Shown one piece after another: positions 1-64,000 of a stretch of DNA of 64,000 nt. The stretch covers positions 728 through 64,727 of the forward strand of contig CAJTLE010000001.1 of the NCBI GenBank assembly GCA_910577085.1. Direction: 5' to 3'. Source of the DNA: an uncultured Allobaculum sp. (GTDB lineage: Bacteria > Bacillota_I > Bacilli_A > Erysipelotrichales > Erysipelotrichaceae). The notes beneath the pieces were generated by a model, which saw nothing but the letters and a program-made list of their open reading frames with translations, did not search any database and was not told the origin of the DNA. Positions within the stretch are counted from its first letter, which is position 1; every line of letters starts with the position of its first letter. Made by a program: the position numbers and the translations under genes.

Positions 1-12
1 CCTCCTGAACAT

Positions 13-1617
13 ATGTATAATTTGTTAAAACATTATTATACATATCCTTGTTTTTCAAGAGGGAAAGCGGGTTATAGCTTTATATGTAGCGATGTCTTCG
101 TTTTGATTAGCGCTTCCTGTGTATATAGTGGGGAAATCAGGTTACAAAGCCGTTACTATCTCGACAACAATCTGGCCCGCAAGATTCATACCCGCATCCG
201 TGATTACTCCATGATGGGTGAAAAGCCAGAAGCCGCCCGTTATTTTGGCGGTCTGTTTGATCAGGAGATGACCTCATTTTATAAAGATGCGGTCATGGAT
301 TCATATGGTCTGGATCTGAATGTGGATATCCTGACGGCGATTGAAAAAGAAGCCGAACTGCTTGGCCTTTACAAGGATGATCCGGATGAAATGCGTCTGA
401 TGGATCAGTATGTCCGCGATGTTATCCGCACGACCCGTGATCTGAGCTGTCCATTTATTGAAACGCCGCTTGGAGAAACCAGAGCACCGGTTTACAGCTG
501 CACCTATAACACTTCGCTCATCCCGCCAAAGGGCGACGATTCGCTGCGCAGCCGCCTGATTCAAAGTGAACTGGCCAATCTAGGCGGCACTCCGGATGAT
601 GACATTCCAGAAAACATGATCATGTTCTACAAGTCGTTCTATGGTCTGCGCGCCAATGAGCTCAGCAAGTTCGCTCCGCCGATTCATGACGAAACCCATG
701 ACCGGCCAGGCGGCGAGTACTTCAAGGCTTACTACGAACTCGTGGATGGTCTGTTCCCGATTCCAGGTAAGAGTTCTGGCATCAGCCCGCATCTGGATAA
801 ATGGTGGCATCTGGTTACCAAAATGCCGGATCTCGATGAAGGCAACCAGGACAAACTGTTCCATGAACAGTTTGCGGCTTTCTTCTGGGCCATGTTGATT
901 GGACTGATTGAACTCGATCAGATTTCGGATGAGCAGTGCCAGTACAAGATCAACCATGTGCGTCTGCGCTTAAACAATGATCCGCGCCTGAAATTCAACA
1001 GCAGCACACTGGTGGTTTCCAATGGAACACCATGCGACAAGCTGTATGAAGTTCTCGATGCGATCTCGATTTATCCAGCCCTGATTCACCGCATTCTGGA
1101 CTACGTCAACAATGAAATCGCCTATGACATCAATATGAATGGCGATCTGAAAGATCGTCTGTTATGGGCCAATCTGAAGAAATTTGAAATTGAAGAGCCG
1201 CTGATTGGTGTCAACCACGAAAAATCAACGTGCATTCTGGATCTGCCGCTGCTGCTGCGTAAGTCCAACAACACGAAGACTTACTTTGAAGAAGATTCCA
1301 TTGGTCTGTTGAAAGTGATTCTCGATGAGCTCAGACATTACTTCGAACTGAATATCAATGAAAAAGATGCGCTCAATGACTACATCGATTTCATCAAGAC
1401 AGAATATGCCCGCAGTCTTGTCAGCTGGGAAAAAGAAGAACAGGCCATTCCGGCAACGCTGACTGGTTCTTTATTTAACAGCTGGTATGAAACGCTGGCT
1501 CAGTACTTTGAAGATCTCGGCGCCCGTCGAGATGCCAGAGAGATCCGTTCGAAAGCGGAAGAACTCAAACAGAAGTACGACGCACAAAAGGGAAAAGGTG
1601 CGGATGCAAACGCCTAG
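13..1617 (+). CDS. Uncharacterised hydrophilic protein, component A of the four-gene operon. The 5' end is uncertain: the ORF is open to the window edge, and the first ATG after the AT-rich leader is at 211.
   Basis: A 534-codon ORF. Nt 1-140 are AT-rich with rare codons and a TATAAT at 16-21, and coding-like composition starts near 150. No Walker A or other family motif recognised. Gene B follows 30 nt downstream with its own SD. Confidence 0.6.
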   Translation: MYNLLKHYYTYPCFSRGKAGYSFICSDVFVLISASCVYSGEIRLQSRYYLDNNLARKIHTRIRDYSMMGEKPEAARYFGGLFDQEMTSFYKDAVMDSYGLDLNVDILTAIEKEAELLGLYKDDPDEMRLMDQYVRDVIRTTRDLSCPFIETPLGETRAPVYSCTYNTSLIPPKGDDSLRSRLIQSELANLGGTPDDDIPENMIMFYKSFYGLRANELSKFAPPIHDETHDRPGGEYFKAYYELVDGLFPIPGKSSGISPHLDKWWHLVTKMPDLDEGNQDKLFHEQFAAFFWAMLIGLIELDQISDEQCQYKINHVRLRLNNDPRLKFNSSTLVVSNGTPCDKLYEVLDAISIYPALIHRILDYVNNEIAYDINMNGDLKDRLLWANLKKFEIEEPLIGVNHEKSTCILDLPLLLRKSNNTKTYFEEDSIGLLKVILDELRHYFELNINEKDALNDYIDFIKTEYARSLVSWEKEEQAIPATLTGSLFNSWYETLAQYFEDLGARRDAREIRSKAEELKQKYDAQKGKGADANA

Positions 1618-1647
1618 AAAGACTGATTCAGAAAGGGGATTTCGAAC

Positions 1648-3585
1648 ATGTTGAATGTTCTGATCATGAACCGCGCGACGCGTGATTCCTTTCTGGAGCA
1701 GCCGGTTCTATATGCCAACATCGTCAATCGGCCGGATATCGAAATCTGCGGCTGGATTGAGTCTGGATCCACGCTGGAAACGGCTCTGCCGGCGATCGAT
1801 GAACTGGTCGGGCCCCATCAGAAATGGCGGGCCATTGTGATCAGTTATGAAGACGATGGCGTCATGGAAAAATTCGCCACTGATCCGGAAAATCCATTTG
1901 ATTTTGACGGCAGTCCCTTTGCCTTATACCAGCAAAACCCCATTCCACTGGTCAGGCTGACGCATCTGCTTAAAGGTCTGCCGCCGCTGGAAAAGAGATA
2001 TGTCGAAGAACAGATTGTCGACAAGACCGGGATGCCAAAGATGGTGTTTACCGAGCAGCCGCCTGATGAAGCGGTGGCCATGCAATGGAAACAGTTATCC
2101 GACCTGTATGAAAACGATCTGCGTGAACCCGAGCAGATCGTTCTCATACGCCGCCGTCTGAAACCCAAAGACCCATCCAAACGCCGTCTGGAAAATATGT
2201 GGAGCCTGCCTGAAGAAATCGAAAGTTCCCGGTTTGCGGACCGCAATGGCTATGCGCCAGGATGCCGGTTTCTGTGTGTGGACTACACCCGCCAGGGAAA
2301 ATACCAGACGATTCAGGAAGCCTTTGAATTCTGGGTGAACAGTACGCTGATGGCCACGATTGAAGTGGATGGCAGCACCTTACAGGCTGGAAGACTGTAT
2401 CGTCTGGAGACGCGGATGGACAAAAATTCGCTGACCAGTCTGTTTCGGATTCTGGATGCCAGGCTGACTAAAGTACAGAGCAGTTATCTTGAACATTCTG
2501 CCCGGCTGAAAGAAAAGCAGGCCAGTCAGGAGGAACGACTGCCGGCTTATCAGGTGACGCTGCCTGAACTGCATCTGGAAACGGGATCGTTTGATGAAAG
2601 TGAAGAGATCTCCCTGAACTTTGCGATGTTTCCGGCCCGTAAGATGGACCCGATTCATGAGTGGCAGGAATATCTGACACTTGTCCAGCAGGAATATCAG
2701 GCGTCGATTAAAAAAATCAGCCGCTCGTTTGACCGGGCGGCAGAGAAATTCCATGACAAGATGCATGTCAGTGTCGAAAAGGTCGAACTGCTCAATCAAT
2801 GGCAGAAAGAAGATCTGGCCGAAGAACTCCAGAAAGAAAAGCTTGCCTGGATGGAAACAGGCGCCAGTCTGCCGGCCACGGGCATTGTCCGCAATCAGAA
2901 ACTTCAGAAAACGGATGATACGGTCCGCTGGCTGTTAGAAAACCAGGCTGATCGGCGCGATGTTGGTTTCGTAGAAGGCAGCCTGCTTGTCATTGGGCTG
3001 CTGGTGGGACTCATTGGATTTGTTTTTCCGATTCAACGAAACCAGCAGGCCTGGGCGATGATTTTCTGGATTGTGCTGACCCTGCTTGTCGTCTGTGGTG
3101 TGGGATGGCTGAGTCTGTTTTTGTGGAACCGTCAGGCAAGAAATCTGGCTGCTTCGTATCGTGATGAAATCCGACAGGCTGCAGCTGCGATGAACTCGGA
3201 TACCAATGGCTTTGCGAAATATTTAGAGCAGGCCGTTAATCTGGTTCGCGGCTCGCAATATCTGCGCCTGAGCGACACGAAAGCATTGATGGGCCAGGTG
3301 CAGGATCAGTCCACCCTCTTTAACAACCACCAACAAGTCGATCTGCTGACGGATCTGCAAAATAACCTGCATACCCTTCAGGCTGCCAACCATATCTTGT
3401 TGGAGGAAAATGAATTTCAAAGGGCATTGCCAGAACAAAACTGGGAAGATGTGGATGAAAAAAATCTGCTTTTGATTGAAGAAGATCCCGTCCAGGTGGA
3501 AGTCAATCACTCCGGATTTCATGTTGAAAGCCCATGGCCGTTTGTCAGCCGTCTGATTGTGGAACGGGAGGAGCTGTATGAATAA
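1648..3585 (+). CDS. Uncharacterised membrane protein with a central TM hairpin, component B
   Basis: ATG 1648 is preceded by an AAAGGGGA SD; 645 aa. Two adjacent hydrophobic helices (SLLVIGLLVGLIGFVF and AMIFWIVLTLLVVCGVGWLSLFLW, nt ~2970-3125) lie between a ~440-aa N-terminal and a ~150-aa C-terminal hydrophilic region. No catalytic motif recognised. Confidence 0.75.
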   Translation: MLNVLIMNRATRDSFLEQPVLYANIVNRPDIEICGWIESGSTLETALPAIDELVGPHQKWRAIVISYEDDGVMEKFATDPENPFDFDGSPFALYQQNPIPLVRLTHLLKGLPPLEKRYVEEQIVDKTGMPKMVFTEQPPDEAVAMQWKQLSDLYENDLREPEQIVLIRRRLKPKDPSKRRLENMWSLPEEIESSRFADRNGYAPGCRFLCVDYTRQGKYQTIQEAFEFWVNSTLMATIEVDGSTLQAGRLYRLETRMDKNSLTSLFRILDARLTKVQSSYLEHSARLKEKQASQEERLPAYQVTLPELHLETGSFDESEEISLNFAMFPARKMDPIHEWQEYLTLVQQEYQASIKKISRSFDRAAEKFHDKMHVSVEKVELLNQWQKEDLAEELQKEKLAWMETGASLPATGIVRNQKLQKTDDTVRWLLENQADRRDVGFVEGSLLVIGLLVGLIGFVFPIQRNQQAWAMIFWIVLTLLVVCGVGWLSLFLWNRQARNLAASYRDEIRQAAAAMNSDTNGFAKYLEQAVNLVRGSQYLRLSDTKALMGQVQDQSTLFNNHQQVDLLTDLQNNLHTLQAANHILLEENEFQRALPEQNWEDVDEKNLLLIEEDPVQVEVNHSGFHVESPWPFVSRLIVEREELYE

Positions 3586-6500
3586 TCTCCAGCAGCTTTT
3601 CCTTCATCTTCTCTCCTGTATCGCCGGCTTATATGCCCTGTGCGGACTTGGACAGCTGTATCCGCTCAAAAAGCCCAACCGTCCTTTGGAAGGGGTCATG
3701 GTACTGGTTGCCATCGGGTACAGTCTGATTGCTTCCTGGGTGCTGCTTGACCATGCCAGTCAGCTGGTGGCCATGCTTCCAGACTGGCTCTCTCACAGCG
3801 CCGGCATTGATCTGCCTGCACTGTCGACAATGTTTCTGTTTGGCTATGCGCTGGTGCGTTTTGCGGTCGATGGAATTTTGCGCGGCCTGCAGTCACATAA
3901 TGAGCTGTTGGCGTTTTGCGCCCTTGATTTTTATGAACAGGATCCCACCAGCCGCCAGTGGCATTTAAAACAGGGGCTGGCCGGATTTCAGCGGTTCATT
4001 CGATGGACGTACCTGGCCGCTCTTATTATGAGTGTTCTGTTTTTAACGATCGTCTGGACCTGGCCGAATGCCCAGATTGGCTGGGTCAGCTGGCTGCCAG
4101 TCGCTTTGTTGCCGATCTTGATGGCGATTAGAGTCTATCTGGATGGCCTGCCGCCCTTGCTGGATCCAAAACGAAACTACAGCGGATCTGGCATTGATGC
4201 GCTTGATATCTGCAACTATTATGGTCTGCGCTCTGTATATGAAGAAAACCTGCCGGAGCCCTTATTGACCTCGACCGCAGGCTGTGATCTGCGGCATCTG
4301 ACCAGTGCGATCAATCTGGTCGAAACCTGGCGCAAAAATGGCGGTCAGATCGAACGGATTGCCGCTGAGTATTATGCCCTGCATCAGCGTTTTGCCAAAA
4401 GCGATCCGGATTGTGCCGCGGCTTCGATTGATCTGCTCAAAGGCCGCAATGTAGTGTTCTTCAACCCGTTTTACCGGGATCTCAGTCTGTATCTGACGCT
4501 GCCACTGGCTTCGACTTTACTGGCCGGGGATCATGTCCTGATTCTTTGCGGCCGCAAAAGTCTGGAACAGCCGGCTAGAGAATGGATTGAAGAAGCAATT
4601 GGTTCGCAGACGCGCACGGAACACCTGTGGACGATACGACAGATTGATGATCAGGATGAACCTTGTCAGATCGGAATTATGACGTTTAACCAGATCTACA
4701 ATCATGCCGTTTTGAAAAACAATCAGGACTTCTTCCATAAAGTGCAGTTTGTCATTTTGCTTGAGCCATCTAAACTGATTGGAACCAGTCAGACGGCTCT
4801 GTCCATTATTGCCTCCAATCTCGGAGAGCCTGACCGCCGGCCGGTTTATGCGGTATGTGACCGTCAGACCACGGGTCTGATCGATACACTGTCGCATGTT
4901 TTAAAAAGTGAATTCATTGAAGCCTGTGCCAGTCCGGTTCCACATTGCCTGTACACCGCGATGTTCTGGGATGCCGATGGGGAATTCCGTCGTCAGGAGT
5001 TTTTTGATCACCAGAGCCGGTATCTTGGCAATGGTCTGGAACTGGCCGCTCTGGCCATCCGCTCCCAGGTGCCGCAGGTCAAATGGATTGGGGAAACCAA
5101 AGTTCCACTCAAAGATCTGCGCCGGATTGCCGGGCAGAGCTATCAGAACCTGTGCCGGTTCATGAACATCAAAGTCAGCCAGAATGCGTTGTTTGAGCGG
5201 GTCGATTTTGTCGACAGCCTCTGGCAGCCCGAAATGGAAAAACGGCCATTTCTGATTGTTGAAGATGAATTCAACAATCTCTTTGCGACGCTTCATCCGT
5301 ATCTGGCCAGAGGAACCGGACAGTCCTTTGTCCATATGCTTTCGGAAAACTATCTGCTTCGCGATTACATGAAGGAAAACCGGGAAGTGTTCGCAAGCAA
5401 TCCCCAGGCTGTTCCTTCCTTGATTCCGGATTATGCAAGAACCGAACGCAATACGATTTTGAAACTGCTTCTGTTGATGAACATGAAGCCAGTCGATGAA
5501 GAAACCATCGCCAGAGAACTGCGGATGACGGGCATTTTAAACCGGGATCTCGAAAACGAAATCAACCGGCTGGTCCGAAAGTATACGCCGGCCGATGAGA
5601 CGATCTTTACGATCAACCGCCGCAAAAAACTGGTGAACGAATTTACTCAGAAAGTGGTCGTTGAATATTCGATCAGTGATGAAGCTTTCAGCCAGTACTT
5701 CCAGTCCTCGTTGAAAAATGCCTATTTTGTCGTTGAAGATGAACTGGCCAACCGTGAGTATCTCGATGCCAGACTGTATGGGCAGATCGTTCAGGCCATT
5801 TTGCCAGGGCAGTTTCTGACGTATGGCGGCAAGTATTATCAGGTTCATTCCATCAACCCGATGGATGGCGTGATTCTCCGACGGGCTTCGGATCTGTATG
5901 AAGGCCGTGAGTACTATCGCCAGAAGCGGATTTATACCATTACCACCACTCCAGCCAATGAGACAGAAAGTCCGTCCAACGATGCGATAAATCCAACGGA
6001 TGAGATCACGGCGGAACTGGTCAGCTTCCAGCAGATCGGTTCCATTGAACTGCGTCAGGAACGCCACAATTTTTCAGTGGAAACCCCTGGGTATCTGCGG
6101 CTGCATGATAACCATGATCTTGAACATGGTGTGCCTTACACCTTCCAGCAGGAAGGCCGACAGGAGATTTTCAACCGCTCGTATTTAAGTAAGACACTGT
6201 TACGGGTGAAGATGCCGGAAATGGATACACAGGATGCTCTGACCTTCTGTGTCCTGCTCAATGAACTGTTTCGCAGTATCTATCCGGAAAACTGGCCATA
6301 TCTTTGCGCAGCAGCAGTTTATGATCCACAGGATGTCGATCCATGGATGAGCTATCTGGTTCCTCAGGTCAAGGGAAACTTTGAAGAGGGCGAAGTGCTG
6401 ATCATTGAAGACAGTGAAATGGATCTGGGACTGATTGATTCATTCTGCCGAAATTTTGACAGCCTGATGGGCATTGTCTATGACTATCTGGACTGGCTGG

Positions 6501-6835
6501 AAAATCCACAGGTGGAAAGCAGAGAAGATACAATCTATGAAGTGGATTTCGATGCGTTGATTGAAGAGATCAGGGAACGTAAAAAAGAAGAAGCCAAAAA
6601 GAAAAGCTTTTTCGCCCGCTGGAGAGCCAGACATTCCAAAAAGGACAAAGACAAGCCAGATCAAGCGGATTCAAATTCCGATGATGGTCCAGGCCATAGT
6701 GCAGATTCAAAACCTGACCAGCCAAAAGAAGAGGACACTTCGGCCTCTGATGGCAAGACCACACAATCCAAAACGGAACAACTAGTCAAATTTACAAGAC
6801 CCGTTCCGGATGATTTAAATCAGCCAAATTCTTGA
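3578..6835 (+). CDS. Uncharacterised 1085-aa polytopic membrane protein with a large cytoplasmic body (possible degenerate helicase-like core) and a disordered charged tail, component C
   Basis: The track ORF is 3557-6835. ATG 3578 is preferred because GGAGG lies ~8 nt upstream and the start overlaps the gene B stop (ATGAATAA). About 5 hydrophobic helices occur in the first ~190 aa. No GxxxxGK[ST] anywhere. The C-terminal ~95 aa are rich in K/E/D/S. Confidence 0.75.
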   Translation: MNNLQQLFLHLLSCIAGLYALCGLGQLYPLKKPNRPLEGVMVLVAIGYSLIASWVLLDHASQLVAMLPDWLSHSAGIDLPALSTMFLFGYALVRFAVDGILRGLQSHNELLAFCALDFYEQDPTSRQWHLKQGLAGFQRFIRWTYLAALIMSVLFLTIVWTWPNAQIGWVSWLPVALLPILMAIRVYLDGLPPLLDPKRNYSGSGIDALDICNYYGLRSVYEENLPEPLLTSTAGCDLRHLTSAINLVETWRKNGGQIERIAAEYYALHQRFAKSDPDCAAASIDLLKGRNVVFFNPFYRDLSLYLTLPLASTLLAGDHVLILCGRKSLEQPAREWIEEAIGSQTRTEHLWTIRQIDDQDEPCQIGIMTFNQIYNHAVLKNNQDFFHKVQFVILLEPSKLIGTSQTALSIIASNLGEPDRRPVYAVCDRQTTGLIDTLSHVLKSEFIEACASPVPHCLYTAMFWDADGEFRRQEFFDHQSRYLGNGLELAALAIRSQVPQVKWIGETKVPLKDLRRIAGQSYQNLCRFMNIKVSQNALFERVDFVDSLWQPEMEKRPFLIVEDEFNNLFATLHPYLARGTGQSFVHMLSENYLLRDYMKENREVFASNPQAVPSLIPDYARTERNTILKLLLLMNMKPVDEETIARELRMTGILNRDLENEINRLVRKYTPADETIFTINRRKKLVNEFTQKVVVEYSISDEAFSQYFQSSLKNAYFVVEDELANREYLDARLYGQIVQAILPGQFLTYGGKYYQVHSINPMDGVILRRASDLYEGREYYRQKRIYTITTTPANETESPSNDAINPTDEITAELVSFQQIGSIELRQERHNFSVETPGYLRLHDNHDLEHGVPYTFQQEGRQEIFNRSYLSKTLLRVKMPEMDTQDALTFCVLLNELFRSIYPENWPYLCAAAVYDPQDVDPWMSYLVPQVKGNFEEGEVLIIEDSEMDLGLIDSFCRNFDSLMGIVYDYLDWLENPQVESREDTIYEVDFDALIEEIRERKKEEAKKKSFFARWRARHSKKDKDKPDQADSNSDDGPGHSADSKPDQPKEEDTSASDGKTTQSKTEQLVKFTRPVPDDLNQPNS

Positions 6836-6902
6836 GGCAGATTCGTTATAAGCAAAACCAACAACACCAGTCAGCAGCACAACAGGAAAGGATGGGGTAG
6901 AG

Positions 6903-7826
6903 ATGAACGAGGAAGAAAAGACACCATTTGATACCACTGCCTATCTGCGCTTTGGAAAAGATCAATTGCCTGACTATCTTCGACCTGGAAAGCTTCGTGA
7001 ATTTCTGGAAGACAACGGCTATGCCGGCAATCCGTTAACCAAAGCCCGCAAAGCCCCGCAGACCGTTTTCAAGGATCTTGAAATGACGGACGAAAAAGGC
7101 CAGCCGATTCTCGCTTCTTCCTGTGATTTCTGCGGCCAGCGCATCAATGGTGTTTCTTACCAGCAGTTAGCCGATGGCCGGATCCGCTGCAATGAGTGTG
7201 CTTCTACAGCCATTGAAAACCTTGAAGAATTCAAACTGCTCTTTGAACAGTGCATCCAGCTGATGCAGGATTTCTATCAGGTGACTTTCCAGGTTTCCCT
7301 CGATATCCGGACGACAGACAGCGATGAAATTGCCCGCCGGACCGGAATGAAAGGACCGGAAGGAATGGGCAAAAAAGTAAGAGTGCTTGGCTTTGCGCAG
7401 AGTCAGAATGGCAAACATACGGTCGTTATTGAAAATGGCAGCCCAAGACTGGCTTCGATTGATACGATCGTCCATGAAATGACCCACATCTGGCAATCCA
7501 TCTCCTGGAATGAAGCAGAGTTTGAGCGGCTGTACCACATGGGAAACAAGAAGAAAAATGCACTGGCCAGGCTGCTCGTGCGTGAAGGCATGGCCGTCTG
7601 GTCGGCCCTTCAGTTTCTTTACCTGATTGGAGAGACAAGTTATGCGTCTCGTCAGGAAGCTCTGATGGAAAATCGCAAAGATGAATATGGCCTTGGTTTT
7701 CTGTTGTTTCGCGAGCAGTTTCCTTTGATCCGAACGACTGATTTCCTGTATCGGACACCATTTACCGTCTTTCCGCCGATTCCACCAGAAACGATCCGAC
7801 AGATTGTCAACCATATCTTTGCCTGA
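6903..7826 (+). CDS. Zinc-ribbon plus HExxH (gluzincin/MA-clan-like) metallopeptidase, component D
   Basis: ATG 6903 follows a GGAAAGGATGGGG SD. CDFC-x18-CNEC (C74, C77, C96, C99). HEMTH at residues 191-195 (nt ~7473), with Glu 33 residues downstream in the REGMAVW context typical of HExxH...EGxAxW/Y peptidases. Confidence 0.7.
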   Translation: MNEEEKTPFDTTAYLRFGKDQLPDYLRPGKLREFLEDNGYAGNPLTKARKAPQTVFKDLEMTDEKGQPILASSCDFCGQRINGVSYQQLADGRIRCNECASTAIENLEEFKLLFEQCIQLMQDFYQVTFQVSLDIRTTDSDEIARRTGMKGPEGMGKKVRVLGFAQSQNGKHTVVIENGSPRLASIDTIVHEMTHIWQSISWNEAEFERLYHMGNKKKNALARLLVREGMAVWSALQFLYLIGETSYASRQEALMENRKDEYGLGFLLFREQFPLIRTTDFLYRTPFTVFPPIPPETIRQIVNHIFA

Positions 7827-7877
7827 ATCTTTCCTATGGAAAGACCAAAACGAATTGAATAAACATCAATCAAATTG

Positions 7878-7916
7878 AGCACCTGATTTTCCGCCCGGAA
7901 AGTCAGGTGCTTTTTG
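7878..7916 (+). terminator. Rho-independent terminator of the four-gene operon
   Basis: The arms AGCACCTGATTTTCCG / CGGAAAGTCAGGTGCT (16 bp, 1 mismatch) are followed by TTTTT. Confidence 0.8.
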
Positions 7917-8339
7917 TCGTGAAGGTCTGACAGAAAATGAAAGGGCTGTGCGAAAAAATTATCAAATGCCGGGCTTAATGTTTCTACTTTATCCATATTG
8001 GACATTTTGATTCCATTTTTACGTTGTCCATATGGTCACGATGGGTTGGGGGTCGGATAGAGAAGACAGAATTTTTAAAAAGTCAAAACGGGAACGCTTC
8101 ACCCTGCCGCATAAAGACAACATTAAGGGTAAAAAAGGCGTACCTTTGGGAGAATCGTAAAATCAGAGCACTGGTGAATAATGTCCGGATCAGATTCAAA
8201 GAAACTGAATGATTTGAGTGATGACAAATAAGGGAATTAAATTGTGAACAGAATGTCAAAATCCATGTAAATGCGAATCCGGAAGGGGGCAGGGATGCTA
8301 TACTTTGCCTGACAGATGAATAATTAGAGGTAGAAAAGA

Positions 8340-9899
8340 ATGTCAGACATTAAACCTGTAGACTACGAATCATTTAAGAAGAAGATTCCTCTTTTTAAAG
8401 AGAAATCTGAAGAGTTCTATAACAAAACTATGAACATGAAAGACTATAAGTCTTTCTCTGGAAAATACGGAAGCTATGCTCAGCGCGGCGGCAAAAAGAA
8501 CATGCTTCGTTTACGTATGACCGCTGGTAAAGTCACTCCAGATAAACTGCACTTTGTTGCGGATATGGCAGATAAATATGCGATCGAACCGATCCATTTT
8601 ACAACCTGCCAGACCATCCAGCTCCATAACCTCGACCTCGATGCGGTTGTGGATATCATGGACAAAGCTCTCGATCACAAGATCGTCTGGTATGGCGGCG
8701 GCGGAGACTATCCACGCAACGTCATGTGCTCCCCACTTTCCGGCGTTGAAGAAGAATACTTCGATGTAATGCCTTATGCGGAAGCATCCGCAAACTTCCT
8801 GCTGGACTTCATCGATAAGGAAAAAATGCCTCGTAAGCTGAAAGTCGGCTTCTCGAATAACCAGAAAAACGAACCACATGCCACTTTCCGTGACTTAGGC
8901 TTTGTCGCAAGACCAGATGGCAAATTTGATGTGTATTGTGCCGGTGGTCTGGGACGCGATCCAAAACTGGGTGTCCTGGTTGCAGAAGATGTAGATCCAA
9001 ACGAAATTCTCTACTACATCGAAGCCATGATCCTGATGTTCCGTGCATATGGAAACTACGAAAACCGTGCGAAAGCCCGTACCCGCTATATGCAGGATGT
9101 TTTAGGTGCCGATGGCCTGCGCAGAGAATTCGCAAAATATCTGGCTCAGGTCAAAGAATCCAAAGACCTGACGCTGACCGATATCGAAATTCCAAATATC
9201 ACCAAAAAAGGTGAAGGAGAACCTCTCGAAGAATCCTTCATCGTTCATAAACAGAAACAGCCTGGACTGTACGCTCTGCTCTATCATCCACGCGGCGGTA
9301 TTGTAACCAAAGAAACAGTTCGTGCTCTGTCTGATGCCATTGATGGCATGGAAGATGTAGAAGTTCGTCTGAAACCAGATGAAGGCAGCTACATCATCAA
9401 CCTGACTGCGGATGAAGCCCGTAAGATCCTGTCGATCATTGAAGCGGATGCAGCAACCAACGAATTCGAAACTTCTGAAGGCTGCATCGGTGCAACCATC
9501 TGCCAGGTTGGTCTGCGTGACTCTCAGGGTGCTTTAAAAGCAGTTCTGGATGCAGTCAAAGAAGCTGGCGACATTGCAGATAACGCTCTGCCTCAGATTC
9601 ATATTTCCGGATGCACATCCAGCTGTGCTGCCCATCAGATTGCTCCAATTGGTTTCCGCGGTAACTTAAAAGTTGTCGATAAAAAACCTGTTCCTGCTTT
9701 CTCGATGTTTGTAGAAGGCGATGATATTCAGGGCAATGAAAAACTTGGTGAAGAAGTCGGAATTATCGCGGAAAAAGATCTGCCTGCATTCCTGGTTAAA
9801 CTTGGCCGGGATATCACCAAATCGGGTCTGTCTTTCGAAGAATGGACAGATGCCAATCCAAACGGTCTGGTTGAAGAAGCACAGGAATTCTTCCTTTAA
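8340..9899 (+). CDS. Sulfite/nitrite reductase family hemoprotein (siroheme/[4Fe-4S] type)
   Basis: 519 aa. Carries the cluster/siroheme cysteine motifs CX5C (CIGATIC) and CX3C (CTSSC). Siroheme biosynthesis genes lie nearby. Confidence 0.75.
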   Translation: MSDIKPVDYESFKKKIPLFKEKSEEFYNKTMNMKDYKSFSGKYGSYAQRGGKKNMLRLRMTAGKVTPDKLHFVADMADKYAIEPIHFTTCQTIQLHNLDLDAVVDIMDKALDHKIVWYGGGGDYPRNVMCSPLSGVEEEYFDVMPYAEASANFLLDFIDKEKMPRKLKVGFSNNQKNEPHATFRDLGFVARPDGKFDVYCAGGLGRDPKLGVLVAEDVDPNEILYYIEAMILMFRAYGNYENRAKARTRYMQDVLGADGLRREFAKYLAQVKESKDLTLTDIEIPNITKKGEGEPLEESFIVHKQKQPGLYALLYHPRGGIVTKETVRALSDAIDGMEDVEVRLKPDEGSYIINLTADEARKILSIIEADAATNEFETSEGCIGATICQVGLRDSQGALKAVLDAVKEAGDIADNALPQIHISGCTSSCAAHQIAPIGFRGNLKVVDKKPVPAFSMFVEGDDIQGNEKLGEEVGIIAEKDLPAFLVKLGRDITKSGLSFEEWTDANPNGLVEEAQEFFL

Positions 9900-9948
9900 T
9901 CAACAGACTGAAACGTTCAGACCAGAAAACTGAATTTGAATCTCATCG

Positions 9949-9976
9949 AAAGGCTTCGTGAAGGCGAAGCCTTTTT
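9949..9976 (+). terminator. Rho-independent terminator after the reductase gene
   Basis: The hairpin AAGGCTTCG-TGAAGG-CGAAGCCTT is followed by a T-run. Confidence 0.7.
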
Positions 9977-10201
9977 GAGTGGACGAGTATACGGGCGTTA
10001 ACCTGCTGTAAGAATCTGAGTGATTCGAAGCGGCAAAATGCCCGGAAAGGATAAAATAAGGTCGTTATTGTCAGACCACAGGCAAAGAGTCTGTGCCAGA
10101 AACCATGCAGTAAATCTTTGCCAGACAGGTAGAAGATCTTTGTCAAACGGGTCTGATCCAACAATTTAGAAATACAACAATACAGAAATAGAGGAGGTTC
10201 C

Positions 10202-11221
10202 ATGAAAATGTTCAAATCACAGGCTTACTGCGCTCTGCTGGCAGCAAGCCTGATTCTTTACGGCTGCTCTTCCAGTCAGTCTTCCACCACATCAAGTGCA
10301 GGCCAGAGCTCAACCACAGCTTCTTCCAGTGTTGAATCCAAAACTGATCAGTTTTCCAGTGCCGTTTCCAGCTCTTCAGATACCGAAACGATTACCCTGG
10401 TGGATGACCTGGACCGGACCGTGGAATTTGAAAAGCCGCAGCGGGTTGCCGTTCTGATTGGCAGCTTTGCGGATGAATTTGCCAATGCGGGTGGAGAGAA
10501 TCTGATTGTTGCCGCCCCACACGATACCTTTACCCAGTTTGATCTGGATCTCAAAGATGCAGCCGATCTTGGTGAGGTCAAAAATATCGCTCAGGAAACC
10601 CTGATTGCCGCTGAACCGGACCTGGTCATTGCCAGTGCCAAAAATGACAGCCAGAAAAAGATGCTGGAAGTCCTGGAAAATGCCAATATTCCGGTCCTCT
10701 ATTACGATGTGTCCAGCTTCGACGACTATCTGCGCACCCTCAAAGCCATGACAACCATTACGGGAGATACAGAAGCGTATCAGAAAAATGGTCTGGATCA
10801 GCAGGAAGCGATCGAGGCCATCCAGAATACCGAACGCAGTGAAACGCCAAAAGTTCTGGCCGTTCGTGAAACCGGTAAGGGTGTAAAAGCCTTAGGATCA
10901 GAGAACAGCCTGCTTGGTCAGATGCTTGCGGATCTGAAAGCAGAAAATATTGCGGGTGAAGGCGGACTGGATACGTTATCCATGGAAGAAATCCAGATGC
11001 AGAATCCAGGTGCCATTTTCTATGTTGCGCAGGGGAAAGATCAGGAAACAGCCGAACAGATGGCTGAGCAGCTGTTTACTTCGGATGCCTGGAAAAATCT
11101 CGATGCTGTCAAAAACGGCCGGGTCTATGTACTGGATCAGAAACTGTACAATTTAAAACCAAACGCAAATTGGGCCAGTGCACTTAAAGATCTGGAATCT
11201 ATGTTGTATCCATCAAAATAA
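10202..11221 (+). CDS. ABC transporter substrate-binding lipoprotein (FhuD/BtuF-like, iron-chelate/corrinoid/heme class)
   Basis: Signal peptide with lipobox LILYGC, followed by an S/T-rich linker. EPDLVIAS-type motif of periplasmic binding protein class 8. Followed by a FecCD permease and an ATPase. Confidence 0.8.
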   Translation: MKMFKSQAYCALLAASLILYGCSSSQSSTTSSAGQSSTTASSSVESKTDQFSSAVSSSSDTETITLVDDLDRTVEFEKPQRVAVLIGSFADEFANAGGENLIVAAPHDTFTQFDLDLKDAADLGEVKNIAQETLIAAEPDLVIASAKNDSQKKMLEVLENANIPVLYYDVSSFDDYLRTLKAMTTITGDTEAYQKNGLDQQEAIEAIQNTERSETPKVLAVRETGKGVKALGSENSLLGQMLADLKAENIAGEGGLDTLSMEEIQMQNPGAIFYVAQGKDQETAEQMAEQLFTSDAWKNLDAVKNGRVYVLDQKLYNLKPNANWASALKDLESMLYPSK

Positions 11222-11358
11222 TGAACAGAGTCGAAACTCTGAACAGATATAGATTCATGAGCAGATAAATGCTGTAAACGGATAGATGTCATAAACAAAT
11301 AGACATCATCAATTGATACCCATCATAAACAGAAACTGGAAAGGAGAGCTGGTTAGAC

Positions 11359-12423
11359 ATGGATGATCATTCATCCTCTCAAAAGAGACCCAGAACAGAT
11401 GGTCCCCCATGGGATCATCGAAAAAAAGATCATTCGAATCCAAATCGGGATGTGAAAGCAACGGGCCAGACGGGTCATCCGGGGCGCATTCTGTTTGTTT
11501 CCGTCTTGCTTTGTGCGGCCTGTTTTGTGCTCTCCTTACTGGCCGGACCGGCAGGATTGCTGGATCTGCGTAATCCAACCATGCAGACCATTTTGCTTCA
11601 TATGCGGCTGCCACGGGCTTTAGGCTCACTGCTTGCCGGCAGTGCATTGGCTGTAAGTGGTGCTCTGATTCAGACGGTGCTCAACAACCCCTTGGCCTCC
11701 GCAAACTTGATCGGGATTAATTCCGCCGCCGGATTTTTTACCATTCTTGCGGGAATTCTCTTTCCGACGATGGTGGGCCTGCCCTCGATAGCTGGATTTT
11801 TTGGGGCGATGCTTTGTGCAGGAATGATTCTGCTTTTGATCTGGAAAAAGCAGGCCAGTAAGCTGACGATCATTCTGGCCGGGCTTGCCATCAGTCAGGT
11901 TTTTTCGGCCGGGATCGATCTGTTGACGGTCATTGTCCCAGATGCTCTGAGCGGGTATGCCTCGTTTAAAATCGGTTCACTGGCTTCGATTTCTTTATCG
12001 AAGGTCGGTTATGGAGCCATTTTGATTTTGCCGGCGCTGGCTCTGGCGATTTTTTGCAGCAGACAGCTCGAAATGTTTTCGCTGGGGGCGTTACAAAGCA
12101 AAGCCCTTGGATTTCCGATCCGACGCTGGACGGTCATCTTTCTGGCTTTAGCCGCCTTACTTTCGGCGGGAACGGTCAGCTTTTGTGGAATGCTTGGCTT
12201 TGTCGGCCTGATTGTCCCGGCCTGGCTGCGTCGGTTTCATCTGTCGGTCAAGACCTACCTGCTGGAATGTCTGTTGTGCGGGGCGATGCTGGTGTGTCTG
12301 GCCGATGTGTTAGGCCGCGTGATTCTGATTCCGTGGGAACTGCCGGCTGGACTCTTGCTTGCTTTGGCGGGTGGTCCGTATTTCCTGTATCTGCTATTAG
12401 GAAGAAGGAATCTGGATGCTTGA
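11359..12423 (+). CDS. FecCD-family ABC permease (start codon uncertain)
   Basis: RLPRALGSLLAGSALAVSGALIQTVLNNPLASANLIGINSAAG is the classic FecCD/BtuC signature, with multiple TM helices. The first ~43 residues of the track ORF are hydrophilic and may not be translated. Confidence 0.85.
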   Translation: MDDHSSSQKRPRTDGPPWDHRKKDHSNPNRDVKATGQTGHPGRILFVSVLLCAACFVLSLLAGPAGLLDLRNPTMQTILLHMRLPRALGSLLAGSALAVSGALIQTVLNNPLASANLIGINSAAGFFTILAGILFPTMVGLPSIAGFFGAMLCAGMILLLIWKKQASKLTIILAGLAISQVFSAGIDLLTVIVPDALSGYASFKIGSLASISLSKVGYGAILILPALALAIFCSRQLEMFSLGALQSKALGFPIRRWTVIFLALAALLSAGTVSFCGMLGFVGLIVPAWLRRFHLSVKTYLLECLLCGAMLVCLADVLGRVILIPWELPAGLLLALAGGPYFLYLLLGRRNLDA

Positions 12424-13195
12424 AGTCCGTTCTCTGAATGCCGGATATCCTTCCCGGCTTATTTTGAAAGATATCAATGCTTCGTTTGAGGCGGGCAAGC
12501 TTTATATTCTGCTCGGTCCGAATGGATCGGGAAAAACAACCCTGCTCAATACGATCGGCGGCTGGCAGAAGCCTTTTGGGGGTCAGGTTCTGGTCGATGG
12601 CAAAGATCTGTTTGAACAAAGTGACCGCCAGCGTGCCCATCTGACTGGCCGCATGGCCCAGCAGACTGCTTCGCTTTCCATGACGGTTTCCCGCTTTGTT
12701 CTGCTTGGCTGTTACGCCAATCAGGCCTGGATCAATCCGTACTCGCTTGCCGATTATCAGAAGGTGGATCAGGTTCTTACGGCGTTAAAACTGACGGATC
12801 TGGCCGATCGCCGGATGGACCAGATTTCTTCCGGTCAGCGTCAAAGGGCAGCGATTGCTCAGGTGCTCGCCCAGGATCCGGTCTGCCTGTTACTCGATGA
12901 GCCAGGCAGTGCTCTGGACCCTTCCGCCCGGTTTAAATTGATGGAAACGCTGGTCAGTCTGCGCTCGGCTGATCGGGTGCTGCTGGCGATTGTGCATGAT
13001 CTGGATCTGGCTCTTCGTTATGGAGATGAACTGCTGGTTCTGGATCAGGGACAGCTTGTTTTTCAGGGAACCGGAGATGAGCTGGTCAGAAGCCATGTTG
13101 TTGAGGATGTCTTTGGTCTGGTCATCAAAGACTGGGATCCAGAGACCCGCACCGGTCGGATTTTCCCGGCCGCCTGTGAAGGAAAATGGATCTGA
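12416..13195 (+). CDS. ABC transporter ATP-binding protein
   Basis: Walker A GPNGSGKTT, signature SSGQRQR and Walker B LLLDEP. An 8-nt overlap with the permease gene. Confidence 0.9.
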   Translation: MLEVRSLNAGYPSRLILKDINASFEAGKLYILLGPNGSGKTTLLNTIGGWQKPFGGQVLVDGKDLFEQSDRQRAHLTGRMAQQTASLSMTVSRFVLLGCYANQAWINPYSLADYQKVDQVLTALKLTDLADRRMDQISSGQRQRAAIAQVLAQDPVCLLLDEPGSALDPSARFKLMETLVSLRSADRVLLAIVHDLDLALRYGDELLVLDQGQLVFQGTGDELVRSHVVEDVFGLVIKDWDPETRTGRIFPAACEGKWI

Positions 13196-13296
13196 TTTCT
13201 GGTCCAGAATTTTCAGGTTCTGAACTTTCTGTTCCTGGCTCTTTCGTTCTTGAATTCCGTATACAATCCTTTAAATTTGAACTGAATATTCATCAG

Positions 13297-13331
13297 ACAG
13301 TCTGACTTGGATTTGGTCAGGCTGTTTTTTT
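13297..13331 (+). terminator. Rho-independent terminator of the ABC operon
   Basis: ACAGTCTGAC ... GTCAGGCTGT (10-bp stem with one G-T pair) followed by TTTTTTT. Confidence 0.75.
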
Positions 13332-13540
13332 GTGGTCTGATCATTTGATGGCTCAAGAAAAAGGGCGTTTGAAAGGAGGGGAAAGGGGAAGAAAGGCAGG
13401 AAACGGGCCCCTTTTGAGGACGGACGAGATACAGGATGGAGAATTTGTTCAGACGAACTAACCAAAACGGTTGATTTTGTGGCGAGATGGGTGGAAAAGT
13501 ACGCTACAATGAGAAAACGCACACAAGGGAGGGAAGGAAT

Positions 13541-14077
13541 ATGACTGAAATTAAAGCAATCTGTGGCGATATTACCGAGGATCATGGCATGATGGCGATC
13601 GTCAATGCAGCCAATACCAGTCTGCTTGGCGGCGGTGGCGTGGATGGAGCCATTCACCGGGCTGCTGGACCTGAACTTCTTGAAGAATGTAAGACACTCA
13701 ATGGCTGCCCAACTGGACAGGCTAAACTGACAAAAGGTTACAATTTACCCGCTGCCTATGTCATTCACACACCTGGCCCACGCTGGCGCGGTGGAAATGA
13801 GAAGGAAAGAGAACTGCTGGCAGACAGCTATTGGAACTGCCTGCAGGTCGCTCTGGACCATCAGATCAGTTCGGTTGCGTTTCCATCGATTTCAACAGGG
13901 ATTTATCATTTCCCATTGCGGGAAGCCTCAATGATCGCTATTTCGACGGTAAAGCGTTTTGTAGATCACAATCCGGACGCTTTTTCGCAGATTCTCTTTG
14001 TCCTTTTCGATGACAAAACCCGGCACATGTACGATAAAGCCATTCACCAGGTCTGTTCAGCAGAGTCTGTCAGCTGA
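13541..14077 (+). CDS. Macro domain protein (O-acetyl-ADP-ribose deacetylase / ADP-ribose-binding, YmdB-like)
   Basis: IVNAANTSLLGGGGVDGAIHRAAG macro-domain signature. ATG 13541 follows a GGGAGGGAAGG SD; the track ORF starts earlier, at 13487. Confidence 0.85.
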   Translation: MTEIKAICGDITEDHGMMAIVNAANTSLLGGGGVDGAIHRAAGPELLEECKTLNGCPTGQAKLTKGYNLPAAYVIHTPGPRWRGGNEKERELLADSYWNCLQVALDHQISSVAFPSISTGIYHFPLREASMIAISTVKRFVDHNPDAFSQILFVLFDDKTRHMYDKAIHQVCSAESVS

Positions 14078-14099
14078 TCTGCCCTGGCTTTTTTCGATT

Positions 14100-14146
14100 A
14101 AAAAAAGTCCGATTCAGGCATCAATGAAATGCGCGATCGGACTTGT
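14100..14146 (-). terminator. Possible terminator of the siroheme operon (minus strand)
   Basis: AGTCCGAT / ATCGGACT 8-bp stem with a large 22-nt loop. The A7 run on the plus strand gives a T-run on the minus strand. Confidence 0.4.
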
Positions 14147-14310
14147 CGTTTCTGAGGATATTTTCCCGAATCTGTCCTGGATTGATCGGGTTGATTGACC
14201 CGGTCTGTAAGGATCCAACAGGCGGTGTTTCTTTTTTTCAGGAGTAGTGTTCAGCAGTGTTCAGAATTTTCTTGTGGGATAGCCGGGTGCTCTCAGGGGA
14301 CTGGGCTGTC

Positions 14311-15804
14311 CTATGCGGATTCTTTTTTGCTTCTCGCATCCGTAAGAAGCAGGCCGGCCACCTGTTCAACCTGGGGACTTGGGCTGATCAGAATTTCACT
14401 GTCTAAGTCACTGACCAGATCGGCAATCTCTTTGGACAGTGCAATGATCGTTTTGACACGCGGTCTTTTTTCCAGACTCTTCCAGCACTTGGCGGCTGTA
14501 CGGCTTGGCAGAACCAGATAGTCATATTCTAGATCAGCTTCCAGAGCCCTTCCGGGTCGGCATTCGAAATCATACAGGGGCACAAAGTCAGTTTTGATAT
14601 CGGTTCGCTTAGAAAGTTCATCCCGTAAAATTGGCAGAGCTTTCTGACTTTGCATCAGGACAACATGCTGGCCACTTTTTACCTTGCTTTGCAGTTCCCT
14701 GGCAAGGGAGGTGCTGTCAGAGCCGGAAGCCACCAGATCCGGAACGATCAAAGACTGTTCAAATCTTCTGGCTGTTCCTTTACCGATGCAGGCAATATGG
14801 ATGTTGGCAAGACTTCTCAGATCCCGGTGTTCCTGGGAAAGCAGATTCAAAAAGCGCTCGGCCCCATGCGGTGAGGTGAAGACCAGCCAGTCCGGGTGAT
14901 CGTCAAGAATGTCTGAAAGGTCGATTTCAAAATCCGTGTAGTCGTGGCGCAGAAGACTTGCCCACTGCATATCAGGAGGCAGAAGAGCACTTAGTTTTGC
15001 ATTAAAATCTTCAGATCCGCCAAGAGCAATCCGGATTGGGTTAAGGGGGGAATAACTCGCAACAGAGCCCCCAATCGCAATAATTCCGGGACTTTTTAAA
15101 CGATTTTCCTCTGCGCTCTTTGCGAGACGGCCAAGAGATGTTTTAATGCTTGTTGTCATTGTAAACACAGGACTTGTAAAGATTGCACAGGGAGTCGCGG
15201 GATCAAGGCCGGCTTCGATCAGATTTTGACTGATTGAATCCAGGTCAGCCATCCCCATCAAAAAGACAAGGGTTCCCTGAAATCCTGCAATCTGTTTCCA
15301 CTCGGTTCTGGTTCGTGGCTGCTTAGCGTTATGGGCGGTGAGCACCATGAATCCAGCGGCCTGTGAGCGTTTTGTCAGTCCGAAGGCTTCTTTGGAGGGA
15401 ATGCCATAGAACGACGAAATGCCAGGCAGGACGCGTACCGAGATGCCATGTGCTTCTAAAAATTCGATCTCTTCCATACCGCGGCCAAAGATCATTGGAT
15501 CTCCCCCTTTCAGGCGGACGACCTTTTTACCGTCTAAAGCCTCGTCAACCAGCAGCTGATTGATTTCACGCTGATCGGCACTGACCAGATGGCCCCGCTT
15601 GCCACGGTAAACTCTTTGCGCTCCTGGATGAGCACAATTGACGATGCTTTCATCGACCAGATCGTCATAAATGACGATATCGGCTCTGGCAATTGCTTCT
15701 TTTGCAGCAGCCGTCAGCCACGAAGCATCATGACAGCCAGCCCCAACCAGATCGACAACTGGTTTTGAATTCAGAGATGGATTTACGATCGGTTTGTCGC
15801 TCAT
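14311..15804 (-). CDS. Uroporphyrinogen-III C-methyltransferase fused to uroporphyrinogen-III synthase (CobA/HemD-type fusion)
   Basis: N-terminal SUMT motifs (VDLVGAG..., VRLKGGDPMIFGRGMEE), and a ~240-aa C-terminal extension of HemD size. A 4-nt overlap with the upstream sirC-like gene. Confidence 0.8.
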   Translation of the reverse strand: MSDKPIVNPSLNSKPVVDLVGAGCHDASWLTAAAKEAIARADIVIYDDLVDESIVNCAHPGAQRVYRGKRGHLVSADQREINQLLVDEALDGKKVVRLKGGDPMIFGRGMEEIEFLEAHGISVRVLPGISSFYGIPSKEAFGLTKRSQAAGFMVLTAHNAKQPRTRTEWKQIAGFQGTLVFLMGMADLDSISQNLIEAGLDPATPCAIFTSPVFTMTTSIKTSLGRLAKSAEENRLKSPGIIAIGGSVASYSPLNPIRIALGGSEDFNAKLSALLPPDMQWASLLRHDYTDFEIDLSDILDDHPDWLVFTSPHGAERFLNLLSQEHRDLRSLANIHIACIGKGTARRFEQSLIVPDLVASGSDSTSLARELQSKVKSGQHVVLMQSQKALPILRDELSKRTDIKTDFVPLYDFECRPGRALEADLEYDYLVLPSRTAAKCWKSLEKRPRVKTIIALSKEIADLVSDLDSEILISPSPQVEQVAGLLLTDARSKKESA

Positions 15805-16478
15805 TTTTGCTCCTCTTCTTTCTGTTTCTGGTCATATAACAACAGAAGGGCTTCAAGATGGTCTGCATCGAGCGGACCATGGTTGGCCAGACTGTCTTTA
15901 AACAATTGGGAAAACAAGGCTGCCCGTATCGGTTGAACCTTGTATCGTTCGATAATGACCGGCCGTAATGCAGCCAGCCATTCCAGAATGGATGAAAATT
16001 CTTCTGGGATAATCGAGCGGATCTGGTTTTTGATGTAGACGGCAGCACTTGGGGAAGCACCAGACGTGGAAACACCGATGACCAGATCGCCCTGTTCAAT
16101 GACAGCGCCGAAAATACAGTCTGACAAGGCTGCATTGTCGACCACATTACAGAGGATCCCCTTGTAGCGACATGCTTTCGCGATCCTCTCATTTTCGAAA
16201 TAATCATCGGTGGCTGCAATCACAAACTGGCAGCCATCCAGATCCGATACCATCCAGCCTCGATTGATCAGCTGGATTTTTTTTTGCGCCGCCATCTGCT
16301 CAAGCTCATCAGCGCATTCTGGAGCAATAATCGTCAAAGCCGCGCCCGTTTTGAGCAGCCGCTTCGCTTTTTCTAATGCCGTATGTCCACCCCCGATAAT
16401 GGAAACGGGTTTGTTGGAAAAATCAAAAAATAAAGGAAAGTAGGCCATAAAAACTCCTTTCGTCCTTACTCTTACCAA
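15801..16478 (-). CDS. Precorrin-2 dehydrogenase / sirohydrochlorin ferrochelatase (SirC / CysG N-terminal / Met8-like)
   Basis: Rossmann motif VSIIGGGHTALEKAKRLLKTGAALTIIAP at the N-terminus; 225 aa; operonic with the SUMT fusion. Confidence 0.8.
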   Translation of the reverse strand: MVRVRTKGVFMAYFPLFFDFSNKPVSIIGGGHTALEKAKRLLKTGAALTIIAPECADELEQMAAQKKIQLINRGWMVSDLDGCQFVIAATDDYFENERIAKACRYKGILCNVVDNAALSDCIFGAVIEQGDLVIGVSTSGASPSAAVYIKNQIRSIIPEEFSSILEWLAALRPVIIERYKVQPIRAALFSQLFKDSLANHGPLDADHLEALLLLYDQKQKEEEQK

Positions 16479-17950
16479 GTATAGCGGTCACCCGGATTTT
16501 CCGGCTTTTCAAGGCCGCAAAAAATGAGTGGCTCTTATCTGGAATCGTGTCAGGCGGGGTTCTGTCTTTGAATGCAGAGGGGATCAAGATTCTTGAATCC
16601 ATAATTTCGCTTCCAGAATTTGAATCTTATTCTTTTTCATCTGACCATTTCCCTCTGACCATTTGCCTTTGATGATTTCCCTTCGATCAAAGGAAGGCAG
16701 GTCAAAACCTTGCCTGAAATTTTGCGTAATTTTATGAAAATAACTGTATGAATTTAAATCCCAGTGGATTATGATCGCAACAGTCCAAAAAAGGAGGATA
16801 GACCATATTTGTACATTCCTGAATAGAAAAGATGTACAGGACAGAGATTCTATCTGTAAAAAATCCGGCAGGCTGTAAAGATCAGGAATGGTCATTGAAC
16901 CATAGAACTGGAACTTGAGTCTTCACGGACAGACTGTCTGATCAGGATGAGTGCAGGACTCAATGGCCAGGGCGATTTATTTTTAGTAATGTTCAAAAAA
17001 GATGTCGAAAATACCCAGTTCAGGCATAGTGAAGACAGACTCAACGGTGTTCACCATACACAGACAAAAAACAAGGCCGTACAAGTGTTGAAAGTTGAAA
17101 AGGGTAAAGATAAATCGCTATCATAAAGTGAGTTTAGGGGTGCCTGACATTGTTGATCTTTCTGTCCCGATCCGCGAAATGAAAGAGTGAATATTCAAAT
17201 CCGAATTATTCATAAATGGATAAAACCATATCTTGAATCGTATCGACATGAAGTAACTTTATGGTCAGTCAGGTCGAAATTCAGGCTGTGAATATGGAAA
17301 AAACTGCCATAAATATGGCTCATATAAATATTAAAATCGTTCAAAGACAGAACGATTATTCCTGGACCAATACGAATTTTGTCCCCAGAAAATGGGCATA
17401 AATGCGCAAAAAATGCCATTTTTGTTGGTTACATAAAAATAACTCAATTAAGATTTTCTTTAAATGGAGAAATCTATTGATAAACTTCGGTAAAAAAGTG
17501 TAAGATTTATAAAAAGTGAATGGATAGTGGCGGAGATGATATACAGAATTCACCGTTCGAAGATTACATCCATTTGCCAAGTGCGAATCAGGCGATTGAA
17601 GGAGGGGGTCCTGCACAGATAACCTGAAATTCGACTTTTCCCGTTTTAATTCATTTCGACGTCCAGTCAGTCTGCGTTTTGAAGATCTTTTTTCAGGATG
17701 TGGAAAAGAAAAATTGTTCTGAATCCGCAGACAAAAATCAAAGGAAAGGATAAAGCTTCTCAACGTGATTTGAATTTACCTGGGAGAACTCCTCGATATA
17801 CGGATAGCAGTGCGTTTCGAGGGGATGTACCGCCGACTGGGTGGGAATTTACGCATGTGGACTGTCAGCACATCTGCCTATGCTTCCAAATTGCCGACAG
17901 GAAGAAACATGAATAGAAGAAGGCCGTAAGGCTGAAACGAGAAGCAGGGA

Positions 17951-18250
17951 TTGTCTTTGGCGAAAAAATCTGCTTGTGTGGAACTTGAAGTTGGTAGTCC
18001 TGAATATTCAGTCGTTCATGCTATTCAGGATACGAGAGAACGGCTTCAGATTACACAGACCGAACTTGCTAGACGCACTGGGATTGACCAGGGGGATATT
18101 TCTAAACTCGAACGTGGAACGCGAAACCCGTCTTTAAAGCTGCTTAAAAGACTCGCTCACGGTCTGGGGATGGAACTTAAGATTTACTTTATTCCTATCG
18201 AATCGTCTCAGGAAGGCGATAGCCAGCCAACCGATCATGCCGGACTTTAA
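17951..18250 (+). CDS. XRE-family helix-turn-helix protein (antitoxin-like). It has no ATG start and may be a fragment.
   Basis: ITQTELARRTGIDQGDISKLERGTRNPSLKLLKRLAHGLG is a canonical XRE HTH. Only TTG/GTG starts without a convincing SD are available. A strong terminator overlaps the stop codon. Confidence 0.55.
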   Translation: MSLAKKSACVELEVGSPEYSVVHAIQDTRERLQITQTELARRTGIDQGDISKLERGTRNPSLKLLKRLAHGLGMELKIYFIPIESSQEGDSQPTDHAGL

Positions 18251-18267
18251 TTAGTCCGGTTTTTTTG
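18240..18267 (+). terminator. Rho-independent terminator after the XRE gene
   Basis: CCGGACT-TTAATT-AGTCCGG followed by TTTTTTT. Confidence 0.75.
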
Positions 18268-18571
18268 ACCCCATTTTTCCTGGAACATAAAAAACAGGCT
18301 CCATACAAGGAGCATACGGGGATCAACAGGAAAACAGTCCCCGCTCAATCAATGAGAGTTTGCCAGACTTGCCATGTTCGATACAATAAAGAATTGAATC
18401 CATCGATTGAATCCACAGGGAACAAAATTTCAAATTCTGTCCGTCCCTGATTTTCTGGTTCTCGTTTTCATCTTCCTGAGATCTGCTTTTGATCGTCTTT
18501 TTTGGGCGAATCGGCAGATCGACCTTTAGAATAAAGGGTGAAAGCAGAAATCAGAAAAGGAAAAGCGCCAT

Positions 18572-18623
18572 CCGTACAGGGCCTCCATGACAGGATGCCG
18601 TACAGGACTTCCATGACAGGATG
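18572..18623. repeat. Imperfect 26-bp tandem duplication
   Basis: CCGTACAGGGCCTCCATGACAGGATG is directly followed by CCGTACAGGACTTCCATGACAGGATG. Confidence 0.85.
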
Positions 18624-18781
18624 GACTTCCAACTGGAGTCTGCTCTGTGTCTTACAGGATCTGACTGTCAGATTCAGTCAGATCTAAGCCTGTCAGATTA
18701 TGGCACCGGAACTCGATTTGGATTTTAAACGGAAAAGATCCTGGATTTTGCCAGGATGATTTAGAAAGCAGAGGCATTCTT

Positions 18782-20041
18782 ATGACCGAAACAATAACAG
18801 ATCCAAAGGATCTTCTTCATACACTTGATTACGCCACACCGGCCCCGCTCCCTTCGGCCTTAGCCGGCCGCCGACCAGAAGACATCAAGGTTCTGGTCGG
18901 CCTTTCCGGGGGCGTGGACAGTGCGATTGCTGCCTTTTTACTCTCGAAGCAGGGCTTTGATGTTACCTGCTGCTTCATGCGCAACTGGGACTCTTTTGCC
19001 AATAACGATGTGGCCGGCAACCCCGACCTGCTCAATCCTGTGTGTCCGCAGGAACAGGATTATCAGGATGCCAAAGCCGTTGCTGATAAACTAGGCCTTG
19101 AACTGCTGCGGGTTGATTTTGTCCGGGAGTACTGGGATGACGTATTCTCCGTCTTCTTAAAAGAATATGGCCGCGGCCGTACGCCAAATCCGGATATCCT
19201 GTGTAACCAGTTCATCAAGTTTGATGCCTTTTATCATTATGCGATGGACCACGGTTTTGATGCGCTGGCGACAGGTCATTATGCCTCCAACTTTGTTGAA
19301 GATGATTTTACCTGTCTGGCCAGAGCAGAGGACTTAAACAAAGACCAGACCTACTTTCTGGCACAGATTGCCGAAGAACCATTATCCCGTACGATTTTCC
19401 CACTGGGTACGCTGACCAAACCACAGGTTCGCGAAATTTCAAGGGAGCTGGAACTGGATTCCGTTTCTTCCAAAAAAGACTCCACCGGCATCTGCTTTAT
19501 CGGTGAACGCAATTTCCGCCAGTTTTTAAGCAACTATCTGCCTGCCAAACCGGGAAAGATCATTGATCTGGATTCCGGAACGGTCGTCGGTGAGCATCAG
19601 GGGGTTCTGTATTACACCATCGGCCAGCGCAAAGGTCTGCATATCGACCGCTTTAAAGGGCCATGGTTTGTCGCCGGCAAAAACGTCGAAACCAATGAGC
19701 TGTATGTGGCCAGAACTGATCAGCGGCACTGGCTGGATTCTGACAGTGCCCGCATTGAAAACATCAACTGGCTGGTTGAAGACGGCTATACCTTCCCGGA
19801 AAACTGCACCGTAAAATTCCGCTATCGTCAGGCTGATATTCCGGTCCGCCTGAAAGTGGATGGCAACACTGCCACTGTTTATTACCCGCAGAAAAGTGCG
19901 GCTGTAACCCCAGGTCAGGAAGCGGTTTTCTATGATGGCAAACGCTGCCTTGGCGGCGGTGTCATTGAACAGGTTTTCGACCAGGGTCAGGATCTTTTCG
20001 AAACCATCAGAAAGCGAGCTGAAAGTTTTGGCAAACACTGA
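18782..20041 (+). CDS. mnmA: tRNA 2-thiouridine(34) synthase
   Basis: PP-loop VLVGLSGGVDSAIAAFLL followed by CCFMRNWD; the length and C-terminal domain are typical of MnmA. Confidence 0.9.
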   Translation: MTETITDPKDLLHTLDYATPAPLPSALAGRRPEDIKVLVGLSGGVDSAIAAFLLSKQGFDVTCCFMRNWDSFANNDVAGNPDLLNPVCPQEQDYQDAKAVADKLGLELLRVDFVREYWDDVFSVFLKEYGRGRTPNPDILCNQFIKFDAFYHYAMDHGFDALATGHYASNFVEDDFTCLARAEDLNKDQTYFLAQIAEEPLSRTIFPLGTLTKPQVREISRELELDSVSSKKDSTGICFIGERNFRQFLSNYLPAKPGKIIDLDSGTVVGEHQGVLYYTIGQRKGLHIDRFKGPWFVAGKNVETNELYVARTDQRHWLDSDSARIENINWLVEDGYTFPENCTVKFRYRQADIPVRLKVDGNTATVYYPQKSAAVTPGQEAVFYDGKRCLGGGVIEQVFDQGQDLFETIRKRAESFGKH

Positions 20042-20066
20042 GACCGCCCAGGAATTATATGAAGAA

Positions 20067-22439
20067 ATGGATCCCCGGTTTGATCCCGCAACGGATCCAG
20101 TAATGAATCAGGAAGTGGATGTGGATCTGTCGGACGGATTTATTCCAGTCGGCAGTCTGTCCTTCGGAAAGGCACGTCTGGCATCGGATGATTTGTCCGA
20201 CCAGTCTTTCCAGCCCGCTTTGCCAGCCCAGGATCCGGCTTTAGATCAGGATGACGATCTGTTACAGGAACCCGAGGAACCACAGTGGCCTGTCTTTACC
20301 GGACAGATTGACCGGATTTATTTCAATCGGCCGGAATCGGGCTTTGTGATTGGGGCCATGCGGGAAGAGCAGATGAAAAAAACGATCCGGTTTAAAGGCA
20401 CGCTTCCTGGATGTGAAGTCGGCCAGCTGTGGCAGATTCAGGGAGGCTGGGTTCATCACGAAAAATATGGCGACCAGATTGAGGTCGATAAGGCCAGACA
20501 GTTAGAAAAAAGTTTTGATGAAGACCTCGTTCGCTTCTTTTCCTCTAACCGGTTTCCAGGTGTCGGAAAAGTCAGCGCAAAAAAGATTGTCGAGACCCTT
20601 GGAGAAGGGGCTATTACGACCATTCTGCAGGATCCGAGTGTCCTGACCGAACAATGCCAGCTATCTGAAAAACTTGCCTATGTAATCAAAGATGGTCTTC
20701 GCGGACTTGGCGGTAAGGGGCAGCAGATGGAACAGTTGCTGCGCTGGGGCCTGAATCAAAGAGACATCAACATGATTCAGCAGCTTCCGGATGATATGCA
20801 GGAAAATCTGCTCAAAGATCCGTACTGGGCTTTTTATAACGTCCGGGGGTTTGGCTATGAGTCCTCTTCAAAACTGGCAGATGGCTGTCATGTTCAAAAA
20901 GACGATCCCCGCCGCATTGAAGCGAATGTCTATCATCAGCTTCGGCAGATGGTTCAACGCTCCGGTTCTACAGCCATTACCCGCGCAAATCTTGCAGGAA
21001 TGTGCCAGGTCTCGGAAGAGCTTTTGACTCCGGCTTTAAAATCACTGATTCACCGTAAGCTCATCACAGTGCGGGACAACTTTGTCTATCTAAGCGAACA
21101 ATATCAGGCAGAGCTTTTAACCTCGGCCCTGATTTATACCCATCTTTTCCAGGTTGAAGCGCCTGAATACCAGACCATTGAAGCGGCCCTGCGCAAAGTC
21201 GAAAGACGCTATCGTATTCAATATGATAAGGACCAGCATAAAGCGGTTCATACGTTTCTCAACAATTCCATGATGATTCTCAACGGCGGACCGGGTACTG
21301 GTAAAAGTACCTTGCTTAAAGGCCTGCTGGCGATGATTCAGGAATTCTATCCGAGTCAGACACTCCTGCTTTGTGCCCCGACGGGTCGGGCAGCCAAGCG
21401 GATGAATGAACTTTCCGGCCGCAGTGCCCGCACTATCCATTCACTTTTAGGCTGGGATGCCGATCTCGATGCGTTTGCCCGCAATGAAAACCACCCGCTC
21501 AGCTGTGATTTTCTGGTCGTCGATGAGATGTCGATGGTTGACAACCGTCTGTTCTCCTCTTTGCTTCGGGCTTTGCCGGGGTATTGCCGGATTTTGCTGA
21601 TCGGAGATGAAGATCAGCTGGAAAGTGTAGGGCCGGGCAATGTGCTGCGCGATCTGATTGAATCAGGCAAAGTTCCCGTCGTCCGTCTGGAAACCCTGCA
21701 CCGTCAGAAAAAGGGAAGCGGAATTCCGCTGCTGGCCAGTGAAATCCGCAACAATCGCCCGGTGACGTTTGAGGATCCAGTGGCTTTTCTCAATGTACGA
21801 CAGGAAGAGACCATGGCTGCCCTCGAAAAGGTCATTGACGAGCAGGAAGATCCGACCAATGTGCAGATTCTTGCTCCACGCTATGGCGGCACAAGCGGCA
21901 TTCATGAAATCAATGCCATGATGCAGAATATTATCAATCCGTTTTCAACCTCGAAACCAGAGATTGCCATCAGCGTCACAACCTCCGATGGCAAACGGGC
22001 GATGACTTTCCGGGAGGGGGACAAAGTCCTGCTTAAGATCAATATGGCCGAACTGGATGTTTACAATGGCGATATTGGCGAGATTACTTCTGTCGATCCG
22101 ATGACCGGATCGTTGATCTGTGAGTTTAACGGCATCGAAGTCGAATTCACCAAGCAGGATCTGTACAACAACATTACCCATGCCTGGTGCATATCGATCC
22201 ATAAATCTCAGGGTTCTGAATACCCGAATGTCTGCCTGATTGCCGACTCGAATGGCGGGTCGATGCTTCGCAAAAGACTGTTGTATACGGCCATTTCGCG
22301 GGGGAAGGCCAAGCTTACGATTATTGGCAGTGAGTCACTTTTCCGCAATGGCGTCCGCACTCAGGAAAGCGACCGGCGGCAGACGACGCTGCAGCTGCGC
22401 ATGAATCAGTACTGGCAATACATGGCGCGAAAACTGTGA
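20067..22439 (+). CDS. recD2: RecD2-type SF1B ATP-dependent DNA helicase
   Basis: GGPGTGKST (Walker A), VVDEMSMVD (Walker B), GDEDQLESVGPG, SIHKSQGSEYP and LLYTAISRGK. Start placed at the first ATG after the mnmA stop; the track ORF begins at 19932 inside mnmA. Confidence 0.9.
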   Translation: MDPRFDPATDPVMNQEVDVDLSDGFIPVGSLSFGKARLASDDLSDQSFQPALPAQDPALDQDDDLLQEPEEPQWPVFTGQIDRIYFNRPESGFVIGAMREEQMKKTIRFKGTLPGCEVGQLWQIQGGWVHHEKYGDQIEVDKARQLEKSFDEDLVRFFSSNRFPGVGKVSAKKIVETLGEGAITTILQDPSVLTEQCQLSEKLAYVIKDGLRGLGGKGQQMEQLLRWGLNQRDINMIQQLPDDMQENLLKDPYWAFYNVRGFGYESSSKLADGCHVQKDDPRRIEANVYHQLRQMVQRSGSTAITRANLAGMCQVSEELLTPALKSLIHRKLITVRDNFVYLSEQYQAELLTSALIYTHLFQVEAPEYQTIEAALRKVERRYRIQYDKDQHKAVHTFLNNSMMILNGGPGTGKSTLLKGLLAMIQEFYPSQTLLLCAPTGRAAKRMNELSGRSARTIHSLLGWDADLDAFARNENHPLSCDFLVVDEMSMVDNRLFSSLLRALPGYCRILLIGDEDQLESVGPGNVLRDLIESGKVPVVRLETLHRQKKGSGIPLLASEIRNNRPVTFEDPVAFLNVRQEETMAALEKVIDEQEDPTNVQILAPRYGGTSGIHEINAMMQNIINPFSTSKPEIAISVTTSDGKRAMTFREGDKVLLKINMAELDVYNGDIGEITSVDPMTGSLICEFNGIEVEFTKQDLYNNITHAWCISIHKSQGSEYPNVCLIADSNGGSMLRKRLLYTAISRGKAKLTIIGSESLFRNGVRTQESDRRQTTLQLRMNQYWQYMARKL

Positions 22440-22498
22440 GCAATCGCTTCGTTTTTGGAATGGTTTCAATTGATCCTTGCCTAAAATGGGAGGATTGT

Positions 22499-22528
22499 TT
22501 TACATCTTTGCGCGAATCAGTCTATAAT
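22499..22528 (+). promoter_or_regulatory. Sigma-A-type promoter of the alaS leader
   Basis: TTTACA, an 18-nt spacer, then TATAAT (22523-22528). Confidence 0.55.
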
Positions 22529-22534
22529 ACGATT

Positions 22535-22746
22535 TGCAGTGCAGACAGGGAAAAGAAGCAGTGTTTCGGATAGAAGAGAGCAGCGGTTGGTGAAAAGCTG
22601 CCCGGAGTCTGTTTTACGAGCCGCCCTCGAGCTGCCGCTTCCGGCGATATCGGAGAATTAAGGGTACTTTCCGCACAATGACAAGGAAAGTAAACCGGGA
22701 TGGTAACGCGTGTTCAACGTTCCTGGAGACAGGGACGTTTTTTTGT
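22535..22746 (+). promoter_or_regulatory. T-box riboswitch leader (Ala) controlling alaS
   Basis: AGAGAG bulge plus a TTGGTGAAA distal loop (stem I). T-box sequence AACCGGGATGGTAACGCG (22692-22710). Terminator AACGTTCCTG/CAGGGACGTT plus T7 (22716-22746). Candidate GCC specifier at 22620-22622. Confidence 0.8.
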
Positions 22747-22902
22747 GCTTTGTCAAAAAGTGCACAAGCAGCGGAATGCTGATCGTCCCGATCCAGTAAA
22801 AGATGGGTTTTTCCCTTACTTATTCTTACTTATCTTTAATTATTCGATATCCTGACCAGGCAGCAAGACAGGCCATGTCTGATGCGAAAGGAGAAAAACG
22901 AC

Positions 22903-25536
22903 ATGAAACAGCTGACAGGTAACCAGGTCAGACAGATGTTTCTGGACTATTTCAAGTCTAAAGATCACATGATCGAACCAGGAGCAAGTCTGGTTCCACA
23001 CAACGACCCGACTCTTTTATGGATCAACGCGGGAGTTGCAGCGCTGAAAAAATATTTTGATGGTTCTGAAAAACCGAAAAAGAACCGTATTGCCAACGCG
23101 CAGAAGTCTATCCGGACCAACGACATCGAGAATGTCGGAAAAACGGCCCGTCACCACACATTCTTTGAAATGCTGGGCAACTTCTCCATTGGTGACTACT
23201 TCAAAAAAGAAGCCATTCCATTTGCATGGGAATTCTTAACCAGCCCGGAATGGATCGGTTTTGATCCAGAAAAGCTGTACATCACGGTTTATACCGATGA
23301 CGATGAAGCCTACCGGATCTGGACTGAAGTGTGCAAAGTAGATCCAAGCCACATTCTGAAAACACACGAAAACTTCTGGGAAATCGGTAAAGGCCCAGGT
23401 GGACCAGACACGGAAATCCACTATGACCGTGGACCAAAATACGATCCAGAAGGTCTTGGCGAAAAACTGTTCTTTGATGAAATGGAAAACGACCGTTACA
23501 TCGAAGTCTGGAACGTCGTATTCAGCCAGTATGACTGCAACCCTGAAATCGACCGCAAAGACTACAAAGAACTGCCACAGAAAAACATTGATACCGGTAT
23601 GGGTCTCGAACGTCTGGTCGCTCTGATTCAGGATGGCGAAACCAACTTTGATACCGACCTGTTCTTACCAATCATTCATGAGACAGAACGTCTTTCCGGC
23701 AAGAAATACGAAGGCGACAACAAGATGGCTTTCCGCGTTATTGCCGACCATATCCGTACACTTGTCTTCGCTTTAAGTGATGGCGCAGGCTTCTCGAACT
23801 CCGGCCGCGGCTACGTTTTAAGACGTGTTCTGCGTCGTGCTGTTCGTTTCGGTCTGAAACTCGGTCTGGACGAACCATTCTTATACCGTCTGGTTCCAAC
23901 CGTTTCCGAAAACATGAAAGAGTTCTATCCATACCTGATGGATCACATTGAAGAAAACGAAAAAGTCATCCGTCGTGAAGAAGAAACTTTCAAGAAGACC
24001 CTGAAAAACGGTCAGGCTCTGCTCGACGAAGAAATGGCCAAAGCCAAAGATGGCAAACTGAGCGGTGAAGTTACATTCAAACTGTATGACACCTATGGCT
24101 TCCCATTTGAAATGACTCAGGAAATCGCTGAAGAAAACGGTCTGAAAGCTGACCGCGCTGATTTTGATGCTCAGATGGAACAGCAGAAAGAACGTGCAAG
24201 AGCGGCAAGAAGCAAAGAAGATTCCTTCGGTAAACAGAACGAAGAACTGATGAACTTCACTGAAACCTGCACATTCACCGGTTACGATCACTATGAAGAC
24301 GATGGCCGTGTCATCGCTCTGTTCAATAAAGAAGGCCACATGGTCGATGAACTGTCTGACGAAGGTCAGGTCATCCTCGATGTCACTCCATTCTATGTAC
24401 AGTCCGGTGGTCAGGTTGCTGATACTGGTACATTAACTGGCGAAGATGGCGTAAAAGCCCATGTTGTTGACGGGATTAAGACTCGCAACAAACAGCACCT
24501 GCTTCAGGTTGTTGTCGATGAAGGCGAACTTCATGTCGGCGATCGTCTGCATCAGGTTGTTGATGTTGAACGTCGAATCAACACCACTGCCAACCACTCT
24601 GCAACTCACCTGCTGCAGTCTGCTCTGAAATCCGTTCTTGGTGATGGCATTCACCAGGCAGGAAGCTACGTTGGCCCAGAATACTTACGTTTTGACTTCA
24701 ACTACCGTGACAAACTGACTCCAGAACAGCTCGAAGACATCGAAAACAGAGTCAATGTCATGATCGAAGACGCTCTTCCTGTAACCAAGGAAATCATGCC
24801 AATCGAAGAAGCCAAGAAAACAGGCGCAACTGCTCTGTTTGATGAAAAATACGGCGACGAAGTCCGCGTTGTTACCATGGGTGACGTATCCAAAGAATTC
24901 TGTGCCGGCTGCCATGTTGGCAACACCAACGAAATCGGTCTGTTAAAGATCGTTGGTGAAGAATCTATTGGTTCCGATACCCGTCGTATCACGGCCAAGT
25001 CCCGTAAGGCTGCTTACGATGACTTTGCCGCTCAGCAGAAAATGCTTGAGCACATTGCCAAGACTGCAAAAGCAAAAGGCATCAAGAATCTGACTGACAA
25101 GATCGACTCTTCCTTCGAGCAGATGAAAGAAATGCAGAAAGAAATCGCCGATCTGAAAAACCAGATCTTCACCCTGAAATCCAAAGAATGGGCAAGCCAG
25201 GCCAAAGACATCAATGGTCTGCATGTTCTGACTAAACAGGTCAGCGGCATGGATGGCAAAGCCCTTAAGGAAATCGCTTCTACGCTCAAAGGCAATGACG
25301 ATTCCATGGTTGTTGTTCTGATTTCCAATAACGATGGCAAATTGGCGATTGCAGCTGGTGCTGGTAAAGAAGCCGTAAAACGCGGTGTTCATGCTGGTAA
25401 GATCGTTAAAGAAGCAGCTGCCATTACCAATGGTAAAGGCGGCGGAAAACCAGACCTGGCTCAGGCCGGTGGATCCGATGCTTCCAAGATTGATGAAGCA
25501 CTGAACAAAGCCAAATCCATGGTTGAAGAAATCTAA
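22903..25536 (+). CDS. alaS: Alanine--tRNA ligase
   Basis: Typical AlaRS N-terminus (QVRQMFLDYFKSKDHM..., FFEMLGNFSIGDYFK) and editing-domain HxxxH (HSATHLL). ATG 22903 follows an AAAGGAG SD. Confidence 0.95.
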   Translation: MKQLTGNQVRQMFLDYFKSKDHMIEPGASLVPHNDPTLLWINAGVAALKKYFDGSEKPKKNRIANAQKSIRTNDIENVGKTARHHTFFEMLGNFSIGDYFKKEAIPFAWEFLTSPEWIGFDPEKLYITVYTDDDEAYRIWTEVCKVDPSHILKTHENFWEIGKGPGGPDTEIHYDRGPKYDPEGLGEKLFFDEMENDRYIEVWNVVFSQYDCNPEIDRKDYKELPQKNIDTGMGLERLVALIQDGETNFDTDLFLPIIHETERLSGKKYEGDNKMAFRVIADHIRTLVFALSDGAGFSNSGRGYVLRRVLRRAVRFGLKLGLDEPFLYRLVPTVSENMKEFYPYLMDHIEENEKVIRREEETFKKTLKNGQALLDEEMAKAKDGKLSGEVTFKLYDTYGFPFEMTQEIAEENGLKADRADFDAQMEQQKERARAARSKEDSFGKQNEELMNFTETCTFTGYDHYEDDGRVIALFNKEGHMVDELSDEGQVILDVTPFYVQSGGQVADTGTLTGEDGVKAHVVDGIKTRNKQHLLQVVVDEGELHVGDRLHQVVDVERRINTTANHSATHLLQSALKSVLGDGIHQAGSYVGPEYLRFDFNYRDKLTPEQLEDIENRVNVMIEDALPVTKEIMPIEEAKKTGATALFDEKYGDEVRVVTMGDVSKEFCAGCHVGNTNEIGLLKIVGEESIGSDTRRITAKSRKAAYDDFAAQQKMLEHIAKTAKAKGIKNLTDKIDSSFEQMKEMQKEIADLKNQIFTLKSKEWASQAKDINGLHVLTKQVSGMDGKALKEIASTLKGNDDSMVVVLISNNDGKLAIAAGAGKEAVKRGVHAGKIVKEAAAITNGKGGGKPDLAQAGGSDASKIDEALNKAKSMVEEI

Positions 25537-25569
25537 GCAATCTCTTATCCCATTTGAATTTGTGATGAA

Positions 25570-25601
25570 AGCCGAGGATATGAATATCCTCGGCTTTTTT
25601 G
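25570..25601 (+). terminator. Rho-independent terminator of alaS
   Basis: GCCGAGGATAT / ATATCCTCGGC stem followed by TTTTTT. Confidence 0.8.
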
Positions 25602-25616
25602 ATTGAAAACGCCGAG

Positions 25617-25676
25617 AAAGAAAGCCCAGAAAGAAAGCCCAGAAAGAAAGCCCAGAAAGAAAGCCCAGAAAGAAAC
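25617..25676. repeat. 13-bp tandem repeat (AAAGAAAGCCCAG) x4 plus a partial fifth unit
   Basis: Perfect units at 25617, 25630, 25643 and 25656, with a partial AAAGAAAC at 25669. The repeat is intergenic. Confidence 0.95.
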
Positions 25677-26602
25677 AGGAAGAAAAAAGAAAGATCGGCA
25701 GCAAGCCCAAAAACTGGAAATGATCGGAGTCAGTCTGGCTGAAGTCCTCCAGGAAGTTTTTTGTTGAGATGAAAAATGACGTAAAACCATACATTTTGAG
25801 TGAAATCTGCCACAGACAGGGAAAATATGCAAGATTGAATTTCAAAGTCGATTCTTGAAAAAGAAAGGACGGGTTCAAACCGTTCAGAACCACCCATTCA
25901 GCCAGCGCTGGAAAACAAACTGAAGCGGGTAAGTCTGTCGGTCGATTTGAAAGCAGAAATCTTACAGCCTGCTTTGAAAAGAGCGAGTCAGGTCTGTGGT
26001 CAGATGGGTGGTCTGACTGCGCTCCTGTAACAAAGTCTGTTGATTTGAGGCAGAAAGAAAGCCCTGAACCGGTGGGCAGTTCAGGCAAGACCATGACTTA
26101 ACAGACCTGTCAAGGAAACTTTGTTATTCTAAATCAGATACGCCCAATTTGCCCCATAACAAAGTGGATTTCAATTCAAACGATCCTGATCAATGGGCAG
26201 GATTGTCCAAAAAGAAAGCCAGGTTGATTCTGGTCTTTTCAAGGATGTTTACTCAAGGCAATCCAAAGCCCAAAGGAAGGTAATTCACCAAGTCCTGCCA
26301 TCGGTTTTCTGATCAAATCAGCAGTATTGAACTGCCCAATCGGCTAAGGTATTCATAAACATGGCTGAACGGATCTGCCAGTCCATCCGGCCGCAAGCCC
26401 TGTAACAGGCAGACTGTACAGGGAAAACGGCAGGTTCAGCTATGATCATAAAAAGCTGCTGACAGACTCAGATTTTTGAAGAAAAGTGGGGTAATCGCCA
26501 ATAAAAAGTCCCATTTTTTGAAAACTGGTGGCAAATCTGAGCGTCTTTTCAAGAAATGAGGATTGGTGTATCATATAAGCGCTTTAACAAGGAGGGTTAA
26601 CA

Positions 26603-26854
26603 ATGGCTAATATTACAGAAACAGTAATGTTCACCACCGAAAAGATTCGTCGTGAAAATATTAAACGTATTCTTCGGGAAGTTTCTGAAGCTCTTGAGGA
26701 AAGGGGATATAACTCCGATAACCAGATTGCCGGTTATCTGATCAGCGCGGATCCGGCCTATATTTCCTCCTACAAAGATGCCCGGAATACCATTCAGAAA
26801 GTGGAACGCTACGAGATTATTGAAGAACTCGTCAGAGCGTACCTGGAGAAATAA
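26603..26854 (+). CDS. IreB-family regulatory phosphoprotein (UPF0297/DUF965)
   Basis: 83 aa, with EVSEALEERGYNSDNQIAGYLISADPAYISSYKDARN typical of the family, and conserved position upstream of ruvX. Confidence 0.8.
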   Translation: MANITETVMFTTEKIRRENIKRILREVSEALEERGYNSDNQIAGYLISADPAYISSYKDARNTIQKVERYEIIEELVRAYLEK

Positions 26855-27288
26855 TGGAAAGACTGATCGGGCTTGATCTTGGTTCAGTCACCTGCGGTGT
26901 TGCCATCAGCGATCCGTTAGGCATGATTGCCAGAGCTCTTACAACAGTACGCTTCGCACCGGACGATTACGATACGGCCCTGGCGGAAGTACTGAAAATT
27001 ATTCGCGAAAACAAAGTTAAAAACGTAGTCCTTGGTCTTCCCAAACACATGAATGGCGACATCGGTGTTCGTGGTGAGATCTCACAGAACTTCGCTAAGA
27101 AGCTGGAGGAAAACGGAATCCACGTCGATTTGTGGGACGAACGCCTGACCACAAAGGCAGCAGAAAAAATTCTGATTTCAGCGGACCTGTCCCGCAAAAA
27201 ACGGAAAAAAGTAATCGATCAGATGGCAGCAGTACAGATTCTGCAAAGCTATCTCGACCGTAAAAATGGCGGTCTTGTTTCGTTTTAA
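26854..27288 (+). CDS. ruvX: Putative pre-16S rRNA nuclease / Holliday junction resolvase-like YqgF
   Basis: LIGLDLGSVTCGVAISDPLG N-terminal motif; TAATG overlap with the upstream gene. Confidence 0.9.
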   Translation: MERLIGLDLGSVTCGVAISDPLGMIARALTTVRFAPDDYDTALAEVLKIIRENKVKNVVLGLPKHMNGDIGVRGEISQNFAKKLEENGIHVDLWDERLTTKAAEKILISADLSRKKRKKVIDQMAAVQILQSYLDRKNGGLVSF

Positions 27289-27397
27289 TCAAGTTTTTCC
27301 AGGGGCAAAATATTATTTTTGCCCCTTTATTGTTTTGGTGCAGCTTTCAGGTTCTTTGATCAGGGAATGAACCGGAAGTCAAAAAGGAGGACATTAC

Positions 27398-27658
27398 ATG
27401 ATTGATTCAAATTCTTTATATGTGAAGGATGAAGACGGCAACGAAAAGAGAATGATCATTCTGTTTACATTCAGCAGTGATGATTATGGCAAATCGTATG
27501 TTGTTTTCCAGGATCCGGAAAATGAAACCGGTGAAATCTATGCGTCGGCCTACAATGATGATGGCGAACTGCTCCCAATCGAAACTGATGAAGAATGGGA
27601 TATGGTAGAAGAAGTCATCAATACGTTCGTCTCCGACGAGGAAGAAACGGATGACTAA
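27398..27658 (+). CDS. DUF1292 family protein
   Basis: Small acidic protein ([15 protein letters not shown]...YVVFQD) in the conserved ruvX-DUF1292-mltG position. Confidence 0.75.
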
Positions 27659-28748
27659 AAGGAAGGTCCGAAAAAAAAGTCATAAGGGGTTATGGATAAC
27701 ACTGATTCTTCTGATTGTTCTTGCCGCAGGAGCGGGCGGGGCGTACTTCTGGTACTCTTCTTCGCTCAAACCAGTCGGTGGGGAGGAACAGAAGATCGGA
27801 ATCGAAATTGATCAAGGGGAAGGCCTGAATACATTACTGCATCAACTGAAGGAAAAAGGCCTCATCAAATCTGAAGAGGCCGCAAAGATTTATGGCAGAC
27901 TGGAAAATCCAGAGATGTATGCCGGAACGTACGAACTCTCGCCAACGATGAGTGTTCCAGAAATCTTTGCCTATCTGGCCAATCCGGCCAACGCCGTTAC
28001 GGACTATATCCCGGTCATGATTCCAGAAGGAACATGGGCCAAAGATACTGCTCAGATCCTCGCGGATGAAGTTCCAAATCTGAGCAAAGACGAGTTCATG
28101 CGGCTTTGGAATGACGATGCCTATATCGAACAGCTGGCTGCGGAATATCCATTCCTGGATCCATCCAAGCTGGAAAACGATCAGTACTTCGTCAAGCTGG
28201 AAGGCTACCTGTTTCCAGATACATATTATGTCGGTCTGGATGCAAACGAAGACCAGGTCACACGGATGATGCTGGACCGCTTCAATGAAGTCTATGCCGC
28301 CCATCAGGCAGAAATCGATAACTGCGGGCGCTCCATTCAGGATCTGATCACGCTGGCCAGTGTGATTCAGTTTGAAAGCGGCGATCCATCCGAAATGAAT
28401 GACATTTCCGGCGTGTTCGTCAACCGCCTCAATCACGGAATGCCATTAGAAAGTTCCGTGACGGTCTGCTATGCACTGTACGATGATTTCAACTCAGGTG
28501 AAGACTGCGAAACCAATACGCAGATTGATTCCCCCTACAACACTTACTTACATTCAGGACTGCCGATTGGGCCGATTCTCAATCCAGGCGAAGATGCAAT
28601 CATGGCGGCTTTACGGCCGACCGGACACGATTATCTGTTCTTCGTTTCCGATGTGTATGGGGATGGAAAGACGTACTTCGCCAGAACCTACGATGAGCAT
28701 CTTGCCAACATCGATCGATTCAATTTGCAGATTTCTGATTCTCAATAA
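27651..28748 (+). CDS. mltG: Endolytic murein transglycosylase (YceG-like)
   Basis: N-terminal TM anchor and a YceG-like body ([28 protein letters not shown]). Confidence 0.9.
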
Positions 28749-28794
28749 AAAACGTGATACTATTTTAATGTTTTGAAATCTGGAGGATTGAAAC

Positions 28795-29265
28795 ATGGCT
28801 GAAAAAATTTTTGTAACCCAAGAAGGTTTGGAAGAACTCCATGCCGAGCTGGAAAATCTTGTCCATGTCGTAAGACCTGAAGTCATCATTGAACTGCAGG
28901 AAGCCCGTGCACAAGGTGACTTGTCCGAAAACGCCGACTACGATGCTGCCCGTGATCATCAGGCACGTGTCGAAGCTCGTATCAAAGAACTCGAATCTCT
29001 GATTAAAAATGCGGAAATTATCCAGGAAGGTGCAACCGGAACCAAAACAGTTCGACTGGGTTCTACTGTAACCATTCACGATAACAGCGACGGTACCGAA
29101 ATGACATTCAACATTGTTGGTACCATTGAAGCTGACCCATTTAATAACAAGATTTCCAACGAAGCACCACTGGTCAAAGCGATTCTCGACAAAAAAGCTG
29201 GAGATACCGTTCTGGTCAAAGGTGTAGAAGAACCATACGAAGTAACAATTGAATCTGTTCTTTAA
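28795..29265 (+). CDS. greA: Transcription elongation factor GreA
   Basis: 156 aa; EARAQGDLSENADYDAARD coiled-coil finger motif. Confidence 0.95.
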   Translation: MAEKIFVTQEGLEELHAELENLVHVVRPEVIIELQEARAQGDLSENADYDAARDHQARVEARIKELESLIKNAEIIQEGATGTKTVRLGSTVTIHDNSDGTEMTFNIVGTIEADPFNNKISNEAPLVKAILDKKAGDTVLVKGVEEPYEVTIESVL

Positions 29266-29267
29266 TG

Positions 29268-29302
29268 AAAAAGCGTTCGACCTGTTCGAGCGCTTTTCTT
29301 TG
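29268..29302 (+). terminator. Rho-independent terminator of greA
   Basis: AAAGCGTTCGA-CCTGT-TCGAGCGCTTT followed by a T-rich tract. Confidence 0.7.
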
Positions 29303-29712
29303 TATCAGGGAGTTTTGCGGGGATACAGCAGCAGAACTGGAGCTGGAAGCTGCGCCTGGCTGTAAATCTCTTTGGACCTTTGCCTGAATTCAGTCGGACA
29401 GACTGCCCAATCCATACGACCCCTTGCCCGGATCCAGTCAGAAAGTCTGACTCAATCTGGTCATGATATTAAACAGTTAATATTTGATGTATAGCGTTTA
29501 GAGGGGTGGATCTGGCGGCATGGTATACTGAGCAGACAAGACAATCAGCAAGAAAAATCTTTGAAAAGAATCTGCTCAATCCTGTGTGCATGGCTCCATG
29601 TCGGAAACCAAAGACAAAAGGGAAGGGACCAAGAGAGAAACTGGTCTACAGAGCAACTGGCAGGAAGCATGAACAGACAGACGGGAAAACAAGGGAAGGC
29701 GGTCAGGCGGAT

Positions 29713-30654
29713 ATGGTCTACGTTTTGATTGGTGAAGACGCTTCACGAATGGAGTACAAACTGGAGCGGATTAAAAAAGAAGAAAACTGCGATCAGATCG
29801 ATCGCTTTAACTGTGCAAAGGATGATCCGGCCGAGATTAATAATGAGCTGGTGACGATGAATCTGTTTGCCGAAAAACCGATGGTCATTTTGACCAATGC
29901 TACGTTTTTAGGGGCAAAGAACACCACGCCCTTTAAGCCCGAAGAAATTCTGGCCAATATTCCGGATGACAAAGTCGTTGTGATGATGGCCGAAATCAAA
30001 AAGATGGATACCCGCAAGAAGGTCATCAAGAATCTGCAGAATACCGCAAAAGTTCTGGACTGCATGCCGCTGGACGAGAAAAACCAGCCCGGCGAAATTC
30101 AGCAGATGATCAAAGAGCGCAAGCTGAAAATGGATCGGGATGCCTTTGAATGGTTCTGTGCCAATGCAGGCTATTCTCAGCCGGTTCTAGCCGGTCAGCT
30201 CGATAAACTGGCTCTATACTCCGATCACCTGACTCTGGCTGATGTCAAAGCTCTGACGACCGTAGAACCGACGCACAACGTCTTTAAAATGACGGATGCA
30301 CTGTTTCGCAAGGACCGGGTCAAGCTGCTGGAACTGTATCGGACTTTCAGGGGTCAGAATATGGAACCTCAGGCGATTTTGGGGCTGCTGGCCGGACAGA
30401 TCCGTTTTGTTTACCAGGTGCGGGTGCTGATGGACTCGGGCTGTAAAAAAGAAGAAATCATGGACATTCTCAAAGCTTCAAGCGGACGCATCTGGAATAC
30501 GATGAAAAATGCGAATCGTTTCCGGGCTGATCAGCTGCTCGATAACCTGGCTTTGTTATCGAATCTGGATGAAACCATTAAAAGCGGGCGGATGGACCGG
30601 GATACGGCGTTTGAAAACTTTATCCTCCAGATTCAGGATCCGTCGTCCAGATAA
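29713..30654 (+). CDS. holA: DNA polymerase III delta subunit
   Basis: 313 aa beginning MVYVLIGED; size and position next to rpsT match Bacillus. The track ORF (GTG 29506) carries a basic, non-conserved-looking extension, and a TGgTATACT promoter-like element lies inside it. Confidence 0.75.
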   Translation: MVYVLIGEDASRMEYKLERIKKEENCDQIDRFNCAKDDPAEINNELVTMNLFAEKPMVILTNATFLGAKNTTPFKPEEILANIPDDKVVVMMAEIKKMDTRKKVIKNLQNTAKVLDCMPLDEKNQPGEIQQMIKERKLKMDRDAFEWFCANAGYSQPVLAGQLDKLALYSDHLTLADVKALTTVEPTHNVFKMTDALFRKDRVKLLELYRTFRGQNMEPQAILGLLAGQIRFVYQVRVLMDSGCKKEEIMDILKASSGRIWNTMKNANRFRADQLLDNLALLSNLDETIKSGRMDRDTAFENFILQIQDPSSR

Positions 30655-31211
30655 TCGGGGAATGGCTTTTGAAGTCCTTGGATCAAGTCTTTAATGGATT
30701 TGAATTAATCTTTATCGGATTGATTTGCCAAAGATTCGTTTTTTGGACAGAATCCATCAGAAAAGTTCAGAAGCAAAAATATTTTTGAGAGTTAAAAACA
30801 GTCCGCTTTCGATAAAATTGTTTGCGCTTTCGTGTCAGGAACGATGTATGGCGAAAGAAAAATTTCAGACAAGAAAATGGGTAGAGAATAAGGCTGATTT
30901 TCAGGATGGACAGCGCACAAATCTGGAAAAATCAGGGTCAAAGCCGATCAAATTATCGATCAGAAACGATATAAAAAGAAAAACCGAACAGAAAAAACAG
31001 ATCGAAAAAAAGAGCTGGAAGGCCATGATGGTCCTCCAGCTCTTTGAATTTTGATCGCCCGTAGAAATTGAAGATCTGTAAAGACCGGGTTTCTTGCAGA
31101 CATGATCTGCCATCTGGGCAAGTCCTGCAGCAGGGCACAAAAAAACGAAGCCGAAGCTTCGCTTTTGTTGTTTTGATCAAAACGACAAATAACTGACTCG
31201 TAGAGAGTCAT

Positions 31212-31241
31212 TTAAAAAACGATATCTAAAAGGATATCGTG
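31212..31241. terminator. Bidirectional hairpin terminator immediately downstream of rpsT
   Basis: ACGATATC-TAAAAG-GATATCGT flanked by A6 on one side and T5 on the other. Confidence 0.75.
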
Positions 31242-31244
31242 TTT

Positions 31245-31508
31245 TTACTTGATAGAGTTAACTGCTTTAGCAAGTCTGGATTTCTGGTTGGAAGCATAGT
31301 TTTTATGCTTGAAACCTTTAGAAACAGCTTTATCCAGTTTGGAGCAGGCTTCAGCATAAGCTGCAACAGCTGCTGCTTTATCTTCAGCTTCTACGGCTTT
31401 CAGCACTTTTTTGATCGCTGTCTTGAGAGCTGATTTCTGAGAAACATTGCGGCTTCTTGCTTTATTATTCGTGAGAACACGTTTTTTCTGCTGTTTGATC
31501 TGCGGCAT
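31245..31508 (-). CDS. rpsT: 30S ribosomal protein S20
   Basis: MPQIKQQKKRVLTNNKARSRN... typical bS20; 87 aa. Confidence 0.95.
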   Translation of the reverse strand: MPQIKQQKKRVLTNNKARSRNVSQKSALKTAIKKVLKAVEAEDKAAAVAAYAEACSKLDKAVSKGFKHKNYASNQKSRLAKAVNSIK

Positions 31509-31617
31509 GGGTACACCTCCTGACGTAACGCTTTGAAATTATAGCAAAGTGCTTTTTACAATGCAACAAATGCCCGCCTGATCAGTTATAATACAAACCC
31601 GAAAGGGGGCATTCCTT

Positions 31618-32550
31618 TTGAATTCCAGAATTATTTTTATGGGGACTCCCCAGATTGCGGCCGATGTTTTACAGGCACTGATCGACAATGATGCCAACGT
31701 TGTCCTGGTTGTCTGTCAGCCAGACCGCAAAGCTGGCCGTAAGGGTCAGCTGCACGAATGTGAAGTCAAACAACTCGCACAAAAACATAACATTCCTGTT
31801 TTCCAGCCGGAACGTATCCGCAAGGACTATGAACCAATTGAAAAAGCCAACGCCGATCTGATTGTGACCTGCGCCTATGGCCAGATTGTACCAAAAGCAG
31901 TCCTGGATGCACCAAAACAGGGATGCGTCAACTTACACGGATCCATTCTTCCTGAATACCGCGGCGCTGCCCCAATTCAGCGTGCCATTTATGATGGCAA
32001 GACAAAAAGCGGTATGTCCTTGATGAAAATGGAAGAGGGCATGGATACCGGTGGTGTGGCTGCCATCAAGGAAATTGAAATTCTTGATACGGATAACACC
32101 ACAACCTTATTTGAAAAAATGGGGAAAGCAGCCGGTGAGCTGCTGATTGAAAATCTTGAAGCATTACTGGATGGTTCTGCACACTTTGAAGAACAGAATG
32201 AAGCTATGGCAACGTATGCTGCCAAGATTTCCAAAGAAGAAGAACAGATCGATCTGAGCAGATCAGATCGTGAAATTTTCGACCAGATCCGGGCTTTATC
32301 CAGAACACCCGGCGGGTATGTCATGGCCAACAACCAGAAGCTCAAACTGTTAACCGTACGCTATGTGCCCGGTGAGACACCAGGTATTGGTGTATTTGCC
32401 GCACCAAGTAAAAAACAGTTTGCGATGGGTGGTCATGAGGGACTTTTCTTGCTTGATGAAGTTCAGCCCGAAGGCAAAGCTGCCATGAGAACCGCTGATT
32501 TTGTCAACGGCAAAGGCCGCAGCCTGATTGGAAAGAAAGCGGGGGAATAA
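31618..32550 (+). CDS. fmt: Methionyl-tRNA formyltransferase
   Basis: [11 protein letters not shown] and [18 protein letters not shown] motifs. TTG start lies 8 nt after a GGGGG SD. Confidence 0.9.
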
Positions 32551-32551
32551 C

Positions 32552-34357
32552 TTGGATCAGAAAAATATCCGAAATTTTTCAATCATCGCGCATATTGACC
32601 ATGGAAAATCGACGCTGGCCGACCGGATTCTCGAACTGACGGATTCCGTTGAAAAACGGGAAATGAAAGACCAGATTCTCGACAGCATGGATCTTGAACG
32701 GGAGCGCGGAATTACCATTAAACTCAACGCCGTCGAACTGGTGTATCACGCCAAAGACGGCCAGGACTATCTCTTTCATCTGATTGATACGCCGGGGCAC
32801 GTTGACTTTTCCTATGAAGTGTCGCGCTCTTTAGCGGCCTGTGAAGGGGCCATTCTGGTTGTTGACGCTGCTCAGGGTGTTGAAGCCCAGACCATGGCGA
32901 ACGTCTACCTGGCTTTAGACAACGACCTGGAAATTCTTCCAGTCATCAATAAAATTGACCTGCCAAGTGCTCAGCCGGATGTCGTGAAAGAAGAAATTGA
33001 AAACCTGATTGGACTGGACTGCACGGATGCCGTCGAAATCTCAGCTAAATCCGGACTGAATGTTGATCAGGTTCTTGAAGAAATTGTCCACAAACTGCCA
33101 GCGCCATCGGGCGATGCGACAAAACCATTGCAGGCTCTGGTTTTCGACTCTGTCTATGACCCATACAAAGGCGTTATTGCCTGGGTTTCCATCAAGAACG
33201 GAAAAGTCAAAGTCGGCGACAAGATCAAACTGATGGCTTCCGGAGCCGAATACGAAGTCACAGAACTGGGTGTGCGCACACCAAAACTTTTAAACAAAAC
33301 TGAACTTGAAACTGGGGATGTCGGCTGGATTGCGGCATCGATCAAAGACATCAAAACCGTCCGTGTTGGTGACACGATCACCTTATCCGATCAGCCAGCA
33401 GATGAACCACTCAAGGGATATAAAGAAATGCAGCCAATGGTCTATGCCGGTATTTATCCTGTCGATAATGCCCGCTATGACGATCTGAAAGAAGCCCTCG
33501 AAAAACTGCAGCTCAACGATGCATCCCTGCATTTTGAACCGGAAACATCCCAGGCCCTTGGCTTTGGCTTCCGCTGCGGCTTTTTAGGCCTGCTGCACAT
33601 GGATGTTGTTGAAGAACGACTGGAACGGGAATACAACCTCAACCTGATTGCCACTTCGCCATCCGTAATTTACCGGGTTCATAAAACGGACAAGACGGTC
33701 GAAGAAGTCGACAACCCGGCTGCTCTGCCGCCTGCTCAGAAAATCGACTACATTGAAGAACCATATGTCAAAGCCGAAATCATGGTGCCAAAAGACTATG
33801 TCGGAACCATGATGGAACTCTGCCAGAAAAAACGCGGTGAATACGTCGATTTACAGGTTCTCGATGATACGCGTATGGAGCTGGTTTACCAGATGCCATT
33901 GTCCGAAATCATCTTTGACTTCTTTGACAAGATGAAGAGTGCAACCAAAGGCTACGCCAGCTTTGACTACTCGTTCTCCGGCTATCGCAAATCCGATCTG
34001 CAGAAGCTCGATATTCTGCTCAACGGCCAGCCGGTCGATGCCTTAAGCATTATTGTCCACAAAGACTTTGCCTATTCACGCGGCAATGCCATGACGATCA
34101 AGCTGAAAGACCTGATTCCAAAGCAGCAGTTTGAAATTCCAGTTCAGGCTGCCATTGGAAGCAAAGTCATCGCCCGTACGAACATCAAAGCCCTGCGCAA
34201 GAACGTCCTGGCCAAATGTTATGGCGGTGATATTTCCCGTAAGAAAAAACTGCTTGAAAAGCAGAAAGAAGGAAAGAAGCGCATGAAGATGGTCGGCAGT
34301 GTTGAAATTCCACAGGAAGCCTTTATGGCCGTCCTGTCCATGGACGAAGACAAATGA
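32552..34357 (+). CDS. lepA: Translation elongation factor 4
   Basis: [24 protein letters not shown]1 motif, DTPGHVDF, and the LepA C-terminal domain. TTG 32552 is preferred over the track start 32528, which overlaps fmt. Confidence 0.95.
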
Positions 34358-35475
34358 TCCCTTCGGCCTACGTTCATATTCCATTCTGTGCTCACATCTG
34401 TACCTATTGTGCATTTGCCAGAACGGCAAGACTCGACTGGATTGAACCCTGGCTTGAACAGTGTGTTGCTGAAATCCAGACCTCGTTGCGCCATGCCAGA
34501 AAAGAAGATGAAAACTTTGCGCTCCAGACCGTCTATTTTGGCGGAGGAACACCAAGTCTTCTTTCTGTTGATCAGCTCAAAAGACTGACCGATTGCTTTC
34601 AGCCCTATCTTGCGGATGAATATGAATGGACCATTGAAGCCAACCCGGAATCGATTGATAAAGAAAAGCTGAGGTTTCTGCACCAGGCAGGCCTAAATCG
34701 GCTTTCCATCGGGATTCAGACTTTTGATGATGCAAGACTAAAACAGCTTGGCCGTCATCACTCCAGCAGTCAGGCAAAAGAATGCATTGCAATGGCCAGA
34801 AACGCCGGCTTTGACAACATCAGTTTTGATCTGATGTATGGCTTTCTGGATCAGACCCCAGAGCAGCTTGAAAATGATCTGGATGCCTTTCTGGATCTGG
34901 ATGTCGAACATCTGTCGATTTATTCACTGATTCTTGAACCAGATTCCATTCTTGGCCGCAGACAGACGGAAGAGATGGACGAACAGGAAAGCGGCCAGCT
35001 TTTCGAACAGATCGAAACCCGCCTGGAAAAAGCCGGCTATACGCATTACGAAATTTCTTCGTATGCCAAAGAAAACCACTATGGTCTTCACAATGTGCTC
35101 ATATGGCAGGATGGTCTGTATTATGGCTTTGGCTATGGTGCGATCGGCCGCAATGAACAGGGGCTCTATCACCATACAGGAGGGCTCAAAGACTACATCG
35201 AAGGAAATAGCCAGCTTGAATATGATGAAGATGCCAATCCCTGGTTCGATGCCATCATGACCGGCCTGCGGACAATCTTTGGATTGAATCTGAATGCCTG
35301 GAATAAGAAATATGGCTTTGACTTTGAAGCACGCTATCCAAAAACGCTTGAACGGTATGCTGATCATTTCCAGCTGAAGGATGGATATCTGAGTGTGGAT
35401 CGCAAGGGAATGGAAATCCTGGATTCCATTCTGGTGGATTTTCTGATGGAAGATGAATCTGCCGGATCAATCTGA
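34354..35475 (+). CDS. hemW: Radical SAM heme chaperone HemW (HemN-like)
   Basis: CX3CX2C (CAHICTYC) near the N-terminus; ATGA overlap with lepA; conserved lepA-hemW order. Confidence 0.9.
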
Positions 35476-35918
35476 TCTTTATAGTTTCGTCCCTGCAGTT
35501 TCTTCCTTAGAGCTTCCAGCAAGCATTCAGCCCTTTGAAAACTTGAACCTTTCAGGATCCAGACTGAATCAGAGACATCTGATGGTCTGGGTCCTTTTCT
35601 ATTGGTGGATGATGTTTTGGCGGATTTGATATGAGTGAATTCGTTTGATATCCTTGCATTGGCTGCCATATGAAAGCCCTATGTCTGACGCCGGGGGATG
35701 CGGCTTTTTTCACTGCCATTCAGTTTTTCATTTTCTGGGCAATGAATTGCCGGAAAATGAATGCTGGGACTTGTTCTTTTGAACAAAAAAGACTAAACTG
35801 TAGCAGTTCGCTTCAGAAACCACTGAAACGAAGATTCTGACCGGATTCATACGCGGTATCTGGACACTCCGACCAATACTTCGTATCGAACGGAAATCGA
35901 AATGAAGGAGAAAATTTC

Positions 35919-36182
35919 ATGACAAATGCAGAAAAGCAGGCAATCATTAAAGAATTTGCCGTACACGAAGGAGATACAGGTTCTCCTGAAGTTCAGGTTG
36001 CTATCCTGACTCGCCGCATCAACGAACTGACTGAGCACTTCAAAGTTCACAAACACGACTACCATTCCTACAGAGGTCTGATGCAGATGGTTGGTCACAG
36101 AAAAAATCTGCTGGCTTACCTGAAACGCAAAGATCTGGAACGTTATAAAGCTCTGATCGCAAGACTTGGTCTGAGAAAGTAA
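35919..36182 (+). CDS. rpsO: 30S ribosomal protein S15
   Basis: 87 aa; [37 protein letters not shown] is typical uS15. Confidence 0.95.
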
Positions 36183-36535
36183 GCGCAAGCTTGCTTTTTT
36201 TTTACGCTTTTGAACGCTGCGGCATGATGTTTGTTCACGGTTTGGGATCACTTATGGCGACGATCTGCTCTGGTCTGGATGCAGTCTGGTCTGTTAGAAC
36301 GGATAAGTGTCTGCCCATCAGATGATGAATATGGTTTATGTTCATGATTTGAAAAGTGGGCAGGTTACCGGATCTGACCAGATAAATCAACTTCAGGGTG
36401 GGGAATCGTATCTTATAATGATGGAATCAGGTGTCTTGAAAGTCGTTTTAACCTGATTTTCAGATTGTTATGCCTACAATAAAGACATGGACTGCCTGGT
36501 CAGTCTGTTTTTTAGAAAAAGGAAAAAAGATAATT

Positions 36536-37762
36536 ATGAATCGATCTCTACAAAAAATGACAGGCGCAGCCATGGCTGCTCTGCTTTCGTGCAGCCTGTT
36601 GAGTGCCTGTTCCAGTGCGCCGGTCAAAGTTACCGAAGAAAACGCACCAAGTGAACTGTTAAAGAAAACAGCCGCCATTACCAGCGACTCTTCTTCTCAG
36701 GATGTTGTGGATGTCTTTCGTTCTTTGATTGATGCAACAAGCAAGGAAAGTGATCATCGTCTGATTTTTACGGAAGACGTCAGCAGTAAAGGACTTTCCC
36801 TGGACAGTGAGGATTTATCCACGGTCGAAAACAGCTTTAAAAACTATGATGTCCGTTATGGCGGTGAGAATGCTTTTTATCAGCTGTATGAAGAAGTTTC
36901 CCAGGACCAGCCGATTTTTGGTCTGATGGAATCCAGCCCGAAAAACATCACCACGGTTTACGTCAATCCGACCGAAGACGAAGAAGCCCAGGAAGTGTTA
37001 GGCAAAACCCCACAGGACTTCACCATTGATCAGATCTCAGTTTCTGACAGTGCTTTAAAAGATACGAGTGAGGAAGAACTGCGTACAAGCATTGATAATG
37101 CGGTTGTGTATCCATTGAACACTCTGCTTGGAGCAAGCCTTGTCCTGCAGCCAACCGATATTCCTTCCATCTATACGTATGACCTCGAAAAAGTCGGCAG
37201 TGAATACACCTGGACGATTGCGATCAAAGACGTTGAAGAATACAATACCCAGCTTGATGAAGCTTATCAGGCCGGCTATGGCCATGATCGCAACGATATC
37301 CGCGGCGATGGTTCTTATGTTCTCGATTCCTGCGATATCACGGATGTCACCATGAAAATGACCATGAATGAAAATGGTGCCTTAAGCAAGATTTCCATCA
37401 CCAATAAGTCGACCGCTGTTCTTGAAGGCGATTCTGCTGATCTGTACAGCACCGACCAGGTAGAAATCAAACAGGCTCCTGAAACATGGGGTGAATTCTT
37501 CACCACTTTCTTTGATCAGATCAATGACAAGTCGCTGGCTGAAAATGACACCTTCACCCTGCTTGGTGACGCGAAGGCTAAAGACGATTCCAGCAAGGCT
37601 TCTGAATCAAAGAGCGAAGAATCCAAGAAAGAAACCACAGAATCCAAAGCCGACTCTGAAAAGAAATCTGAATCTGAAGCAGACTCTGAAAAGAAATCAG
37701 ATGCCAAATCCGAGTCCAAAACAGATTCAAAATCGGAAAGCTCCAAGTCCGAATCCAAATAA
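36536..37762 (+). CDS. Lipoprotein of unknown function with an S/E/K-rich C-terminal low-complexity tail
   Basis: Signal peptide with lipobox LLSAC(S). Start chosen at ATG 36536 (the track ORF starts at 36470). The tail is SESKSEESKKETTESKADSEKKSESEADSEKKSDAKSESK.... Confidence 0.7.
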   Translation: MNRSLQKMTGAAMAALLSCSLLSACSSAPVKVTEENAPSELLKKTAAITSDSSSQDVVDVFRSLIDATSKESDHRLIFTEDVSSKGLSLDSEDLSTVENSFKNYDVRYGGENAFYQLYEEVSQDQPIFGLMESSPKNITTVYVNPTEDEEAQEVLGKTPQDFTIDQISVSDSALKDTSEEELRTSIDNAVVYPLNTLLGASLVLQPTDIPSIYTYDLEKVGSEYTWTIAIKDVEEYNTQLDEAYQAGYGHDRNDIRGDGSYVLDSCDITDVTMKMTMNENGALSKISITNKSTAVLEGDSADLYSTDQVEIKQAPETWGEFFTTFFDQINDKSLAENDTFTLLGDAKAKDDSSKASESKSEESKKETTESKADSEKKSESEADSEKKSDAKSESKTDSKSESSKSESK

Positions 37763-37836
37763 CGGATTTCTGGCCCTGACCGGGTTTGAAGATGAAGATC
37801 AACCCTGATCATCACATCGCATTCATTTGAATGACT

Positions 37837-37869
37837 GACCATTTCCTTACGGGGAGATGGTCTTTTTTC
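37837..37869 (+). terminator. Rho-independent terminator of the lipoprotein gene
   Basis: GACCATTTCC / GGAGATGGTC stem followed by TTTTTT. Confidence 0.75.
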
Positions 37870-38076
37870 ATTTCCTCATTTTCTGCTTTGGCTTTCTGTT
37901 TTTCAGATTTTTACAATCCTAATTCTGGTCTTTGCAATGAATGCCTTTACAACATTTTTATGCGAATAAATAACAGTTCGAGCTCAGGAAATTGGAATTT
38001 ACATGTTTGAGTGATTGTAAAATTTTGTTATGTTATGATGTCCCTTGACAAAATAAGAGAGGTAAAAAATAACAAG

Positions 38077-40329
38077 ATGTCAAAACAGGTATTTCATCTT
38101 GACTTTTGTGGAAAAAACATCACGGTAGAGACCGGCGAAATTGCCAAACAGGCAAGCGGTGCCGTGATCGTCCGTTATGAAGATACAGTCGTCCTGTCTA
38201 CAGCTGTGGCCAGCCAACAGGCTAAAGAAGGACTGGACTTCTTTCCACTTACAGTCAGCTATGAGGAAAAGCTGTATTCAGTCGGAAAAATCCCTGGTGG
38301 ATTCTTACGCCGTGAAGGCCGACCAACTGAACACGCAACGCTGACTGCCCGCATGATTGACCGCCCGATCCGTCCTTTATTTGCGGAAGGTTTCCGTAAT
38401 GAGGTTCAGGTAGTCAATACGGTCTTATCCGTAGACCAGGATGCTTCGTCCGAAATGGCCGCGATGCTTGGTGCATCTCTGGCTTTATGCATTTCCGATA
38501 TTCCATTCGGCGGTCCAATCGCCGGTGTAAAAGTCGGACTGATCGATGGCGAATACATCTGCAACCCGGATGCTGAGCAGGCAGAACGCTCTGAAATTGA
38601 ACTGACCGTTGCTGGTACAAGCCAGGCGCTCAACATGGTTGAAGCCGGTGCCAACGAAGTCAGTGAAGAAGTTATGCTGGGGGCTTTGATGTTCGGTCAC
38701 GAAAAAATCAAAGAACTCTGCGCATTTGAAGAACAGATTATCGCAGCCTGCGGCAAACCAAAACGCGAAATCGAGCTCTATGCTCCAGATCCAGAACTGG
38801 AAGCTGCTGTTCGTGCAGCTTACGAAGAGGATATCCGCAAGGCTGTTTCCATTCCTAAAAAACTTGAACGCTATGAAGCGATCGACAATCTGATCGATCA
38901 GTGTAAAGCGGAATACGAAGCCAAAGAGTACGCCACTGAAAAAGAAAAGGCTGAAGCCGTTAAAGAAGCCGGCAAAATCTGCCGTTCGATTGAAGCCGAC
39001 GAAGTCCGTCGTCTGATTATCGAAGACAAAATCCGTCCGGATGGTCGTGCCGTGGATGAAATCCGTCCGCTTAACTCTCAGGTTGACCTGCTGCCACGTG
39101 TTCATGGTTCGGCCATGTTCACCCGTGGAGAAACCCAGGTTATTTCCGCAACCACCCTTGGTGCGCTCAACGAAAACCAGATTATTGATGATGTAACGGA
39201 AGTCGAAAACAAACGCTTCATGCATCATTACAACTTCCCACCATACTCCGTTGGTGAAACGGGACGCATGGGCTCTCCTGGACGCCGTGAAATTGGTCAT
39301 GGTGCGTTAGGTGAACGCGCCCTCTCCAAAGTGCTGCCAAGCGAAGAAGAATTCCCATACACCATTCGTACCGTAGCCGAAGTTACCGAATCCAACGGTT
39401 CTTCCTCTCAGGCCTCGATCTGTGCTGGTACGATGTCCTTAATGGCTGCTGGTGTTCCAATCAAAGCTCCAGTTGCCGGTGTAGCCATGGGTCTGATCAT
39501 GAATGAAGAAACAGGACAATACACGGTTCTGACTGACATTCAGGGTATGGAAGATCACTTTGGCGATATGGACTTTAAAGTTGCCGGAACCCAGAAGGGA
39601 ATTACCGCCCTGCAGATGGATATCAAGGTCAAAGGCATCACCAAAGAAGTCTTTGAAGAAGCCCTTGCACAGGCTCACAAAGCCCGTCAGGAAATTCTGG
39701 TCAACATGTTAGAGGCCATCCCTGAACCACGCAAAGAACTGTCTCCATATGCACCAAAGATTGCTCAGATGAAGATCAACCCAGACAAGATCAAAGACGT
39801 CATTGGTCCAGGCGGCAAGATGATCAACCAGATCATTGCTGAATGCGACAACGTCAAGATCGATATCGAAGACGATGGATCTGTTGTGATCTACCACAAA
39901 GATCAGGAAGCAATCGATAAAGCCAAAGCCCAGATCGAAGCCATCGTGCGCGAAGCCAAGATCGGTGAAGTCTATACCGGTAAAGTTGTCCGCGTTGAAA
40001 GCTATGGCGCTTTCGTCAATCTGTTTGGCAAGACCGATGGTCTGCTCCATATTTCCGCCATTTCCTGGAACCATGTAGCCAACGTGGAAGATGTTCTCAA
40101 AATCGGTGATGAGATCGATGTCAAAGTCACTGAAATTGAAGACGGCAAAGTCAAAGTTTCTGCCAAAGCTCTGCTGCCAAAACCAGCAGACTGGAAAGAA
40201 CCCGAACGTTCTCCACGCGGACCTCGTAAAGACAACCGCCGCTCCAATGGTCCAAGAAAGTTTGATCACCACAAAAAAGAGGATCAGCCTTCGGACAAAC
40301 CAGCTCCAAAAGCTGAAAATGCTGAATAA
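38077..40329 (+). CDS. pnp: Polyribonucleotide nucleotidyltransferase (PNPase)
   Basis: Two RNase PH domains (e.g. DFKVAGT), KH ([10 protein letters not shown]) and S1 ([18 protein letters not shown]). Start at ATG 38077 (MSKQVF...). Confidence 0.95.
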
Positions 40330-40361
40330 AGACAGTATTGAATAAAACTGAATTGAAAATC

Positions 40362-40393
40362 GGAACCAGGCAGAACTGTCTGGTTCTTTTTTG
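40362..40393 (+). terminator. Rho-independent terminator of pnp
   Basis: GAACCAGGCAG / CTGTCTGGTTC followed by TTTTTT. Confidence 0.75.
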
Positions 40394-40510
40394 CATGCCA
40401 GAATGAACGGCCAGATGGAATGGATCTGAAGAACCAGGAATCGATCTGAAAAAAAAGTCAGAAACCGGGTCAGGGAGGCGGGAAGGAAAATCGGCACATT
40501 CAATGAGCGG

Positions 40511-40576
40511 TTCATGACTGATTCATGACTGATTCGTGATGGAATCATGAACGGACCATGAACAATCCATGCACAG
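40511..40576. repeat. Six phased 11-bp units centred on CATG/CGTG
   Basis: The six units are TTCATGACTGA, TTCATGACTGA, TTCGTGATGGA, ATCATGAACGG, ACCATGAACAA and TCCATGCACAG. Confidence 0.85.
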
Positions 40577-41271
40577 ATTGTGAAGACTTTTTGCAGGGAA
40601 TGAATGAATTTTTTCTGTCTGGATTTGTCAGAAGACGAGATTGGAGTAAGCTTTCCATCTGGCCGGAGCGTTGAAATTTGGTGAATCGAGCCGGGCAGCG
40701 GGCTGGAAATTCCGGTCTGAATGTACCGAAATCGGATTGAATTTCAAACTTTTTATTGCAAATGCGAAACCAGAAGTGAATTCTTTTGGCTTTTTTTGTG
40801 CTCTTGTTGATGAGCTTTCAAGTGAAAGATGGGCTTGTGATAGAATAGTTCTGTTAAGGAGCAGGATGAAAGCTTTAGGCACGGTTTTCTTCCTTTTTAG
40901 CGAAGGAAAGAAAACCGGCAGATCGTTGATGCGGTCTGCTTTCTGACTGCCGTACCTGACCCGTCTGATTCACTCTCAGACTAAAAATTATCCTTAAACG
41001 ATGAAATGAAAAAGATGAACGTGTGGATGAGTGACTTGCAGAAGTCTTTTCGGATGGCTTTGAGCCAGTCTGGAAAGAGCGAAGAAATCTTTGCGATGAA
41101 AAAAGGCACAAAGGATAAAGAAAGGGTCATTCTCTTTTATGCTCAAAGAGAAAGAATGCAAAGAACCTGAAGGCTTAAAACAGGTTCTGGATCCGAAATT
41201 AAACTGAAAGGAGGCATGCGCCATTTCCCCCTGGCTGTGTTTCAGTTTGTGGGGATCCCTGCGCAATTACG

Positions 41272-42660
41272 ATGGATTTTAGAAAGCTTACTGACGAATA
41301 TTTTGATCAATATATAAAAGATCTCAATGATCTGGTTTCAATCGAATCTACCCGTGATGTTGAACATGCAGCACCAAATGCGCCATTTGGACCGAATGTG
41401 GCCAAAGCGCTGGAAACGATGCTTGAAATCGGAAAACGAGACGGTTTTGAAACGAAAAACTACGATGGCTACGCCGGCTTGATTACATTAGGTGATGGTG
41501 AAGAGAGTGTTGGCATCTTAGGTCATCTCGATGTTGTCCCTCTTGGGGATGGCTGGACGAAAAATCCACTTGCGGTTACCGAAGATCAGGGCTATTTATA
41601 CGGCCGCGGGGTGCTCGATGATAAAGGTCCATTCCTGGCTGGCTACTATGCGATGAAAATGTTAAAGGATCTCAACGTTCCTTTAAAACGCAAAGTTATG
41701 CTGATTGCCGGCACCGATGAAGAAAGCGGCATGGGTGGGATTCAGGAATACGTCAAGACCGGTCCAATTCCAACGATGGGCTTTACTCCAGATGCTGAAT
41801 TCCCAGTCATCTATGGTGAAAAGGGCAACCTGCACATTACACTTGATTCCGACCAGCCTTCCATTATTGAAGACTTCCAGGCCGGAACCAGACCGAATAT
41901 TGTCATTGCCAAAGCGGACGCCATTTTGAAGACAGATCAGTTTGATGAAGATCTGTACAACTTCTTCTTAAATACCAACGGTCTGAAAGGCAAAGGCTGG
42001 GTAGAAGATGGCAAGGTGCATCTATATGCTGAAGGTAAAGCCGCTCATGGCTCTTTACCATACATGGGTATCAACTCTGGTGTTCTGTTGCTCAACTACA
42101 TTGCCAATGCCTATAACGATAAACTGGCCGGCGAGCTGTATGAGCTGCTCAAAGACTGGAAGGGTGTTCCAGAAGGCATCGATGTCAACGGTGTCTACAT
42201 GGGCTTTTTAACAATGAACCCTGGAATCATCACGATTCATGATGGTCACGCGCATGTTCTGATCGATATTCGTTATCCAAACGATACGGAACCAGAAAAG
42301 ATCCTCAAAGGATTTGAAGAAGCCTGCGCTGATTTTGCCAAGGATATCACTCCGGCAATTGCCTATGCGGGCAAGCCATTATTTGTGGATCCAAACTCCA
42401 AGCTTGTAAAAGATCTGATGGCTTCCTATGCAAAATACTCTGGGGATACGTTCTCTCCAGCCATTACCATCGGCGGCGGTACGTATGCCAAGATGTTTGA
42501 TAACTTTGTGGCCTTTGGTCCTGAAAAACCATGGGTAAGACCTCCAAAGGGTGTTCAAGTTGGTGGATGCCACGAAGCAGATGAAGGCATCAGTGTGGAT
42601 GCCTTAAAAGAAGCGATCGCCATTTATGCAGACGCGATCGTAAGGCTGGCCAACGAATGA
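41272..42660 (+). CDS. pepV: M20-family dipeptidase (PepV/Sapep-like)
   Basis: GILGHLDVVPLGDGWTKNPL metal-binding motif; 462 aa. Confidence 0.85.
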   Translation: MDFRKLTDEYFDQYIKDLNDLVSIESTRDVEHAAPNAPFGPNVAKALETMLEIGKRDGFETKNYDGYAGLITLGDGEESVGILGHLDVVPLGDGWTKNPLAVTEDQGYLYGRGVLDDKGPFLAGYYAMKMLKDLNVPLKRKVMLIAGTDEESGMGGIQEYVKTGPIPTMGFTPDAEFPVIYGEKGNLHITLDSDQPSIIEDFQAGTRPNIVIAKADAILKTDQFDEDLYNFFLNTNGLKGKGWVEDGKVHLYAEGKAAHGSLPYMGINSGVLLLNYIANAYNDKLAGELYELLKDWKGVPEGIDVNGVYMGFLTMNPGIITIHDGHAHVLIDIRYPNDTEPEKILKGFEEACADFAKDITPAIAYAGKPLFVDPNSKLVKDLMASYAKYSGDTFSPAITIGGGTYAKMFDNFVAFGPEKPWVRPPKGVQVGGCHEADEGISVDALKEAIAIYADAIVRLANE

Positions 42661-43295
42661 GAATGCGTCGCATTCCCTGGGCGGCAGAGTATTTAAGCCA
42701 GAGTGCCTCCCGGGTGTTTGAACCCGCTGAAAAAATGGGTCACTGGAAAGAAGAAAAACCGCAGGGCAAGCTGCATCTGGAAATCGGATGCGGCAAAGGC
42801 GGCTATTCCGCCTCAATGGCTGCTCTGTATCCGGAAGATACATTTGCGGCGGTTGAGAAAAACGAAAGTGCTGCTGGTCTTGCAGCCAAGAAGTTTGATG
42901 AAGCCGCTCTTGGCAATTTGTCGCTGATCTATGGCGATGGCGCCGAACTTGACCAGTGGTTCCAGCCCGGGGAAGTCGATGTGATCCACCTCAACTTCTC
43001 CGATCCATGGCCCAAAAAGCGTAATGCCAAACGCAGATTGACGGCACCAGCCTTTTTGAAGCAGTATCATGATCTGCTCAGCACCAAGGGTCAGATTGTG
43101 ATGAAAACCGATAATCCGTCCCTGTTTGAATATTCCATCATGGCTTTTCTGGCAGCCGGATTTGAAATGGAAGAAATCAGTGTGGATTTTCGAAGAGAAG
43201 AACATCCCGAAGATCCATTAACCGAATATGAACAGAAGTTTGTCTCTCAGGGCAAACCGATCTACCGTTCAGTCTGGAACAACTACCATGACTGA
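42657..43295 (+). CDS. trmB: tRNA (guanine46-N7)-methyltransferase
   Basis: LEIGCGKGGY SAM motif and NFSDPWPKKRNAKRRL; ATGA overlap with pepV. Confidence 0.9.
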   Translation: MRMRRIPWAAEYLSQSASRVFEPAEKMGHWKEEKPQGKLHLEIGCGKGGYSASMAALYPEDTFAAVEKNESAAGLAAKKFDEAALGNLSLIYGDGAELDQWFQPGEVDVIHLNFSDPWPKKRNAKRRLTAPAFLKQYHDLLSTKGQIVMKTDNPSLFEYSIMAFLAAGFEMEEISVDFRREEHPEDPLTEYEQKFVSQGKPIYRSVWNNYHD

Positions 43296-43333
43296 ACCGA
43301 AAACCCGGAAAGTAATTTAAGAAAGTGATAAAC

Positions 43334-43660
43334 ATGATGAAACAGATTCATACTCCTGAAGAAGTCAATTCTCTCAAACAGTCTGACAAACCAGTCGTCT
43401 TTTTATGGTCGGCCGCCTGGTGCCCGGACTGTGTCTATCTGTACCCCTTCTTAGATCAGATTGAAAAAGACAACCCTGACTTCGATTTCTATAAACTAGA
43501 CCGTGACGAGCTGCTTGATGAAGCAATCGATCAGGAAATCCTTGGCATTCCATCCTTCACCGTTTTCCAGAACGGAAAAGAACTGGGTCGCTTTGTCTCG
43601 AAACTGCGCAAAACCCCTCAGGAAATTCAGCAGTTCTTAAATTCAGTAAAGGAGGCATAA
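43334..43660 (+). CDS. Thioredoxin-fold protein
   Basis: WCPDC redox motif (AAWCPDCVYL); about 108 aa. The track ORF starts at GTG 43325. Confidence 0.8.
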   Translation: MMKQIHTPEEVNSLKQSDKPVVFLWSAAWCPDCVYLYPFLDQIEKDNPDFDFYKLDRDELLDEAIDQEILGIPSFTVFQNGKELGRFVSKLRKTPQEIQQFLNSVKEA

Positions 43661-43663
43661 CGA

Positions 43664-44737
43664 ATGGGCTTTAAAGACATGATGAAGTCATTTCTCTATG
43701 AAACCGTAGAAGATGATGACGATTACGAAGAAGAAGAGGAAGTCGTCCAGAACGAACCCAAACGCGGCTTTTTCCATAAAAAAGAAGAAGCAGCCCCCGC
43801 ATCTGCTCCAGCAGCCGAACCAGCACCAGCAGTGCAGCCTGCTGTAACCCCACAGCCTGCTCAGTCTGCTCCAGCGTATACAACAACCAACCCGTATGCC
43901 CAAAATGCACAGGCACCAGCACCAGCCGCTCCTCAGTACTCGCCTGAAGAGCTCTATACTACTCCTCAGGTCAATCCGGGCACACCTCAGACATCCAGCA
44001 GTTTCTTATCTCGAATTGATGAGGCCATGGTCGAAGAAACGCCAAAACAAAGACCAGCCAGCAAGGTTCGCAGAGCGGCAAGCCGTCCGCAGCCAAACTA
44101 TGCCCGTCAGGATTTCTCCAATGTCATCTCGCCAATTTATGGCACCTTTGCGGAAGAAGAGATTATTCCAGAAGCCCTGCACAATGCGGTCGATCTGCCA
44201 AAACCAGTGGATGCTACTGAAATGGTAGAAATCATCTCCCCAATCTATGGAACGATGACAGTCCCTGCCAACAAGAAAAAGAAAATCCAGCCGGTTCAGC
44301 CTGCCAAATCACAGAGCTCAGCTTCCTCAAAAGGAAAAAAGGCTGCCCCACGCAATAAACAGTCCGAGCATTATTCTGCTCTTGAAACAGCTGTCGATAT
44401 TGAAAGCCAGGAAGCAGAACCTGTCACTCCTGTAGAAGAAGCAAAACCTGCTCCAGCTCCAGAAGCGGCACCTGAAACATCCACTGCCGCCTCAACTCCT
44501 GTTGAAACTCCAGCAGCTGAAGAAGCAAAACCAGCTCCAAAAGCAGAAAAGACTGCCCCCTCCCGTTCAGTTACTGGCAGCAGCGTGAGCTACAAGCCAA
44601 ACAAACCAACCTTCACGGCTGATCTTGGCAGCTATCTCTCACGGGGCACGACCCCTAAAAACCGGGCCGGTGCAAGCCGGGCTGAGCTGTTAGAACCAGT
44701 TCTGGAAGAACAAGCGAAAAAAGGAAGCAAGAAATAA
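43664..44737 (+). CDS. Pro/Ala-rich, predicted disordered protein with an amphipathic N-terminus and two ISPIYGT motifs
   Basis: 357 aa. MGFKDMMKSFLYE is followed by an acidic run. ISPIYGT occurs at residues 155-161 and 191-197. TAATG junction with murC. Confidence 0.65.
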   Translation: MGFKDMMKSFLYETVEDDDDYEEEEEVVQNEPKRGFFHKKEEAAPASAPAAEPAPAVQPAVTPQPAQSAPAYTTTNPYAQNAQAPAPAAPQYSPEELYTTPQVNPGTPQTSSSFLSRIDEAMVEETPKQRPASKVRRAASRPQPNYARQDFSNVISPIYGTFAEEEIIPEALHNAVDLPKPVDATEMVEIISPIYGTMTVPANKKKKIQPVQPAKSQSSASSKGKKAAPRNKQSEHYSALETAVDIESQEAEPVTPVEEAKPAPAPEAAPETSTAASTPVETPAAEEAKPAPKAEKTAPSRSVTGSSVSYKPNKPTFTADLGSYLSRGTTPKNRAGASRAELLEPVLEEQAKKGSKK

Positions 44738-46056
44738 TGAGAGTTTTCTTTACCGGAATTAAAGGAACCGGCATGGCCGCTTTAGCAGAAATTCTGCATG
44801 AACTGGGCCATGATGTCCGTGGTTCCGACATTACCAAATATGTATTTACTGAAGAAGGCTTAAAGGAGCGGGGAATTGAAATTCTCCCGTTCGATGCCGA
44901 CAATATCCAGCCTGGAGATACCGTCATCGCCGGTCTGGCTTTCTCCAAAGACCATCCAGAAATTGCCCGGGCATTACAGATGGATGATGCCAAGGTGTAC
45001 TGGTATAACGAGTATCTTGGTCGTCTGCTGGAAGATTATGAGTCGATCTGTGTAGCCGGCTGTCATGGAAAATCCACCACCACCGGTCTGCTGGCTCATA
45101 TTCTTGAAGCCTGGAAACCAGCTGGGTATCTGATTGGCGATGGCCATGGCCATATGCCGACAGATGCTGAATATTTTGTTCTGGAATCCTGTGAGTTCAA
45201 ACGCCATTTCCTGGCTTACCACCCGGAGTATGCTCTGATTACCAACATCGAACTTGATCATGTTGACTACTACAAAGATCTCGATGATTACATCTCTGCC
45301 TTCCAGAGCTTTGCCAATCAGATCAAAAAACGCGCTGTCATCTTTGGCGACGACCCTTATCTCAAAGATCTCAGCTACCCGGTTCCAGTAACCACCTATG
45401 GTCTGGAAGAGGGTAATGAGTATCAGGGAATCAACCTGGTTGAAAACGAAAATGGATCCGAACTGGATGTGAAAAAAGATGGCGAAATCATCGCCCATCT
45501 TGTTTTACATGAATCCGGTCTGCCCTTTGTCTGGGATTCTTTAGGCGCTTTTGCCCTGGCTCATGAACTGGGCATGCCAGCTGATGAAATTGCTCACCAG
45601 ATTGCAGACTTCCAGGGCATTGCCCGCCGGTTTGTTATTGAAGAAGTCAACGACTCTGTTCTGATCGATGACTATGCTCACCATCCAACGGCCATCTCAC
45701 AGATGATCCGTTCTGCCCGTAAACGTTTCCCGGGCAAGAAAGTTGTTGCGCTCTACAAACCAGACCGATATTCCCGACTGCAGTTTTTCCTGGATCGGTT
45801 TGCTTCGTCCTTAAATGAAGCTGATGAAAGTTTTGTCCTTGATTTTGACGCCAATGCCAAACGTGAAGATGAAACGATCACGGTGACCATTCAGGATCTG
45901 CTCGATCAACTGTCTAACGGCAGTCTGCTGGATATTGACGAGGCCAGTGCCGAAGTTCTCGAAAACGCCGGCCCGGCAGTCTATCTGTTTATGTCCAGCA
46001 AGAACATCTACCTGTTAAAAGATCTGCTCAAACAAAGACTGAATTCCACAGACTAA
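44737..46056 (+). CDS. murC: UDP-N-acetylmuramate--L-alanine ligase
   Basis: FTGIKGTGMAALAEIL...GSD N-terminal motif and the Mur ligase P-loop GCHGKSTTTGLL. Confidence 0.9.
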   Translation: MRVFFTGIKGTGMAALAEILHELGHDVRGSDITKYVFTEEGLKERGIEILPFDADNIQPGDTVIAGLAFSKDHPEIARALQMDDAKVYWYNEYLGRLLEDYESICVAGCHGKSTTTGLLAHILEAWKPAGYLIGDGHGHMPTDAEYFVLESCEFKRHFLAYHPEYALITNIELDHVDYYKDLDDYISAFQSFANQIKKRAVIFGDDPYLKDLSYPVPVTTYGLEEGNEYQGINLVENENGSELDVKKDGEIIAHLVLHESGLPFVWDSLGAFALAHELGMPADEIAHQIADFQGIARRFVIEEVNDSVLIDDYAHHPTAISQMIRSARKRFPGKKVVALYKPDRYSRLQFFLDRFASSLNEADESFVLDFDANAKREDETITVTIQDLLDQLSNGSLLDIDEASAEVLENAGPAVYLFMSSKNIYLLKDLLKQRLNSTD

Positions 46057-46541
46057 AAACGAATGCTGTAGTCTGAAGAATGAAATTTAAAGAAACATTG
46101 CCTGATCGGGAATGTGTGCCAGAAAAGTCGAAAATCCAGCCATGAATTTTCGAAAGGATTTCCAATCAATTCCGGCTGAATCTTAAAAGAATTCAAGCCA
46201 ATCTGACATTCTTGAAATGTAGGTTTTCCTGACTTTAAGACCCCGGTAAAATGCCTACAATGGTAGCGAAGCCTGAAACTGTTTTCATCTTCCTCGATGC
46301 TGGAATGCTCACATCGTGAGAAGTGCGCCAGTCTTGAATCTGAATCAATACGGGTTGAAGCCAGAAACCATTAGATGACCAGAAACGGTCACCTTTATAA
46401 ACATGAATGTGAATTTGAAATCTGTTCTGGTCAAAAACGTTCGAAACGAGTATCGAAATCGTCAGGAAATCTCATAAAGTACCCTGTTTCTTTCAAGCTT
46501 TGAAAAATTTTTCATTCCAGCAAATAACAATCGTTGAATGA

Positions 46542-46550
46542 TGGTATAAT
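46542..46550 (+). promoter_or_regulatory. Extended -10 promoter element upstream of the DUF948 gene
   Basis: TGgTATAAT lies ~38 nt upstream of ATG 46588. Confidence 0.45.
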
Positions 46551-46587
46551 CCAACGGTAATAGAACATTTGTTAAGGAAGGAAGAGT

Positions 46588-47067
46588 ATGACAATTAATC
46601 TGGATGTCCTGATGTATCTTGCAAGGATCGCCTTATGCATTGCCGGCGTGATTGCGATCATCTATCTGGTCCTGCTGTTCAAGTCTGTCATCGATACGAT
46701 GGGTGAGCTGCAGGAGACACTCAAAGCGGTCAACCGAGATTTAGTGAAACTGGAAAGCCCGCTGGACACTGTCGGCCAGGTATCCAATACCGTTAACGAA
46801 GTCCAGGCTTCCGCGAAGCGCGCAGCAATGGGTGCCATCAATGTGTTCTCCAAAGGAACAGAGATGATTGGCGGCAAGCTGAAAAAAGAGACGGGTCAGC
46901 AAGCCAGCACTCCATCACAGACCAGTGAAGTCCGTGACGCTGATGCGATCCAGGCAGATTTTCAGAAAATCACTGAAGATCTCAACAGCATCGTCAAGGA
47001 TGAAGATGTCATTGCTAAAGACAGCTCACCTAAAGATGCCGACAAACCCGCAAGAACAGGAGACTGA
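46588..47067 (+). CDS. DUF948/YtxG-like membrane-anchored coiled-coil protein
   Basis: N-terminal TM helix followed by coiled coil; position after murC matches B. subtilis ytxG. Confidence 0.7.
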   Translation: MTINLDVLMYLARIALCIAGVIAIIYLVLLFKSVIDTMGELQETLKAVNRDLVKLESPLDTVGQVSNTVNEVQASAKRAAMGAINVFSKGTEMIGGKLKKETGQQASTPSQTSEVRDADAIQADFQKITEDLNSIVKDEDVIAKDSSPKDADKPARTGD

Positions 47068-47069
47068 AT

Positions 47070-47822
47070 ATGGATGAAGAAAAAAAATTAACCGAAAACG
47101 AACTGCCAGAACTGCCAGATCCAAAAGAAGAATCTGAAAAGGCTCCTGAGACGACAGCCCCGGCTGAATCTGAACCAGAAGAAGCCAAGACTGCTCCAGA
47201 AACGCCAGCTGATTCTGAGCAGACCGCAAGCGAAGATGCCCGCGCTGCTGCCATTGATGAAATGGAAAAAGCCAGCCAGAAGGCACTGGAAGCTATGCGT
47301 GAAAGTGGAAACGAACAGAATGAAGAAGTTGTCGACGATGCGGAACAGAAACTCGAAGACATCTTCAGCCAGCTTGATGAATGGCTCAAACACAACACAC
47401 AGCCAGAACGCATTAAAGCTGAAATGAAAGCAGCAGCGACTAAAGTCAATGACCTGCTTGAAAAGACAAGAACCAGTGTAATCAGTGTTGCGGAAAGCGA
47501 ACAGTTCAAAAAGACCATGGAATCCGGCCACGATTTCTTAATCGGTGCCGGCAGCATGATTGCCGATGGCTTACAGTATGGCTATGGCAAGCTCATGGAA
47601 GTGCCAGAGTTCAAGAAAGCCGCTGACTATGTAGACAGCCGTGTAGACGATCTACGCCACAGCGAAACACTGAAAACAATTGTTGACCGGTCCGAAGAAG
47701 GACTCAACCGCCTGAATGAATCAATCTTCAGCGGTCTGAAATCATTCTTTGAACCAGCCCATAAAGACGAAGACCTGCCTGATTTACCAGAACAGGATGA
47801 TAGGACCGAGGATCATCAATGA
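47070..47822 (+). CDS. Acidic coiled-coil protein (YtxH-like by position)
   Basis: 250 aa, E/D/A-rich. Starts 3 nt after the upstream gene and shares an ATGA overlap with the downstream LacI-family gene. Confidence 0.6.
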   Translation: MDEEKKLTENELPELPDPKEESEKAPETTAPAESEPEEAKTAPETPADSEQTASEDARAAAIDEMEKASQKALEAMRESGNEQNEEVVDDAEQKLEDIFSQLDEWLKHNTQPERIKAEMKAAATKVNDLLEKTRTSVISVAESEQFKKTMESGHDFLIGAGSMIADGLQYGYGKLMEVPEFKKAADYVDSRVDDLRHSETLKTIVDRSEEGLNRLNESIFSGLKSFFEPAHKDEDLPDLPEQDDRTEDHQ

Positions 47823-48826
47823 AGCGAATCACAATTTATGATGTAGCCAAAGAGGCGGACGTCTCCCTGGCCACTGTATCCCGAGTTATTAACGATTCGA
47901 GCGTTGTTCGAGAAGATACTCGTCTGCGCGTTCAGGAAGTTATCGAACGACTTGGCTATAAACCAAATGCCGTCGCTCAGGGACTTGCCCTGTCCAAAAC
48001 CACTACGGTTTCAATCGTTATGTCGGAAAAGCTGTTGTCTTACAACGCTAAAATTCTTAATGGTCTGATGGATGTTGCCAATATCTACCATTACAATGTC
48101 ATGTTCCATACCACATCCAAAGGCATCTCCAAGATGCAGGATGTCATCGAATCCATCATCAAATCCCGTGTGGATGGTGTCATTTTATTCAATGACAACT
48201 TCTCCGAAGAAGAGATGAATGTGCTCAATGAGTACAAGATTCCAATGGTTATTGTTGGTGGTAAATTTGACGGCCCAAAACATGACCACGTCGGCAATGT
48301 CTATGTAGACATTGAAAAAATTGCCAACGAGCTGGTGAAAGACTACTTTGCCAAAGGTGTCGACGATATCGCCATTGTGGAAGATAAACTGAATCTTTCC
48401 ATGATGAAGCAGATGAAAAAAGGTGCTGAAGAGGCCTTTAAAGAAGCCGGAAAAGAGTTCAAGAACTACCTTTCCTACAACGATACTTACAAGACCAGCT
48501 ACGAATATTTCTCTGATTATCTCAAAGAAAACAAACCTCACAAGCTCAACATCTGCTTCCGTGACTCCCAGGCCATTGCCCTGCTCAATGCAGCCAAAGA
48601 AAATGGCTATAAAGTTCCAGAAGATCTCGAGATCATCACAATCCTCGACTCCAAGTATCTGCCAATGATGCGGCCAACCATTACGGCTTACAACATTCCA
48701 GATTACGATATGGGTGCCCTAGCTATGCGTATGTTAACGAAGATGCTAGTCAGCAACGATGATAAAGGCGTTGAAAAGAGCATTGAAATCCAGGCTTCGC
48801 CATTAATCCGCGAAACCACCAAGTAG
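47819..48826 (+). CDS. LacI-family transcriptional regulator (CcpA-like by synteny)
   Basis: N-terminal HTH ITIYDVAKEADVSLATVSRVIN plus a periplasmic-binding-protein-like effector domain. Confidence 0.85.
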   Translation: MKRITIYDVAKEADVSLATVSRVINDSSVVREDTRLRVQEVIERLGYKPNAVAQGLALSKTTTVSIVMSEKLLSYNAKILNGLMDVANIYHYNVMFHTTSKGISKMQDVIESIIKSRVDGVILFNDNFSEEEMNVLNEYKIPMVIVGGKFDGPKHDHVGNVYVDIEKIANELVKDYFAKGVDDIAIVEDKLNLSMMKQMKKGAEEAFKEAGKEFKNYLSYNDTYKTSYEYFSDYLKENKPHKLNICFRDSQAIALLNAAKENGYKVPEDLEIITILDSKYLPMMRPTITAYNIPDYDMGALAMRMLTKMLVSNDDKGVEKSIEIQASPLIRETTK

Positions 48827-48840
48827 TTTCAAAACGCACT

Positions 48841-48850
48841 CCCCCCCCCC
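48841..48850. repeat. Poly-C homopolymer (C10)
   Basis: Ten consecutive C residues lie 15 nt after the LacI-family stop codon. Confidence 0.95.
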
Positions 48851-49005
48851 TTAATTCGTTTCGATCTCTGATCAAAACCCATTCAGGCGATTCTCCACTT
48901 TGGAAAATCGCCTTTTTGCATTGTTACGCCCTTACACTGACCACGCGGCATGGAATTGGCGGCCACAGACCGGGACGAATATCAATTGTGGTATAGAATA
49001 GAGAC

Positions 49006-49461
49006 ATGGAAATCGTATTTACTCAACTCAACCCAGAAGTACCCGATCATGATTATGAGAAGGACTATCTGACGATTATGGAAAAAGCAGGAAAGCTTCT
49101 CAATCGCAATGAGAATCTTGTCTGCTCAGTGATTTTCTGCTCTCCCGAGCAGATTCATGAAGTGAACCGGGACTATCGAAATGTCGATCGGCCGACGGAT
49201 GTGATTTCCTTTGCTATGCAGGATGATGCGAGTAATATCCTGATCGAAGAAGAGGAGAACGAACTGGGAGATATTTTTATCAACACTCAGGCAATCAAAG
49301 ATCAGGCAAAAGAGTACGGTCACTCCACCCGCCGGGAATCCTGTTTCCTTTTCTGTCATGGACTGCTCCATCTGATGGGCTATGATCACATGACTAAGGA
49401 AGACGAAGAAGTCATGTTCGGCCTCCAGAAGGAAATTCTGCATGGCGTGGCTGATCGATAG
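49006..49461 (+). CDS. ybeY: rRNA maturation endoribonuclease YbeY
   Basis: HGLLHLMGYDH zinc-binding motif; 151 aa. Confidence 0.9.
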   Translation: MEIVFTQLNPEVPDHDYEKDYLTIMEKAGKLLNRNENLVCSVIFCSPEQIHEVNRDYRNVDRPTDVISFAMQDDASNILIEEEENELGDIFINTQAIKDQAKEYGHSTRRESCFLFCHGLLHLMGYDHMTKEDEEVMFGLQKEILHGVADR

Positions 49462-49819
49462 ATTCAGGTATGCATTTGCGGGAATCCGCTATGGCTGGCT
49501 GCACGATAAAAGCATCCGCTGGCAGCTGATTGCAGCTGCAGCCGCAGTTTTAGCTGGATTTCTTTTTCAGATTCGCATCGACCAATGGTTATGGGTGGCT
49601 TTAGCCGTAGCGCTGGTGATCATGGCAGAAATATTCAATTCCTGCATTGAAAAAACCATCGACTACATCAGTCTGGAGCGAAACGAAAAAGCACGGGTCA
49701 TCAAAGATATGGCCGCGTCGGCGGTCTTTGTTGTATCCTGTTTTGCCTTTCTGGTCGGTGTTGTTGTTTTTCTTCCGCCATTGATCCAGTGGATTCAACG
49801 GATTGCGAAGTGGATTTAA
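49442..49819 (+). CDS. dgkA: Diacylglycerol/undecaprenol kinase family membrane protein
   Basis: 125 aa with three TM helices and an EIFNSCIEKTIDYI-type motif; conserved ybeY-dgkA-era order. Confidence 0.8.
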   Translation: MAWLIDRFRYAFAGIRYGWLHDKSIRWQLIAAAAAVLAGFLFQIRIDQWLWVALAVALVIMAEIFNSCIEKTIDYISLERNEKARVIKDMAASAVFVVSCFAFLVGVVVFLPPLIQWIQRIAKWI

Positions 49820-49833
49820 GTGAGGTTTTTTGA

Positions 49834-50733
49834 ATGGAAAATTTTAAATCTGGTGTGATCGCCATTGTCGGCCGGCCAAATGCCGGCAAGTCGACTCTGA
49901 TGAACGCTTTGCTTCACGAAAAAGTGGCCATCATGTCCGATAAACCGAATACAACTCGCAATAACATTGCGGGGATTCTGACCAATGACGATACCCAATA
50001 TGTCTTTATGGATACCCCGGGCATCCATAAACCCCAGCAGGAACTGGGACGGGTGCTCAATAAAAATGCCTATATTGCCATAGAAGATGCGGATGTCATC
50101 GGCTGGATTGTCGATGTGACCCAGTCTTTTGGTCCTGGCGATGAGTTTGTCTTAAACCGCCTGAAAGATGCTGGCAAACCTGTCGTGCTGCTGGTCAATA
50201 AAGTCGACCGCCTCAATAAAGAGAAACTGCTCAAACGCCTGGCATACTGGAGCAAGATTTATGACTTTGCGGAAATCGTTCCTTTGTCTGCTTTAAAACA
50301 GGACAACCTGGAAACGGTTCTGGAAGTCTTCCGTAAATATCTGCCAGAAGGCATGCCGCTTTATCCAAGTGAGATGAAGAGTGACCACGGACTGGTTTTC
50401 CAGCTCTGCGAGCTCGTCCGGGAAAAGATTCTGCTAAAAACCCATGAAGAAATCCCGCATTCGGTTGCTGTATTGCTGGAGAGCATGGAAGAAAAGAATG
50501 GCAAAGTCTATCTTTCGTTCCTGGTGATCGTTGATCGTGATTCCCAGAAAGGCATTCTGATTGGCAAAGGCGGCGATATGATCCGTGAGATCCGCCTGGC
50601 TGCCCAGAAAGAAATCAAGGAAAAGCTGAAAAAGCCAGTTAACATGGAACTGTATGTCCGGGTTGAAAAGAACTGGCGCAACAAAGAGTCCAAGATCAAA
50701 GAATTCGGTCTGGATGAACTTTCTGAAAACTAG
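49834..50733 (+). CDS. era: GTPase Era
   Basis: GRPNAGKST G1, DTPG G3, NKVD G4 and the C-terminal KH domain. Confidence 0.95.
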   Translation: MENFKSGVIAIVGRPNAGKSTLMNALLHEKVAIMSDKPNTTRNNIAGILTNDDTQYVFMDTPGIHKPQQELGRVLNKNAYIAIEDADVIGWIVDVTQSFGPGDEFVLNRLKDAGKPVVLLVNKVDRLNKEKLLKRLAYWSKIYDFAEIVPLSALKQDNLETVLEVFRKYLPEGMPLYPSEMKSDHGLVFQLCELVREKILLKTHEEIPHSVAVLLESMEEKNGKVYLSFLVIVDRDSQKGILIGKGGDMIREIRLAAQKEIKEKLKKPVNMELYVRVEKNWRNKESKIKEFGLDELSEN

Positions 50734-51019
50734 CTCTTGCATCCTGCTTTCTGTATTTTGACTGACCCGAAGAACTAAATTCATCAACATTCCCGACAGG
50801 AATTTCCCTGCCGGGATTTTTTCCACTACAAATAAGGGAAGAAACGAACTCAAACAGCCGGAATGAAAACAGAGCCCAGATCAAGGACAAAACAAGCCGG
50901 CTGTAATCTCAAGAAAGCCTGCCGTACGAACAGGAAAAATGAGGATGCAGGAATAGCAGGAACAGAGGCTGCAAGAATAGAAGCAACAAGAATCAGGAAA
51001 AACAGGAAGGAAGAAGAAT

Positions 51020-51805
51020 ATGAGTGAAGTGCTGCAGTTCCCCGTCAGTGAGCAGGGAGAGCCAAAAGTTGAAGGTCTGGTTCTGTCGATGATCGACTAT
51101 GAAGACCGCAATGGAATCCTTCATATCGCAACGCCAGAAAAAGTCTATTCGGTCTATGCCCGCGGCATCCAGTCACAGTCTTCGAAAAACCGAAGACTGG
51201 CCATGCCATTTTCGCGGGTCATTCTCAACTATGATCCGAAGTATTCGAAAAATATGATGTTTCTGGTCAATGGATCTGTTGAAAAGTCGTACTGGAAAGT
51301 CGGGGAATCTCTGGAAATGCAGACGGTCAGTTCAATCTTGACCAGCCTGATTGAATCGTATGGCATTGACCCGGACCTTTATGCCCATCTTGAAGCTTTC
51401 TGGTCCAATGTCCAGCAAGGTGAGATGAATCTGGCTCTGCTTCATGCCTGTCGGATTTTGACGGGGATTTTAAAAAAGACCGGAACGATTATGGATGTCG
51501 ATGAATGCGTAGTCTGTCAGACCAAAACAAAGATTGCCGGGGTCTCGATTGAAAACGGGGGTTTTGTCTGCAAAGAACATCTGGACCGGGAGCAGGGGGA
51601 TCTGGTCTTTTCCAAGAACGATCTGATTAAACTTCGGGGACTGGTCAAGATCAGGGAGGATCAGCTGGATGCGCTCTACTCCTTTCATTGGGACATGCCA
51701 TTTCTGGTGTTTTTGTTAGACTGGCTGGTCTATCACAATGACTATCACCTCAAAAGTCTGGACTTTCTGAAAATGTTGCTGCCCAAAAAGAAAACCGCCG
51801 TCTGA
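51020..51805 (+). CDS. recO: DNA repair protein RecO
   Basis: Position after era; CxxC...CxxH zinc motif (CVVCQTK...CKEH); 261 aa. Confidence 0.8.
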   Translation: MSEVLQFPVSEQGEPKVEGLVLSMIDYEDRNGILHIATPEKVYSVYARGIQSQSSKNRRLAMPFSRVILNYDPKYSKNMMFLVNGSVEKSYWKVGESLEMQTVSSILTSLIESYGIDPDLYAHLEAFWSNVQQGEMNLALLHACRILTGILKKTGTIMDVDECVVCQTKTKIAGVSIENGGFVCKEHLDREQGDLVFSKNDLIKLRGLVKIREDQLDALYSFHWDMPFLVFLLDWLVYHNDYHLKSLDFLKMLLPKKKTAV

Positions 51806-51828
51806 AAACAGACGACGGTTTGTTTTTG
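51793..51828. terminator. Bidirectional terminator between recO and rqcH
   Basis: AACCGCCGTCTG-AAAA-CAGACGACGGTT flanked by an A-run and a T-run. Confidence 0.75.
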
Positions 51829-51857
51829 ATCAAGGAGTTGTGTACAGAATGAATAGA

Positions 51858-53513
51858 CTAGAACGTTTCGTCTTCATCGACGTGGCGGGATTTGATGGCC
51901 GCTTCGATCTTTGGAGCATCCGGGTCAATATAAATGGTCTGATAGGATTTCATCGTGACAAATCCAGGTCCCTTTTTCGGGACTTTTTTCAGATTCGAAA
52001 TCCGGGTGTAGTCAATTGGCACACTGGAAGAGTTGCGTCCTTTGGAAAACCAGGCTGCCAGACTGGCCGCAAAACGGATTTCGTTTTCGGTTGGATTTTC
52101 GCTTCGCAAAACGACATGCGAGCCATGATAATCCTTAACATGGAACCACAGATCATTACGATGGGCCAGAGTCCAGGTGATGTACTGGTTTTGCAGGTTA
52201 TTCTTACCGGCATAAATCGTCGCATCGCCCATCCGGATTTCGACGATGTTGGGCATCTTTTTGCGTTTCTGGCGGGTGCTGTTCTGCTTGAGACGCATGA
52301 AATGACGGCCGGCCAGTTCCTGACGGATTTCGAGAACATCATCTGCGGAACAGTAATTGAGCTGTTCTTTAAGTGTTTCGAAGTAGTCAAGCTGATCCTG
52401 GCATTCTTCGATCTGTTCATTCAGAATTTCAATGGAGCGTTTGAGCTTGTGATACTTCTTGTAGAACAGATTGGCATTGTCTTTGAGCGAATAACGCATA
52501 TCAATCGGAATGGAAAGCATGACTCCTTCTTCTTCAAAGGAAGGCAGTTCCATGACTGGCTGTTTTTCCAGGTACAGATTGGCAAACAGAACATCGCCAT
52601 ACTGTCGGTAGCGGTCATAATCCTGGGATTCCTCAAGGGTTTCCTCCAGGCGGGGCAGTTTGCGGGAAAGCTTTTTGACTTCCCGGTCAACCGCTTTGAA
52701 GACATCCCCGCACTGCAGAGCAATGCGCTTGCGTGTTTCATCGGCTTCAAATAACCGTTCAAGCCCATCCATCAGCGGCATGGCTTTTTCTGGCTGCTTG
52801 AGATGGGTCAAAGGCAGGCAATGGTACTCCTTGTTATAGGTGTAAAGATTGGGGGAGTTTTCGAGCTCTTCCATGATCTGGTCATAGGACTGCCCATTTT
52901 GCATACGGAAGAGAAACTCTCTTGAAAGGGTCGGGGAAAAGCCTTCAATCTGGCTGACCAGACTCTTTTCAAGATTCAGAGGACCTGGATGAAGTGGATC
53001 ATAGCGGTCCGGTTTTTCCGGCAGGGTATATTCAGCTCCAGGATGAAGCAGACGCTTTGAGTTTTCAAAGACGGGGATTCGTTTGAGACAGTCGATGATC
53101 GTATTGGTTGCGGTATCGACCAGAACCAGGTTGGCATATTTGCCCATCATTTCGGCATACAGGTCATATTCAACGCGATCCGATAATTCGTTGGACGCAC
53201 TGATATGGAACCTGACCAGACGGTCATATCCCATCTGTTCAATCTCGGTGATATATCCCTGGCTGATCCGTTTGCGCAGCATCATGACAAACGCACTTGG
53301 ATTGGGAAGCGGCTCTTTCTGATTTGAACACAGATAGAGTCGGCAGGTATTGGAATGAGCCGACAAAGCCAGCCGGGTGGAACCCATTCCAGGTTTATGT
53401 AAATAAAACAGAACTTCTTCATCGGATAGACACTGAATCTTTCCGATTTTTGCGCCTTCGTATTTTTTTAAGTCACGAACGACGCGGTTGAGAAGCATTC
53501 CATCAAAAGGCAT
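51858..53513 (-). CDS. rqcH: Ribosome quality control protein RqcH (NFACT / FbpA-like)
   Basis: NFACT-N start MPFDGMLL... and NFACT-R DLWFHVKDYHGSHVVLR. ATG 53513 follows an AAAGGAGAG SD; the track ORF extends to 53633. Confidence 0.9.
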   Translation of the reverse strand: MPFDGMLLNRVVRDLKKYEGAKIGKIQCLSDEEVLFYLHKPGMGSTRLALSAHSNTCRLYLCSNQKEPLPNPSAFVMMLRKRISQGYITEIEQMGYDRLVRFHISASNELSDRVEYDLYAEMMGKYANLVLVDTATNTIIDCLKRIPVFENSKRLLHPGAEYTLPEKPDRYDPLHPGPLNLEKSLVSQIEGFSPTLSREFLFRMQNGQSYDQIMEELENSPNLYTYNKEYHCLPLTHLKQPEKAMPLMDGLERLFEADETRKRIALQCGDVFKAVDREVKKLSRKLPRLEETLEESQDYDRYRQYGDVLFANLYLEKQPVMELPSFEEEGVMLSIPIDMRYSLKDNANLFYKKYHKLKRSIEILNEQIEECQDQLDYFETLKEQLNYCSADDVLEIRQELAGRHFMRLKQNSTRQKRKKMPNIVEIRMGDATIYAGKNNLQNQYITWTLAHRNDLWFHVKDYHGSHVVLRSENPTENEIRFAASLAAWFSKGRNSSSVPIDYTRISNLKKVPKKGPGFVTMKSYQTIYIDPDAPKIEAAIKSRHVDEDETF

Positions 53514-53906
53514 ATAAACTCTCCTTTCCAGAAGAACATAAATCCCTATATTACAGGAACTATGCTCATTTTGACAGGACGTTTTCAATATAGCAGGTGA
53601 TGAGCCTGTTGTCAGGAAGATGAAAAGGACCAAGACGACAGCAGTCGGGAAAAATACAGATTGAGATTCAGCATAAAAATGAATGTTGGTAATTAAATAT
53701 TTGATACGTGCATTTAATAGAATTAATTTTTCATAATTCTAAACTAAAACAATTGAAGTTCCTGTACAATAGGGACAAAACAGCTTCCCGCTTTGGATGT
53801 ATAGAACTGGCCTGACGTCTTTTTGACCAGAAGCATTTCTAAGTGACCAAAGACTGATGGCTGTAAATTCCAGCTGGAAATCTGGCTGTAAATAAGGAGA
53901 AATGCT

Positions 53907-54788
53907 ATGTCCCTGACCAAGAAAACCCTCATCGCGATGCTTGCCTGCAGTCTTTGTTTAACAGGCTGCCATTCATCGACATCAAATGTCACGGATGAAT
54001 CCTATTCCAGTGTGGCTGCTCAAGTCCCTGATCAGCAGCCATCTGCTGAAGACGCCGCAGAAGAAGCAGGTTTGTTATTGCGGCTGATGCGTTCGTGTGC
54101 TTTGCAGAGTGCCAAAGAGGAATTTGAAAGTCCGGCCGTCATTTATAACCGCCAAACGACGACGGATCGCTGGATGATCGTTTTTAAGGCTGAAGGTGCG
54201 CTCTATGAGATTGAATTGATGACGGATTTAAGCGGCGGCATCATAACCTGTTATGCACTCCAGTTTAAAAATGGTCGTCTGACCAGGATGAATATGAATC
54301 TGGAGGAGGGAACTCTCTACAATGTCGGAGCTGTATTTGAAAAAGAGGCTGAGTTTAAAGACGATTTTGATGCACAGATTCAAGATGACGTCCTGAATGC
54401 TCTGTCATTGGATTCCTTCTCCCTGATCCGTGAATTTCCTGATTTCTTTGAAGTCTGGAAACATGCCAGGTCGGATGTCCATTGCCAATATGGCTGGAGA
54501 GTGACAGATCGAGAGGCGTTGTCAGAGGCGATCAGTAAATCCCGGTATGCCACACTCGGCAATACCCTTCCGCCTGATTTTTTCGGGACCTTTACGGTTG
54601 TGGAAAGCGGGGCAGTCATTGAGTGGAGCAATACTGAATTTGAGGGGCGCCAGAGCGTTGGTGCCATCCGGATGCTCGAGAGCATGAACACGCAATTCTG
54701 GATTGATTTTTTCAACAATCCGCTGCCAGCAGAAGAAAGTACAGTAGATCTGGCTGGAGCATGGCCGCAGAACCTGCCCGCTTTCTAG
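53907..54788 (+). CDS. Lipoprotein of unknown function
   Basis: Signal peptide with lipobox CLTGC(H); 293 aa; no family recognised. Confidence 0.65.
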   Translation: MSLTKKTLIAMLACSLCLTGCHSSTSNVTDESYSSVAAQVPDQQPSAEDAAEEAGLLLRLMRSCALQSAKEEFESPAVIYNRQTTTDRWMIVFKAEGALYEIELMTDLSGGIITCYALQFKNGRLTRMNMNLEEGTLYNVGAVFEKEAEFKDDFDAQIQDDVLNALSLDSFSLIREFPDFFEVWKHARSDVHCQYGWRVTDREALSEAISKSRYATLGNTLPPDFFGTFTVVESGAVIEWSNTEFEGRQSVGAIRMLESMNTQFWIDFFNNPLPAEESTVDLAGAWPQNLPAF

Positions 54789-54849
54789 AATCCAAAAAGA
54801 TTGAAAACCGGAAGATCAGGCCGGAAAAACGGGCCTGGAAAGTCAGAGC

Positions 54850-54877
54850 AGAAAAAAAGGATACTGTGAAGTATCCA
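54850..54877 (-). terminator. Rho-independent terminator of the pst operon
   Basis: GGATAC-TGTGAA-GTATCC, with an A7 run on the plus strand that gives a T-run on the minus strand. Confidence 0.7.
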
Positions 54878-54942
54878 ACAGTTTGTTCGAAGAGTTGGTG
54901 ATCGATCTCAGGAACAAACAACAATCAATATCCAAAGAACAA

Positions 54943-55698
54943 TCAACCAAAGACACCAGTGACATAGTCTTTGGTTTTTTGCATGGCAGGATTTGTGAAC
55001 AGCGTTTTCGAGTCTGTGCACTCAATCAGCTCACCCTGATAGAAGAAAGCCGTCTGATCTGCAATGCGCATCGCCTGCTGGAGGTTATGAGTGACGATCA
55101 CGATCGTGTAGTTCTTTTTCAGCTCCAGGCAAAGTTCTTCGATTTTGGCAGTAGAGATTGGATCGAGCGCACTGGTCGGTTCATCCATCAACAGAATTTC
55201 GGGATCAGCCGCCAGCGCTCTGGCGATGCATAAGCGCTGCTGCTGACCACCGGAAAGGGATAAGGCAGATTTTTTCAGATCCTCTTTGACTTCTTCATAC
55301 AGCGAAGCCTGTTTGAGGGCTTCAATGACAATGGTTTCCAGGCGGGCTTTGTTTTTCTCGCCATGGGTGCGGGGACCATAGGCGACATTATCGAAAATGC
55401 TCATGGGAAAGGGATTCGGTTTCTGGAAAACCATGCCGACGCGCTTGCGCAGGGCATTGAGGTTTACATCGCCATATATGTTTTCCTGTTCAAGCAGGAT
55501 TTCTCCTTCAACTTTGCAGCCGGCAATCAGATCGTTCATTCGATTCAGACAGCGAAGAAAGGTGGATTTTCCACATCCGCTTGGGCCGATCAGGGCCGTG
55601 ATGGAATGTTCCGGAATTTCCATGGAAATCTTATGTAAGGCGGGTTTTCCGTTGTAGCTGACCTGCACGTCATGGGCCAGCAGAATATTTGGATTCAT
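54943..55698 (-). CDS. pstB: Phosphate ABC transporter ATP-binding protein
   Basis: [20 protein letters not shown] is the PstB-specific Walker A context, with [15 protein letters not shown]. Confidence 0.95.
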
Positions 55699-55701
55699 AG
55701 A

Positions 55702-56619
55702 TCAGAGTCCTTTCGTCATTTTTCGCTCCAGCATTTTCTGGGCGAGATTCATTGCGATACAGAATGCCAGCAGGACAACCGCTGTGGCATTGGCCTGATG
55801 AGTATACAGGCCTTCATTGAGCAGTTTGTACAGATGAACGGAAAGTGTAGCACCTGGATCGAACAGGTTGAAGGCTGCTTTGGCCAGCGTTCCTGAGGTA
55901 TAGATCAGGGCAGCAGACTCTCCAAGAATACGTCCTGAAGCCAAAAGGACACCGGAAAAGATGCCAGTTGCGGCTTGTGGAAGAACAACTTTAAAAATTG
56001 TCTGTACCCAGCCTGCTCCCAGCGCAAAGCTGGCTTCACGCATGGAAGTCGGCACTGCGTGCAGTGCTTCCTGGGAAGTGCGCAGAATCAATGGCAGTAC
56101 GAGAATCGCCAGCGTCAGAATGCCGGAAAGCATTGAGAGTCCCATATGAAGGGCATACCCAAAGAAAAGCATGCCAAACAGACCGAAGACAATCGAAGGA
56201 ATGCCAGCCAGGGTCTGGGCGGTGATCGAAACCAGTTCGACAAATTTTGAACCGGGCTTTGCATATTCTTCCAGATAAATCGCCGCCCCGATTCCGACCG
56301 GTAAAGCAATCGCCAGAGTTGCGATAATCATCAAGACCGTATTGATGATGGCTGGCATCATCGAGACGTTCTGTGTGGTGTACGTCCAGGAAAACAAATC
56401 GGCTGTGAGCCAGGGAAGACCATTGATCACAATGTAAAGGATCAGTCCAACTAGAATGGCGGCACAACAAAACGCAGCCAGAGAACAGAGTGTCCGTAAA
56501 GCCAGCCCGATGCGGTCCGTTTTCTTTTCGGTCAGATTGACGCGGGCTTTTTTGCGGGGCTTGGAAGGCGTAAGGGGGACAGGCTGAAGAACAGCAGTCG
56601 TCTGCAAGGAAGGTTTCAT
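55702..56619 (-). CDS. pstA: Phosphate ABC transporter permease PstA
   Basis: Polytopic permease in the pstC-pstA-pstB order. Confidence 0.9.
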   Translation of the reverse strand: MKPSLQTTAVLQPVPLTPSKPRKKARVNLTEKKTDRIGLALRTLCSLAAFCCAAILVGLILYIVINGLPWLTADLFSWTYTTQNVSMMPAIINTVLMIIATLAIALPVGIGAAIYLEEYAKPGSKFVELVSITAQTLAGIPSIVFGLFGMLFFGYALHMGLSMLSGILTLAILVLPLILRTSQEALHAVPTSMREASFALGAGWVQTIFKVVLPQAATGIFSGVLLASGRILGESAALIYTSGTLAKAAFNLFDPGATLSVHLYKLLNEGLYTHQANATAVVLLAFCIAMNLAQKMLERKMTKGL

Positions 56620-56632
56620 CGTTTACTCCTTG

Positions 56633-57487
56633 TCATCCGTTTCGATGACGGGCTTTGAAAAAGCCGATATTCATAATTAGAATCAGCACAAACAGAATTG
56701 CGCCCATCGCAATCAGGGCCTGGCGGTGCAGACCGGAAGCATAGGACATTTCCAGAACAATTCCAGTGGTGAGCGTGCGGACAGGCGAGAGGATACTGGC
56801 AGGCAGAATCGCGGCATTGCCGGCGACCATGATTACGGCCATGGTTTCGCCGATGGCGCGGCTGATTCCCAAAATTGCTGCCGTGCCGATCCCTCTGGCA
56901 GCAGCCGGCAGGCAGACAAAGAAGACGGTATGATCATGCCCGGCTCCCAGGGCGCGGCTTGCTTCATAGAAAGAAGGATCAATTTTCTGCAGGGCATTTT
57001 CACTCACGGATACAATCGTTGGCAGGATCATGATCGCCAAAAGCAGGGAAGCGCACAGAATGCCTTTCCCGCTGGATCCGACGAATACTTTCTGCATCCA
57101 CCCAACCAGAACCACCAGTCCAAAAAAACCAAAGACAACACTTGGAATTCCGGCCAATAGATCAATGGCTGACTTGAGTGGTTCATAAAGTTTTTTCGGA
57201 CAATAGTACGCAAGATAGACAGCGGTAAGAACGCCAAGGGGCACTCCAAAGAGCGCGGATCCAAGCCCCAGGCAGATCGAACCAACAATCATGGCCAGAA
57301 TTCCATAGTGTCCCTGCGAAGGCGCCCAGTGGGCTGAACCCAGAAAGTTCAGCGGCCCGATTTTCACAATGGCCGGCAATCCATTGGCAAACAGAAACCA
57401 GCAGATCAGCGCGACACTTAAAATACAGAGTGCTGCACATCCCGCAAACAGAATCTGAAGCCAGGTTTCTTTTCGACTTGAGACCAT
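56633..57487 (-). CDS. pstC: Phosphate ABC transporter permease PstC
   Basis: Polytopic permease with an EASRALGA EAA-loop motif, adjacent to pstS. Confidence 0.9.
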   Translation of the reverse strand: MVSSRKETWLQILFAGCAALCILSVALICWFLFANGLPAIVKIGPLNFLGSAHWAPSQGHYGILAMIVGSICLGLGSALFGVPLGVLTAVYLAYYCPKKLYEPLKSAIDLLAGIPSVVFGFFGLVVLVGWMQKVFVGSSGKGILCASLLLAIMILPTIVSVSENALQKIDPSFYEASRALGAGHDHTVFFVCLPAAARGIGTAAILGISRAIGETMAVIMVAGNAAILPASILSPVRTLTTGIVLEMSYASGLHRQALIAMGAILFVLILIMNIGFFKARHRNG

Positions 57488-57490
57488 AAG

Positions 57491-58360
57491 CTAGTTCAAC
57501 TCGCTCCAGTCGGTCACTGCACCGGTATAAATGTCCTGGACCTGACTCTTGCTTAAGCTGTCTACGGGATTGTCCACACTGACAATCAGGACAATGCCAT
57601 CCTGGGCAATCGGCGTGCTGATTAAAGACTGGCTCTTTTCTTCTTCTTTCAACTCACGGGAAAGCATACCGATGTCATAGACACCTTCAGCAGTGGAACT
57701 TGCACCAGTGGAAGAATCGGTCTGTAAAACGGAAATTTCTGCCTGATCATTTTGTTTCTGATAGTCTTCCGCAAGTTTTTCCATGACCGGGGTAACCGAA
57801 GAGGAACCACCAACCGTCAGGGATCCGCTTACACCATCAGAACTCCAGCTGCCGGAATTGGCGATGGGCACGTAGCCGGCATCCGCAATGATTTTCTGAC
57901 CCTGATCACTGAGAATGTATTCTTTAAAATCAGCGGCCAGTTCGTTTTCTGCCCCCTCTTTTTCAACAATCAGAAAGGGACGACTGATGGAATACGTTCC
58001 ATCGGTGACGGTTTCAACACTTGGCTTTACTCCATCGATCGCGAGCGCTTTGATCGTATCATTCAGACTGCCAAGCGAAATGTAGCCAATCGCATTGGGA
58101 TTCTGGGTGACGGTTGCCATCATGACAGCGGTTGAATTGGTGATTTCAGCATCGGGAACGGTCAGATCCTGACCATCCTTTTCCAGCTGGAATAATTCAC
58201 TGAAAGCGGATCTTGTCCCGCTGCCATCTTCACGGCTTAAAACTGAAATGGGACTGGCTGACGAAGAAGAAGCCGGATTTGACTGGCTGCATCCTCCAAT
58301 CATGAGTGCCGTTAAGGCGGCTGCTCCAACTTTTTGAAGCATCGTTTTACTTGTTTTCAT
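57491..58360 (-). CDS. pstS: Phosphate-binding lipoprotein PstS
   Basis: Lipobox LMIGGC and SREDGSGTR phosphate-binding motif. ATG 58360 follows a GAGGTG SD; the track start is 58381. Confidence 0.9.
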   Translation of the reverse strand: MKTSKTMLQKVGAAALTALMIGGCSQSNPASSSSASPISVLSREDGSGTRSAFSELFQLEKDGQDLTVPDAEITNSTAVMMATVTQNPNAIGYISLGSLNDTIKALAIDGVKPSVETVTDGTYSISRPFLIVEKEGAENELAADFKEYILSDQGQKIIADAGYVPIANSGSWSSDGVSGSLTVGGSSSVTPVMEKLAEDYQKQNDQAEISVLQTDSSTGASSTAEGVYDIGMLSRELKEEEKSQSLISTPIAQDGIVLIVSVDNPVDSLSKSQVQDIYTGAVTDWSELN

Positions 58361-58717
58361 TGTTTTGCACCTCGATTTCACGCGGCCAGTATAGAAGATG
58401 GATGTTAATCCTTAAGCGGGATCTGGTAAGGACATGGGAAAACTTCGGTAAAAAAATCGTGGAGTCGGGAAAGAAGAAAGTGAACTTTGTGGGGAAAGTC
58501 AAAATGAAGGCTCAAAGAGACGAGAGGTGCTATGATTTCAATTTAAATGCGCTTGATGCCAGACAAAAGCCTGCTCAGTCCATCATCGAAATCGTAAAAA
58601 CAAATCGGACTGGCTTTCAGGCTCACTTTGGATGCAGTTTTCGTTAAACTGTAGGTATCCAACGCAAGTTGAATCCACCAGAAATGCATTTTGTAATTTT
58701 GTAAAGGAGTCTGTTTT

Positions 58718-59287
58718 ATGAGTGAACCGAAAATTATTGTTTTAAGCGGCCCAAGCGGCGTCGGAAAGGGAACCATCCGGAAAATGCTGGATATGGATGC
58801 CCTGAATTTAGTCAATTCGGTCAGCTGGACCACGCGTGATCCCCGTCCGGAAGATATCGAAGGCGTAACCTATCATTTTGTCAGCCAGGACGAATTCCAG
58901 AAAAATACTGACGAAGATGGCTTCGTTGAACATGCCGGCTATACCAACAATGCCTATGGCACCCCGAAAAAGCAGCTGGAAGACTGGATAGCCCAGGGTA
59001 AGAATGTTCTGCTGGAAATTGAAGTGAATGGCGCCAAACAGGTCATGGAAAAATATCCGGAAGCTGTTTCGATTTTCCTGATTCCGCCAACGATTGAAGA
59101 TCTCAGAAAACGTCTGATCGGCCGCAAGTCGGAAGATGAAGCCAAGATCCAGGCCAGACTGGAAACAGCCGAAAAAGAGCTTGCCCAGAAAGACAACTAT
59201 CAGTACCAGGTTGTTAATGATGATGCAGAGCGTGCTGCTAAAGAAGTGGCTGACATTATTCAAAGCTGCACGAATGGCAAGCAGTGA
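58718..59287 (+). CDS. gmk: Guanylate kinase
   Basis: IVLSGPSGVGKGT P-loop and SWTTRDPRPEDIEGVTYHFVS. Confidence 0.95.
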   Translation: MSEPKIIVLSGPSGVGKGTIRKMLDMDALNLVNSVSWTTRDPRPEDIEGVTYHFVSQDEFQKNTDEDGFVEHAGYTNNAYGTPKKQLEDWIAQGKNVLLEIEVNGAKQVMEKYPEAVSIFLIPPTIEDLRKRLIGRKSEDEAKIQARLETAEKELAQKDNYQYQVVNDDAERAAKEVADIIQSCTNGKQ

Positions 59288-59521
59288 AACCCTGTCTTTT
59301 GCCAATCCCCGGGCGGCTCAAGAGCCAATAAAAGAAAGTCGCGAAGGTAAAAGAGAAATCAAACTTTCAATTCAAAATCATCCGGTTGTCCTCGCTTGAT
59401 GGAGAATTGAACAGGTGCTAAACTGATTTCAGAATCAATCCTGAGGGAGCGGGGATCCGCTCCCTTAGATTTTGTCTGGAGAATGAAAAAACATTCTCAC
59501 TAAGGTTTATAAGGAGTATAA

Positions 59522-59980
59522 ATGGAGAATCTGAAAACCTGGATCGAACCACTTCTCGAAGCACAGGGTTGTACTTTGTATGATCTCGAATGGGATACAA
59601 AGATGAAACCTCCAGTTTTACGCGTCATGATCGACCGTGAAGATGGCGGTGTAGATCTTGATTTATGTGCAGCCTGCTCGGAAGAGATTTCCAAGCATCT
59701 CGATGAAACCGATGAAATTCCACAGGAATATATGCTTGAAGTCTGCAGCCCGGGTGCTGAGCGTGAACTGAGAACTGAAAAACAGATCGAAGCCCAAGTC
59801 GGCAAGTATGTCACAGTCAAAATGAAAGAGCCAGTTGATGGCTTTCATGAAGTTCTTGCCAAGCTCGACGAAGTCAGTCCCGAAGCTTTAAAGTTAAGCT
59901 TCTTTGTCAAAGGACGCCCAAAGAAACTGAGCGTGGATCGAACCAATATTGCGCTGATTAAAAGTGCAGTCAAAGTATAA
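59522..59980 (+). CDS. rimP: Ribosome maturation factor RimP
   Basis: 152 aa; LEVCSPGAEREL motif; directly upstream of nusA. Confidence 0.9.
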   Translation: MENLKTWIEPLLEAQGCTLYDLEWDTKMKPPVLRVMIDREDGGVDLDLCAACSEEISKHLDETDEIPQEYMLEVCSPGAERELRTEKQIEAQVGKYVTVKMKEPVDGFHEVLAKLDEVSPEALKLSFFVKGRPKKLSVDRTNIALIKSAVKV

Positions 59981-59997
59981 AAACAACAGAGGAAAAT

Positions 59998-61758
59998 ATG
60001 CCTAAAAAAGGAACAAACAACACAAAAAAGAAAAATGATAACGCCCAGACAGCGTTTCTCAACCTTCATAACTTTCGCAACCTGCCTAAGGAAGTCGTAG
60101 AAGAAGCCCTGTCTGAAGCCATCGAAAAAGCCTATCGCAAACGCAATGATCTTGATGATGCCCGAATTAAAACGGTTTTTGATACGGATGGCCGTATTAA
60201 AGCTTACCGTTTATGGGATGTCGTAGAAACCGTTGAATTCCCGGACTACCAGCTCGATGTCGAAGAAGCTAAAGACATTACCCCAAATCCAAAAGTGGGC
60301 GATGTTCTGGAAGAGGAAACTGACATCGACAACTTTGTCCGTGGTGACATTTCAACTGTCAAAAGCGTCATGCTTCAGAAGATCAAAGAAGCCGAGAAGA
60401 AAGAAATCATCGACAAGTATTCGGACAAAGTCGGCGATATGGTCACTGGTAAAGTTGAATCTGTTGAAAACAAATTTGTCATGGTCCGCTTAGGCGGAAC
60501 TCCAGATGGCAAACTGCAGCCAGGCGCTACAGATGCCGTCATGCGCAAATCTGACCAGATTCCAACTGAAACCTATCAAGAAGGAGAAATGATCAAAGTC
60601 ATCATCTCCAAAGTCGATAAAGAATCCAAAGGATCGATCGTTATGGTCAGCCGTGCTGACAACGATATGATCAAACGTCTGTTTGAAAAAGAAGTACCTG
60701 AAATCTACCAGGGAACCATCGAAATCAAAGCCATCGCCCGTGATCCAGGCCAGCGTGCAAAAATGGCCGTTGTTTCCAAACGCGAAAACATCGACCCAAT
60801 CGGTGCCTGCATCGGTCAGGGTGGTATGCGTGTACGTGCCATTTCTGAAGAGCTGAAGGGTGAAAAAATCGATATCTTCAAATGGTCTGATGATATCCAG
60901 GAACTCGTTAAAAACGCACTGTCCCCAGCTCAGGGCGTTGAAATCTTCTTAGCAGAAGATGCCGGTGACAAACTGCCTTCTGACAAGAACCCACGCCGCC
61001 CAATGAGAGATGGTAAAGTCCGTGAAGACCAGCGCAAAACACTGGTTGCCGCTGTTCCAAACAATCAGCTGTCCTTAGCCATCGGTAAAAAAGGTCAGAA
61101 CGCAAAACTGGCTTATAAATTAACTGGTCATCGCATCGATATCCGTTCTCAGGAAGAACTCGATGAGCTCGGTCTTGACTGGCGCGCTCTTGTTGAAAAG
61201 ATGCATAACGAATACGAAGAAAAGAAAGCCCAGGAGCATGCCTACAAACAGGCTCAGCGTATTGAAGAGCTCAAAAATGCTTCTGGCCAGACTGCCGTTA
61301 TGCCGCATCTGAGCGAACTCGAATCGGATGAAGTCTTTGAAGACGAAACCCTCAAACCAGCAGCTCCTGCCAAAGAAGCAGCTCCAGCAGCCAGTGAGGC
61401 AAAATCTGACAATGCTCAGGATCTTGAAGAAGCAGCCCGCATTGCCAAGGAAAACCGTCGTTCTCTTGCCGAAAGACGCACCAACTACGTTTCTAAATTT
61501 GAAACGGTAGAACCTGCCAAAGCAGAACCTGCTGCTCCAGCCCGTCCTTCCAAACCTTATCGTTCCAAAGACGACAACAAGAAAGAAGAACGCCGCGTCG
61601 AGAAGAAGAAACCTGCCTTCAATACGATGCACCCAATCTATACGGAAGATGAACTCGAAGAGATCGAAAACAACGAACTCGAAGAAGAAATGAACGCTTC
61701 CTGGAACGAAGACATCGACTACGAAGAATACGATTCTTACTACGACGATGAATACTAG
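59998..61758 (+). CDS. nusA: Transcription termination/antitermination factor NusA with a long charged C-terminal extension
   Basis: S1 (GDMVTGKVESVENKFVMVRLG) and KH (IGACIGQGGMRVRAI, AIGKKGQNAKLA), followed by ~200 aa of E/K/A-rich tail. Confidence 0.95.
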   Translation: MPKKGTNNTKKKNDNAQTAFLNLHNFRNLPKEVVEEALSEAIEKAYRKRNDLDDARIKTVFDTDGRIKAYRLWDVVETVEFPDYQLDVEEAKDITPNPKVGDVLEEETDIDNFVRGDISTVKSVMLQKIKEAEKKEIIDKYSDKVGDMVTGKVESVENKFVMVRLGGTPDGKLQPGATDAVMRKSDQIPTETYQEGEMIKVIISKVDKESKGSIVMVSRADNDMIKRLFEKEVPEIYQGTIEIKAIARDPGQRAKMAVVSKRENIDPIGACIGQGGMRVRAISEELKGEKIDIFKWSDDIQELVKNALSPAQGVEIFLAEDAGDKLPSDKNPRRPMRDGKVREDQRKTLVAAVPNNQLSLAIGKKGQNAKLAYKLTGHRIDIRSQEELDELGLDWRALVEKMHNEYEEKKAQEHAYKQAQRIEELKNASGQTAVMPHLSELESDEVFEDETLKPAAPAKEAAPAASEAKSDNAQDLEEAARIAKENRRSLAERRTNYVSKFETVEPAKAEPAAPARPSKPYRSKDDNKKEERRVEKKKPAFNTMHPIYTEDELEEIENNELEEEMNASWNEDIDYEEYDSYYDDEY

Positions 61759-62072
61759 GCCAAAAGCCTGATGGACTCTGTCCTTAAACAAGAAATCTTG
61801 AAAAGAAGTCTTAAATGAAACACAGATTCGATCTGACTGATGGATCACCCGATAAAAAGACGGTGATCCATTCAGATCGAAATTGATATCCCTGACCAGA
61901 CAGAAAGCGATACAAAAAGCTTTGGCATTGATCTTGAACGACAATCTCCGCTAAAAAATGTCAGATTTCCATTGATCTTCCAAAACTTTCCAGTCACAAT
62001 AGACTGTCTGGACTCTGCCTGATCGGGCCTTGACGCCCAGTCAGGCGGTTTTCAGGAAGAAAGGAAACGGAT

Positions 62073-62333
62073 ATGCGTAAAATTCCAATGCGAAAATGCG
62101 TGGTCACGCAGGAACGCTTCCCCAAACAGGAACTGATCCGGGTGGTCCGCACTCCGGAAAATGAAGTCATTGTAGATGTCACGGGCAAGAAAAACGGCCA
62201 TGGCGCCTACATCCAGAAATCGTTAGAGACCCTGGAAAAAGCCAAGAAAAACAAAGCACTGGCACGTGCTCTGGAATGTGAAATTCCACAGGAAGTCTAC
62301 GATAAACTGGAACTGGTCATCCGTGCCGGCTGA
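62073..62333 (+). CDS. ylxR: YlxR-family (DUF448) RNA-binding protein
   Basis: MRKIPMRKCVVTQERFPKQELIRVV is typical; located between nusA and infB. Confidence 0.85.
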   Translation: MRKIPMRKCVVTQERFPKQELIRVVRTPENEVIVDVTGKKNGHGAYIQKSLETLEKAKKNKALARALECEIPQEVYDKLELVIRAG

Positions 62334-62676
62334 TCAGATTCTCTCTTTAGCGCAGCTGTGTGTCCGCACCGGCCGCTTTGCCAAAGGAGATGCTTTAATC
62401 CCATCCATTCAGAAAGAACAGGCAAAAGTTGTTTTGCTCAGTGATGGATGTGGAGCCAATCGTGCCAAAAAAATTCAGGACAAATGTGCCTACTATCAGA
62501 TTCCGCTGATTGTTCTTCCTTCAGCAAAATTCGAGAGCATCAGCTCCAAAATCAATGGAGCCTTTGCGATTCTCGATCCCGGTTTTGCCAAAGGAATCAT
62601 TCAGGCTGCCGAGCATCGTGAAGATGTACAGGCATTCAATCTGACAAAGACCAGTAAACCTGAAACCAGTCAATAG
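62323..62676 (+). CDS. L7Ae-family RNA-binding protein (YlxQ-like)
   Basis: Conserved position. GTG 62323 overlaps the ylxR stop. The track ORF starts at 62266 inside ylxR. Confidence 0.7.
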
Positions 62677-62773
62677 CCTCCTGTATGAGGCCCTGCTTCT
62701 AATCTCAAAAGCGACGCTTTTGATTGGAAGCAGAGTTTCATGCAGGGAAAAATTAGAGAAGGATGGTGGTGAA

Positions 62774-64000
62774 ATGGCTAATAAGCCAGTAAAACGCAAA
62801 CCGGCAAACAACCGTAACCGCAACAACAATAACCGGAATAACAACCGCAATAACCATGCTCCCAGACCAAGAATTGAGTATCCAAAAGAAATTACTTACT
62901 CTCTTCCGATTACCATCGGCGAACTCGCTGAACTGATGAAACGGAACTCTTCCGAAATCATTAAGTTCCTGTTTCTGCTTGGCAATATGTCAACCATTAA
63001 CACAAGCCTGACCGACGATGAAATCGAACTGATCTGTGAAGAATTCAAAGTGAAACCTCACAAAGAAGTCATTATCGCGGATGATGATATCGAAGACCAG
63101 ATCGCAAACCGTGTCTTTGATGAAAAAGATCTGAAACCAAGACCACCAGTGGTTACAATCATGGGTCACGTTGACCATGGTAAAACAACCCTGCTCGACA
63201 CCATTCGAAATGCACATGTTGTCAAAGGCGAATTTGGCGGCATTACCCAGCATATTGGTGCCTACCAGGCATCTGTCAACGGTCGTAAGGTTACCTTCCT
63301 GGATACTCCAGGTCACGAAGCCTTCACTGCCATGCGTGCCCGTGGTGCTCAGATCACCGATATCGTTGTTCTGATTGTTGCAGCCGACGATGGTGTCATG
63401 CCACAGACCAAAGAATCCATTGACCACGCCCGTGCGGCAGGTGTTCCAATGGTTGTTGCTGTCAACAAGATTGATAAACCAGGTGCTAACCCAGAACGCG
63501 TTATGAGCGAACTGGCAAACGAAGGCGTTATGCCTGAAGACTGGGGCGGCGATACAATCTTCAACGAAATCTCAGCCCGTTCTGGACAGGGTGTTGACGA
63601 TCTGCTTGAATCCCTGCTGTTAGTTGCTGACATGGAGGAGCTCAAAGCCAACCCGGATGTACCAGCTTCCGGTACTGTAATCGAAGCCAAACTGGATAAA
63701 GGCCGCGGTCCAGTTGCTACCCTGCTTGTTCAGCAGGGTACTCTGAAATCCGGCGACTCTGTCGTTGTCGGCAGTGCTTATGGCCGTATCCGTAAGATGA
63801 CTTCCGATAAAGGAATGGAACTTAAGAGCGCTGGTCCATCGACTCCAGTCGAAATCATCGGTCTGAACGAAGTACCAAAAGCCGGTGATGTATTCATGGT
63901 TTACGACTCCTACAAACGTGCAGCTGAAATTGCCCAGAGTCGTGCCCAGAAACAGATTGAACAGGAACGTTCGGCAACTTCTGCCCGTTCCTTAGAAGAT
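62774..64000 (+). CDS. infB: Translation initiation factor IF-2 (3' end beyond the window)
   Basis: My own translation from ATG 62774 gives [20 protein letters not shown]..., then [19 protein letters not shown] (G1), DTPGHEAF and NKIDK. The frame is open to nt 64000. Confidence 0.9.

Follow-up and report, generated by a model that had tools for sequence, protein, structure and literature searches.

The 64,000-nt window of Allobaculum DNA analyzed here (the window being this whole stretch) begins with a run of large reading frames on one strand, and the question is what system they encode. The first-pass annotation had described them as a four-gene operon, A to D, of orphan membrane-associated proteins. 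Comparison with related loci gave the following features:

1 to 141, no strand assigned: foreign sequence up to a breakpoint inside the FtsZl1 gene, a candidate insertion end or rearrangement junction; no alignment to L001-L003 or L005
142 to 1617, + strand: 3´ remnant of the FtsZ-like-1 (FtsZl1, Tubulin_2) gene, codons 683-1173; identical to L001 8495-9970
1648 to 3585, + strand: gene B, 645 aa, 2-TM hairpin protein (AF2 model, KD scan)
3578 to 6835, + strand: gene C, 1085 aa from ATG, membrane-anchored, predicted MrfA-like helicase fold (AF2 and Foldseek)
6903 to 7826, + strand: gene D, 307 aa, Zn ribbon and gluzincin-type metallopeptidase (motif conservation, P0004 alignment)
7877 to 7912, + strand: intrinsic terminator at the operon end, with 16 stem pairs, a loop of 4 and then TTTTTGT

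Window positions 142-7912 are the downstream part of an Allobaculum (Erysipelotrichaceae) FtsZl1-vWA cassette. The B, C and D frames, their coupling and the terminator were confirmed. A and B are separated by 30 nt, with AAAGGGGA 5´ of the B start; the stop codon of B overlaps the start codon of C in ATGAATAA, with GGGAGGAG before it; and C and D are 67 nt apart, with GGAAAGGATGGGG 5´ of D. The gene after the terminator, from 8340, encodes a NIR_SIR sulfite reductase, and the region does look accessory against a housekeeping background, as had been noted.

Frame A (13 or 211-1617), previously taken for a gene encoding a soluble protein, is open at its 5´ side, with no stop codon before position 13. 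From position 142 onward it is identical to codons 683-1173 of a 1173-aa gene in L001-L003 and L005, which are intact, near-identical metagenome contigs. The whole gene (L001 6449-9970) encodes a tubulin/FtsZ-like GTPase that continues in a long central region and ends in a C-terminal domain; the full protein matched PF13809 Tubulin_2 at 1.7e-59 over its N-terminal 340 aa (aa 6-340), and 62/64 homologues keep the GLGGxG and AGGTGSG motifs of the G-box. By this alignment, A consists of the final ~490 codons of an FtsZl1 gene interrupted at window 141/142 (codon 682/683); only the C-terminal part is left, without the GTPase domain or the bulk of the central region. Window positions 1-141 are unrelated to the intact alleles, while from 142 on there is identity bar 1-2 SNPs. 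L004, an independent sample, has this junction too, on a contig that stops at window position 101. No second copy of positions 1-141 was found within the window or the fetched loci, and exact-match scans in metagenome and viral contigs gave zero matches. This segment appears to be an insertion end or a rearrangement junction.

The operon is not one of four genes, since upstream it extends through the missing part of FtsZl1 and on to a vWA gene; the intact alleles give the five-gene order secreted vWA, FtsZl1, B, C and D. The vWA protein (about 795 aa) is predicted to be Sec-exported by a signal peptide and has an intact DxSxS MIDAS motif, followed by a beta-rich stalk, a single TM helix and, on the cytoplasmic side, a basic tail rich in Arg and Ser. 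In L001 the cassette adjoins a tRNA-Leu gene and a PD-(D/E)XK (PDDEXK_7) gene, and in isolate L088 it adjoins IS elements.

The AF2 model of B (pLDDT 88.5) starts with an N-terminal alpha/beta domain (1-257), continues into long helical bundles and closes with a small beta domain at the C-terminus. The KD scan placed a 2-TM hairpin at about 438-494, between large cytoplasmic domains, in agreement with the first reading, as was the polytopic N-terminus of C. A profile built on B collected 650 representatives (E<=1e-3), whose lengths are about 640-720 aa throughout. Fold searches of PDB and BFVD returned nothing significant for B; the top matches were ClyA-type alpha-pore-forming toxins (E 0.03), and the weak resemblances were to long helical membrane-inserting proteins and dynamin-like proteins. 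The SLATT_1 model scored 17.7 bits against a cut-off of 41, below significance.

C begins with 4-5 TM helices (about 3-190) and ends in an acidic, disordered tail from about 1020. In a Foldseek search with its AF2 model (pLDDT 82.5, pTM 0.72), the top match was MrfA (YprA), the DUF1998 SF2 helicase of Bacillus subtilis (6znp_A, E 1e-21, TM 0.55 on the target, about 820 aligned columns), followed by Hel308, Hjm, PolQ-helicase and Brr2. The MrfA match extends past the two RecA-like domains. The modeled body of C has an SF2 helicase-like fold of the MrfA/DUF1998 type, in which the ATPase motifs are degenerate and the P-loop is lacking. Unlike MrfA, with which it shares 10% sequence identity and no sequence-level match, C has NPFYRD at the position of motif I (P-loop) and LEPS at that of motif II (DExH), each conserved in 70-75/75 sequences, as well as an N-terminal polytopic membrane domain and a protease tether. 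A four-Cys cluster was not evident by eye in the window protein, and a conserved Cys quartet was found only in the Zn ribbon of D. As the first-pass annotation had observed, Walker A motifs are not conserved in the B or C families.

C and D had been read as separate proteins, but they are usually one, being fused in 67/74 related loci and split in 7/74. C aligns with residues 5-1064 of a fused homologue of 1453 aa (P0004) and D with residues 1153-1442 (43% identity, E 3e-90). The fused order is N-terminal membrane domain, MrfA-like SF2 helicase fold, acidic linker, Zn ribbon and HExxH…E zincin; the split falls within the acidic linker and is conserved in three Erysipelotrichaceae species. D itself has a small helical N-domain, a CxxC...CxxC Zn ribbon (C74, C77, C96, C99) and a zincin motif (H191-E192-x-x-H195, E228), all invariant in 38/38 sequences, which bears out its reading as a Zn-ribbon metallopeptidase. 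Sub-threshold zincin matches in the D family were to DUF6782 (32/38), DUF6055 (22/38) and BSP (15/38).

FtsZl1-vWA operons were catalogued by Makarova & Koonin 2010 (PMC2875224), and a neighborhood of the same architecture, the closest found, is that of Ruminococcus lactaris ATCC 29176 (RUMLAC_01526-01530; PMC2875224, Additional file 5). [quoted passage not shown] Unlike R. lactaris, Allobaculum has the B12 protein split into C and D and lacks the B13/'F707' gene, and FtsZl1 is truncated in this window. D equals the C-terminal module of the fused C-D protein, which probably corresponds to 'B12', and B probably belongs to family 'B5', judged by gene position and length; both names were assigned by position, size and description rather than by comparison with R. 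lactaris sequences. The set is therefore neither orphan nor undescribed, contrary to what had been proposed. B, C and D stayed below the cut-offs of all Pfam, NCBIfam, PADLOC and PHROG models, and PADLOC models gave zero matches to the core cassette proteins. The homology is to a catalogued system, and the searchable literature holds no experiments on any FtsZl1 system. What we found is a decayed member of a known, still mysterious system.

About 60 gut Bacillota species share the vWA–FtsZl1–B–C/D order, in which successive genes are 28, 24 and -11 nt apart at the median. The co-occurrence check suggested earlier came out positive: FtsZl1 lies upstream of B in 61/62 loci and vWA in 53/54. The cassette is rare and patchy (119/185,579 species genomes) and was absent from phage and plasmid collections. 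Tightly coupled same-strand genes follow it in relatives, encoding, among 80 loci, FtsK/SpoIIIE-like ATPases (37), transglutaminase-like (18) and RyR/RCK-like (17) proteins, TIR+HD (9) and TIR+LRR (4), a pattern of a conserved core and a shell of variable effectors. In the lineage of the window (window, L006 and L007), vWA-FtsZl1-B-C-D is kept at 70-90% identity over three species, with no TIR, HD, transglutaminase-like or FtsK-like neighbors.

Given the cut at codon 682/683, the copy in the window strain is very probably non-functional. Rather probably it is a decaying pseudogene remnant without present function, in which B, C and D are still open since the break is recent. Only 1-2 SNPs over 13.4 kb separate the window from the intact alleles, so the break is very recent, and no promoter-like site was found in window positions 1-400. 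In Allobaculum, six or more separate lesions truncate the cassette. Other strains or close relatives differ in the lesion that they carry: a 5-bp deletion in vWA, a breakpoint within C, a split or truncated B, a truncated C and, in isolate JKK-2023, a split FtsZl1. Independent truncations in near-identical strains are as expected of a costly accessory function. Against complete loss, L077 has B-C/D without FtsZl1 and vWA, so B-C-D may keep residual activity. Decay describes this copy rather than the kind of system it belongs to, and is compatible with the explanation that we favor for the latter.

As to how it works, the FtsZl1-vWA cassette is best explained, tentatively and at somewhat below even chances, as encoding a membrane-sited sensor/effector module of immunity type; for the immunity-type mechanism itself our confidence is low. 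The outward vWA/MIDAS domain would relay an envelope or surface event via its TM helix, and GTP-dependent assembly of FtsZl1 under the membrane would act as both threshold switch and scaffold, recruiting B as well as C/D. In C/D, the helicase-like body could then bind a ligand without ATP hydrolysis, probably nucleic acid entering at the membrane, assisted in many genomes by the FtsK-like pump; nucleic acid is a guess from a helicase fold that lacks motifs I and II. Binding would license the tethered zincin to cut a partner, and this cleavage would release an effector, either B with its 2-TM hairpin or, in other genomes, the neighboring TIR-HD, transglutaminase-like or RCK-like proteins. The coupled variable neighbors, the rarity, the tRNA-Leu/PDDEXK_7/IS context and the recurrent lesions favor such a conflict-type reading, with low confidence. 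Kaur et al. 2020 (PMC7159879) independently placed tubulin plus coiled-coil and extracellular-vWA genes of Firmicutes in NTP-dependent conflict systems. It could be, though, that the TIR, HD and transglutaminase-like neighbors are separate systems merely sharing the island, the likeness of B to pore formers and SLATT is below significance and counts against the mechanism, and recurrent inactivation fits the loss of a surface structure (phage receptor or immune target) equally well. The zero PADLOC matches, the absence from phage and plasmid collections and the bare flank of the cassette in the window lineage also speak against this mechanism.

The same membrane-centered architecture is also explained by the proposal of Makarova & Koonin, a membrane-remodeling or cytoskeletal machine in which FtsZl1 polymers, which B and C/D anchor and which connect to the extracellular vWA adhesin, deform the membrane. 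Vesicles or tubes could form in this way, or contacts between cells or with mucus, and immunity would not be involved. Here the intact G-box of the GTPase, the membrane attachment of all components other than FtsZl1 and the weak fold likeness of B to membrane-inserting helical and dynamin-like proteins all fit, and a non-division membrane role was proposed because conventional FtsZ normally coexists with FtsZl1. A vWA adhesin would also suit Allobaculum as a gut bacterium associated with mucus. We nevertheless consider this reading unlikely: FtsZl1 has no recognizable T6-H7 or C-terminal polymerization elements, and the protease-tethered pseudo-helicase and the following TIR/HD/FtsK-like genes are left without a role. 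The rarity of the cassette, its patchy distribution and its repeated breakage in natural strains exclude a housekeeping role in morphogenesis and leave only an accessory one. The first-pass guess of sensor/effector defense or membrane remodeling agrees with the two published hypotheses for such cassettes.

In the secretion loci of Firmicutes, TIR and transglutaminase folds are known as toxin domains. A trans-envelope translocation apparatus, in which the FtsK/SpoIIIE-type ATPase and C/D move DNA or protein across the membrane and the vWA protein is a target-contact adhesin, could take such neighbors as substrates in secretion, competition or DNA transfer, as opposed to sensing for immunity inside the cell, and would accommodate the translational coupling of the ATPase to C/D (37/80 loci), the polytopic and bitopic partners and the signal peptide-bearing surface vWA protein; it is improbable, as three species of the window lineage keep the core without the FtsK-like gene, so that the ATPase is not essential to it, C/D cannot be a motor because its helicase fold has no P-loop, and a non-systematic look noticed no other type VII or conjugative signature components.

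Three further known systems offer comparisons. GAP1-N2-type GTPase-centric conflict systems (Kaur, Burroughs, Iyer & Aravind 2020) share a tubulin protein with a long C-terminal extension, a membrane protein with its vWA domain outside, a layout close to the membrane and linked effectors that vary and include 2-TM types. Unlike these, the cassette has one tubulin gene rather than two and no GAP1 or Zn-ribbon TRAFAC GTPase in or beside it, and B, the pseudo-helicase-zincin and the FtsK-like ATPase are not described in the text of that paper. The cassette also recalls a second system in logic alone, as both combine a sensor domain facing the envelope with a long helical element in the cytoplasm and a helicase-fold partner that acts at the membrane. 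This is Zorya, which combines the ZorAB membrane motor, with its long cytoplasmic tail, and the ZorC/ZorD helicase-nuclease. There is no homology: the FtsZl1 central region matched the PADLOC ZorA tail at chance level (E 0.05), and the cassette has no MotAB-like stator and a helicase-like protein without ATPase motifs or nuclease. Finally, all matches of D to zinc-finger zincins under ligand control (SprT/Wss1-like, DA1-like, IrrE/ImmA M78) are far below family thresholds, and its nearest Pfam families (DUF6782, DUF6055) are uncharacterized. Like them, D carries a zinc-finger module directly 5´ of the HExxH peptidase, and one member of its family gave weak matches to DA1-like and Peptidase_M78. 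By analogy, the activation of D may depend on DNA or another ligand.

The ORFs named in a first-pass annotation of this DNA as a four-gene operon are all present on the + strand within window 1-7916:

13 or 211-1617, + strand, ORF A
1648-3585, + strand, ORF B
3578-6835, + strand, ORF C
6903-7826, + strand, ORF D

The junctions are as described in that annotation, with a 30-nt gap and AAAGGGGA ahead of B, a stop/start overlap (ATGAATAA) preceded by GGGAGGAG between B and C, and a 67-nt gap with GGAAAGGATGGGG ahead of D, and the predicted terminator was found as a 16-bp stem at window 7877-7912. A, B, C and D all fall below every Pfam, NCBIfam, PADLOC and PHROG cut-off. The operon itself, however, is not a four-gene unit. 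Using the exact sequence of B, we retrieved metagenome contigs that are near-identical to the window (1-2 differences in 13.4 kb), and in the intact alleles the unit is vWA-FtsZl1-B-C-D. In the near-identical alleles L001, L002, L003 and L005, the gene whose 3´ end lies at window 1617 encodes 1173 aa. In L001 (6449-9970), residues 6-340 of this protein match the Tubulin_2 family (PF13809, E 1.7e-59) of FtsZ-like-1 (FtsZl1), a tubulin-like GTPase. The length of 1173 aa fits the family description, homology of the C-terminal part extends over 68 loci, and the GTP-binding loops GLGGxG and AGGTGSG are kept in 62/64 FtsZl1 homologues.

The window retains only codons 683-1173 of FtsZl1, such that the GTP-binding domain is missing from this copy. 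ORF A, taken for a complete gene in the first-pass annotation, is truncated; there is no stop codon 5´ of position 13, and the match to the intact 1173-aa gene begins only at window 142, corresponding to codon 683. The preceding 141 nt (window 1-141) are AT-rich, unrelated to the intact FtsZl1 allele and end with ...GTGTATATAGTGGGGAAATCAGG at the breakpoint. An identical junction was found in L004, a contig from an independent sample that stops 40 nt into the foreign part, and the breakpoint is therefore real rather than a one-off assembly error. The foreign segment probably represents one end of a mobile element. By blastn, no second copy of window 1-141 was detected in the window or in any of the fetched loci, and look-ups with ORFs 13-1617 and 211-1617 gave no record.

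The first gene of the unit lies outside the window (L001 3920-5635) and encodes a vWA protein (PF00092, 27.1 bits versus a cut-off of 23.8) with a Sec signal peptide and a DNSGS MIDAS motif. Where this gene is unbroken (L005, L006 and the isolate locus L088; 794-819 aa), the protein has one TM helix and a basic, Arg/Ser-rich cytoplasmic tail. In the cassette as a whole, vWA is outside the cell and the other components are at or under the membrane. Operons of FtsZl1 with vWA and lineage-specific membrane proteins were catalogued computationally by Makarova and Koonin, who proposed a membrane-remodelling machine (Makarova and Koonin, 2010; PMC2875224), so the system that the first-pass annotation considered undescribed has a published architecture. 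These systems have a large protein whose N-terminal FtsZ/tubulin-like domain binds GTP and bears a loop of the GGGTG(S/T)G type, next to a gene for a vWA protein that in most cases retains its MIDAS motif and is often located at the membrane. In the Ruminococcus lactaris order given in Additional file 5 of that study, B13 (739 aa), vWA (732 aa), FtsZl1 (1136 aa) and B5 (678 aa) are listed, and B12 of this type is a membrane-associated zincin with a Zn finger. The sizes and gene order are like those of our cassette, a likeness by description rather than by sequence alignment, and the 2-TM hairpin of B and the TM domain, Zn ribbon and HExxH of C and D (C/D, whether fused or split) correspond to the lineage-specific membrane proteins of this kind. 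The locus is almost certainly a member of the FtsZl1-vWA cassettes; it is a new, degraded member of that kind and not a new system. A literature search yielded no experimental study of any FtsZl1 system, and sequence comparison with solved structures gave no match for any of the four families.

Tubulin plus coiled-coil and extracellular-vWA genes of Firmicutes and Actinobacteria have also been reported in GAP1-N2 GTPase-centric conflict systems (Kaur et al., 2020; PMC7159879). Those systems comprise a GAP1-N2 protein and one or two TRAFAC-clade GTPases with N-terminal zinc ribbons. We detected no P-loop GTPase among the cassette proteins or in the Pfam tables of the window and of the regions upstream and downstream in L001, using libraries that hold no GAP1 model. 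Membership in the GAP1-N2 systems was rejected because the GTPase and GAP1 components are missing from the cassette.

A scan of one genome per species revealed relatives of C in 119 species, from which 80 loci were retained, mostly from Lachnospiraceae, Oscillospiraceae and Erysipelotrichaceae of the gut and rumen and in some cases from Peptococcaceae. The co-occurrence of the neighboring genes, raised in the first-pass annotation, was borne out on contigs reaching far enough, with FtsZl1 before B in 61/62 loci and vWA before FtsZl1 in 53/54. The core genes share one strand and are separated by median gaps of 28, 24 and -11 nt, and the four-gene core is conserved in about 60 gut Bacillota species. 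The sole exception is L077 (6951-21941), a Peptococcaceae MAG in which FtsZl1 and vWA were not found in the 6.9 kb upstream of B, indicating that the B-C/D pair can occur alone; in this locus, B and the fused C/D are followed by an ORF of >2970 aa. The cassette was not found in plasmid or phage collections by tblastn, and a phage- or plasmid-borne element was rejected on these grounds.

The 89 homologues of C are mostly 1400-1450 aa. The homologous protein P0004 (1453 aa) matches C over residues 5-1064 (38% identity) and D over residues 1153-1442 (43% identity, E 3e-90). Among related loci in which both parts were found, C/D is fused in 67 and split in 7. The split point is an acidic low-complexity linker and is common to the window species, L006 (Erysipelotrichaceae bacterium 51-3) and L007 (both Erysipelotrichaceae, 70-90% identity), and D carries its own ribosome-binding site. 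As the split is kept in three species and D has its own Shine-Dalgarno sequence, a stable gene fission accounts for it, and a recent nonsense or frameshift artefact was rejected.

Structure prediction combined with Foldseek, suggested in the first-pass annotation as a way to place these proteins, gave a fold for C and no significant match for B. The model of C (75 sequences, pLDDT 82.5, pTM 0.72) has four to five TM helices at residues ~3-190, and the remainder adopts a helicase fold, with a beta-rich region at residues 678-945. The best match was the DUF1998 helicase MrfA (6znp_A, E 1e-21, 823 columns, TM 0.55 on target), followed by Hel308, Hjm, the Pol-theta helicase domain, Brr2 and Mtr4, and the top 50 matches were all SF2 helicases. 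C shares the two-RecA-domain core and the C-terminal accessory domain of the MrfA/DUF1998 helicases but not their catalytic motifs. The motif I position after beta-1 is N296-P297-F298-Y299-R300-D301 in 73-75/75 sequences, with GxGKT/S absent, and the motif II position is L-E396-P397-S398 rather than DExH. These replacement residues are near-invariant, and two arginines are retained at the position of motif VI. The absence of Walker A noted in the first-pass annotation extends to the cassette proteins in general, with no conserved example among them, including the 75 C homologues. An active helicase was rejected given that motifs I and II are missing, and the conserved replacements suggest instead a pseudo-helicase that may have kept a conserved binding pocket without ATP hydrolysis. 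MrfA/DUF1998 helicases have a four-cysteine zinc site; C has no Pfam DUF1998 match, and the conserved Cys quartet, which may or may not derive from DUF1998, sits in the separate Zn ribbon of D, past the disordered linker.

In D, the Zn ribbon cysteines C74, C77, C96 and C99 (CxxC-x18-CxxC) are invariant in 38/38 sequences, as are H191-E192-x-x-H195 and E228, which lies in an EGMA motif and, judging from its spacing, could be the third zinc ligand. Zincin families were matched below threshold across the D family (DUF6782 in 32/38, DUF6055 in 22/38 and BSP in 15/38), with DUF6782 the top match for D itself (15.4 bits versus a cut-off of 27) and a best family-wide E value of 4.5e-05. No match above threshold was obtained with curated peptidase families, and none by sequence with the PDB. 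Based on these sequence features, D appears to be a divergent, apparently active gluzincin-type (MA-clan) peptidase behind a Zn ribbon. 'B12' of the published catalogue seems to combine a membrane anchor and an MrfA-like helicase fold, in which the ATPase motifs are dead, with a tethered zincin that is conserved and apparently active.

For B, the AF2 model (pLDDT 88.5) begins with an alpha/beta domain (residues 1-257) and ends in a small beta domain, with long helices and the 2-TM hairpin (~438-494) in between, and a profile search returned 650 representative clusters of uniform length. The fold search that gave no significant match covered the PDB and BFVD. Likeness to a ClyA-type pore former (E 0.03) and to SMC/Rad50 is driven by the long helices and was not relied on. 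As a SLATT effector, B fell short of the cut-off, matching NF033634 (SLATT_1) at residues 442-517 with E 0.0026 and 17.7 bits versus 41.

Beyond the conserved core, the genes directly 3´ of C/D form a variable shell, scored in L008-L079 as same-strand, coupled genes (examples at L013 14310-17828 in Lachnoclostridium sp. An131, L060 14192-18472, L049 14451-18040 and L016 14720-18781).

Shell genes downstream of C/D, all on the same strand as the core
FtsK/SpoIIIE-like ATPase, ~1170 aa, or remnant: 37/80 loci, with gaps of -31 to +39 nt in 33/37
Transglutaminase-like protein: 18/80 loci
RyR/RCK-like (RyR/TrkA_N-like) protein, ~600-640 aa: 17/80 loci
~700-aa protein with a weak Castor/Pollux match: 15/80 loci
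TIR+HD (HD_3) proteins, ~990 aa: 9/80 loci
TIR+LRR (BspA-type) proteins: 4/80 loci

None of these shell genes is present in the window lineage. The first-pass annotation had likened the operon to membrane-sited defence modules; in PADLOC-DB v2, no core protein gives a significant match, with zero matches for the A fragment, B, C and D and chance-level matches only for vWA and FtsZl1, and domain-level matches are confined to the non-core FtsK-like and TIR neighbors of other genomes.

The G-box and zincin site are intact, and the helicase fold lacks ATPase motifs. We tentatively favor an immunity-type, membrane-sited sensor/effector mechanism as a realistic possibility. The vWA domain would signal a surface or envelope event, and the assembly of FtsZl1 would serve as a GTP-dependent threshold and scaffold. 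The pseudo-helicase would act by binding a ligand; nucleic acid at the membrane is the most plausible one, and the FtsK-like pump, where present, would help. Ligand binding would then license the tethered zincin to cleave a partner and free an effector, for which the candidates are the 2-TM hairpin of B or the TIR-HD, transglutaminase-like and RCK-like proteins. Membrane remodelling, the published proposal for FtsZl1 operons, we consider unlikely for the cassette; it would be in keeping with the membrane placement of the components but leaves the TIR proteins of the shell without a role. A translocation apparatus is very unlikely, the FtsK-like ATPases being non-core.

Carrying the immunity-type mechanism further, the cassette might serve gut Bacillota as an immune system that is embedded in the membrane and has so far gone unrecognised, a reading that we regard as somewhat doubtful. 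Here, a polymer of the tubulin-like GTPase would link the vWA sensor outside the cell with a protease carried on an ATPase-dead helicase, the helicase-like part would detect incoming nucleic acid at the membrane, and the output would pass through the 2-TM protein together with interchangeable FtsK-like, TIR-HD, transglutaminase-like and RCK-like modules. If true, this would for the first time assign a function to the FtsZl1 branch, and a pseudo-helicase would have a new role in licensing a protease. No branch of the FtsZ/tubulin superfamily is more divergent than FtsZl1, which has had no assigned function in the fifteen years since its description, and our analysis sharpens one widespread FtsZl1-vWA variant. 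As far as we found, the elements that are new relative to the published catalogue are the pseudo-helicase fold of 'B12', the FtsK-like/TIR-HD/transglutaminase-like shell, the C/D fission and recurrent inactivation. Together, the findings on the core, the fold, the shell and the inactivation allow immunity and membrane remodelling to be told apart directly by experiment, using a compact cassette.

The recurrent inactivation was seen in Allobaculum, in the window species and its closest relatives, with lesions in several cassette genes; proteins of Allobaculum sp. JKK-2023 fall into the 90%-identity clusters of C and D. Those noted as cluster members are among P0251/P0252, P0254 and P0263 (90% clusters of B and C).

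Lesions in Allobaculum cassettes
Window 141/142, + strand: FtsZl1 breakpoint, in the window and L004
L005 13266-13338, at window ~4912-4913: C breakpoint at codon ~445, with a different foreign sequence (CCTTAGATAATCCCAAAAGTAGAAC...), JGI sample 3300015207
L001 ~5579, also L002 and L003: 5-bp deletion of GGCAG in vWA, one unit of the direct repeat ATGGCAGGGCAG
Cluster members, one contig: B split into 296 + 343 aa
Cluster members: B ending early, at 236 aa, after a divergent tail
Cluster members, 20 contigs: C truncated at 922 aa
L088 4505-8040: FtsZl1 split into 845 + 333 aa, isolate Allobaculum sp. JKK-2023

The GGCAG deletion frameshifts vWA to give ORFs of 571 and 156/250 aa, whereas L005 keeps the undeleted 794-aa gene. 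Downstream of gene D in JKK-2023 lie a resolvase and IS elements (DDE_Tnp_1, IS21-like). Apparently intact cassettes are confined to L006 and L007, which are more distant. The repeated independent lesions argue that the cassette is dispensable in these Allobaculum populations, where it is perhaps counter-selected. We consider it fairly likely that the window's own copy is inactive, an estimate that concerns the state of this copy and overlaps the other readings, such that the probabilities given to them need not sum to one. With its broken FtsZl1, the window copy is not the one to study.

The L005 contig ends after the foreign sequence in C. Exact-match scans of metagenome and viral contigs gave no match to window 1-141 or to the L005 foreign end, and local alignment of the two ends was not significant. 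By eye, the first ~17 bases of the L005 foreign sequence are loosely like the reverse complement of the window foreign end (about 12/17). Given this likeness, a common IS element is possible, and the two foreign ends may be the two ends of one element at two insertion sites.

The sequence upstream of the cassette in L001 contains the following features:

L001 1-2882, two overlapping genes: one of 870 aa (incomplete at the edge of the locus) and one of 829 aa carrying a PD-(D/E)XK (PDDEXK_7) nuclease domain
L001 3170-3256, minus strand: tRNA-Leu(CAA), between the gene pair and the vWA operon

The gene pair looks like an McrBC-like restriction pair and, together with the tRNA-Leu, suggests an accessory or defence-island setting for the cassette. 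We also noted that the tail of C (window 6640-6835) is strongly acidic and disordered and that the cytoplasmic tail of vWA (L006 ~4150-4359) is strongly basic, with Arg/Ser/Gly/Lys repeats; being oppositely charged, the two tails might contact each other. No Rfam family reached the gathering threshold across the whole 64 kb window. The remainder of the window (8340-64000) is made up of housekeeping genes, in line with the ~45 kb of core synteny described in the first-pass annotation. These include genes for an NIR_SIR sulfite reductase, a Peripla_BP_2/FecCD/ABC uptake system, a Macro-domain protein and sirohaem synthase, followed in our inventory by MnmA, RecD2, AlaRS, S15, PNPase, an M20 peptidase, TrmB and thioredoxin, and by a Mur ligase, YbeY, DAGK, Era, RecO and an NFACT/RqcH-like protein.

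Follow-up and report, generated by a model that had tools for sequence, protein, structure and literature searches.

A putative membrane-anchored protein with a predicted MrfA/YprA-like helicase fold and no canonical ATPase motifs in an FtsZl1-vWA operon of an uncultured Allobaculum

A 2010 study described operons centered on the tubulin-like protein FtsZl1 and recorded no recognizable domains for their large accessory proteins (Makarova & Koonin 2010, Biol Direct 5:33). One of the accessory families, B12, is represented by RUMLAC_01526 (1418 aa), and the operons were read as membrane-remodeling machinery (Makarova & Koonin 2010, Biol Direct 5:33). The literature that we searched reports no function for them. 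The tubulin-vWA conflict systems of Firmicutes are similar in composition: the part of the paper available to us describes tubulin, coiled-coil and vWA proteins in one operon with variable effectors, and predicts that inactive versions of enzymes act as sensors in these GTPase-centric systems (Kaur, Burroughs, Iyer & Aravind 2020, eLife 9:e52696).

A second point of comparison is MrfA, a soluble, active 3'-5' DNA helicase of the DUF1998 type that has a GK[ST] motif, a DELH motif and a four-cysteine zinc site. Its seven published domains are NTR, RecA1, RecA2, WH, OB, CON and MZB, and the OB-CON-MZB "canopy" closes around the DNA strand. Helicases of the YprA family drive the defense systems DISARM, Druantia and Dpd. 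According to the portion of a recent survey available to us, YprA-family helicases are found in DISARM (DrmA/DrmB), Dpd, Druantia, ARMADA, BRIGADE and TALON, an effector enzyme is typically linked to the helicase, and split genes (DrmA/DrmB) or a missing four-cysteine cluster (Dpd) are tolerated within the family; that portion does not mention a member that is ATPase-dead, membrane-anchored, or linked to tubulin or vWA genes (Bell et al. 2025, bioRxiv 10.1101/2025.09.15.676423).

The window analyzed here is a stretch of 64,000 nucleotides from an uncultured Allobaculum sp., and its left end contains the remainder of an FtsZl1 gene followed by the genes for proteins B, C and D (Table 1). The sequence-only reading of this DNA had suggested that C could be a membrane-tethered pseudo-helicase, and considered that such a protein would be unusual. 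C is not an isolated curiosity: its place as fourth gene of an FtsZl1-vWA operon is fixed, and it is usually fused to a putative zincin peptidase. Of 83 loci, 66 have the genes for vWA, tubulin, B, C and D in this order on one strand, as do 55 of the 56 with enough upstream DNA, and the closest relative has the identical five-gene order. We conclude that C almost certainly belongs to the vWA/FtsZl1/B/C(-D) operon as its fourth gene.

Table 1. Coordinates of the genes and of the predicted parts of protein C in the window (domains termed "-like" are assigned from the predicted structure)
Feature	Coordinates	Strand	Description
FtsZl1 (Tubulin_2) tubulin-like gene, 3' part	1..1617	+	similarity to the tubulin-like protein of a related locus (L003)
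Protein B	1648..3585	+	645 aa; "B5" position of Makarova & Koonin
Protein C	3578..6835	+	1085 aa; membrane anchor, then predicted MrfA/YprA-like helicase body without ATPase motifs, then charged tail
C, polytopic membrane domain	3578..4162	+	aa 1-195; ~5 helices
C, region at the NTR position	4190..4447	+	aa 205-290; amphipathic helix and beta-strand (aa 229-236), then helical insert; boundaries approximate
C, RecA1-like domain	4448..4933	+	aa 291-452
C, RecA2-like domain	4934..5413	+	aa 453-612
C, winged-helix-like module	5414..5677	+	aa 613-700; three predicted helices and a beta-hairpin
C, OB-like beta-barrel	5678..5962	+	aa 701-795
C, CON-like long antiparallel beta-sheet	6002..6217	+	aa 809-880
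C, MZB/DUF1998-like domain	6218..6511	+	aa 881-978; without the four-cysteine zinc site
C, tail	6512..6835	+	aa 979-1085; basic helix (aa 991-1022), then acidic low-confidence stretch
Protein D	6903..7826	+	307 aa; Zn-ribbon (CDFCG...DGRIRCNEC) and putative HExxH zincin (HEMTH...EGMA); own ribosome-binding site

The location of C-D relative to vWA, FtsZl1 and B5 is that of family B12, with which it was matched by architecture and gene order: the B12 protein is also a large membrane-associated protein that ends in a Zn finger and a zincin. However, the 2010 annotation covers only the ends of B12 and leaves a central body of ~800 aa undescribed, and here the polypeptide is split. C and D are a single polypeptide in 72 of 79 related loci, and the tail of C is the counterpart of the linker between C and the peptidase in fused homologs. 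Approximately 350 extra residues in C homologs, considered as a domain of unknown kind, are ORF D plus this linker, and that candidate was rejected. In D, HEMTH and EGMA are conserved in the family, and Pfam DUF6782, DUF2268 and BSP match weakly, under their curated cut-offs. The locus resembles the tubulin-vWA conflict systems in gene content; in contrast, the defining components of those systems are GTPases of the GAP1-N2 or DO type, neither of which is among the conserved flanking clusters of the C loci, and the part of the description available to us mentions no helicase-like component (Kaur et al. 2020, eLife 9:e52696).

The start of C is backed by a ribosome-binding site, GGGAGGAG, for the ATG at 3578. 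This ATG overlaps the stop codon of B, and translation of B and C is thus probably coupled. The ~5 hydrophobic N-terminal helices noted earlier are borne out by four hydrophobic windows (aa 6-26, 37-61, 140-165 and 166-192) and one further helix in the AlphaFold2 model (aa 78-103). The charges of the loops fit an N-out, C-in topology for this predicted membrane domain.

The body of C very probably has an MrfA/YprA-like helicase fold, as judged from its predicted structure. The AlphaFold2 model has a pLDDT of 82.3 and a pTM of 0.72, the five models agree (pLDDT 80-82), and per-residue pLDDT is 80-95 over most of aa 290-975, with dips at 471-490, 721-730, 796-808 and 860-862. Structure prediction followed by Foldseek, which the sequence-only reading had proposed as a check, led to SF2 helicases in two independent libraries, PDB and BFVD. 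At E ≤ 1e-3, PDB gave 177 matches and BFVD gave 62. All of the 50 PDB matches listed are helicases or assemblies that contain one, and among the 50 listed for BFVD, those with names are either helicases or viral replicase polyproteins. Chains of MrfA occupy ranks 1-4 in PDB (E 8.6e-20 to 1.2e-10), in whole-chain alignments of 768-842 columns (~830 for the best) with TM-scores by target length of 0.53-0.58. Hel308, Hjm, PolQ, Brr2, Lhr, Mtr4 and RecQ come behind. At the level of predicted fold, C has the two tandem RecA-like alpha/beta domains that define SF2, and also the NTR strand ahead of them and the WH, OB, CON and MZB modules past RecA2 that mark YprA/MrfA; the order of secondary structures in the model is colinear with the seven domains of MrfA. 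The earlier description of the body as helicase-domain-1-like is supported as to a RecA1-like domain and was too narrow otherwise: the predicted core has the full seven-module architecture.

The homology between C and helicases is one of predicted structure. The Pfam models DEAD, Helicase_C and DUF1998 did not match C or 25 diverse members of its family at E ≤ 0.1, nothing in Pfam, NCBIfam, PADLOC or PHROGs matched C, and searches of PDB sequences with phmmer and with a 90-sequence profile gave low-complexity matches only. Identities in the Foldseek alignments are ~10%, with an rmsd of ~10 Å. MrfA is the top structural match and the modeled order of seven modules is shared, but C differs from MrfA in having a membrane domain of 195 aa and a tethered zincin, fused in most relatives, and in lacking the GK[ST] and DELH motifs, the zinc site and any sequence-profile match.

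The segments that had suggested a degenerate helicase were all located in C. The first three are GDHVLILCGRKSLEQPAREW (aa 317-336, nt 4526-4585), IGIMTFNQIY (aa 365-374, nt 4670-4699) and QFVILLEPSKL (aa 390-400, nt 4745-4777), and in the model they lie at the places of helicase motifs I, Ib and II in a strand-loop-helix pattern. The RecA1-like domain contains NPFYRD (aa 296-301), and at the motif III position there is D428-R429, followed by G433, D436, S439 and H440. The RecA2-like domain carries the strand LIVEDEF (from aa 559; E562, D563, E564) and SENYLLRDYM (Y592, R595, Y597). The OB-like barrel carries FVVEDEL (aa 717) and an Arg/Tyr-rich series, LPGQF..GKYY..LRRASD..YYRQxRxY, and the MZB-like domain, whose net charge is -17, carries LIIEDSEMDLGL, with LIIEDSE at aa 941. 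The three hhhEDE strands had been described as recurring. They are indeed present (3 occurrences of hhhED[SE] versus 0.018 expected in 20,000 shuffles, for a pattern picked post hoc), but they are not copies of one element or a shared repeat unit, because each lies in a different domain of the model (RecA2, OB and MZB-like).

To examine conservation, the family was sampled by a profile search, with a trimmed core alignment, of a library of 1.84 billion representatives. At least 780 clusters (50% identity, E ≤ 1e-3) are related to C, of which the best 150 are listed. Motifs were counted over 232 family members and column conservation was measured over 90 sequences, in which 31 columns are invariant. 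G325, R326, E396, P397, S398, T403, Q405, D428, D563, E564, E944, D945 and S946 show little or no variation in the 90 homologs and the 232 members. The segments picked out earlier are thus not chance resemblances, since their key residues are among these.

The ATPase motifs, in contrast to those of MrfA, are missing throughout. A motif scan of all 1085 aa of C found neither GxxxxGK[ST], as reported earlier, nor [AG]xxxxGK[ST]; the sole GKT is at aa 1059, in the disordered tail. The motif I position reads G325-R326-x-S328 (G in 209 and R in 199 of the 232 members), and in the model the strand ends at C324 and the helix begins at aa 327, leaving a loop of two residues. P-loop NTPases require about eight residues in this loop. 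At the motif II position C has E396-P397-S398, then T403 and Q405. Across the family, E (205), P (217) and S (224 of ~230) occupy the Walker B position, preceded by a hydrophobic residue, and the motif III position is D in 230 of 232 members, followed by R or K. None of the 232 has DExx at the Walker B position, and among the 142 that have the NPF[YF][RK][DNE] anchor, none has GK[ST] within 60 aa past it. The alignment of homologs that had been suggested earlier therefore gave one answer, that Walker A and B are kept by no family member at these positions. The putative motif VI position is Y592-L-L-R595-D-Y-M, with R in 208 and K in 22 members at 595 and without GRxGR. No cysteine cluster corresponding to the DUF1998 four-cysteine site is conserved in the columns of aa 700-985, where only the C891 column reaches 50% Cys (71%).

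With the P-loop cut to G-R-x-S, the Walker B motif replaced by E-P-S and the zinc cysteines gone, C is most likely unable to hydrolyze NTP, and there is a good probability that the canonical ATPase has been lost. The altered residues of the cleft are almost invariant, and the cleft is therefore still under selection. The whole family looks ATPase-dead but strongly conserved, although ATPase-competent relatives may occur among the weak matches beyond the best 150 of the 780.

We think it reasonably probable that C is a membrane-anchored, non-motor derivative of a YprA/MrfA-type (DUF1998) SF2 helicase that serves in a vWA/FtsZl1 operon. Its likely role would be that of a clamp or sensor controlling the peptidase. 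In such an arrangement, C would reside in the membrane, translationally coupled to B, and its helicase-derived clamp would be a static module for binding or sensing a linear ligand, for which single-stranded nucleic acid and a partner protein are candidates. The core of C is strongly acidic (net -33, pI 5.0; family median -28), and generic nucleic-acid binding is thus not favored. Movement of the canopy upon binding could then gate the tethered peptidase, and the C-peptidase might work within an assembly organized by the tubulin-like GTPase and the vWA protein. That ligand sensing gates the peptidase is a tentative part of this proposal and is more doubtful than the rest. The defense helicases of the YprA family share with C a core with an OB-CON-DUF1998 canopy and the association with an enzyme, but in the part of the survey available to us their effectors are nucleases, whereas the partner of C is a peptidase (Bell et al. 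2025, bioRxiv 10.1101/2025.09.15.676423).

Alternatively, the helicase-like body could be a structural adaptor that tethers or nucleates FtsZl1 filaments and vWA at the membrane for remodeling, and that binds no nucleic acid. The strict gene order with tubulin-like and vWA genes in 55 of 56 loci, the acidic core, the housekeeping genes that neighbor the operon in this genome and window, and the membrane-remodeling reading of these operons (Makarova & Koonin 2010, Biol Direct 5:33) are all consistent with an adaptor. However, an adaptor leaves unexplained why all seven modules of a DNA clamp and the cleft residues are retained and why a peptidase is obligatory, and the genes that vary downstream across loci (FtsK-like ATPase, transglutaminase-like and RyR/TrkA) resemble interchangeable effectors. 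We consider it unlikely.

It is also conceivable, but improbable, that the operon is an undescribed immune or conflict system, in which C, a membrane-tethered helicase "fossil" of the YprA family, would be a static sensor, at the membrane, of single-stranded DNA entering from a phage or plasmid. Capture by the canopy would free or activate the zincin and so couple sensing to the cytoskeletal polymer. The zincin might then trigger the tubulin-like GTPase together with the vWA assembly and membrane protein B, or else the effectors that occur optionally (FtsK-like, transglutaminase or RyR). In PADLOC-DB 2.0, no defense model matched the C-terminal part of FtsZl1, B, C, D, vWA or the full-length tubulin.

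Since an interruption affects the tubulin-like gene at the left window edge, the operon in this genome could instead be a decaying remnant in which C is present and not in use. The product encoded from about nt 140 shares 98% identity with aa 682-1172 of the tubulin-like protein of L003 (1172 aa in total), whose full-length sequence gives a Pfam Tubulin_2 match; homology thus begins at codon 682, and nt 1-139 are unrelated to the FtsZl1 gene of the closest relatives. Rfam gave no match in nt 1-139 or in the whole window. Against decay, the ORFs of B, C and D are all intact and have ribosome-binding sites, and identity to relatives with complete operons is 99% for B and 90-94% for C, so we regard a remnant as improbable too.

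We find it very unlikely that C is an NTPase or translocase with a non-canonical site, in which R326 and S328 would stand in for Lys and Thr and E396 would be the catalytic base of a real membrane-bound motor, acting for example on DNA at the membrane. The near-invariance of G325, R326, S328, E396, S398, Q405, D428 and R595 does indicate a cleft that is functional in some sense, and R595 could be left over from the motif VI finger. But a predicted loop of two residues is far from the usual eight, no member among the 232 has the Lys or the Walker B Asp, and approximately half of the systems have a separate, intact FtsK-type ATPase (GASRSGKS) downstream. Lastly, an origin of C outside the helicases, with the fold match due to a modeling artifact or to convergence, would agree with the missing sequence link and with the low identities and high rmsd, but it is hardly credible given an E-value of 8.6e-20 over 830 columns to one specific multi-domain protein with all four MrfA entries on top, the 177 PDB and 62 BFVD matches (among those listed, helicases, helicase assemblies or, in BFVD, viral replicase polyproteins), five concordant models, and degenerate motifs at canonical strand ends.

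If C is a non-motor YprA/MrfA derivative, a cytoskeletal-type operon would be linked to a helicase family known mainly from DNA repair and anti-phage defense, and C would be one more of the few helicase folds that have been put to use as non-motor modules. Current profile libraries would also have missed a family that comprises 780 sequence clusters or more. The fold assignment opens several testable handles: nucleic-acid binding by the core, the G-R-x-S/E-P-S cleft, the substrates of the peptidase, and phage challenge.

For protein B, two database searches yielded 7 homologs, and the model built from 8 sequences is mediocre (pLDDT 67). It predicts an alpha/beta domain at the N-terminus and a small beta-sheet at the C-terminus, as well as a long helical hairpin whose tip is hydrophobic. 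Foldseek gave nothing significant with this model; the best match was GBP1 (E 0.02), followed at ~0.2-0.3 by the alpha-pore-forming toxins AhlB and YaxB. An identity of B as SLATT was suggested by a weak match (E 0.0026, well below cut-off) and was set aside as unsubstantiated. A T7SS-like reading, based on the FtsK/SpoIIIE gene of one locus (L001), was dropped; only 33 of 64 loci have such a gene, and the window lacks it. Where it is present downstream, the optional FtsK-like ATPase matches the ATPase domains of mad8 and SspH in PADLOC-DB 2.0.

The description that fits protein C best is that of a non-motor variant derived from a helicase. GGGAGGAG lies 5' of the ATG at 3578, and this ATG overlaps the stop of the upstream ORF, B (…TATGAATAA…); we therefore take the 1085-aa reading of C to be the right one. 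Because of the same overlap, we also take B and C to be translationally coupled. C has no match in Pfam, NCBIfam, PADLOC, PHROGs or PDB sequences, and its link to helicases comes from its predicted structure.

An earlier reading made from the sequence alone had proposed that C has an ATPase-dead helicase-like core, and a search for RecA-like folds returned superfamily-2 helicases. The AlphaFold2 model, built from a 90-sequence alignment, has a mean pLDDT of 82.3 and a pTM of 0.72, with all five models at 80-82. Foldseek gave 177 PDB hits for it at E<=1e-3. The top four are chains of B. subtilis MrfA, a "DUF1998 helicase" (E 8.6e-20 to 1.2e-10; 768-842 aligned columns; target-normalised TM-score 0.53-0.58), followed by Hel308, Hjm, Pol-theta helicase, Brr2, Lhr, Mtr4 and RecQ (E 1e-8 to 1e-5 over ~500-600 columns). 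In a viral library there were 62 matches at E<=1e-3, and the named ones among the matches listed are helicases or viral replicase polyproteins. As modeled, the elements of C run in the order of the MrfA domains (see table).

Coordinates of the B, C and D genes and of features of C. Module boundaries in C are our reading of the secondary structure of the model; invariant or near-invariant residues were read from the 90-sequence alignment and from 232 members aligned to the family HMM.
Feature	Window (nt)	C residues	Place in MrfA order (MrfA residues)
B, 645 aa	1648-3585		
C, 1085 aa, + strand	3557 or 3578 to 6835		
C/D break	6836-6902		
D, 307 aa	6903-7826		
Helix and strand		206-224 and 229-236	NTR (1-39)
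Alpha/beta domain		291-452	RecA1 (40-250)
Second alpha/beta domain		453-612	RecA2 (251-423)
Three-helix and hairpin unit		613-700	WH (424-490)
Beta-barrel		701-795	OB (491-556)
Long antiparallel strands		809-880	CON (557-630)
Alpha/beta domain		881-978	MZB (631-749)
Conserved strand ending ED[ES]	5252-5272		RecA2
Conserved strand ending ED[ES]	5726-5746		OB
Conserved strand ending ED[ES]	6398-6418		MZB-like
Basic helix	6548-6643	991-1022	
(Near-)invariant		G325-R326-x-S328	
(Near-)invariant		G366	
(Near-)invariant		E396-P397-S398, T403, Q405	
(Near-)invariant		D428-R429, G433, D436, S439, H440	
(Near-)invariant		E562-D563-E564	
(Near-)invariant		Y592, R595, Y597, M598	
(Near-)invariant		E944-D945-S946, D949, G951	

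The motor motifs are degenerate in this architecture. At the motif I place, the model has strand 319-324 (VLILCG), only G325-R326, and then helix 327-345; the loop is ~4 residues short of a P-loop, and an Arg replaces the expected Lys. IGIMTFNQIY forms a strand and the start of a helix at the motif Ib (TPE-like) place, strand 389-395 leads into E-P-S at the DExH place, and strand 423-427 leads into C-D-R at the SAT place. All segments quoted in the sequence-only reading are present where it had located them, and those that it had assigned to motifs I, Ib and II occupy the correct strand and helix places. The quoted segments also rank with the best-conserved parts of C; a lack of conservation had been named beforehand as grounds for abandoning the idea. 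The Walker A pattern, reported as missing, is indeed absent from the entire protein, and among the aligned homologues neither GK[ST] at the P-loop position nor an acidic pair at the Walker B position is retained (0/232 family members for each). Since the places of motifs I, II and III are degenerate, the entire C family looks incapable of canonical NTP hydrolysis, judging from alignment and model. The residues that line the cleft are nonetheless under strong purifying selection. The zinc site of DUF1998 has degenerated too: the family alignment has no conserved cysteine cluster in this domain, a loss that Bell et al. 2025 (bioRxiv 10.1101/2025.09.15.676423) also report for the Dpd helicases. 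The proposal of a dead core is thereby supported, and it is sharpened to a complete MrfA/YprA architecture in which motifs I, II and III as well as the zinc site have degenerated. We would not class C with the enzymes of the YprA helicase family, since the motifs that define them were looked for and are absent. The three recurring hhhEDE strands noted earlier far exceed what composition predicts (hhhED[SE], 3 observed versus 0.018 expected, for a pattern chosen after seeing the data), but the copies are spread over three different domains.

The N-terminus of C is polytopic, as had been suggested, with ~5 membrane helices in residues 1-195 by hydropathy and in the structure model. We infer an N-out, C-in topology, with which a K/R-rich loop at residues 27-36 agrees. 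Toward the other end, a strongly basic predicted helix (EEIRERKKEEAKKKSFFARWRARHSKKDKDK) sits between the very acidic MZB-like domain and an acidic disordered tail. Its KK…R…R…LF pattern is kept family-wide, and the helix might act in membrane binding or in autoinhibition.

Most homologues of C are longer, at ~1440 aa. In the alignment, their extra C-terminal part consists of a variable acidic linker, a Zn-ribbon (CDFCG…DGRxRCNDC) and an HExxH…EGMA domain, and it is co-linear with the downstream putative zincin ORF, D. C and D form a single ORF in 72 of the scanned loci; in another 7, from the clade of the window and a few other lineages, they are separate genes (L003, L004, L005, L028, L073, L074 and L080). 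In the window, D has its own ribosome-binding site, follows C after a 67-nt gap and is in a different frame; the break falls within the variable acidic linker.

The predicted fold, the loss of motifs, the fusion to the putative zincin, the strict operon and the coupling to B are directly supported, and they frame our proposal for function. In MrfA, a single strand is entrapped when the canopy of OB, CON and MZB rolls across the RecA domains. By analogy, C without ATPase activity could keep a ligand-dependent open/closed switch and dispense with translocation. Anchored in the membrane on one side and joined on the other, through a long charged linker, to the predicted peptidase, C could plausibly serve as a sensor and gate proteolysis within an assembly that the tubulin-like GTPase and the vWA protein would organise. 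The strong acidity of the core (net -33, with -17 in the MZB-like domain) counts against a nucleic-acid ligand and makes a purely protein-scaffold role a serious rival.

We found 89 clear homologues of C in a database of 5.8 billion proteins, and a profile of the C core matched 780 clusters (50% identity) at E<=1e-3, and 422 at E<=1e-30, among 1.84 billion representatives. Scanning a single genome for each species gave 114 relatives, the nearest being in Erysipelotrichaceae bacterium 51-3 (94% identity). The 80 loci retained are almost all from gut and rumen Firmicutes (Lachnospiraceae, Oscillospiraceae, Acutalibacteraceae, Butyrivibrio, Dorea, Mediterraneibacter, Erysipelotrichales and Peptococcaceae).

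In the neighborhoods of three homologues, genes for a vWA protein, a Tubulin_2 (PF13809) protein (1150-1190 aa) and B precede C in that order. When 83 loci were scanned with an HMM for each operon protein, vWA, tubulin-like, B, C and D were found in this order on one strand in 66, and in 55 of the 56 loci with at least 8.3 kb upstream of C. No conserved gene upstream of vWA was found in these loci. L081, from a Peptococcaceae MAG, is the sole amply flanked locus (~6.9 kb before B) without a vWA or tubulin HMM match; the operon there may have diverged or been rearranged. The downstream gene varies: an FtsK/SpoIIIE-type ATPase (~1175 aa, intact Walker A, weak PADLOC matches to mad8 and SspH ATPase domains) in 33/64 loci, a RyR/TrkA_N protein in 12 and a transglutaminase-core protein in 11. 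Examples directly 3' of C-D are L001:14270-17785, L007:14129-16192 and L036:5341-6819. Genes that replace one another in this way would be consistent with optional effectors; all three are missing from the window.

Makarova & Koonin 2010 (Biol Direct 5:33) defined the FtsZl1 family of tubulin-like proteins and its vWA-containing operons and proposed a membrane-remodelling machine, most of whose accessory genes had no recognisable domains. Their Additional file 5 lists B13, vWA, FtsZl1, B5 (678 aa) and B12 (1418 aa) for Ruminococcus lactaris. Because gene order and architecture match, C plus D appears to correspond to B12, and by context and architecture we assign C to this family, whose annotation there does not mention a helicase-like body. 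Kaur et al. 2020 (eLife 9:e52696) treat Firmicutes tubulin-vWA-GTPase operons as conflict systems and stress inactive enzyme domains; unlike here, a helicase-like component is not mentioned in the passages of that paper considered. The YprA-family survey of Bell et al. covers DISARM, Dpd, Druantia, ARMADA, BRIGADE and TALON. Its consulted portion does not mention tubulin, FtsZ, vWA or transmembrane, all relevant to the operon of C, and uses "inactivated" only for nuclease, GTPase and RNase H domains. The literature searched held no functional study of FtsZl1 or tubulin-like defence systems.

The first ORF of the window encodes the last 491 aa of the tubulin-like protein (98% identity). FtsZl1 homology begins abruptly at ~nt 140, at codon 682/1172, so the gene seems to be interrupted or truncated, by insertion, rearrangement or an assembly join. 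The AT-rich nt 1-139 have no match to the FtsZl1 gene of the nearest relatives, L003 and L004; Rfam found nothing there and no family at gathering score anywhere in the window. The 41-nt end sequence occurs only once in the window. No obvious defence island or mobile element surrounds the operon in the window. Positions 8340-64000 are ordinary chromosome, with genes for sulfite/nitrite reductase, an iron-siderophore ABC transporter, siroheme synthase, MnmA and an M20 peptidase; after the reductase and the transporter come core genes, for RecD2 (the RecD2/YrrC helicase), AlaRS, PNPase, LepA, NusA and the Mur ligase MurC.

The model of B is mediocre; it predicts an N-terminal alpha/beta domain and one very long hairpin of two helices (413-459 and 468-580), and the hydrophobic tip of this hairpin explains both "TM" segments (~aa 445-515). 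Its shape is reminiscent of dynamin-like/GBP stalks or of ClyA-type alpha-pore-forming toxins, with no significant fold match (best E 0.02). A SLATT match is far below cut-off. The C-terminal NHSG…ESPWPF…IEREELYE of B is conserved.

Follow-up and report, generated by a model that had tools for sequence, protein, structure and literature searches.

Gene D of a vWA-FtsZl1 (Tubulin_2) operon, a stand-alone zinc module with a putative zincin-type metallopeptidase

Gene arrangement of the operon

The window, that is, the whole 64-kb stretch of DNA analysed here, carries near its start part of a tubulin-like gene ('A') followed by the genes B, C and D. The features are given by position, with the basis of each assignment in parentheses.

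142..1617, forward strand: 'A', codons 682-1173 at the 3' end of the FtsZl1/Tubulin_2 gene (identity to contig L007)
1648..3585, forward strand: gene B (family B5), 645 aa, with two TM helices at residues 438-494 (open reading frame, TM prediction)
3578..6835, forward strand: gene C (B12 core), with N-terminal TM helices, a predicted SF2-helicase-like cytoplasmic body and a tail (TM segments, model, Foldseek)
about 6512-6832, forward strand: disordered K/E/D/S-rich tail of C (within gene C)
6886..6898, forward strand: ribosome-binding site of D, Shine-Dalgarno-like GGAAAGGATGGGG, 5-17 nt before the ATG (read from the sequence)
6903..7826, forward strand: gene D, 307-aa soluble protein with a zinc module and a putative zincin peptidase (open reading frame, motifs; identical gene call in contig L007)
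6924..7058, forward strand: conserved N-terminal segment of D, residues 8-52, YLxFG...L..G...ARK (alignment)
7122..7199, forward strand: predicted C4 zinc-binding module of D, C74-x2-C77-x18-C96-x2-C99 (four invariant Cys)
7215..7637, forward strand: predicted minimal gluzincin core of D, residues about 105-245 (order of elements in the model, Foldseek, MA-clan Pfam matches)
7431-7445, forward strand: ENGxP of D (within the gluzincin core)
7473-7487, forward strand: HEMTH of D (within the gluzincin core)
7584-7586, forward strand: E228 codon of D (within the gluzincin core)
7877..7918, forward strand: intrinsic terminator closing the operon, 16-bp stem (7 GC pairs), 4-nt loop and T-run (sequence)

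The protein encoded by 'A' is 100% identical to residues 682-1173 of the FtsZl1 protein of contig L007. This contig, 99.5% identical to the window, encodes in order proteins of 794 aa (with a faint VWA match), 1173 aa (Tubulin_2), 645, 1085 and 307 aa. The full-length FtsZl1 matches Tubulin_2 (PF13809) with an E-value of 9.6e-60, and its GTPase domain falls outside the window. The vWA assignment of the gene upstream rests mainly on a 2010 paper (Makarova & Koonin, Biol Direct 5:33). The order tubulin-B-C-D was found in 77 of 93 loci and was kept wherever the upstream DNA sufficed; B lies between FtsZl1 and C in 84 of the 93. The operon is a vWA-FtsZl1 (Tubulin_2) system with the order vWA - FtsZl1 - B - C - D. 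An earlier reading made from the sequence alone had called it a membrane-protein operon, which misses the tubulin-like context, because the window cuts off the FtsZl1 gene and leaves 'A' as its C-terminal part.

Gene D has its own ribosome-binding site and thus a separate translation start, 67 nt past the stop codon of C. It stands last in the operon, as that reading had proposed, with the terminator downstream. Long antisense reading frames overlap D, for example at 7167-7814 (reverse strand); the conserved frame is that of D. Within the window, the operon has housekeeping genes as its neighbours.

FtsZl1 (Tubulin_2) operons are found widely among bacteria and archaea. The 2010 analysis described the order vWA (COG2304), FtsZl1 of about 1140-1180 aa, B5 of about 660-680 aa and B12 of about 1420-1435 aa (Biol Direct 5:33). 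Its supplementary table, with RUMLAC_01526 and BACCAP_04121 as B12 proteins, already lists a Zn finger and zincin module in this family (Biol Direct 5:33, Additional file 5). Two hypotheses have been published for these operons, membrane remodelling (2010) and conflict systems, the latter for related neighbourhoods in which Firmicutes and Actinobacteria combine tubulin and vWA genes (Kaur et al. 2020, PMC7159879). A phylogenetic study of 2023 put the Tubulin_2 group aside as divergent and assigned no function to it. The literature searched yielded no experimental study of FtsZl1/Tubulin_2 systems or of tubulin-vWA-zincin defence.

Homology of the window to the orthologous tubulin gene starts at position 142, and positions 1-141 are unrelated to it. 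The FtsZl1 gene is therefore perhaps interrupted in the present genome, in which case the operon might be inactive here. We found no Rfam match (E<0.5) to a group II intron or structured RNA at the window start or within positions 1-8400, and no repeat of the first 141 nt, considered as a possible IS end, in the remainder of the window or in the retrieved loci. Decayed loci occur elsewhere: L001 carries an IS insertion, B is split in L015 and L055, and L069 lacks C.

Conservation and predicted fold of D

Translation of 6903-7826 confirmed the motifs seen in the earlier reading. The Cys residues of D are 74, 77, 96 and 99, plus C117; the only HExxH is HEMTH at 191-195, and REGMAVW spans 227-233, so that its Glu is residue 228. 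A search across all 307 residues for a 19-residue hydrophobic segment found none, in agreement with the proposed soluble protein lacking a signal peptide or TM helix.

There are 33 close homologues of D, and 933 clusters of homologues at 50% identity; at E<=1e-30, the peptidase family counts at least 350 such clusters. In an alignment of 23 sequences of 36-73% identity, C74, C77, C96, C99, H191, E192, T194, H195, E228, G229, M230, A231 and W233 do not vary, and neither do E177, N178, G179 and P181. The CxxC...CxxC, HExxH and EG motifs are all retained in 234 of 237 full-length D domains. This joint retention, together with the invariance in the alignment, argues that the motifs did not arise by chance. 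The remaining three homologues have lost the HExxH (HLLTN, HELTR); a non-catalytic role is thus tolerated in at least some cases. The stand-alone D gene evolves under purifying selection (dN/dS about 0.06-0.13).

These data bear on the idea that D is a non-catalytic adaptor with a zincin fold or, in this genome, the remnant of an inactivated operon. Besides the three homologues without HExxH, the loss of homology of the window's tubulin-like gene at codon 682 and the existence of the decayed loci would fit it. Against it, the metal and catalytic residues are kept in 99% of homologues, dN/dS does not exceed 0.13, the reading frames of B, C and D are intact in the window, and near-identical strains have an intact tubulin gene. 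We regard this explanation as very improbable.

A further conserved element is the N-terminal segment, in which L15, G18, L35, G39, A48 and R49 show little or no variation. It is also present in proteins in which C and D are fused, and the D profile begins there. Residues 8-52 were modelled poorly (pLDDT 36-63); the segment is a possible docking element.

The AlphaFold model of D (pLDDT 79.5) places the second CxxC at a strand end and helix start (E94-96, H97-101), which fits the treble-clef-like label given earlier; the zinc module itself matched Zn-ribbon, treble-clef and LIM models weakly. The following elements are ordered H107-125, E133-138, E163-168, E171-177, H182-201 and H216-241, corresponding in the model to a gluzincin core of backing helix, three-stranded sheet, active-site helix and glutamate helix. 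The HExxH lies within helix 182-201. E228 lies in helix 216-241, 32 residues past H195, and is the predicted third zinc ligand as judged from secondary structure in the model.

All informative Foldseek neighbours of D were zincins, with weak scores: 3o0y, SPRTN, M61, IrrE/PprI, jannalysin and viral IrrE/SprT-like proteins. The best PDB match had an E-value of 0.016 (TM 0.2-0.35) and the best match in BFVD one of 8e-5. Sub-threshold matches to MA-clan HMMs recurred among ten diverse D members, with DUF6782 in nine, BSP in seven and DUF6055 in five. Every match to DUF6782 (PF20573), BSP (PF04450), DUF6055, DA1-like, M78, M1 or SprT remained below the gathering score; DUF6782 reached at best 15-18 bits versus a cutoff of 27, with best member E-values of 2e-5. 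No match above threshold was obtained for D, B, C or the partial A in Pfam, NCBIfam, PADLOC and PHROGs. Searching PDB sequences with D, or with D and C-D profiles, returned only noise (L1, L37a, LIM, low-complexity), which was discarded.

Sequence and model together support D as a zincin-type metallopeptidase (clan MA, gluzincin pattern) behind a C4 zinc module, in line with the zincin-only neighbours, the recurrent MA-clan matches and the earlier proposal. What weighs against D as a peptidase is that no peptidase model is matched at its curated threshold and that the fold matches are weak. The suggested membership in Peptidase_MA_2 did not stand, as PF13485 gave no match in D, in ten diverse D domains or in 28 C-D proteins, even with E up to 1-5. 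The predicted His, Glu and Cys ligands are conserved, and D lies outside all housekeeping peptidase families; its own family is without a Pfam or NCBIfam model.

Compared with the M1/M61/Peptidase_MA_2 gluzincins (HExxHxW ... EG[FM]A), D likewise has a W after the HExxH, the Glu in an 'EGxA' helix and an 'EN'-containing strand immediately preceding the active-site helix; its fold matches include an M61 aminopeptidase. The His-to-Glu spacing, however, is 32 residues instead of 18, GAMEN is absent at the M1 position, and M1 was matched in only two of ten members (E 0.14). The M1/M61 aminopeptidases are multi-domain proteins, whereas the D core is minimal with about 140 aa. DA1-like proteins (LIM zinc fingers and HEMMH, PF12315) resemble D in that a small HEMxH zincin comes after one or more zinc fingers; matches occurred in two of ten D members, below threshold (best E 0.0028), and the context of DA1, a eukaryotic and ubiquitin-regulated protein, is unrelated. 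D shares a small zincin core with SprT/SPRTN/Wss1 and IrrE/ImmA (M78) (6mdw with probability 0.97; 3dte; many viral models of SprT-like and IrrE-like proteins), some of which carry an additional zinc-binding subdomain and are active under ligand control. The zinc subdomain lies behind the protease in SPRTN but in front of it in D; moreover, TM values are only 0.2-0.3 and Pfam matches occurred in two of ten members (E about 0.1-0.2).

Fusion and fission of C and D

The proposed functional tie between D and C is supported by gene fusion. Among 80 species loci, C and D were fused in 66, split in ten and truncated in four; they thus form one polypeptide in 66 of the 76 informative loci (about 87%). 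The fused proteins have a median length of 1450 aa, with the D module as the C-terminus of a TM-containing C, and nearly all C homologues measure 1300-1500 aa, D module included. The linker between the two varies highly, comprises 25-336 residues and is disordered. The split state was found in at least four separate clades, with the break point at differing positions in the linker. Such repeated fission suggests that tethering is dispensable, but the association of C and D is not; fusion and fission together point to C as the partner for co-expression.

From architecture, lengths, taxon and annotation we infer that C-D is family B12. The gene order of 2010 is that of the window system and the lengths of the fused proteins are alike, but in the window the module is a separate gene of 307 aa; on this reading, gene D is the stand-alone form of the C-terminal module of B12. 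While the zinc module and zincin have been known since 2010, the B12 table of that year holds neither the fission events nor what is new here, the helicase-like fold of the C body and the FtsK/toxin linkage described below.

The model of C (pLDDT 75) had its best Foldseek match in MrfA (6znp_A; E 6e-18, 758 aligned columns, TMt 0.53), among 242 matches to SF2 helicases at E<=1e-3, and fits two RecA-like domains with MrfA/Hel308-like accessory domains. Neither a canonical Walker A GxGK[ST] nor a DExH/D motif II is present in C; 'GRxS' and 'FVxxxEPS' are found instead, motifs I and II being placed by the order of secondary structures, not by structural alignment at the residue level. C matched no helicase HMM and no PDB sequence. 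The cytoplasmic part of C, residues about 200-1085, thus has in the model an SF2 helicase fold of the MrfA/Hel308 type that lacks the canonical ATPase motifs. For the neighbouring B, a SLATT-like pore domain (E 0.0026 with the window protein) was considered and dropped, since it appeared in just one of 14 B homologues.

The disordered tail of C, earlier suggested as a substrate of D, is best read as what is left of the linker by which C and D are connected in most species. The tail is thereby not marked as a substrate, and self-processing remains compatible with it. D could accordingly be pictured as a self-directed maturation protease that cuts the C linker or tail, or the roughly 800-aa C-terminal extension of FtsZl1, during assembly; the cuts would release or remodel subunits, and split genes would mimic the cleaved state. 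The long, disordered and highly variable linker is consistent with this, as are the natural fissions inside it in several clades, according to which the separated state is functional, and the earlier suggestion itself. But the low-complexity linker has no visible conserved site, and split lineages keep the catalytic residues under purifying selection. Were linker cutting the sole job of D, these lineages should have lost them, and we consider self-maturation improbable.

Possible functions of D and the FtsK/toxin linkage

As judged from motifs and model, D is most likely an active cytoplasmic metallopeptidase that would act on or beside C. Probably, it is a putative zinc endopeptidase serving as a subunit of the C/B/FtsZl1/vWA assembly, where it would act at the cytoplasmic face of the membrane and cut a protein of the system or a client. 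In the split arrangement of the window, D would bind C non-covalently, most plausibly via the zinc module and/or the N-terminal segment. Tethering or docking would bring D close to its substrate, for which the C-terminal extension of FtsZl1, the vWA protein, B, the tail of C or a client of the system are candidates, and proteolysis would constitute a regulatory or output step. A functional analogy is offered by the C39 domain of peptidase-containing ABC exporters and the mycosin MycP of ESX type VII systems. In both, fusion or anchoring keeps the protease at a membrane complex, whose components or clients are its targets. These are Cys and Ser proteases with folds unrelated to D, and no homology is claimed.

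In 32 of the 80 species loci, a gene for an FtsK/SpoIIIE ATPase follows C-D on the same strand with gaps of 14-60 nt. It encodes a TM-less protein of 1160-1200 aa and is usually accompanied by WXG-like genes and toxin cassettes. Two helical WXG100-like proteins of about 93-101 aa follow the FtsK gene, one with a faint T7SS_ESX_EspC match. The N-terminal ~100 aa of the toxins are homologous to one of these small proteins, termed 'LGPH', as inspected in one toxin, an ADP-ribosyltransferase followed by a 61-aa reading frame. TIR, ART, Gln_amidase, WHH, Colicin-DNase and LRR domains abound among the downstream reading frames. No FtsK-like ATPase or WXG-like 'LGPH' genes were found in the 64-kb window, and the FtsK-like gene and cassettes were likewise absent from Erysipelotrichaceae relatives, Actinobacteria and Acutalibacteraceae within the DNA seen. 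The linkage is therefore specific to a clade, in this case a large one of Clostridia, with toxins including ADP-ribosyltransferase, TIR, glutamine deamidase and nucleases.

This setting raises the prospect that D is the processing protease of an export or toxin-delivery machine, with vWA-FtsZl1-B-C as a membrane platform for type-VII-like secretion. D would then trim or free cargo on the cytoplasmic side, like the domain of a peptidase-containing ABC exporter or an ESX mycosin. The FtsK/SpoIIIE gene right after C-D, the two small helical proteins, the toxins sharing the 'LGPH' N-terminus and the effector domains downstream all speak for export; yet the window and the relatives named above lack these genes, no canonical T7SS core genes were found beside the operon, no cleavage motif is known, and the adjacency may be that of two neighbouring systems. 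We consider a role in export unlikely.

Alternatively, an intracellular conflict (immune) system may use D as its effector or activator protease. Foreign nucleic acid would then be sensed at the membrane by the helicase-fold body of C, which would license the tethered D to cleave a host or invader protein, similar to the activation of SprT/SPRTN-type zincins by DNA. The MrfA/Hel308/HamB-like SF2 fold of C points in this direction, as do the SPRTN, SprT-like and IrrE-like zincins among the structural neighbours of D, TIR and further effector-type neighbours, and the interpretation of related tubulin and vWA neighbourhoods by Kaur et al. 2020 (PMC7159879). The distribution is patchy across Clostridia, Erysipelotrichaceae and Microbacteriaceae, IS insertions occur in the tubulin gene, and one locus adjoins T4SS-coupling and integrase genes. 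On the other side, C has neither canonical Walker A and DExH motifs nor a helicase HMM match, D has no identified feature for binding nucleic acid, and housekeeping genes flank the operon in the window. PADLOC-DB 2.0 gave zero matches for 'A', B, C, D, full-length FtsZl1, vWA-like fragments and fused C-D, and tblastn found no plasmid or phage copies of D, so that the invader protein that had been proposed as a substrate finds no direct support either. Overall, a conflict role is distinctly unlikely. The sole PADLOC matches were those of the clade-specific FtsK-like neighbour to generic FtsK/HerA-type models. Among the cultivable carriers of the system are Lachnoclostridium sp. An131, Brotonthovivens ammoniilytica, Microbacterium koreense and Leucobacter salsicius.

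Tentatively, and rather against the odds, vWA-FtsZl1-B5-B12 may form the core of a membrane machine, so far undescribed, that handles polymorphic toxins and serves either type-VII-like export or an immune complex that deploys effectors. If so, the zinc module and zincin on a pseudo-helicase membrane anchor would be a processing or licensing protease, and the tubulin-like GTPase a filament for assembly or force generation. Testable ideas on the function of the system come from the FtsK/toxin linkage in related loci and from the helicase-like fold predicted for C. Besides the GTPase, the zinc module with zincin is the only recognisable enzyme of the present operon variant and therefore its most direct experimental handle. 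The D position itself can carry additional protease-type modules: Transglut_core was found there in forms of about 1850-2050 aa, and the protein P0049 has a second zinc module and zincin in tandem.

Sequence, motifs and fold of D

Gene D is intact and closes with a terminator, and re-translation returned exactly the coordinates and residue numbers that the sequence-only reading had assigned to it.

6903–7826, + strand: D, intact open reading frame of 307 codons
5–17 nt upstream of D, + strand: ribosome-binding site, good match
7877–7912, 50 nt downstream of D: strong intrinsic terminator

The translation contains cysteines at positions 74, 77, 96 and 99, a single HExxH motif (H191-E-M-T-H195), and REGMAVW at 227–233, which places the glutamate at 228. 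No hydrophobic segment of membrane-spanning length was found in it, in line with the cytoplasmic protein without TM helix that had been proposed. A word-indexed search yielded 33 relatives with 36–99% identity; an exhaustive profile search yielded 933 clusters (50% identity) at E ≤ 1e-3, 350 of them at E ≤ 1e-30. Relatives occur in at least 286 species (scan with one genome per species).

Invariant in a 23-sequence alignment were the four cysteines, H191, E192, T194, H195, W197 and Q198, further E228, G229, M230, A231 and W233, as well as an ENGxP strand motif (residues 177–181). The CxxC...CxxC, HExxH and EG-helix motifs were jointly retained in 234 of 237 full-length D domains, so the Cys plus HExxH...E pattern was rightly taken as meaningful. 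The three exceptions carry HLLTN, HELTR or neither motif; the rare homologues with an active site degenerated in these ways (P0168, P0158 and P0176) kept all four cysteines. The stand-alone gene is preserved in at least three Erysipelotrichaceae species, its dN/dS being 0.06 in comparison with a 91%-identical relative and about 0.10–0.13 with 73%-identical relatives. D is thus a conserved soluble protein under selection in which the gluzincin-type motif set is complete and a C4 zinc module is present, and we regard a non-catalytic protein or remnant as very improbable.

In the AlphaFold2 model (pLDDT 79.5, pTM 0.74), residues 1–60 form an ill-defined helical segment. The zinc module is predicted to be small and beta-rich with the second CxxC at the start of helix 97–101, a seemingly treble-clef-like arrangement. 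The elements of a minimal gluzincin follow in order: a backing helix (107–125), three strands, the active-site helix bearing HExxH (182–201) and the "glutamate helix" bearing E228 (216–241), before a C-terminal helical bundle. Foldseek returned weak matches only, and all informative ones were zincins: 3o0y, SPRTN (6mdw), M61 aminopeptidase (7xyo), IrrE/PprI, the IrrE-like domain of PrpR and jannalysin in the PDB, and IrrE-like, SprT-like and M61 proteins among viral models.

Curated HMMs gave no match to D at threshold. Scanning ten diverse D domains singly for sub-threshold family matches, we found recurrent MA-clan hits to DUF6782 (9/10), BSP (7/10) and DUF6055 (5/10), and DA1-like, M78, M1 and SprT-like hits in two domains each; Peptidase_MA_2 was absent from these matches. 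Assignment to clan MA with a gluzincin pattern is therefore well supported, and membership of any named peptidase family is not. The gluzincin part of the sequence-only reading therefore stands on motifs, modeled element order and zincin matches, while the likeness to Peptidase_MA_2 found no match. No Pfam or NCBIfam model exists for the family of D.

The FtsZl1 operon and protein C

Contigs nearly identical to the window (99.5% identity from position 142 onward) revealed that the ORF called A corresponds to no more than the last 492 residues of a 1173-aa protein with an N-terminal Tubulin_2 domain (PF13809, E 9.6e-60), preceded by a gene whose 794-aa product shows a faint vWA signal. Since these contigs supply both the full-length tubulin-like gene and the upstream vWA-like gene, the complete operon is vWA-like–FtsZl1–B–C–D; the vWA assignment leans mostly on the 2010 paper by Makarova and Koonin. 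Searching the ORFs of 93 loci with per-protein profiles, we found the order tubulin-like gene–B–C–D in 77, with the vWA-like gene too wherever the flank extends far enough; the other loci are on truncated contigs or show local decay. D had been placed at the end of a membrane-protein operon: the terminator confirms the end, and the operon is a tubulin-like GTPase operon, beyond membrane proteins alone.

A vWA/FtsZl1 operon was described by Makarova and Koonin in 2010 (PMC2875224), whose Additional file 5 lists vWA (732 aa), FtsZl1 (1136 aa), B5 (678 aa) and B12 (1418 aa) in Ruminococcus lactaris and the same set in "Bacteroides" capillosus. Judged by architecture, protein lengths, taxon and annotation, the window operon corresponds to this operon: B would be B5, C plus D B12, and D the Zn-finger and zincin module of B12. 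The core finding is hence not new, as module and operon were recognized bioinformatically in 2010; the observation on D is largely a rediscovery, to which the window contributes a case with C and D as split genes. New here are the frequency and repeated independence of C–D fissions, the helicase-like fold predicted for C, further protease-like domains accreted at the D position, and an FtsK/WXG-like/toxin linkage in one large clade. In the literature we found no experimental study of the D family. The FtsZl1 system is widespread and enigmatic, and D is its most assayable part.

Window positions 1–141 differ from the near-identical contigs (L007–L009 and L013), and FtsZl1 homology begins at 142, corresponding to codon 682 of 1173; no repeat of the 141 nt turned up in the window or the compared loci, and no Rfam match. 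Because this stretch does not match the orthologous gene, the FtsZl1 gene of this strain may carry an interruption or rearrangement, or the window start may be an assembly junction. Elsewhere, an ISAZ013-type DDE transposase lies inside FtsZl1 in an Erysipelotrichaceae MAG (L001, 2593–3825), B is split in L015 and L055, and C is absent from L069, which are signs of operon decay or dispensability. Among 14 B homologues, five matched the NCBIfam "MAG1210 family protein" below threshold (best E 7e-4; alignment A4); a SLATT-like match of window B (1648–3585) was not reproduced in homologues.

Foldseek assigned the body of the partner protein C to a helicase fold.

3578–6835: gene C, cytoplasmic body with SF2 helicase fold (Foldseek)

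In the C model (pLDDT 75), TM helices lie in the N-terminal region (within residues 1–190), followed by a large alpha/beta plus beta-rich body and, starting near residue 979, a disordered tail. The closest match of the body was the DUF1998 helicase MrfA (E 6e-18, 758 columns, TMt 0.53), followed by Hel308, Pol-theta helicase, Lhr, Brr2, Ski2, RecQ5 and HamB, with 242 matches at E ≤ 1e-3. Sequence comparison detected no helicase in C, including no helicase HMM match. At the expected positions of motifs I and II, placed via strand-loop-helix order rather than residue-level structural alignment, GRxS and FVxxxEPS are conserved instead of GxGK[ST] and DExH. As the canonical Walker A and DExH motifs are missing, ATPase competence is doubtful, and C is probably a membrane-anchored SF2-fold pseudo-helicase.

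For FtsZl1 systems, membrane remodeling is one published view (PMC2875224), and related GTPase-centered tubulin plus vWA neighborhoods have been viewed as conflict systems (PMC7159879); both are hypotheses. With C as a sensor, D could be a nucleic-acid-licensed protease of an immune system, which we consider quite unlikely; PADLOC models did not match the core operon proteins.

Fusion and fission of C and D

In 66 of 80 species-representative loci, C and D form one ORF, with 10 separate and 4 undecidable. The median fused protein is 1450 aa long, with 25–336 residues (median 136) linking the C core to the D module, and independently found C homologues are nearly all of 1300–1500 aa with D at the C-terminus. 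D is thus obligately tied to C, fused in most species, within the FtsZl1 operon. The pattern of fusion and fission makes a textbook fusion-based case for C and D working together as physical partners.

A crude neighbor-joining tree of D domains placed the split state in at least four separate clades (Erysipelotrichaceae with the L002 group; Microbacteriaceae; L011/L056; L005/L064/L086), where some cases could be frameshift errors, most loci being MAGs; in both Erysipelotrichaceae and Actinobacteria, the split is seen in more than one species. In Actinobacteria, as in the window, the linker has remained on C; L002 and L028 carry it on D, and in L005 and L086 it is shared out between both. Since the position of the break within the linker varies among lineages, the disordered, K/E/D/S-rich tail of window C is best read as the former interdomain linker. 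The five-gene operon with split D in Microbacteriaceae (Microbacterium, Leucobacter; L060, L066, L082 and L083), whose D is about 37–39% identical to window D, points to lateral transfer between phyla.

Lineages without a covalent C–D linker keep the catalytic residues of D, which argues against linker cutting as its sole function; we rate a protease serving purely self-maturation as highly unlikely. We favor, with some confidence, a general model in which D is an active zinc endopeptidase, tethered or docked, that cuts one of the system's own components or one of its clients. It would act on the cytoplasmic side, because the stand-alone form lacks a signal peptide and a Cys4 site is well matched to reducing conditions. 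A flexible tether would hold D at the C/B membrane platform, with docking where the gene is split, plausibly via the zinc module or the conserved, low-confidence N-terminal segment. The cut made by D would be the regulatory or output step.

Additional domains and downstream genes

Some C–D proteins, from Acutalibacteraceae, are much longer (about 1850–2050 aa), and in the one scanned, L089, a transglutaminase-like (Transglut_core) cysteine-protease-fold domain follows the zincin; proteins of this length occur in L062, L068, L070, L074–L076, L078, L079, L081, L084, L088, L089 and L092. In P0049, the Zn-module plus zincin unit is present twice in tandem.

Downstream of C–D, 32 of 80 species loci have, on the same strand and after a 14–60 nt gap, a gene for a TM-less FtsK/SpoIIIE-family ATPase (1160–1200 aa). 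Such a gene was noted in L012, L016–L018, L020–L024, L026–L030, L032–L043, L045–L047, L050, L093 and L095–L097. Many of these loci continue with two helical proteins of about 93–101 aa, one with a faint T7SS_ESX_EspC match, and then toxin cassettes. Of the toxins, one was inspected, an ADP-ribosyltransferase of L095; its first ~100 residues are homologous to the small "LGPH" protein, and it is followed by a 61-aa ORF. The commonest Pfam domains among 131 downstream ORFs were TIR_2 (8), ADPrib_exo_Tox (5), Transglut_core (5) and LRR_8 (4), then Gln_amidase (3), ART (3), WHH (2) and Colicin-DNase (2), and TIR-type PADLOC models matched correspondingly. Given such neighbors, D might be a protease that processes cargo for a type-VII-like machine exporting toxins, a reading we hold to be unlikely.

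The window contains no FtsK-like gene, small helical proteins or toxin cassettes. Beyond the D terminator (8340–14077) lie ordinary-looking genes, also found in related Erysipelotrichaceae contigs: sulfite/nitrite-reductase-like, a periplasmic-binding/FecCD/ABC transporter set, Macro-domain and siroheme genes. No D relatives were found on sequenced plasmids or phages. The operon adjoins mobile-element genes in L093 (1–2422) and L096 (1–2177), which at one locus encode a TraG/VirD4-like T4SS coupling protein along with a ClpP-like protease and an HTH_3 regulator, and at the other are phage-type integrase and rve transposase genes.
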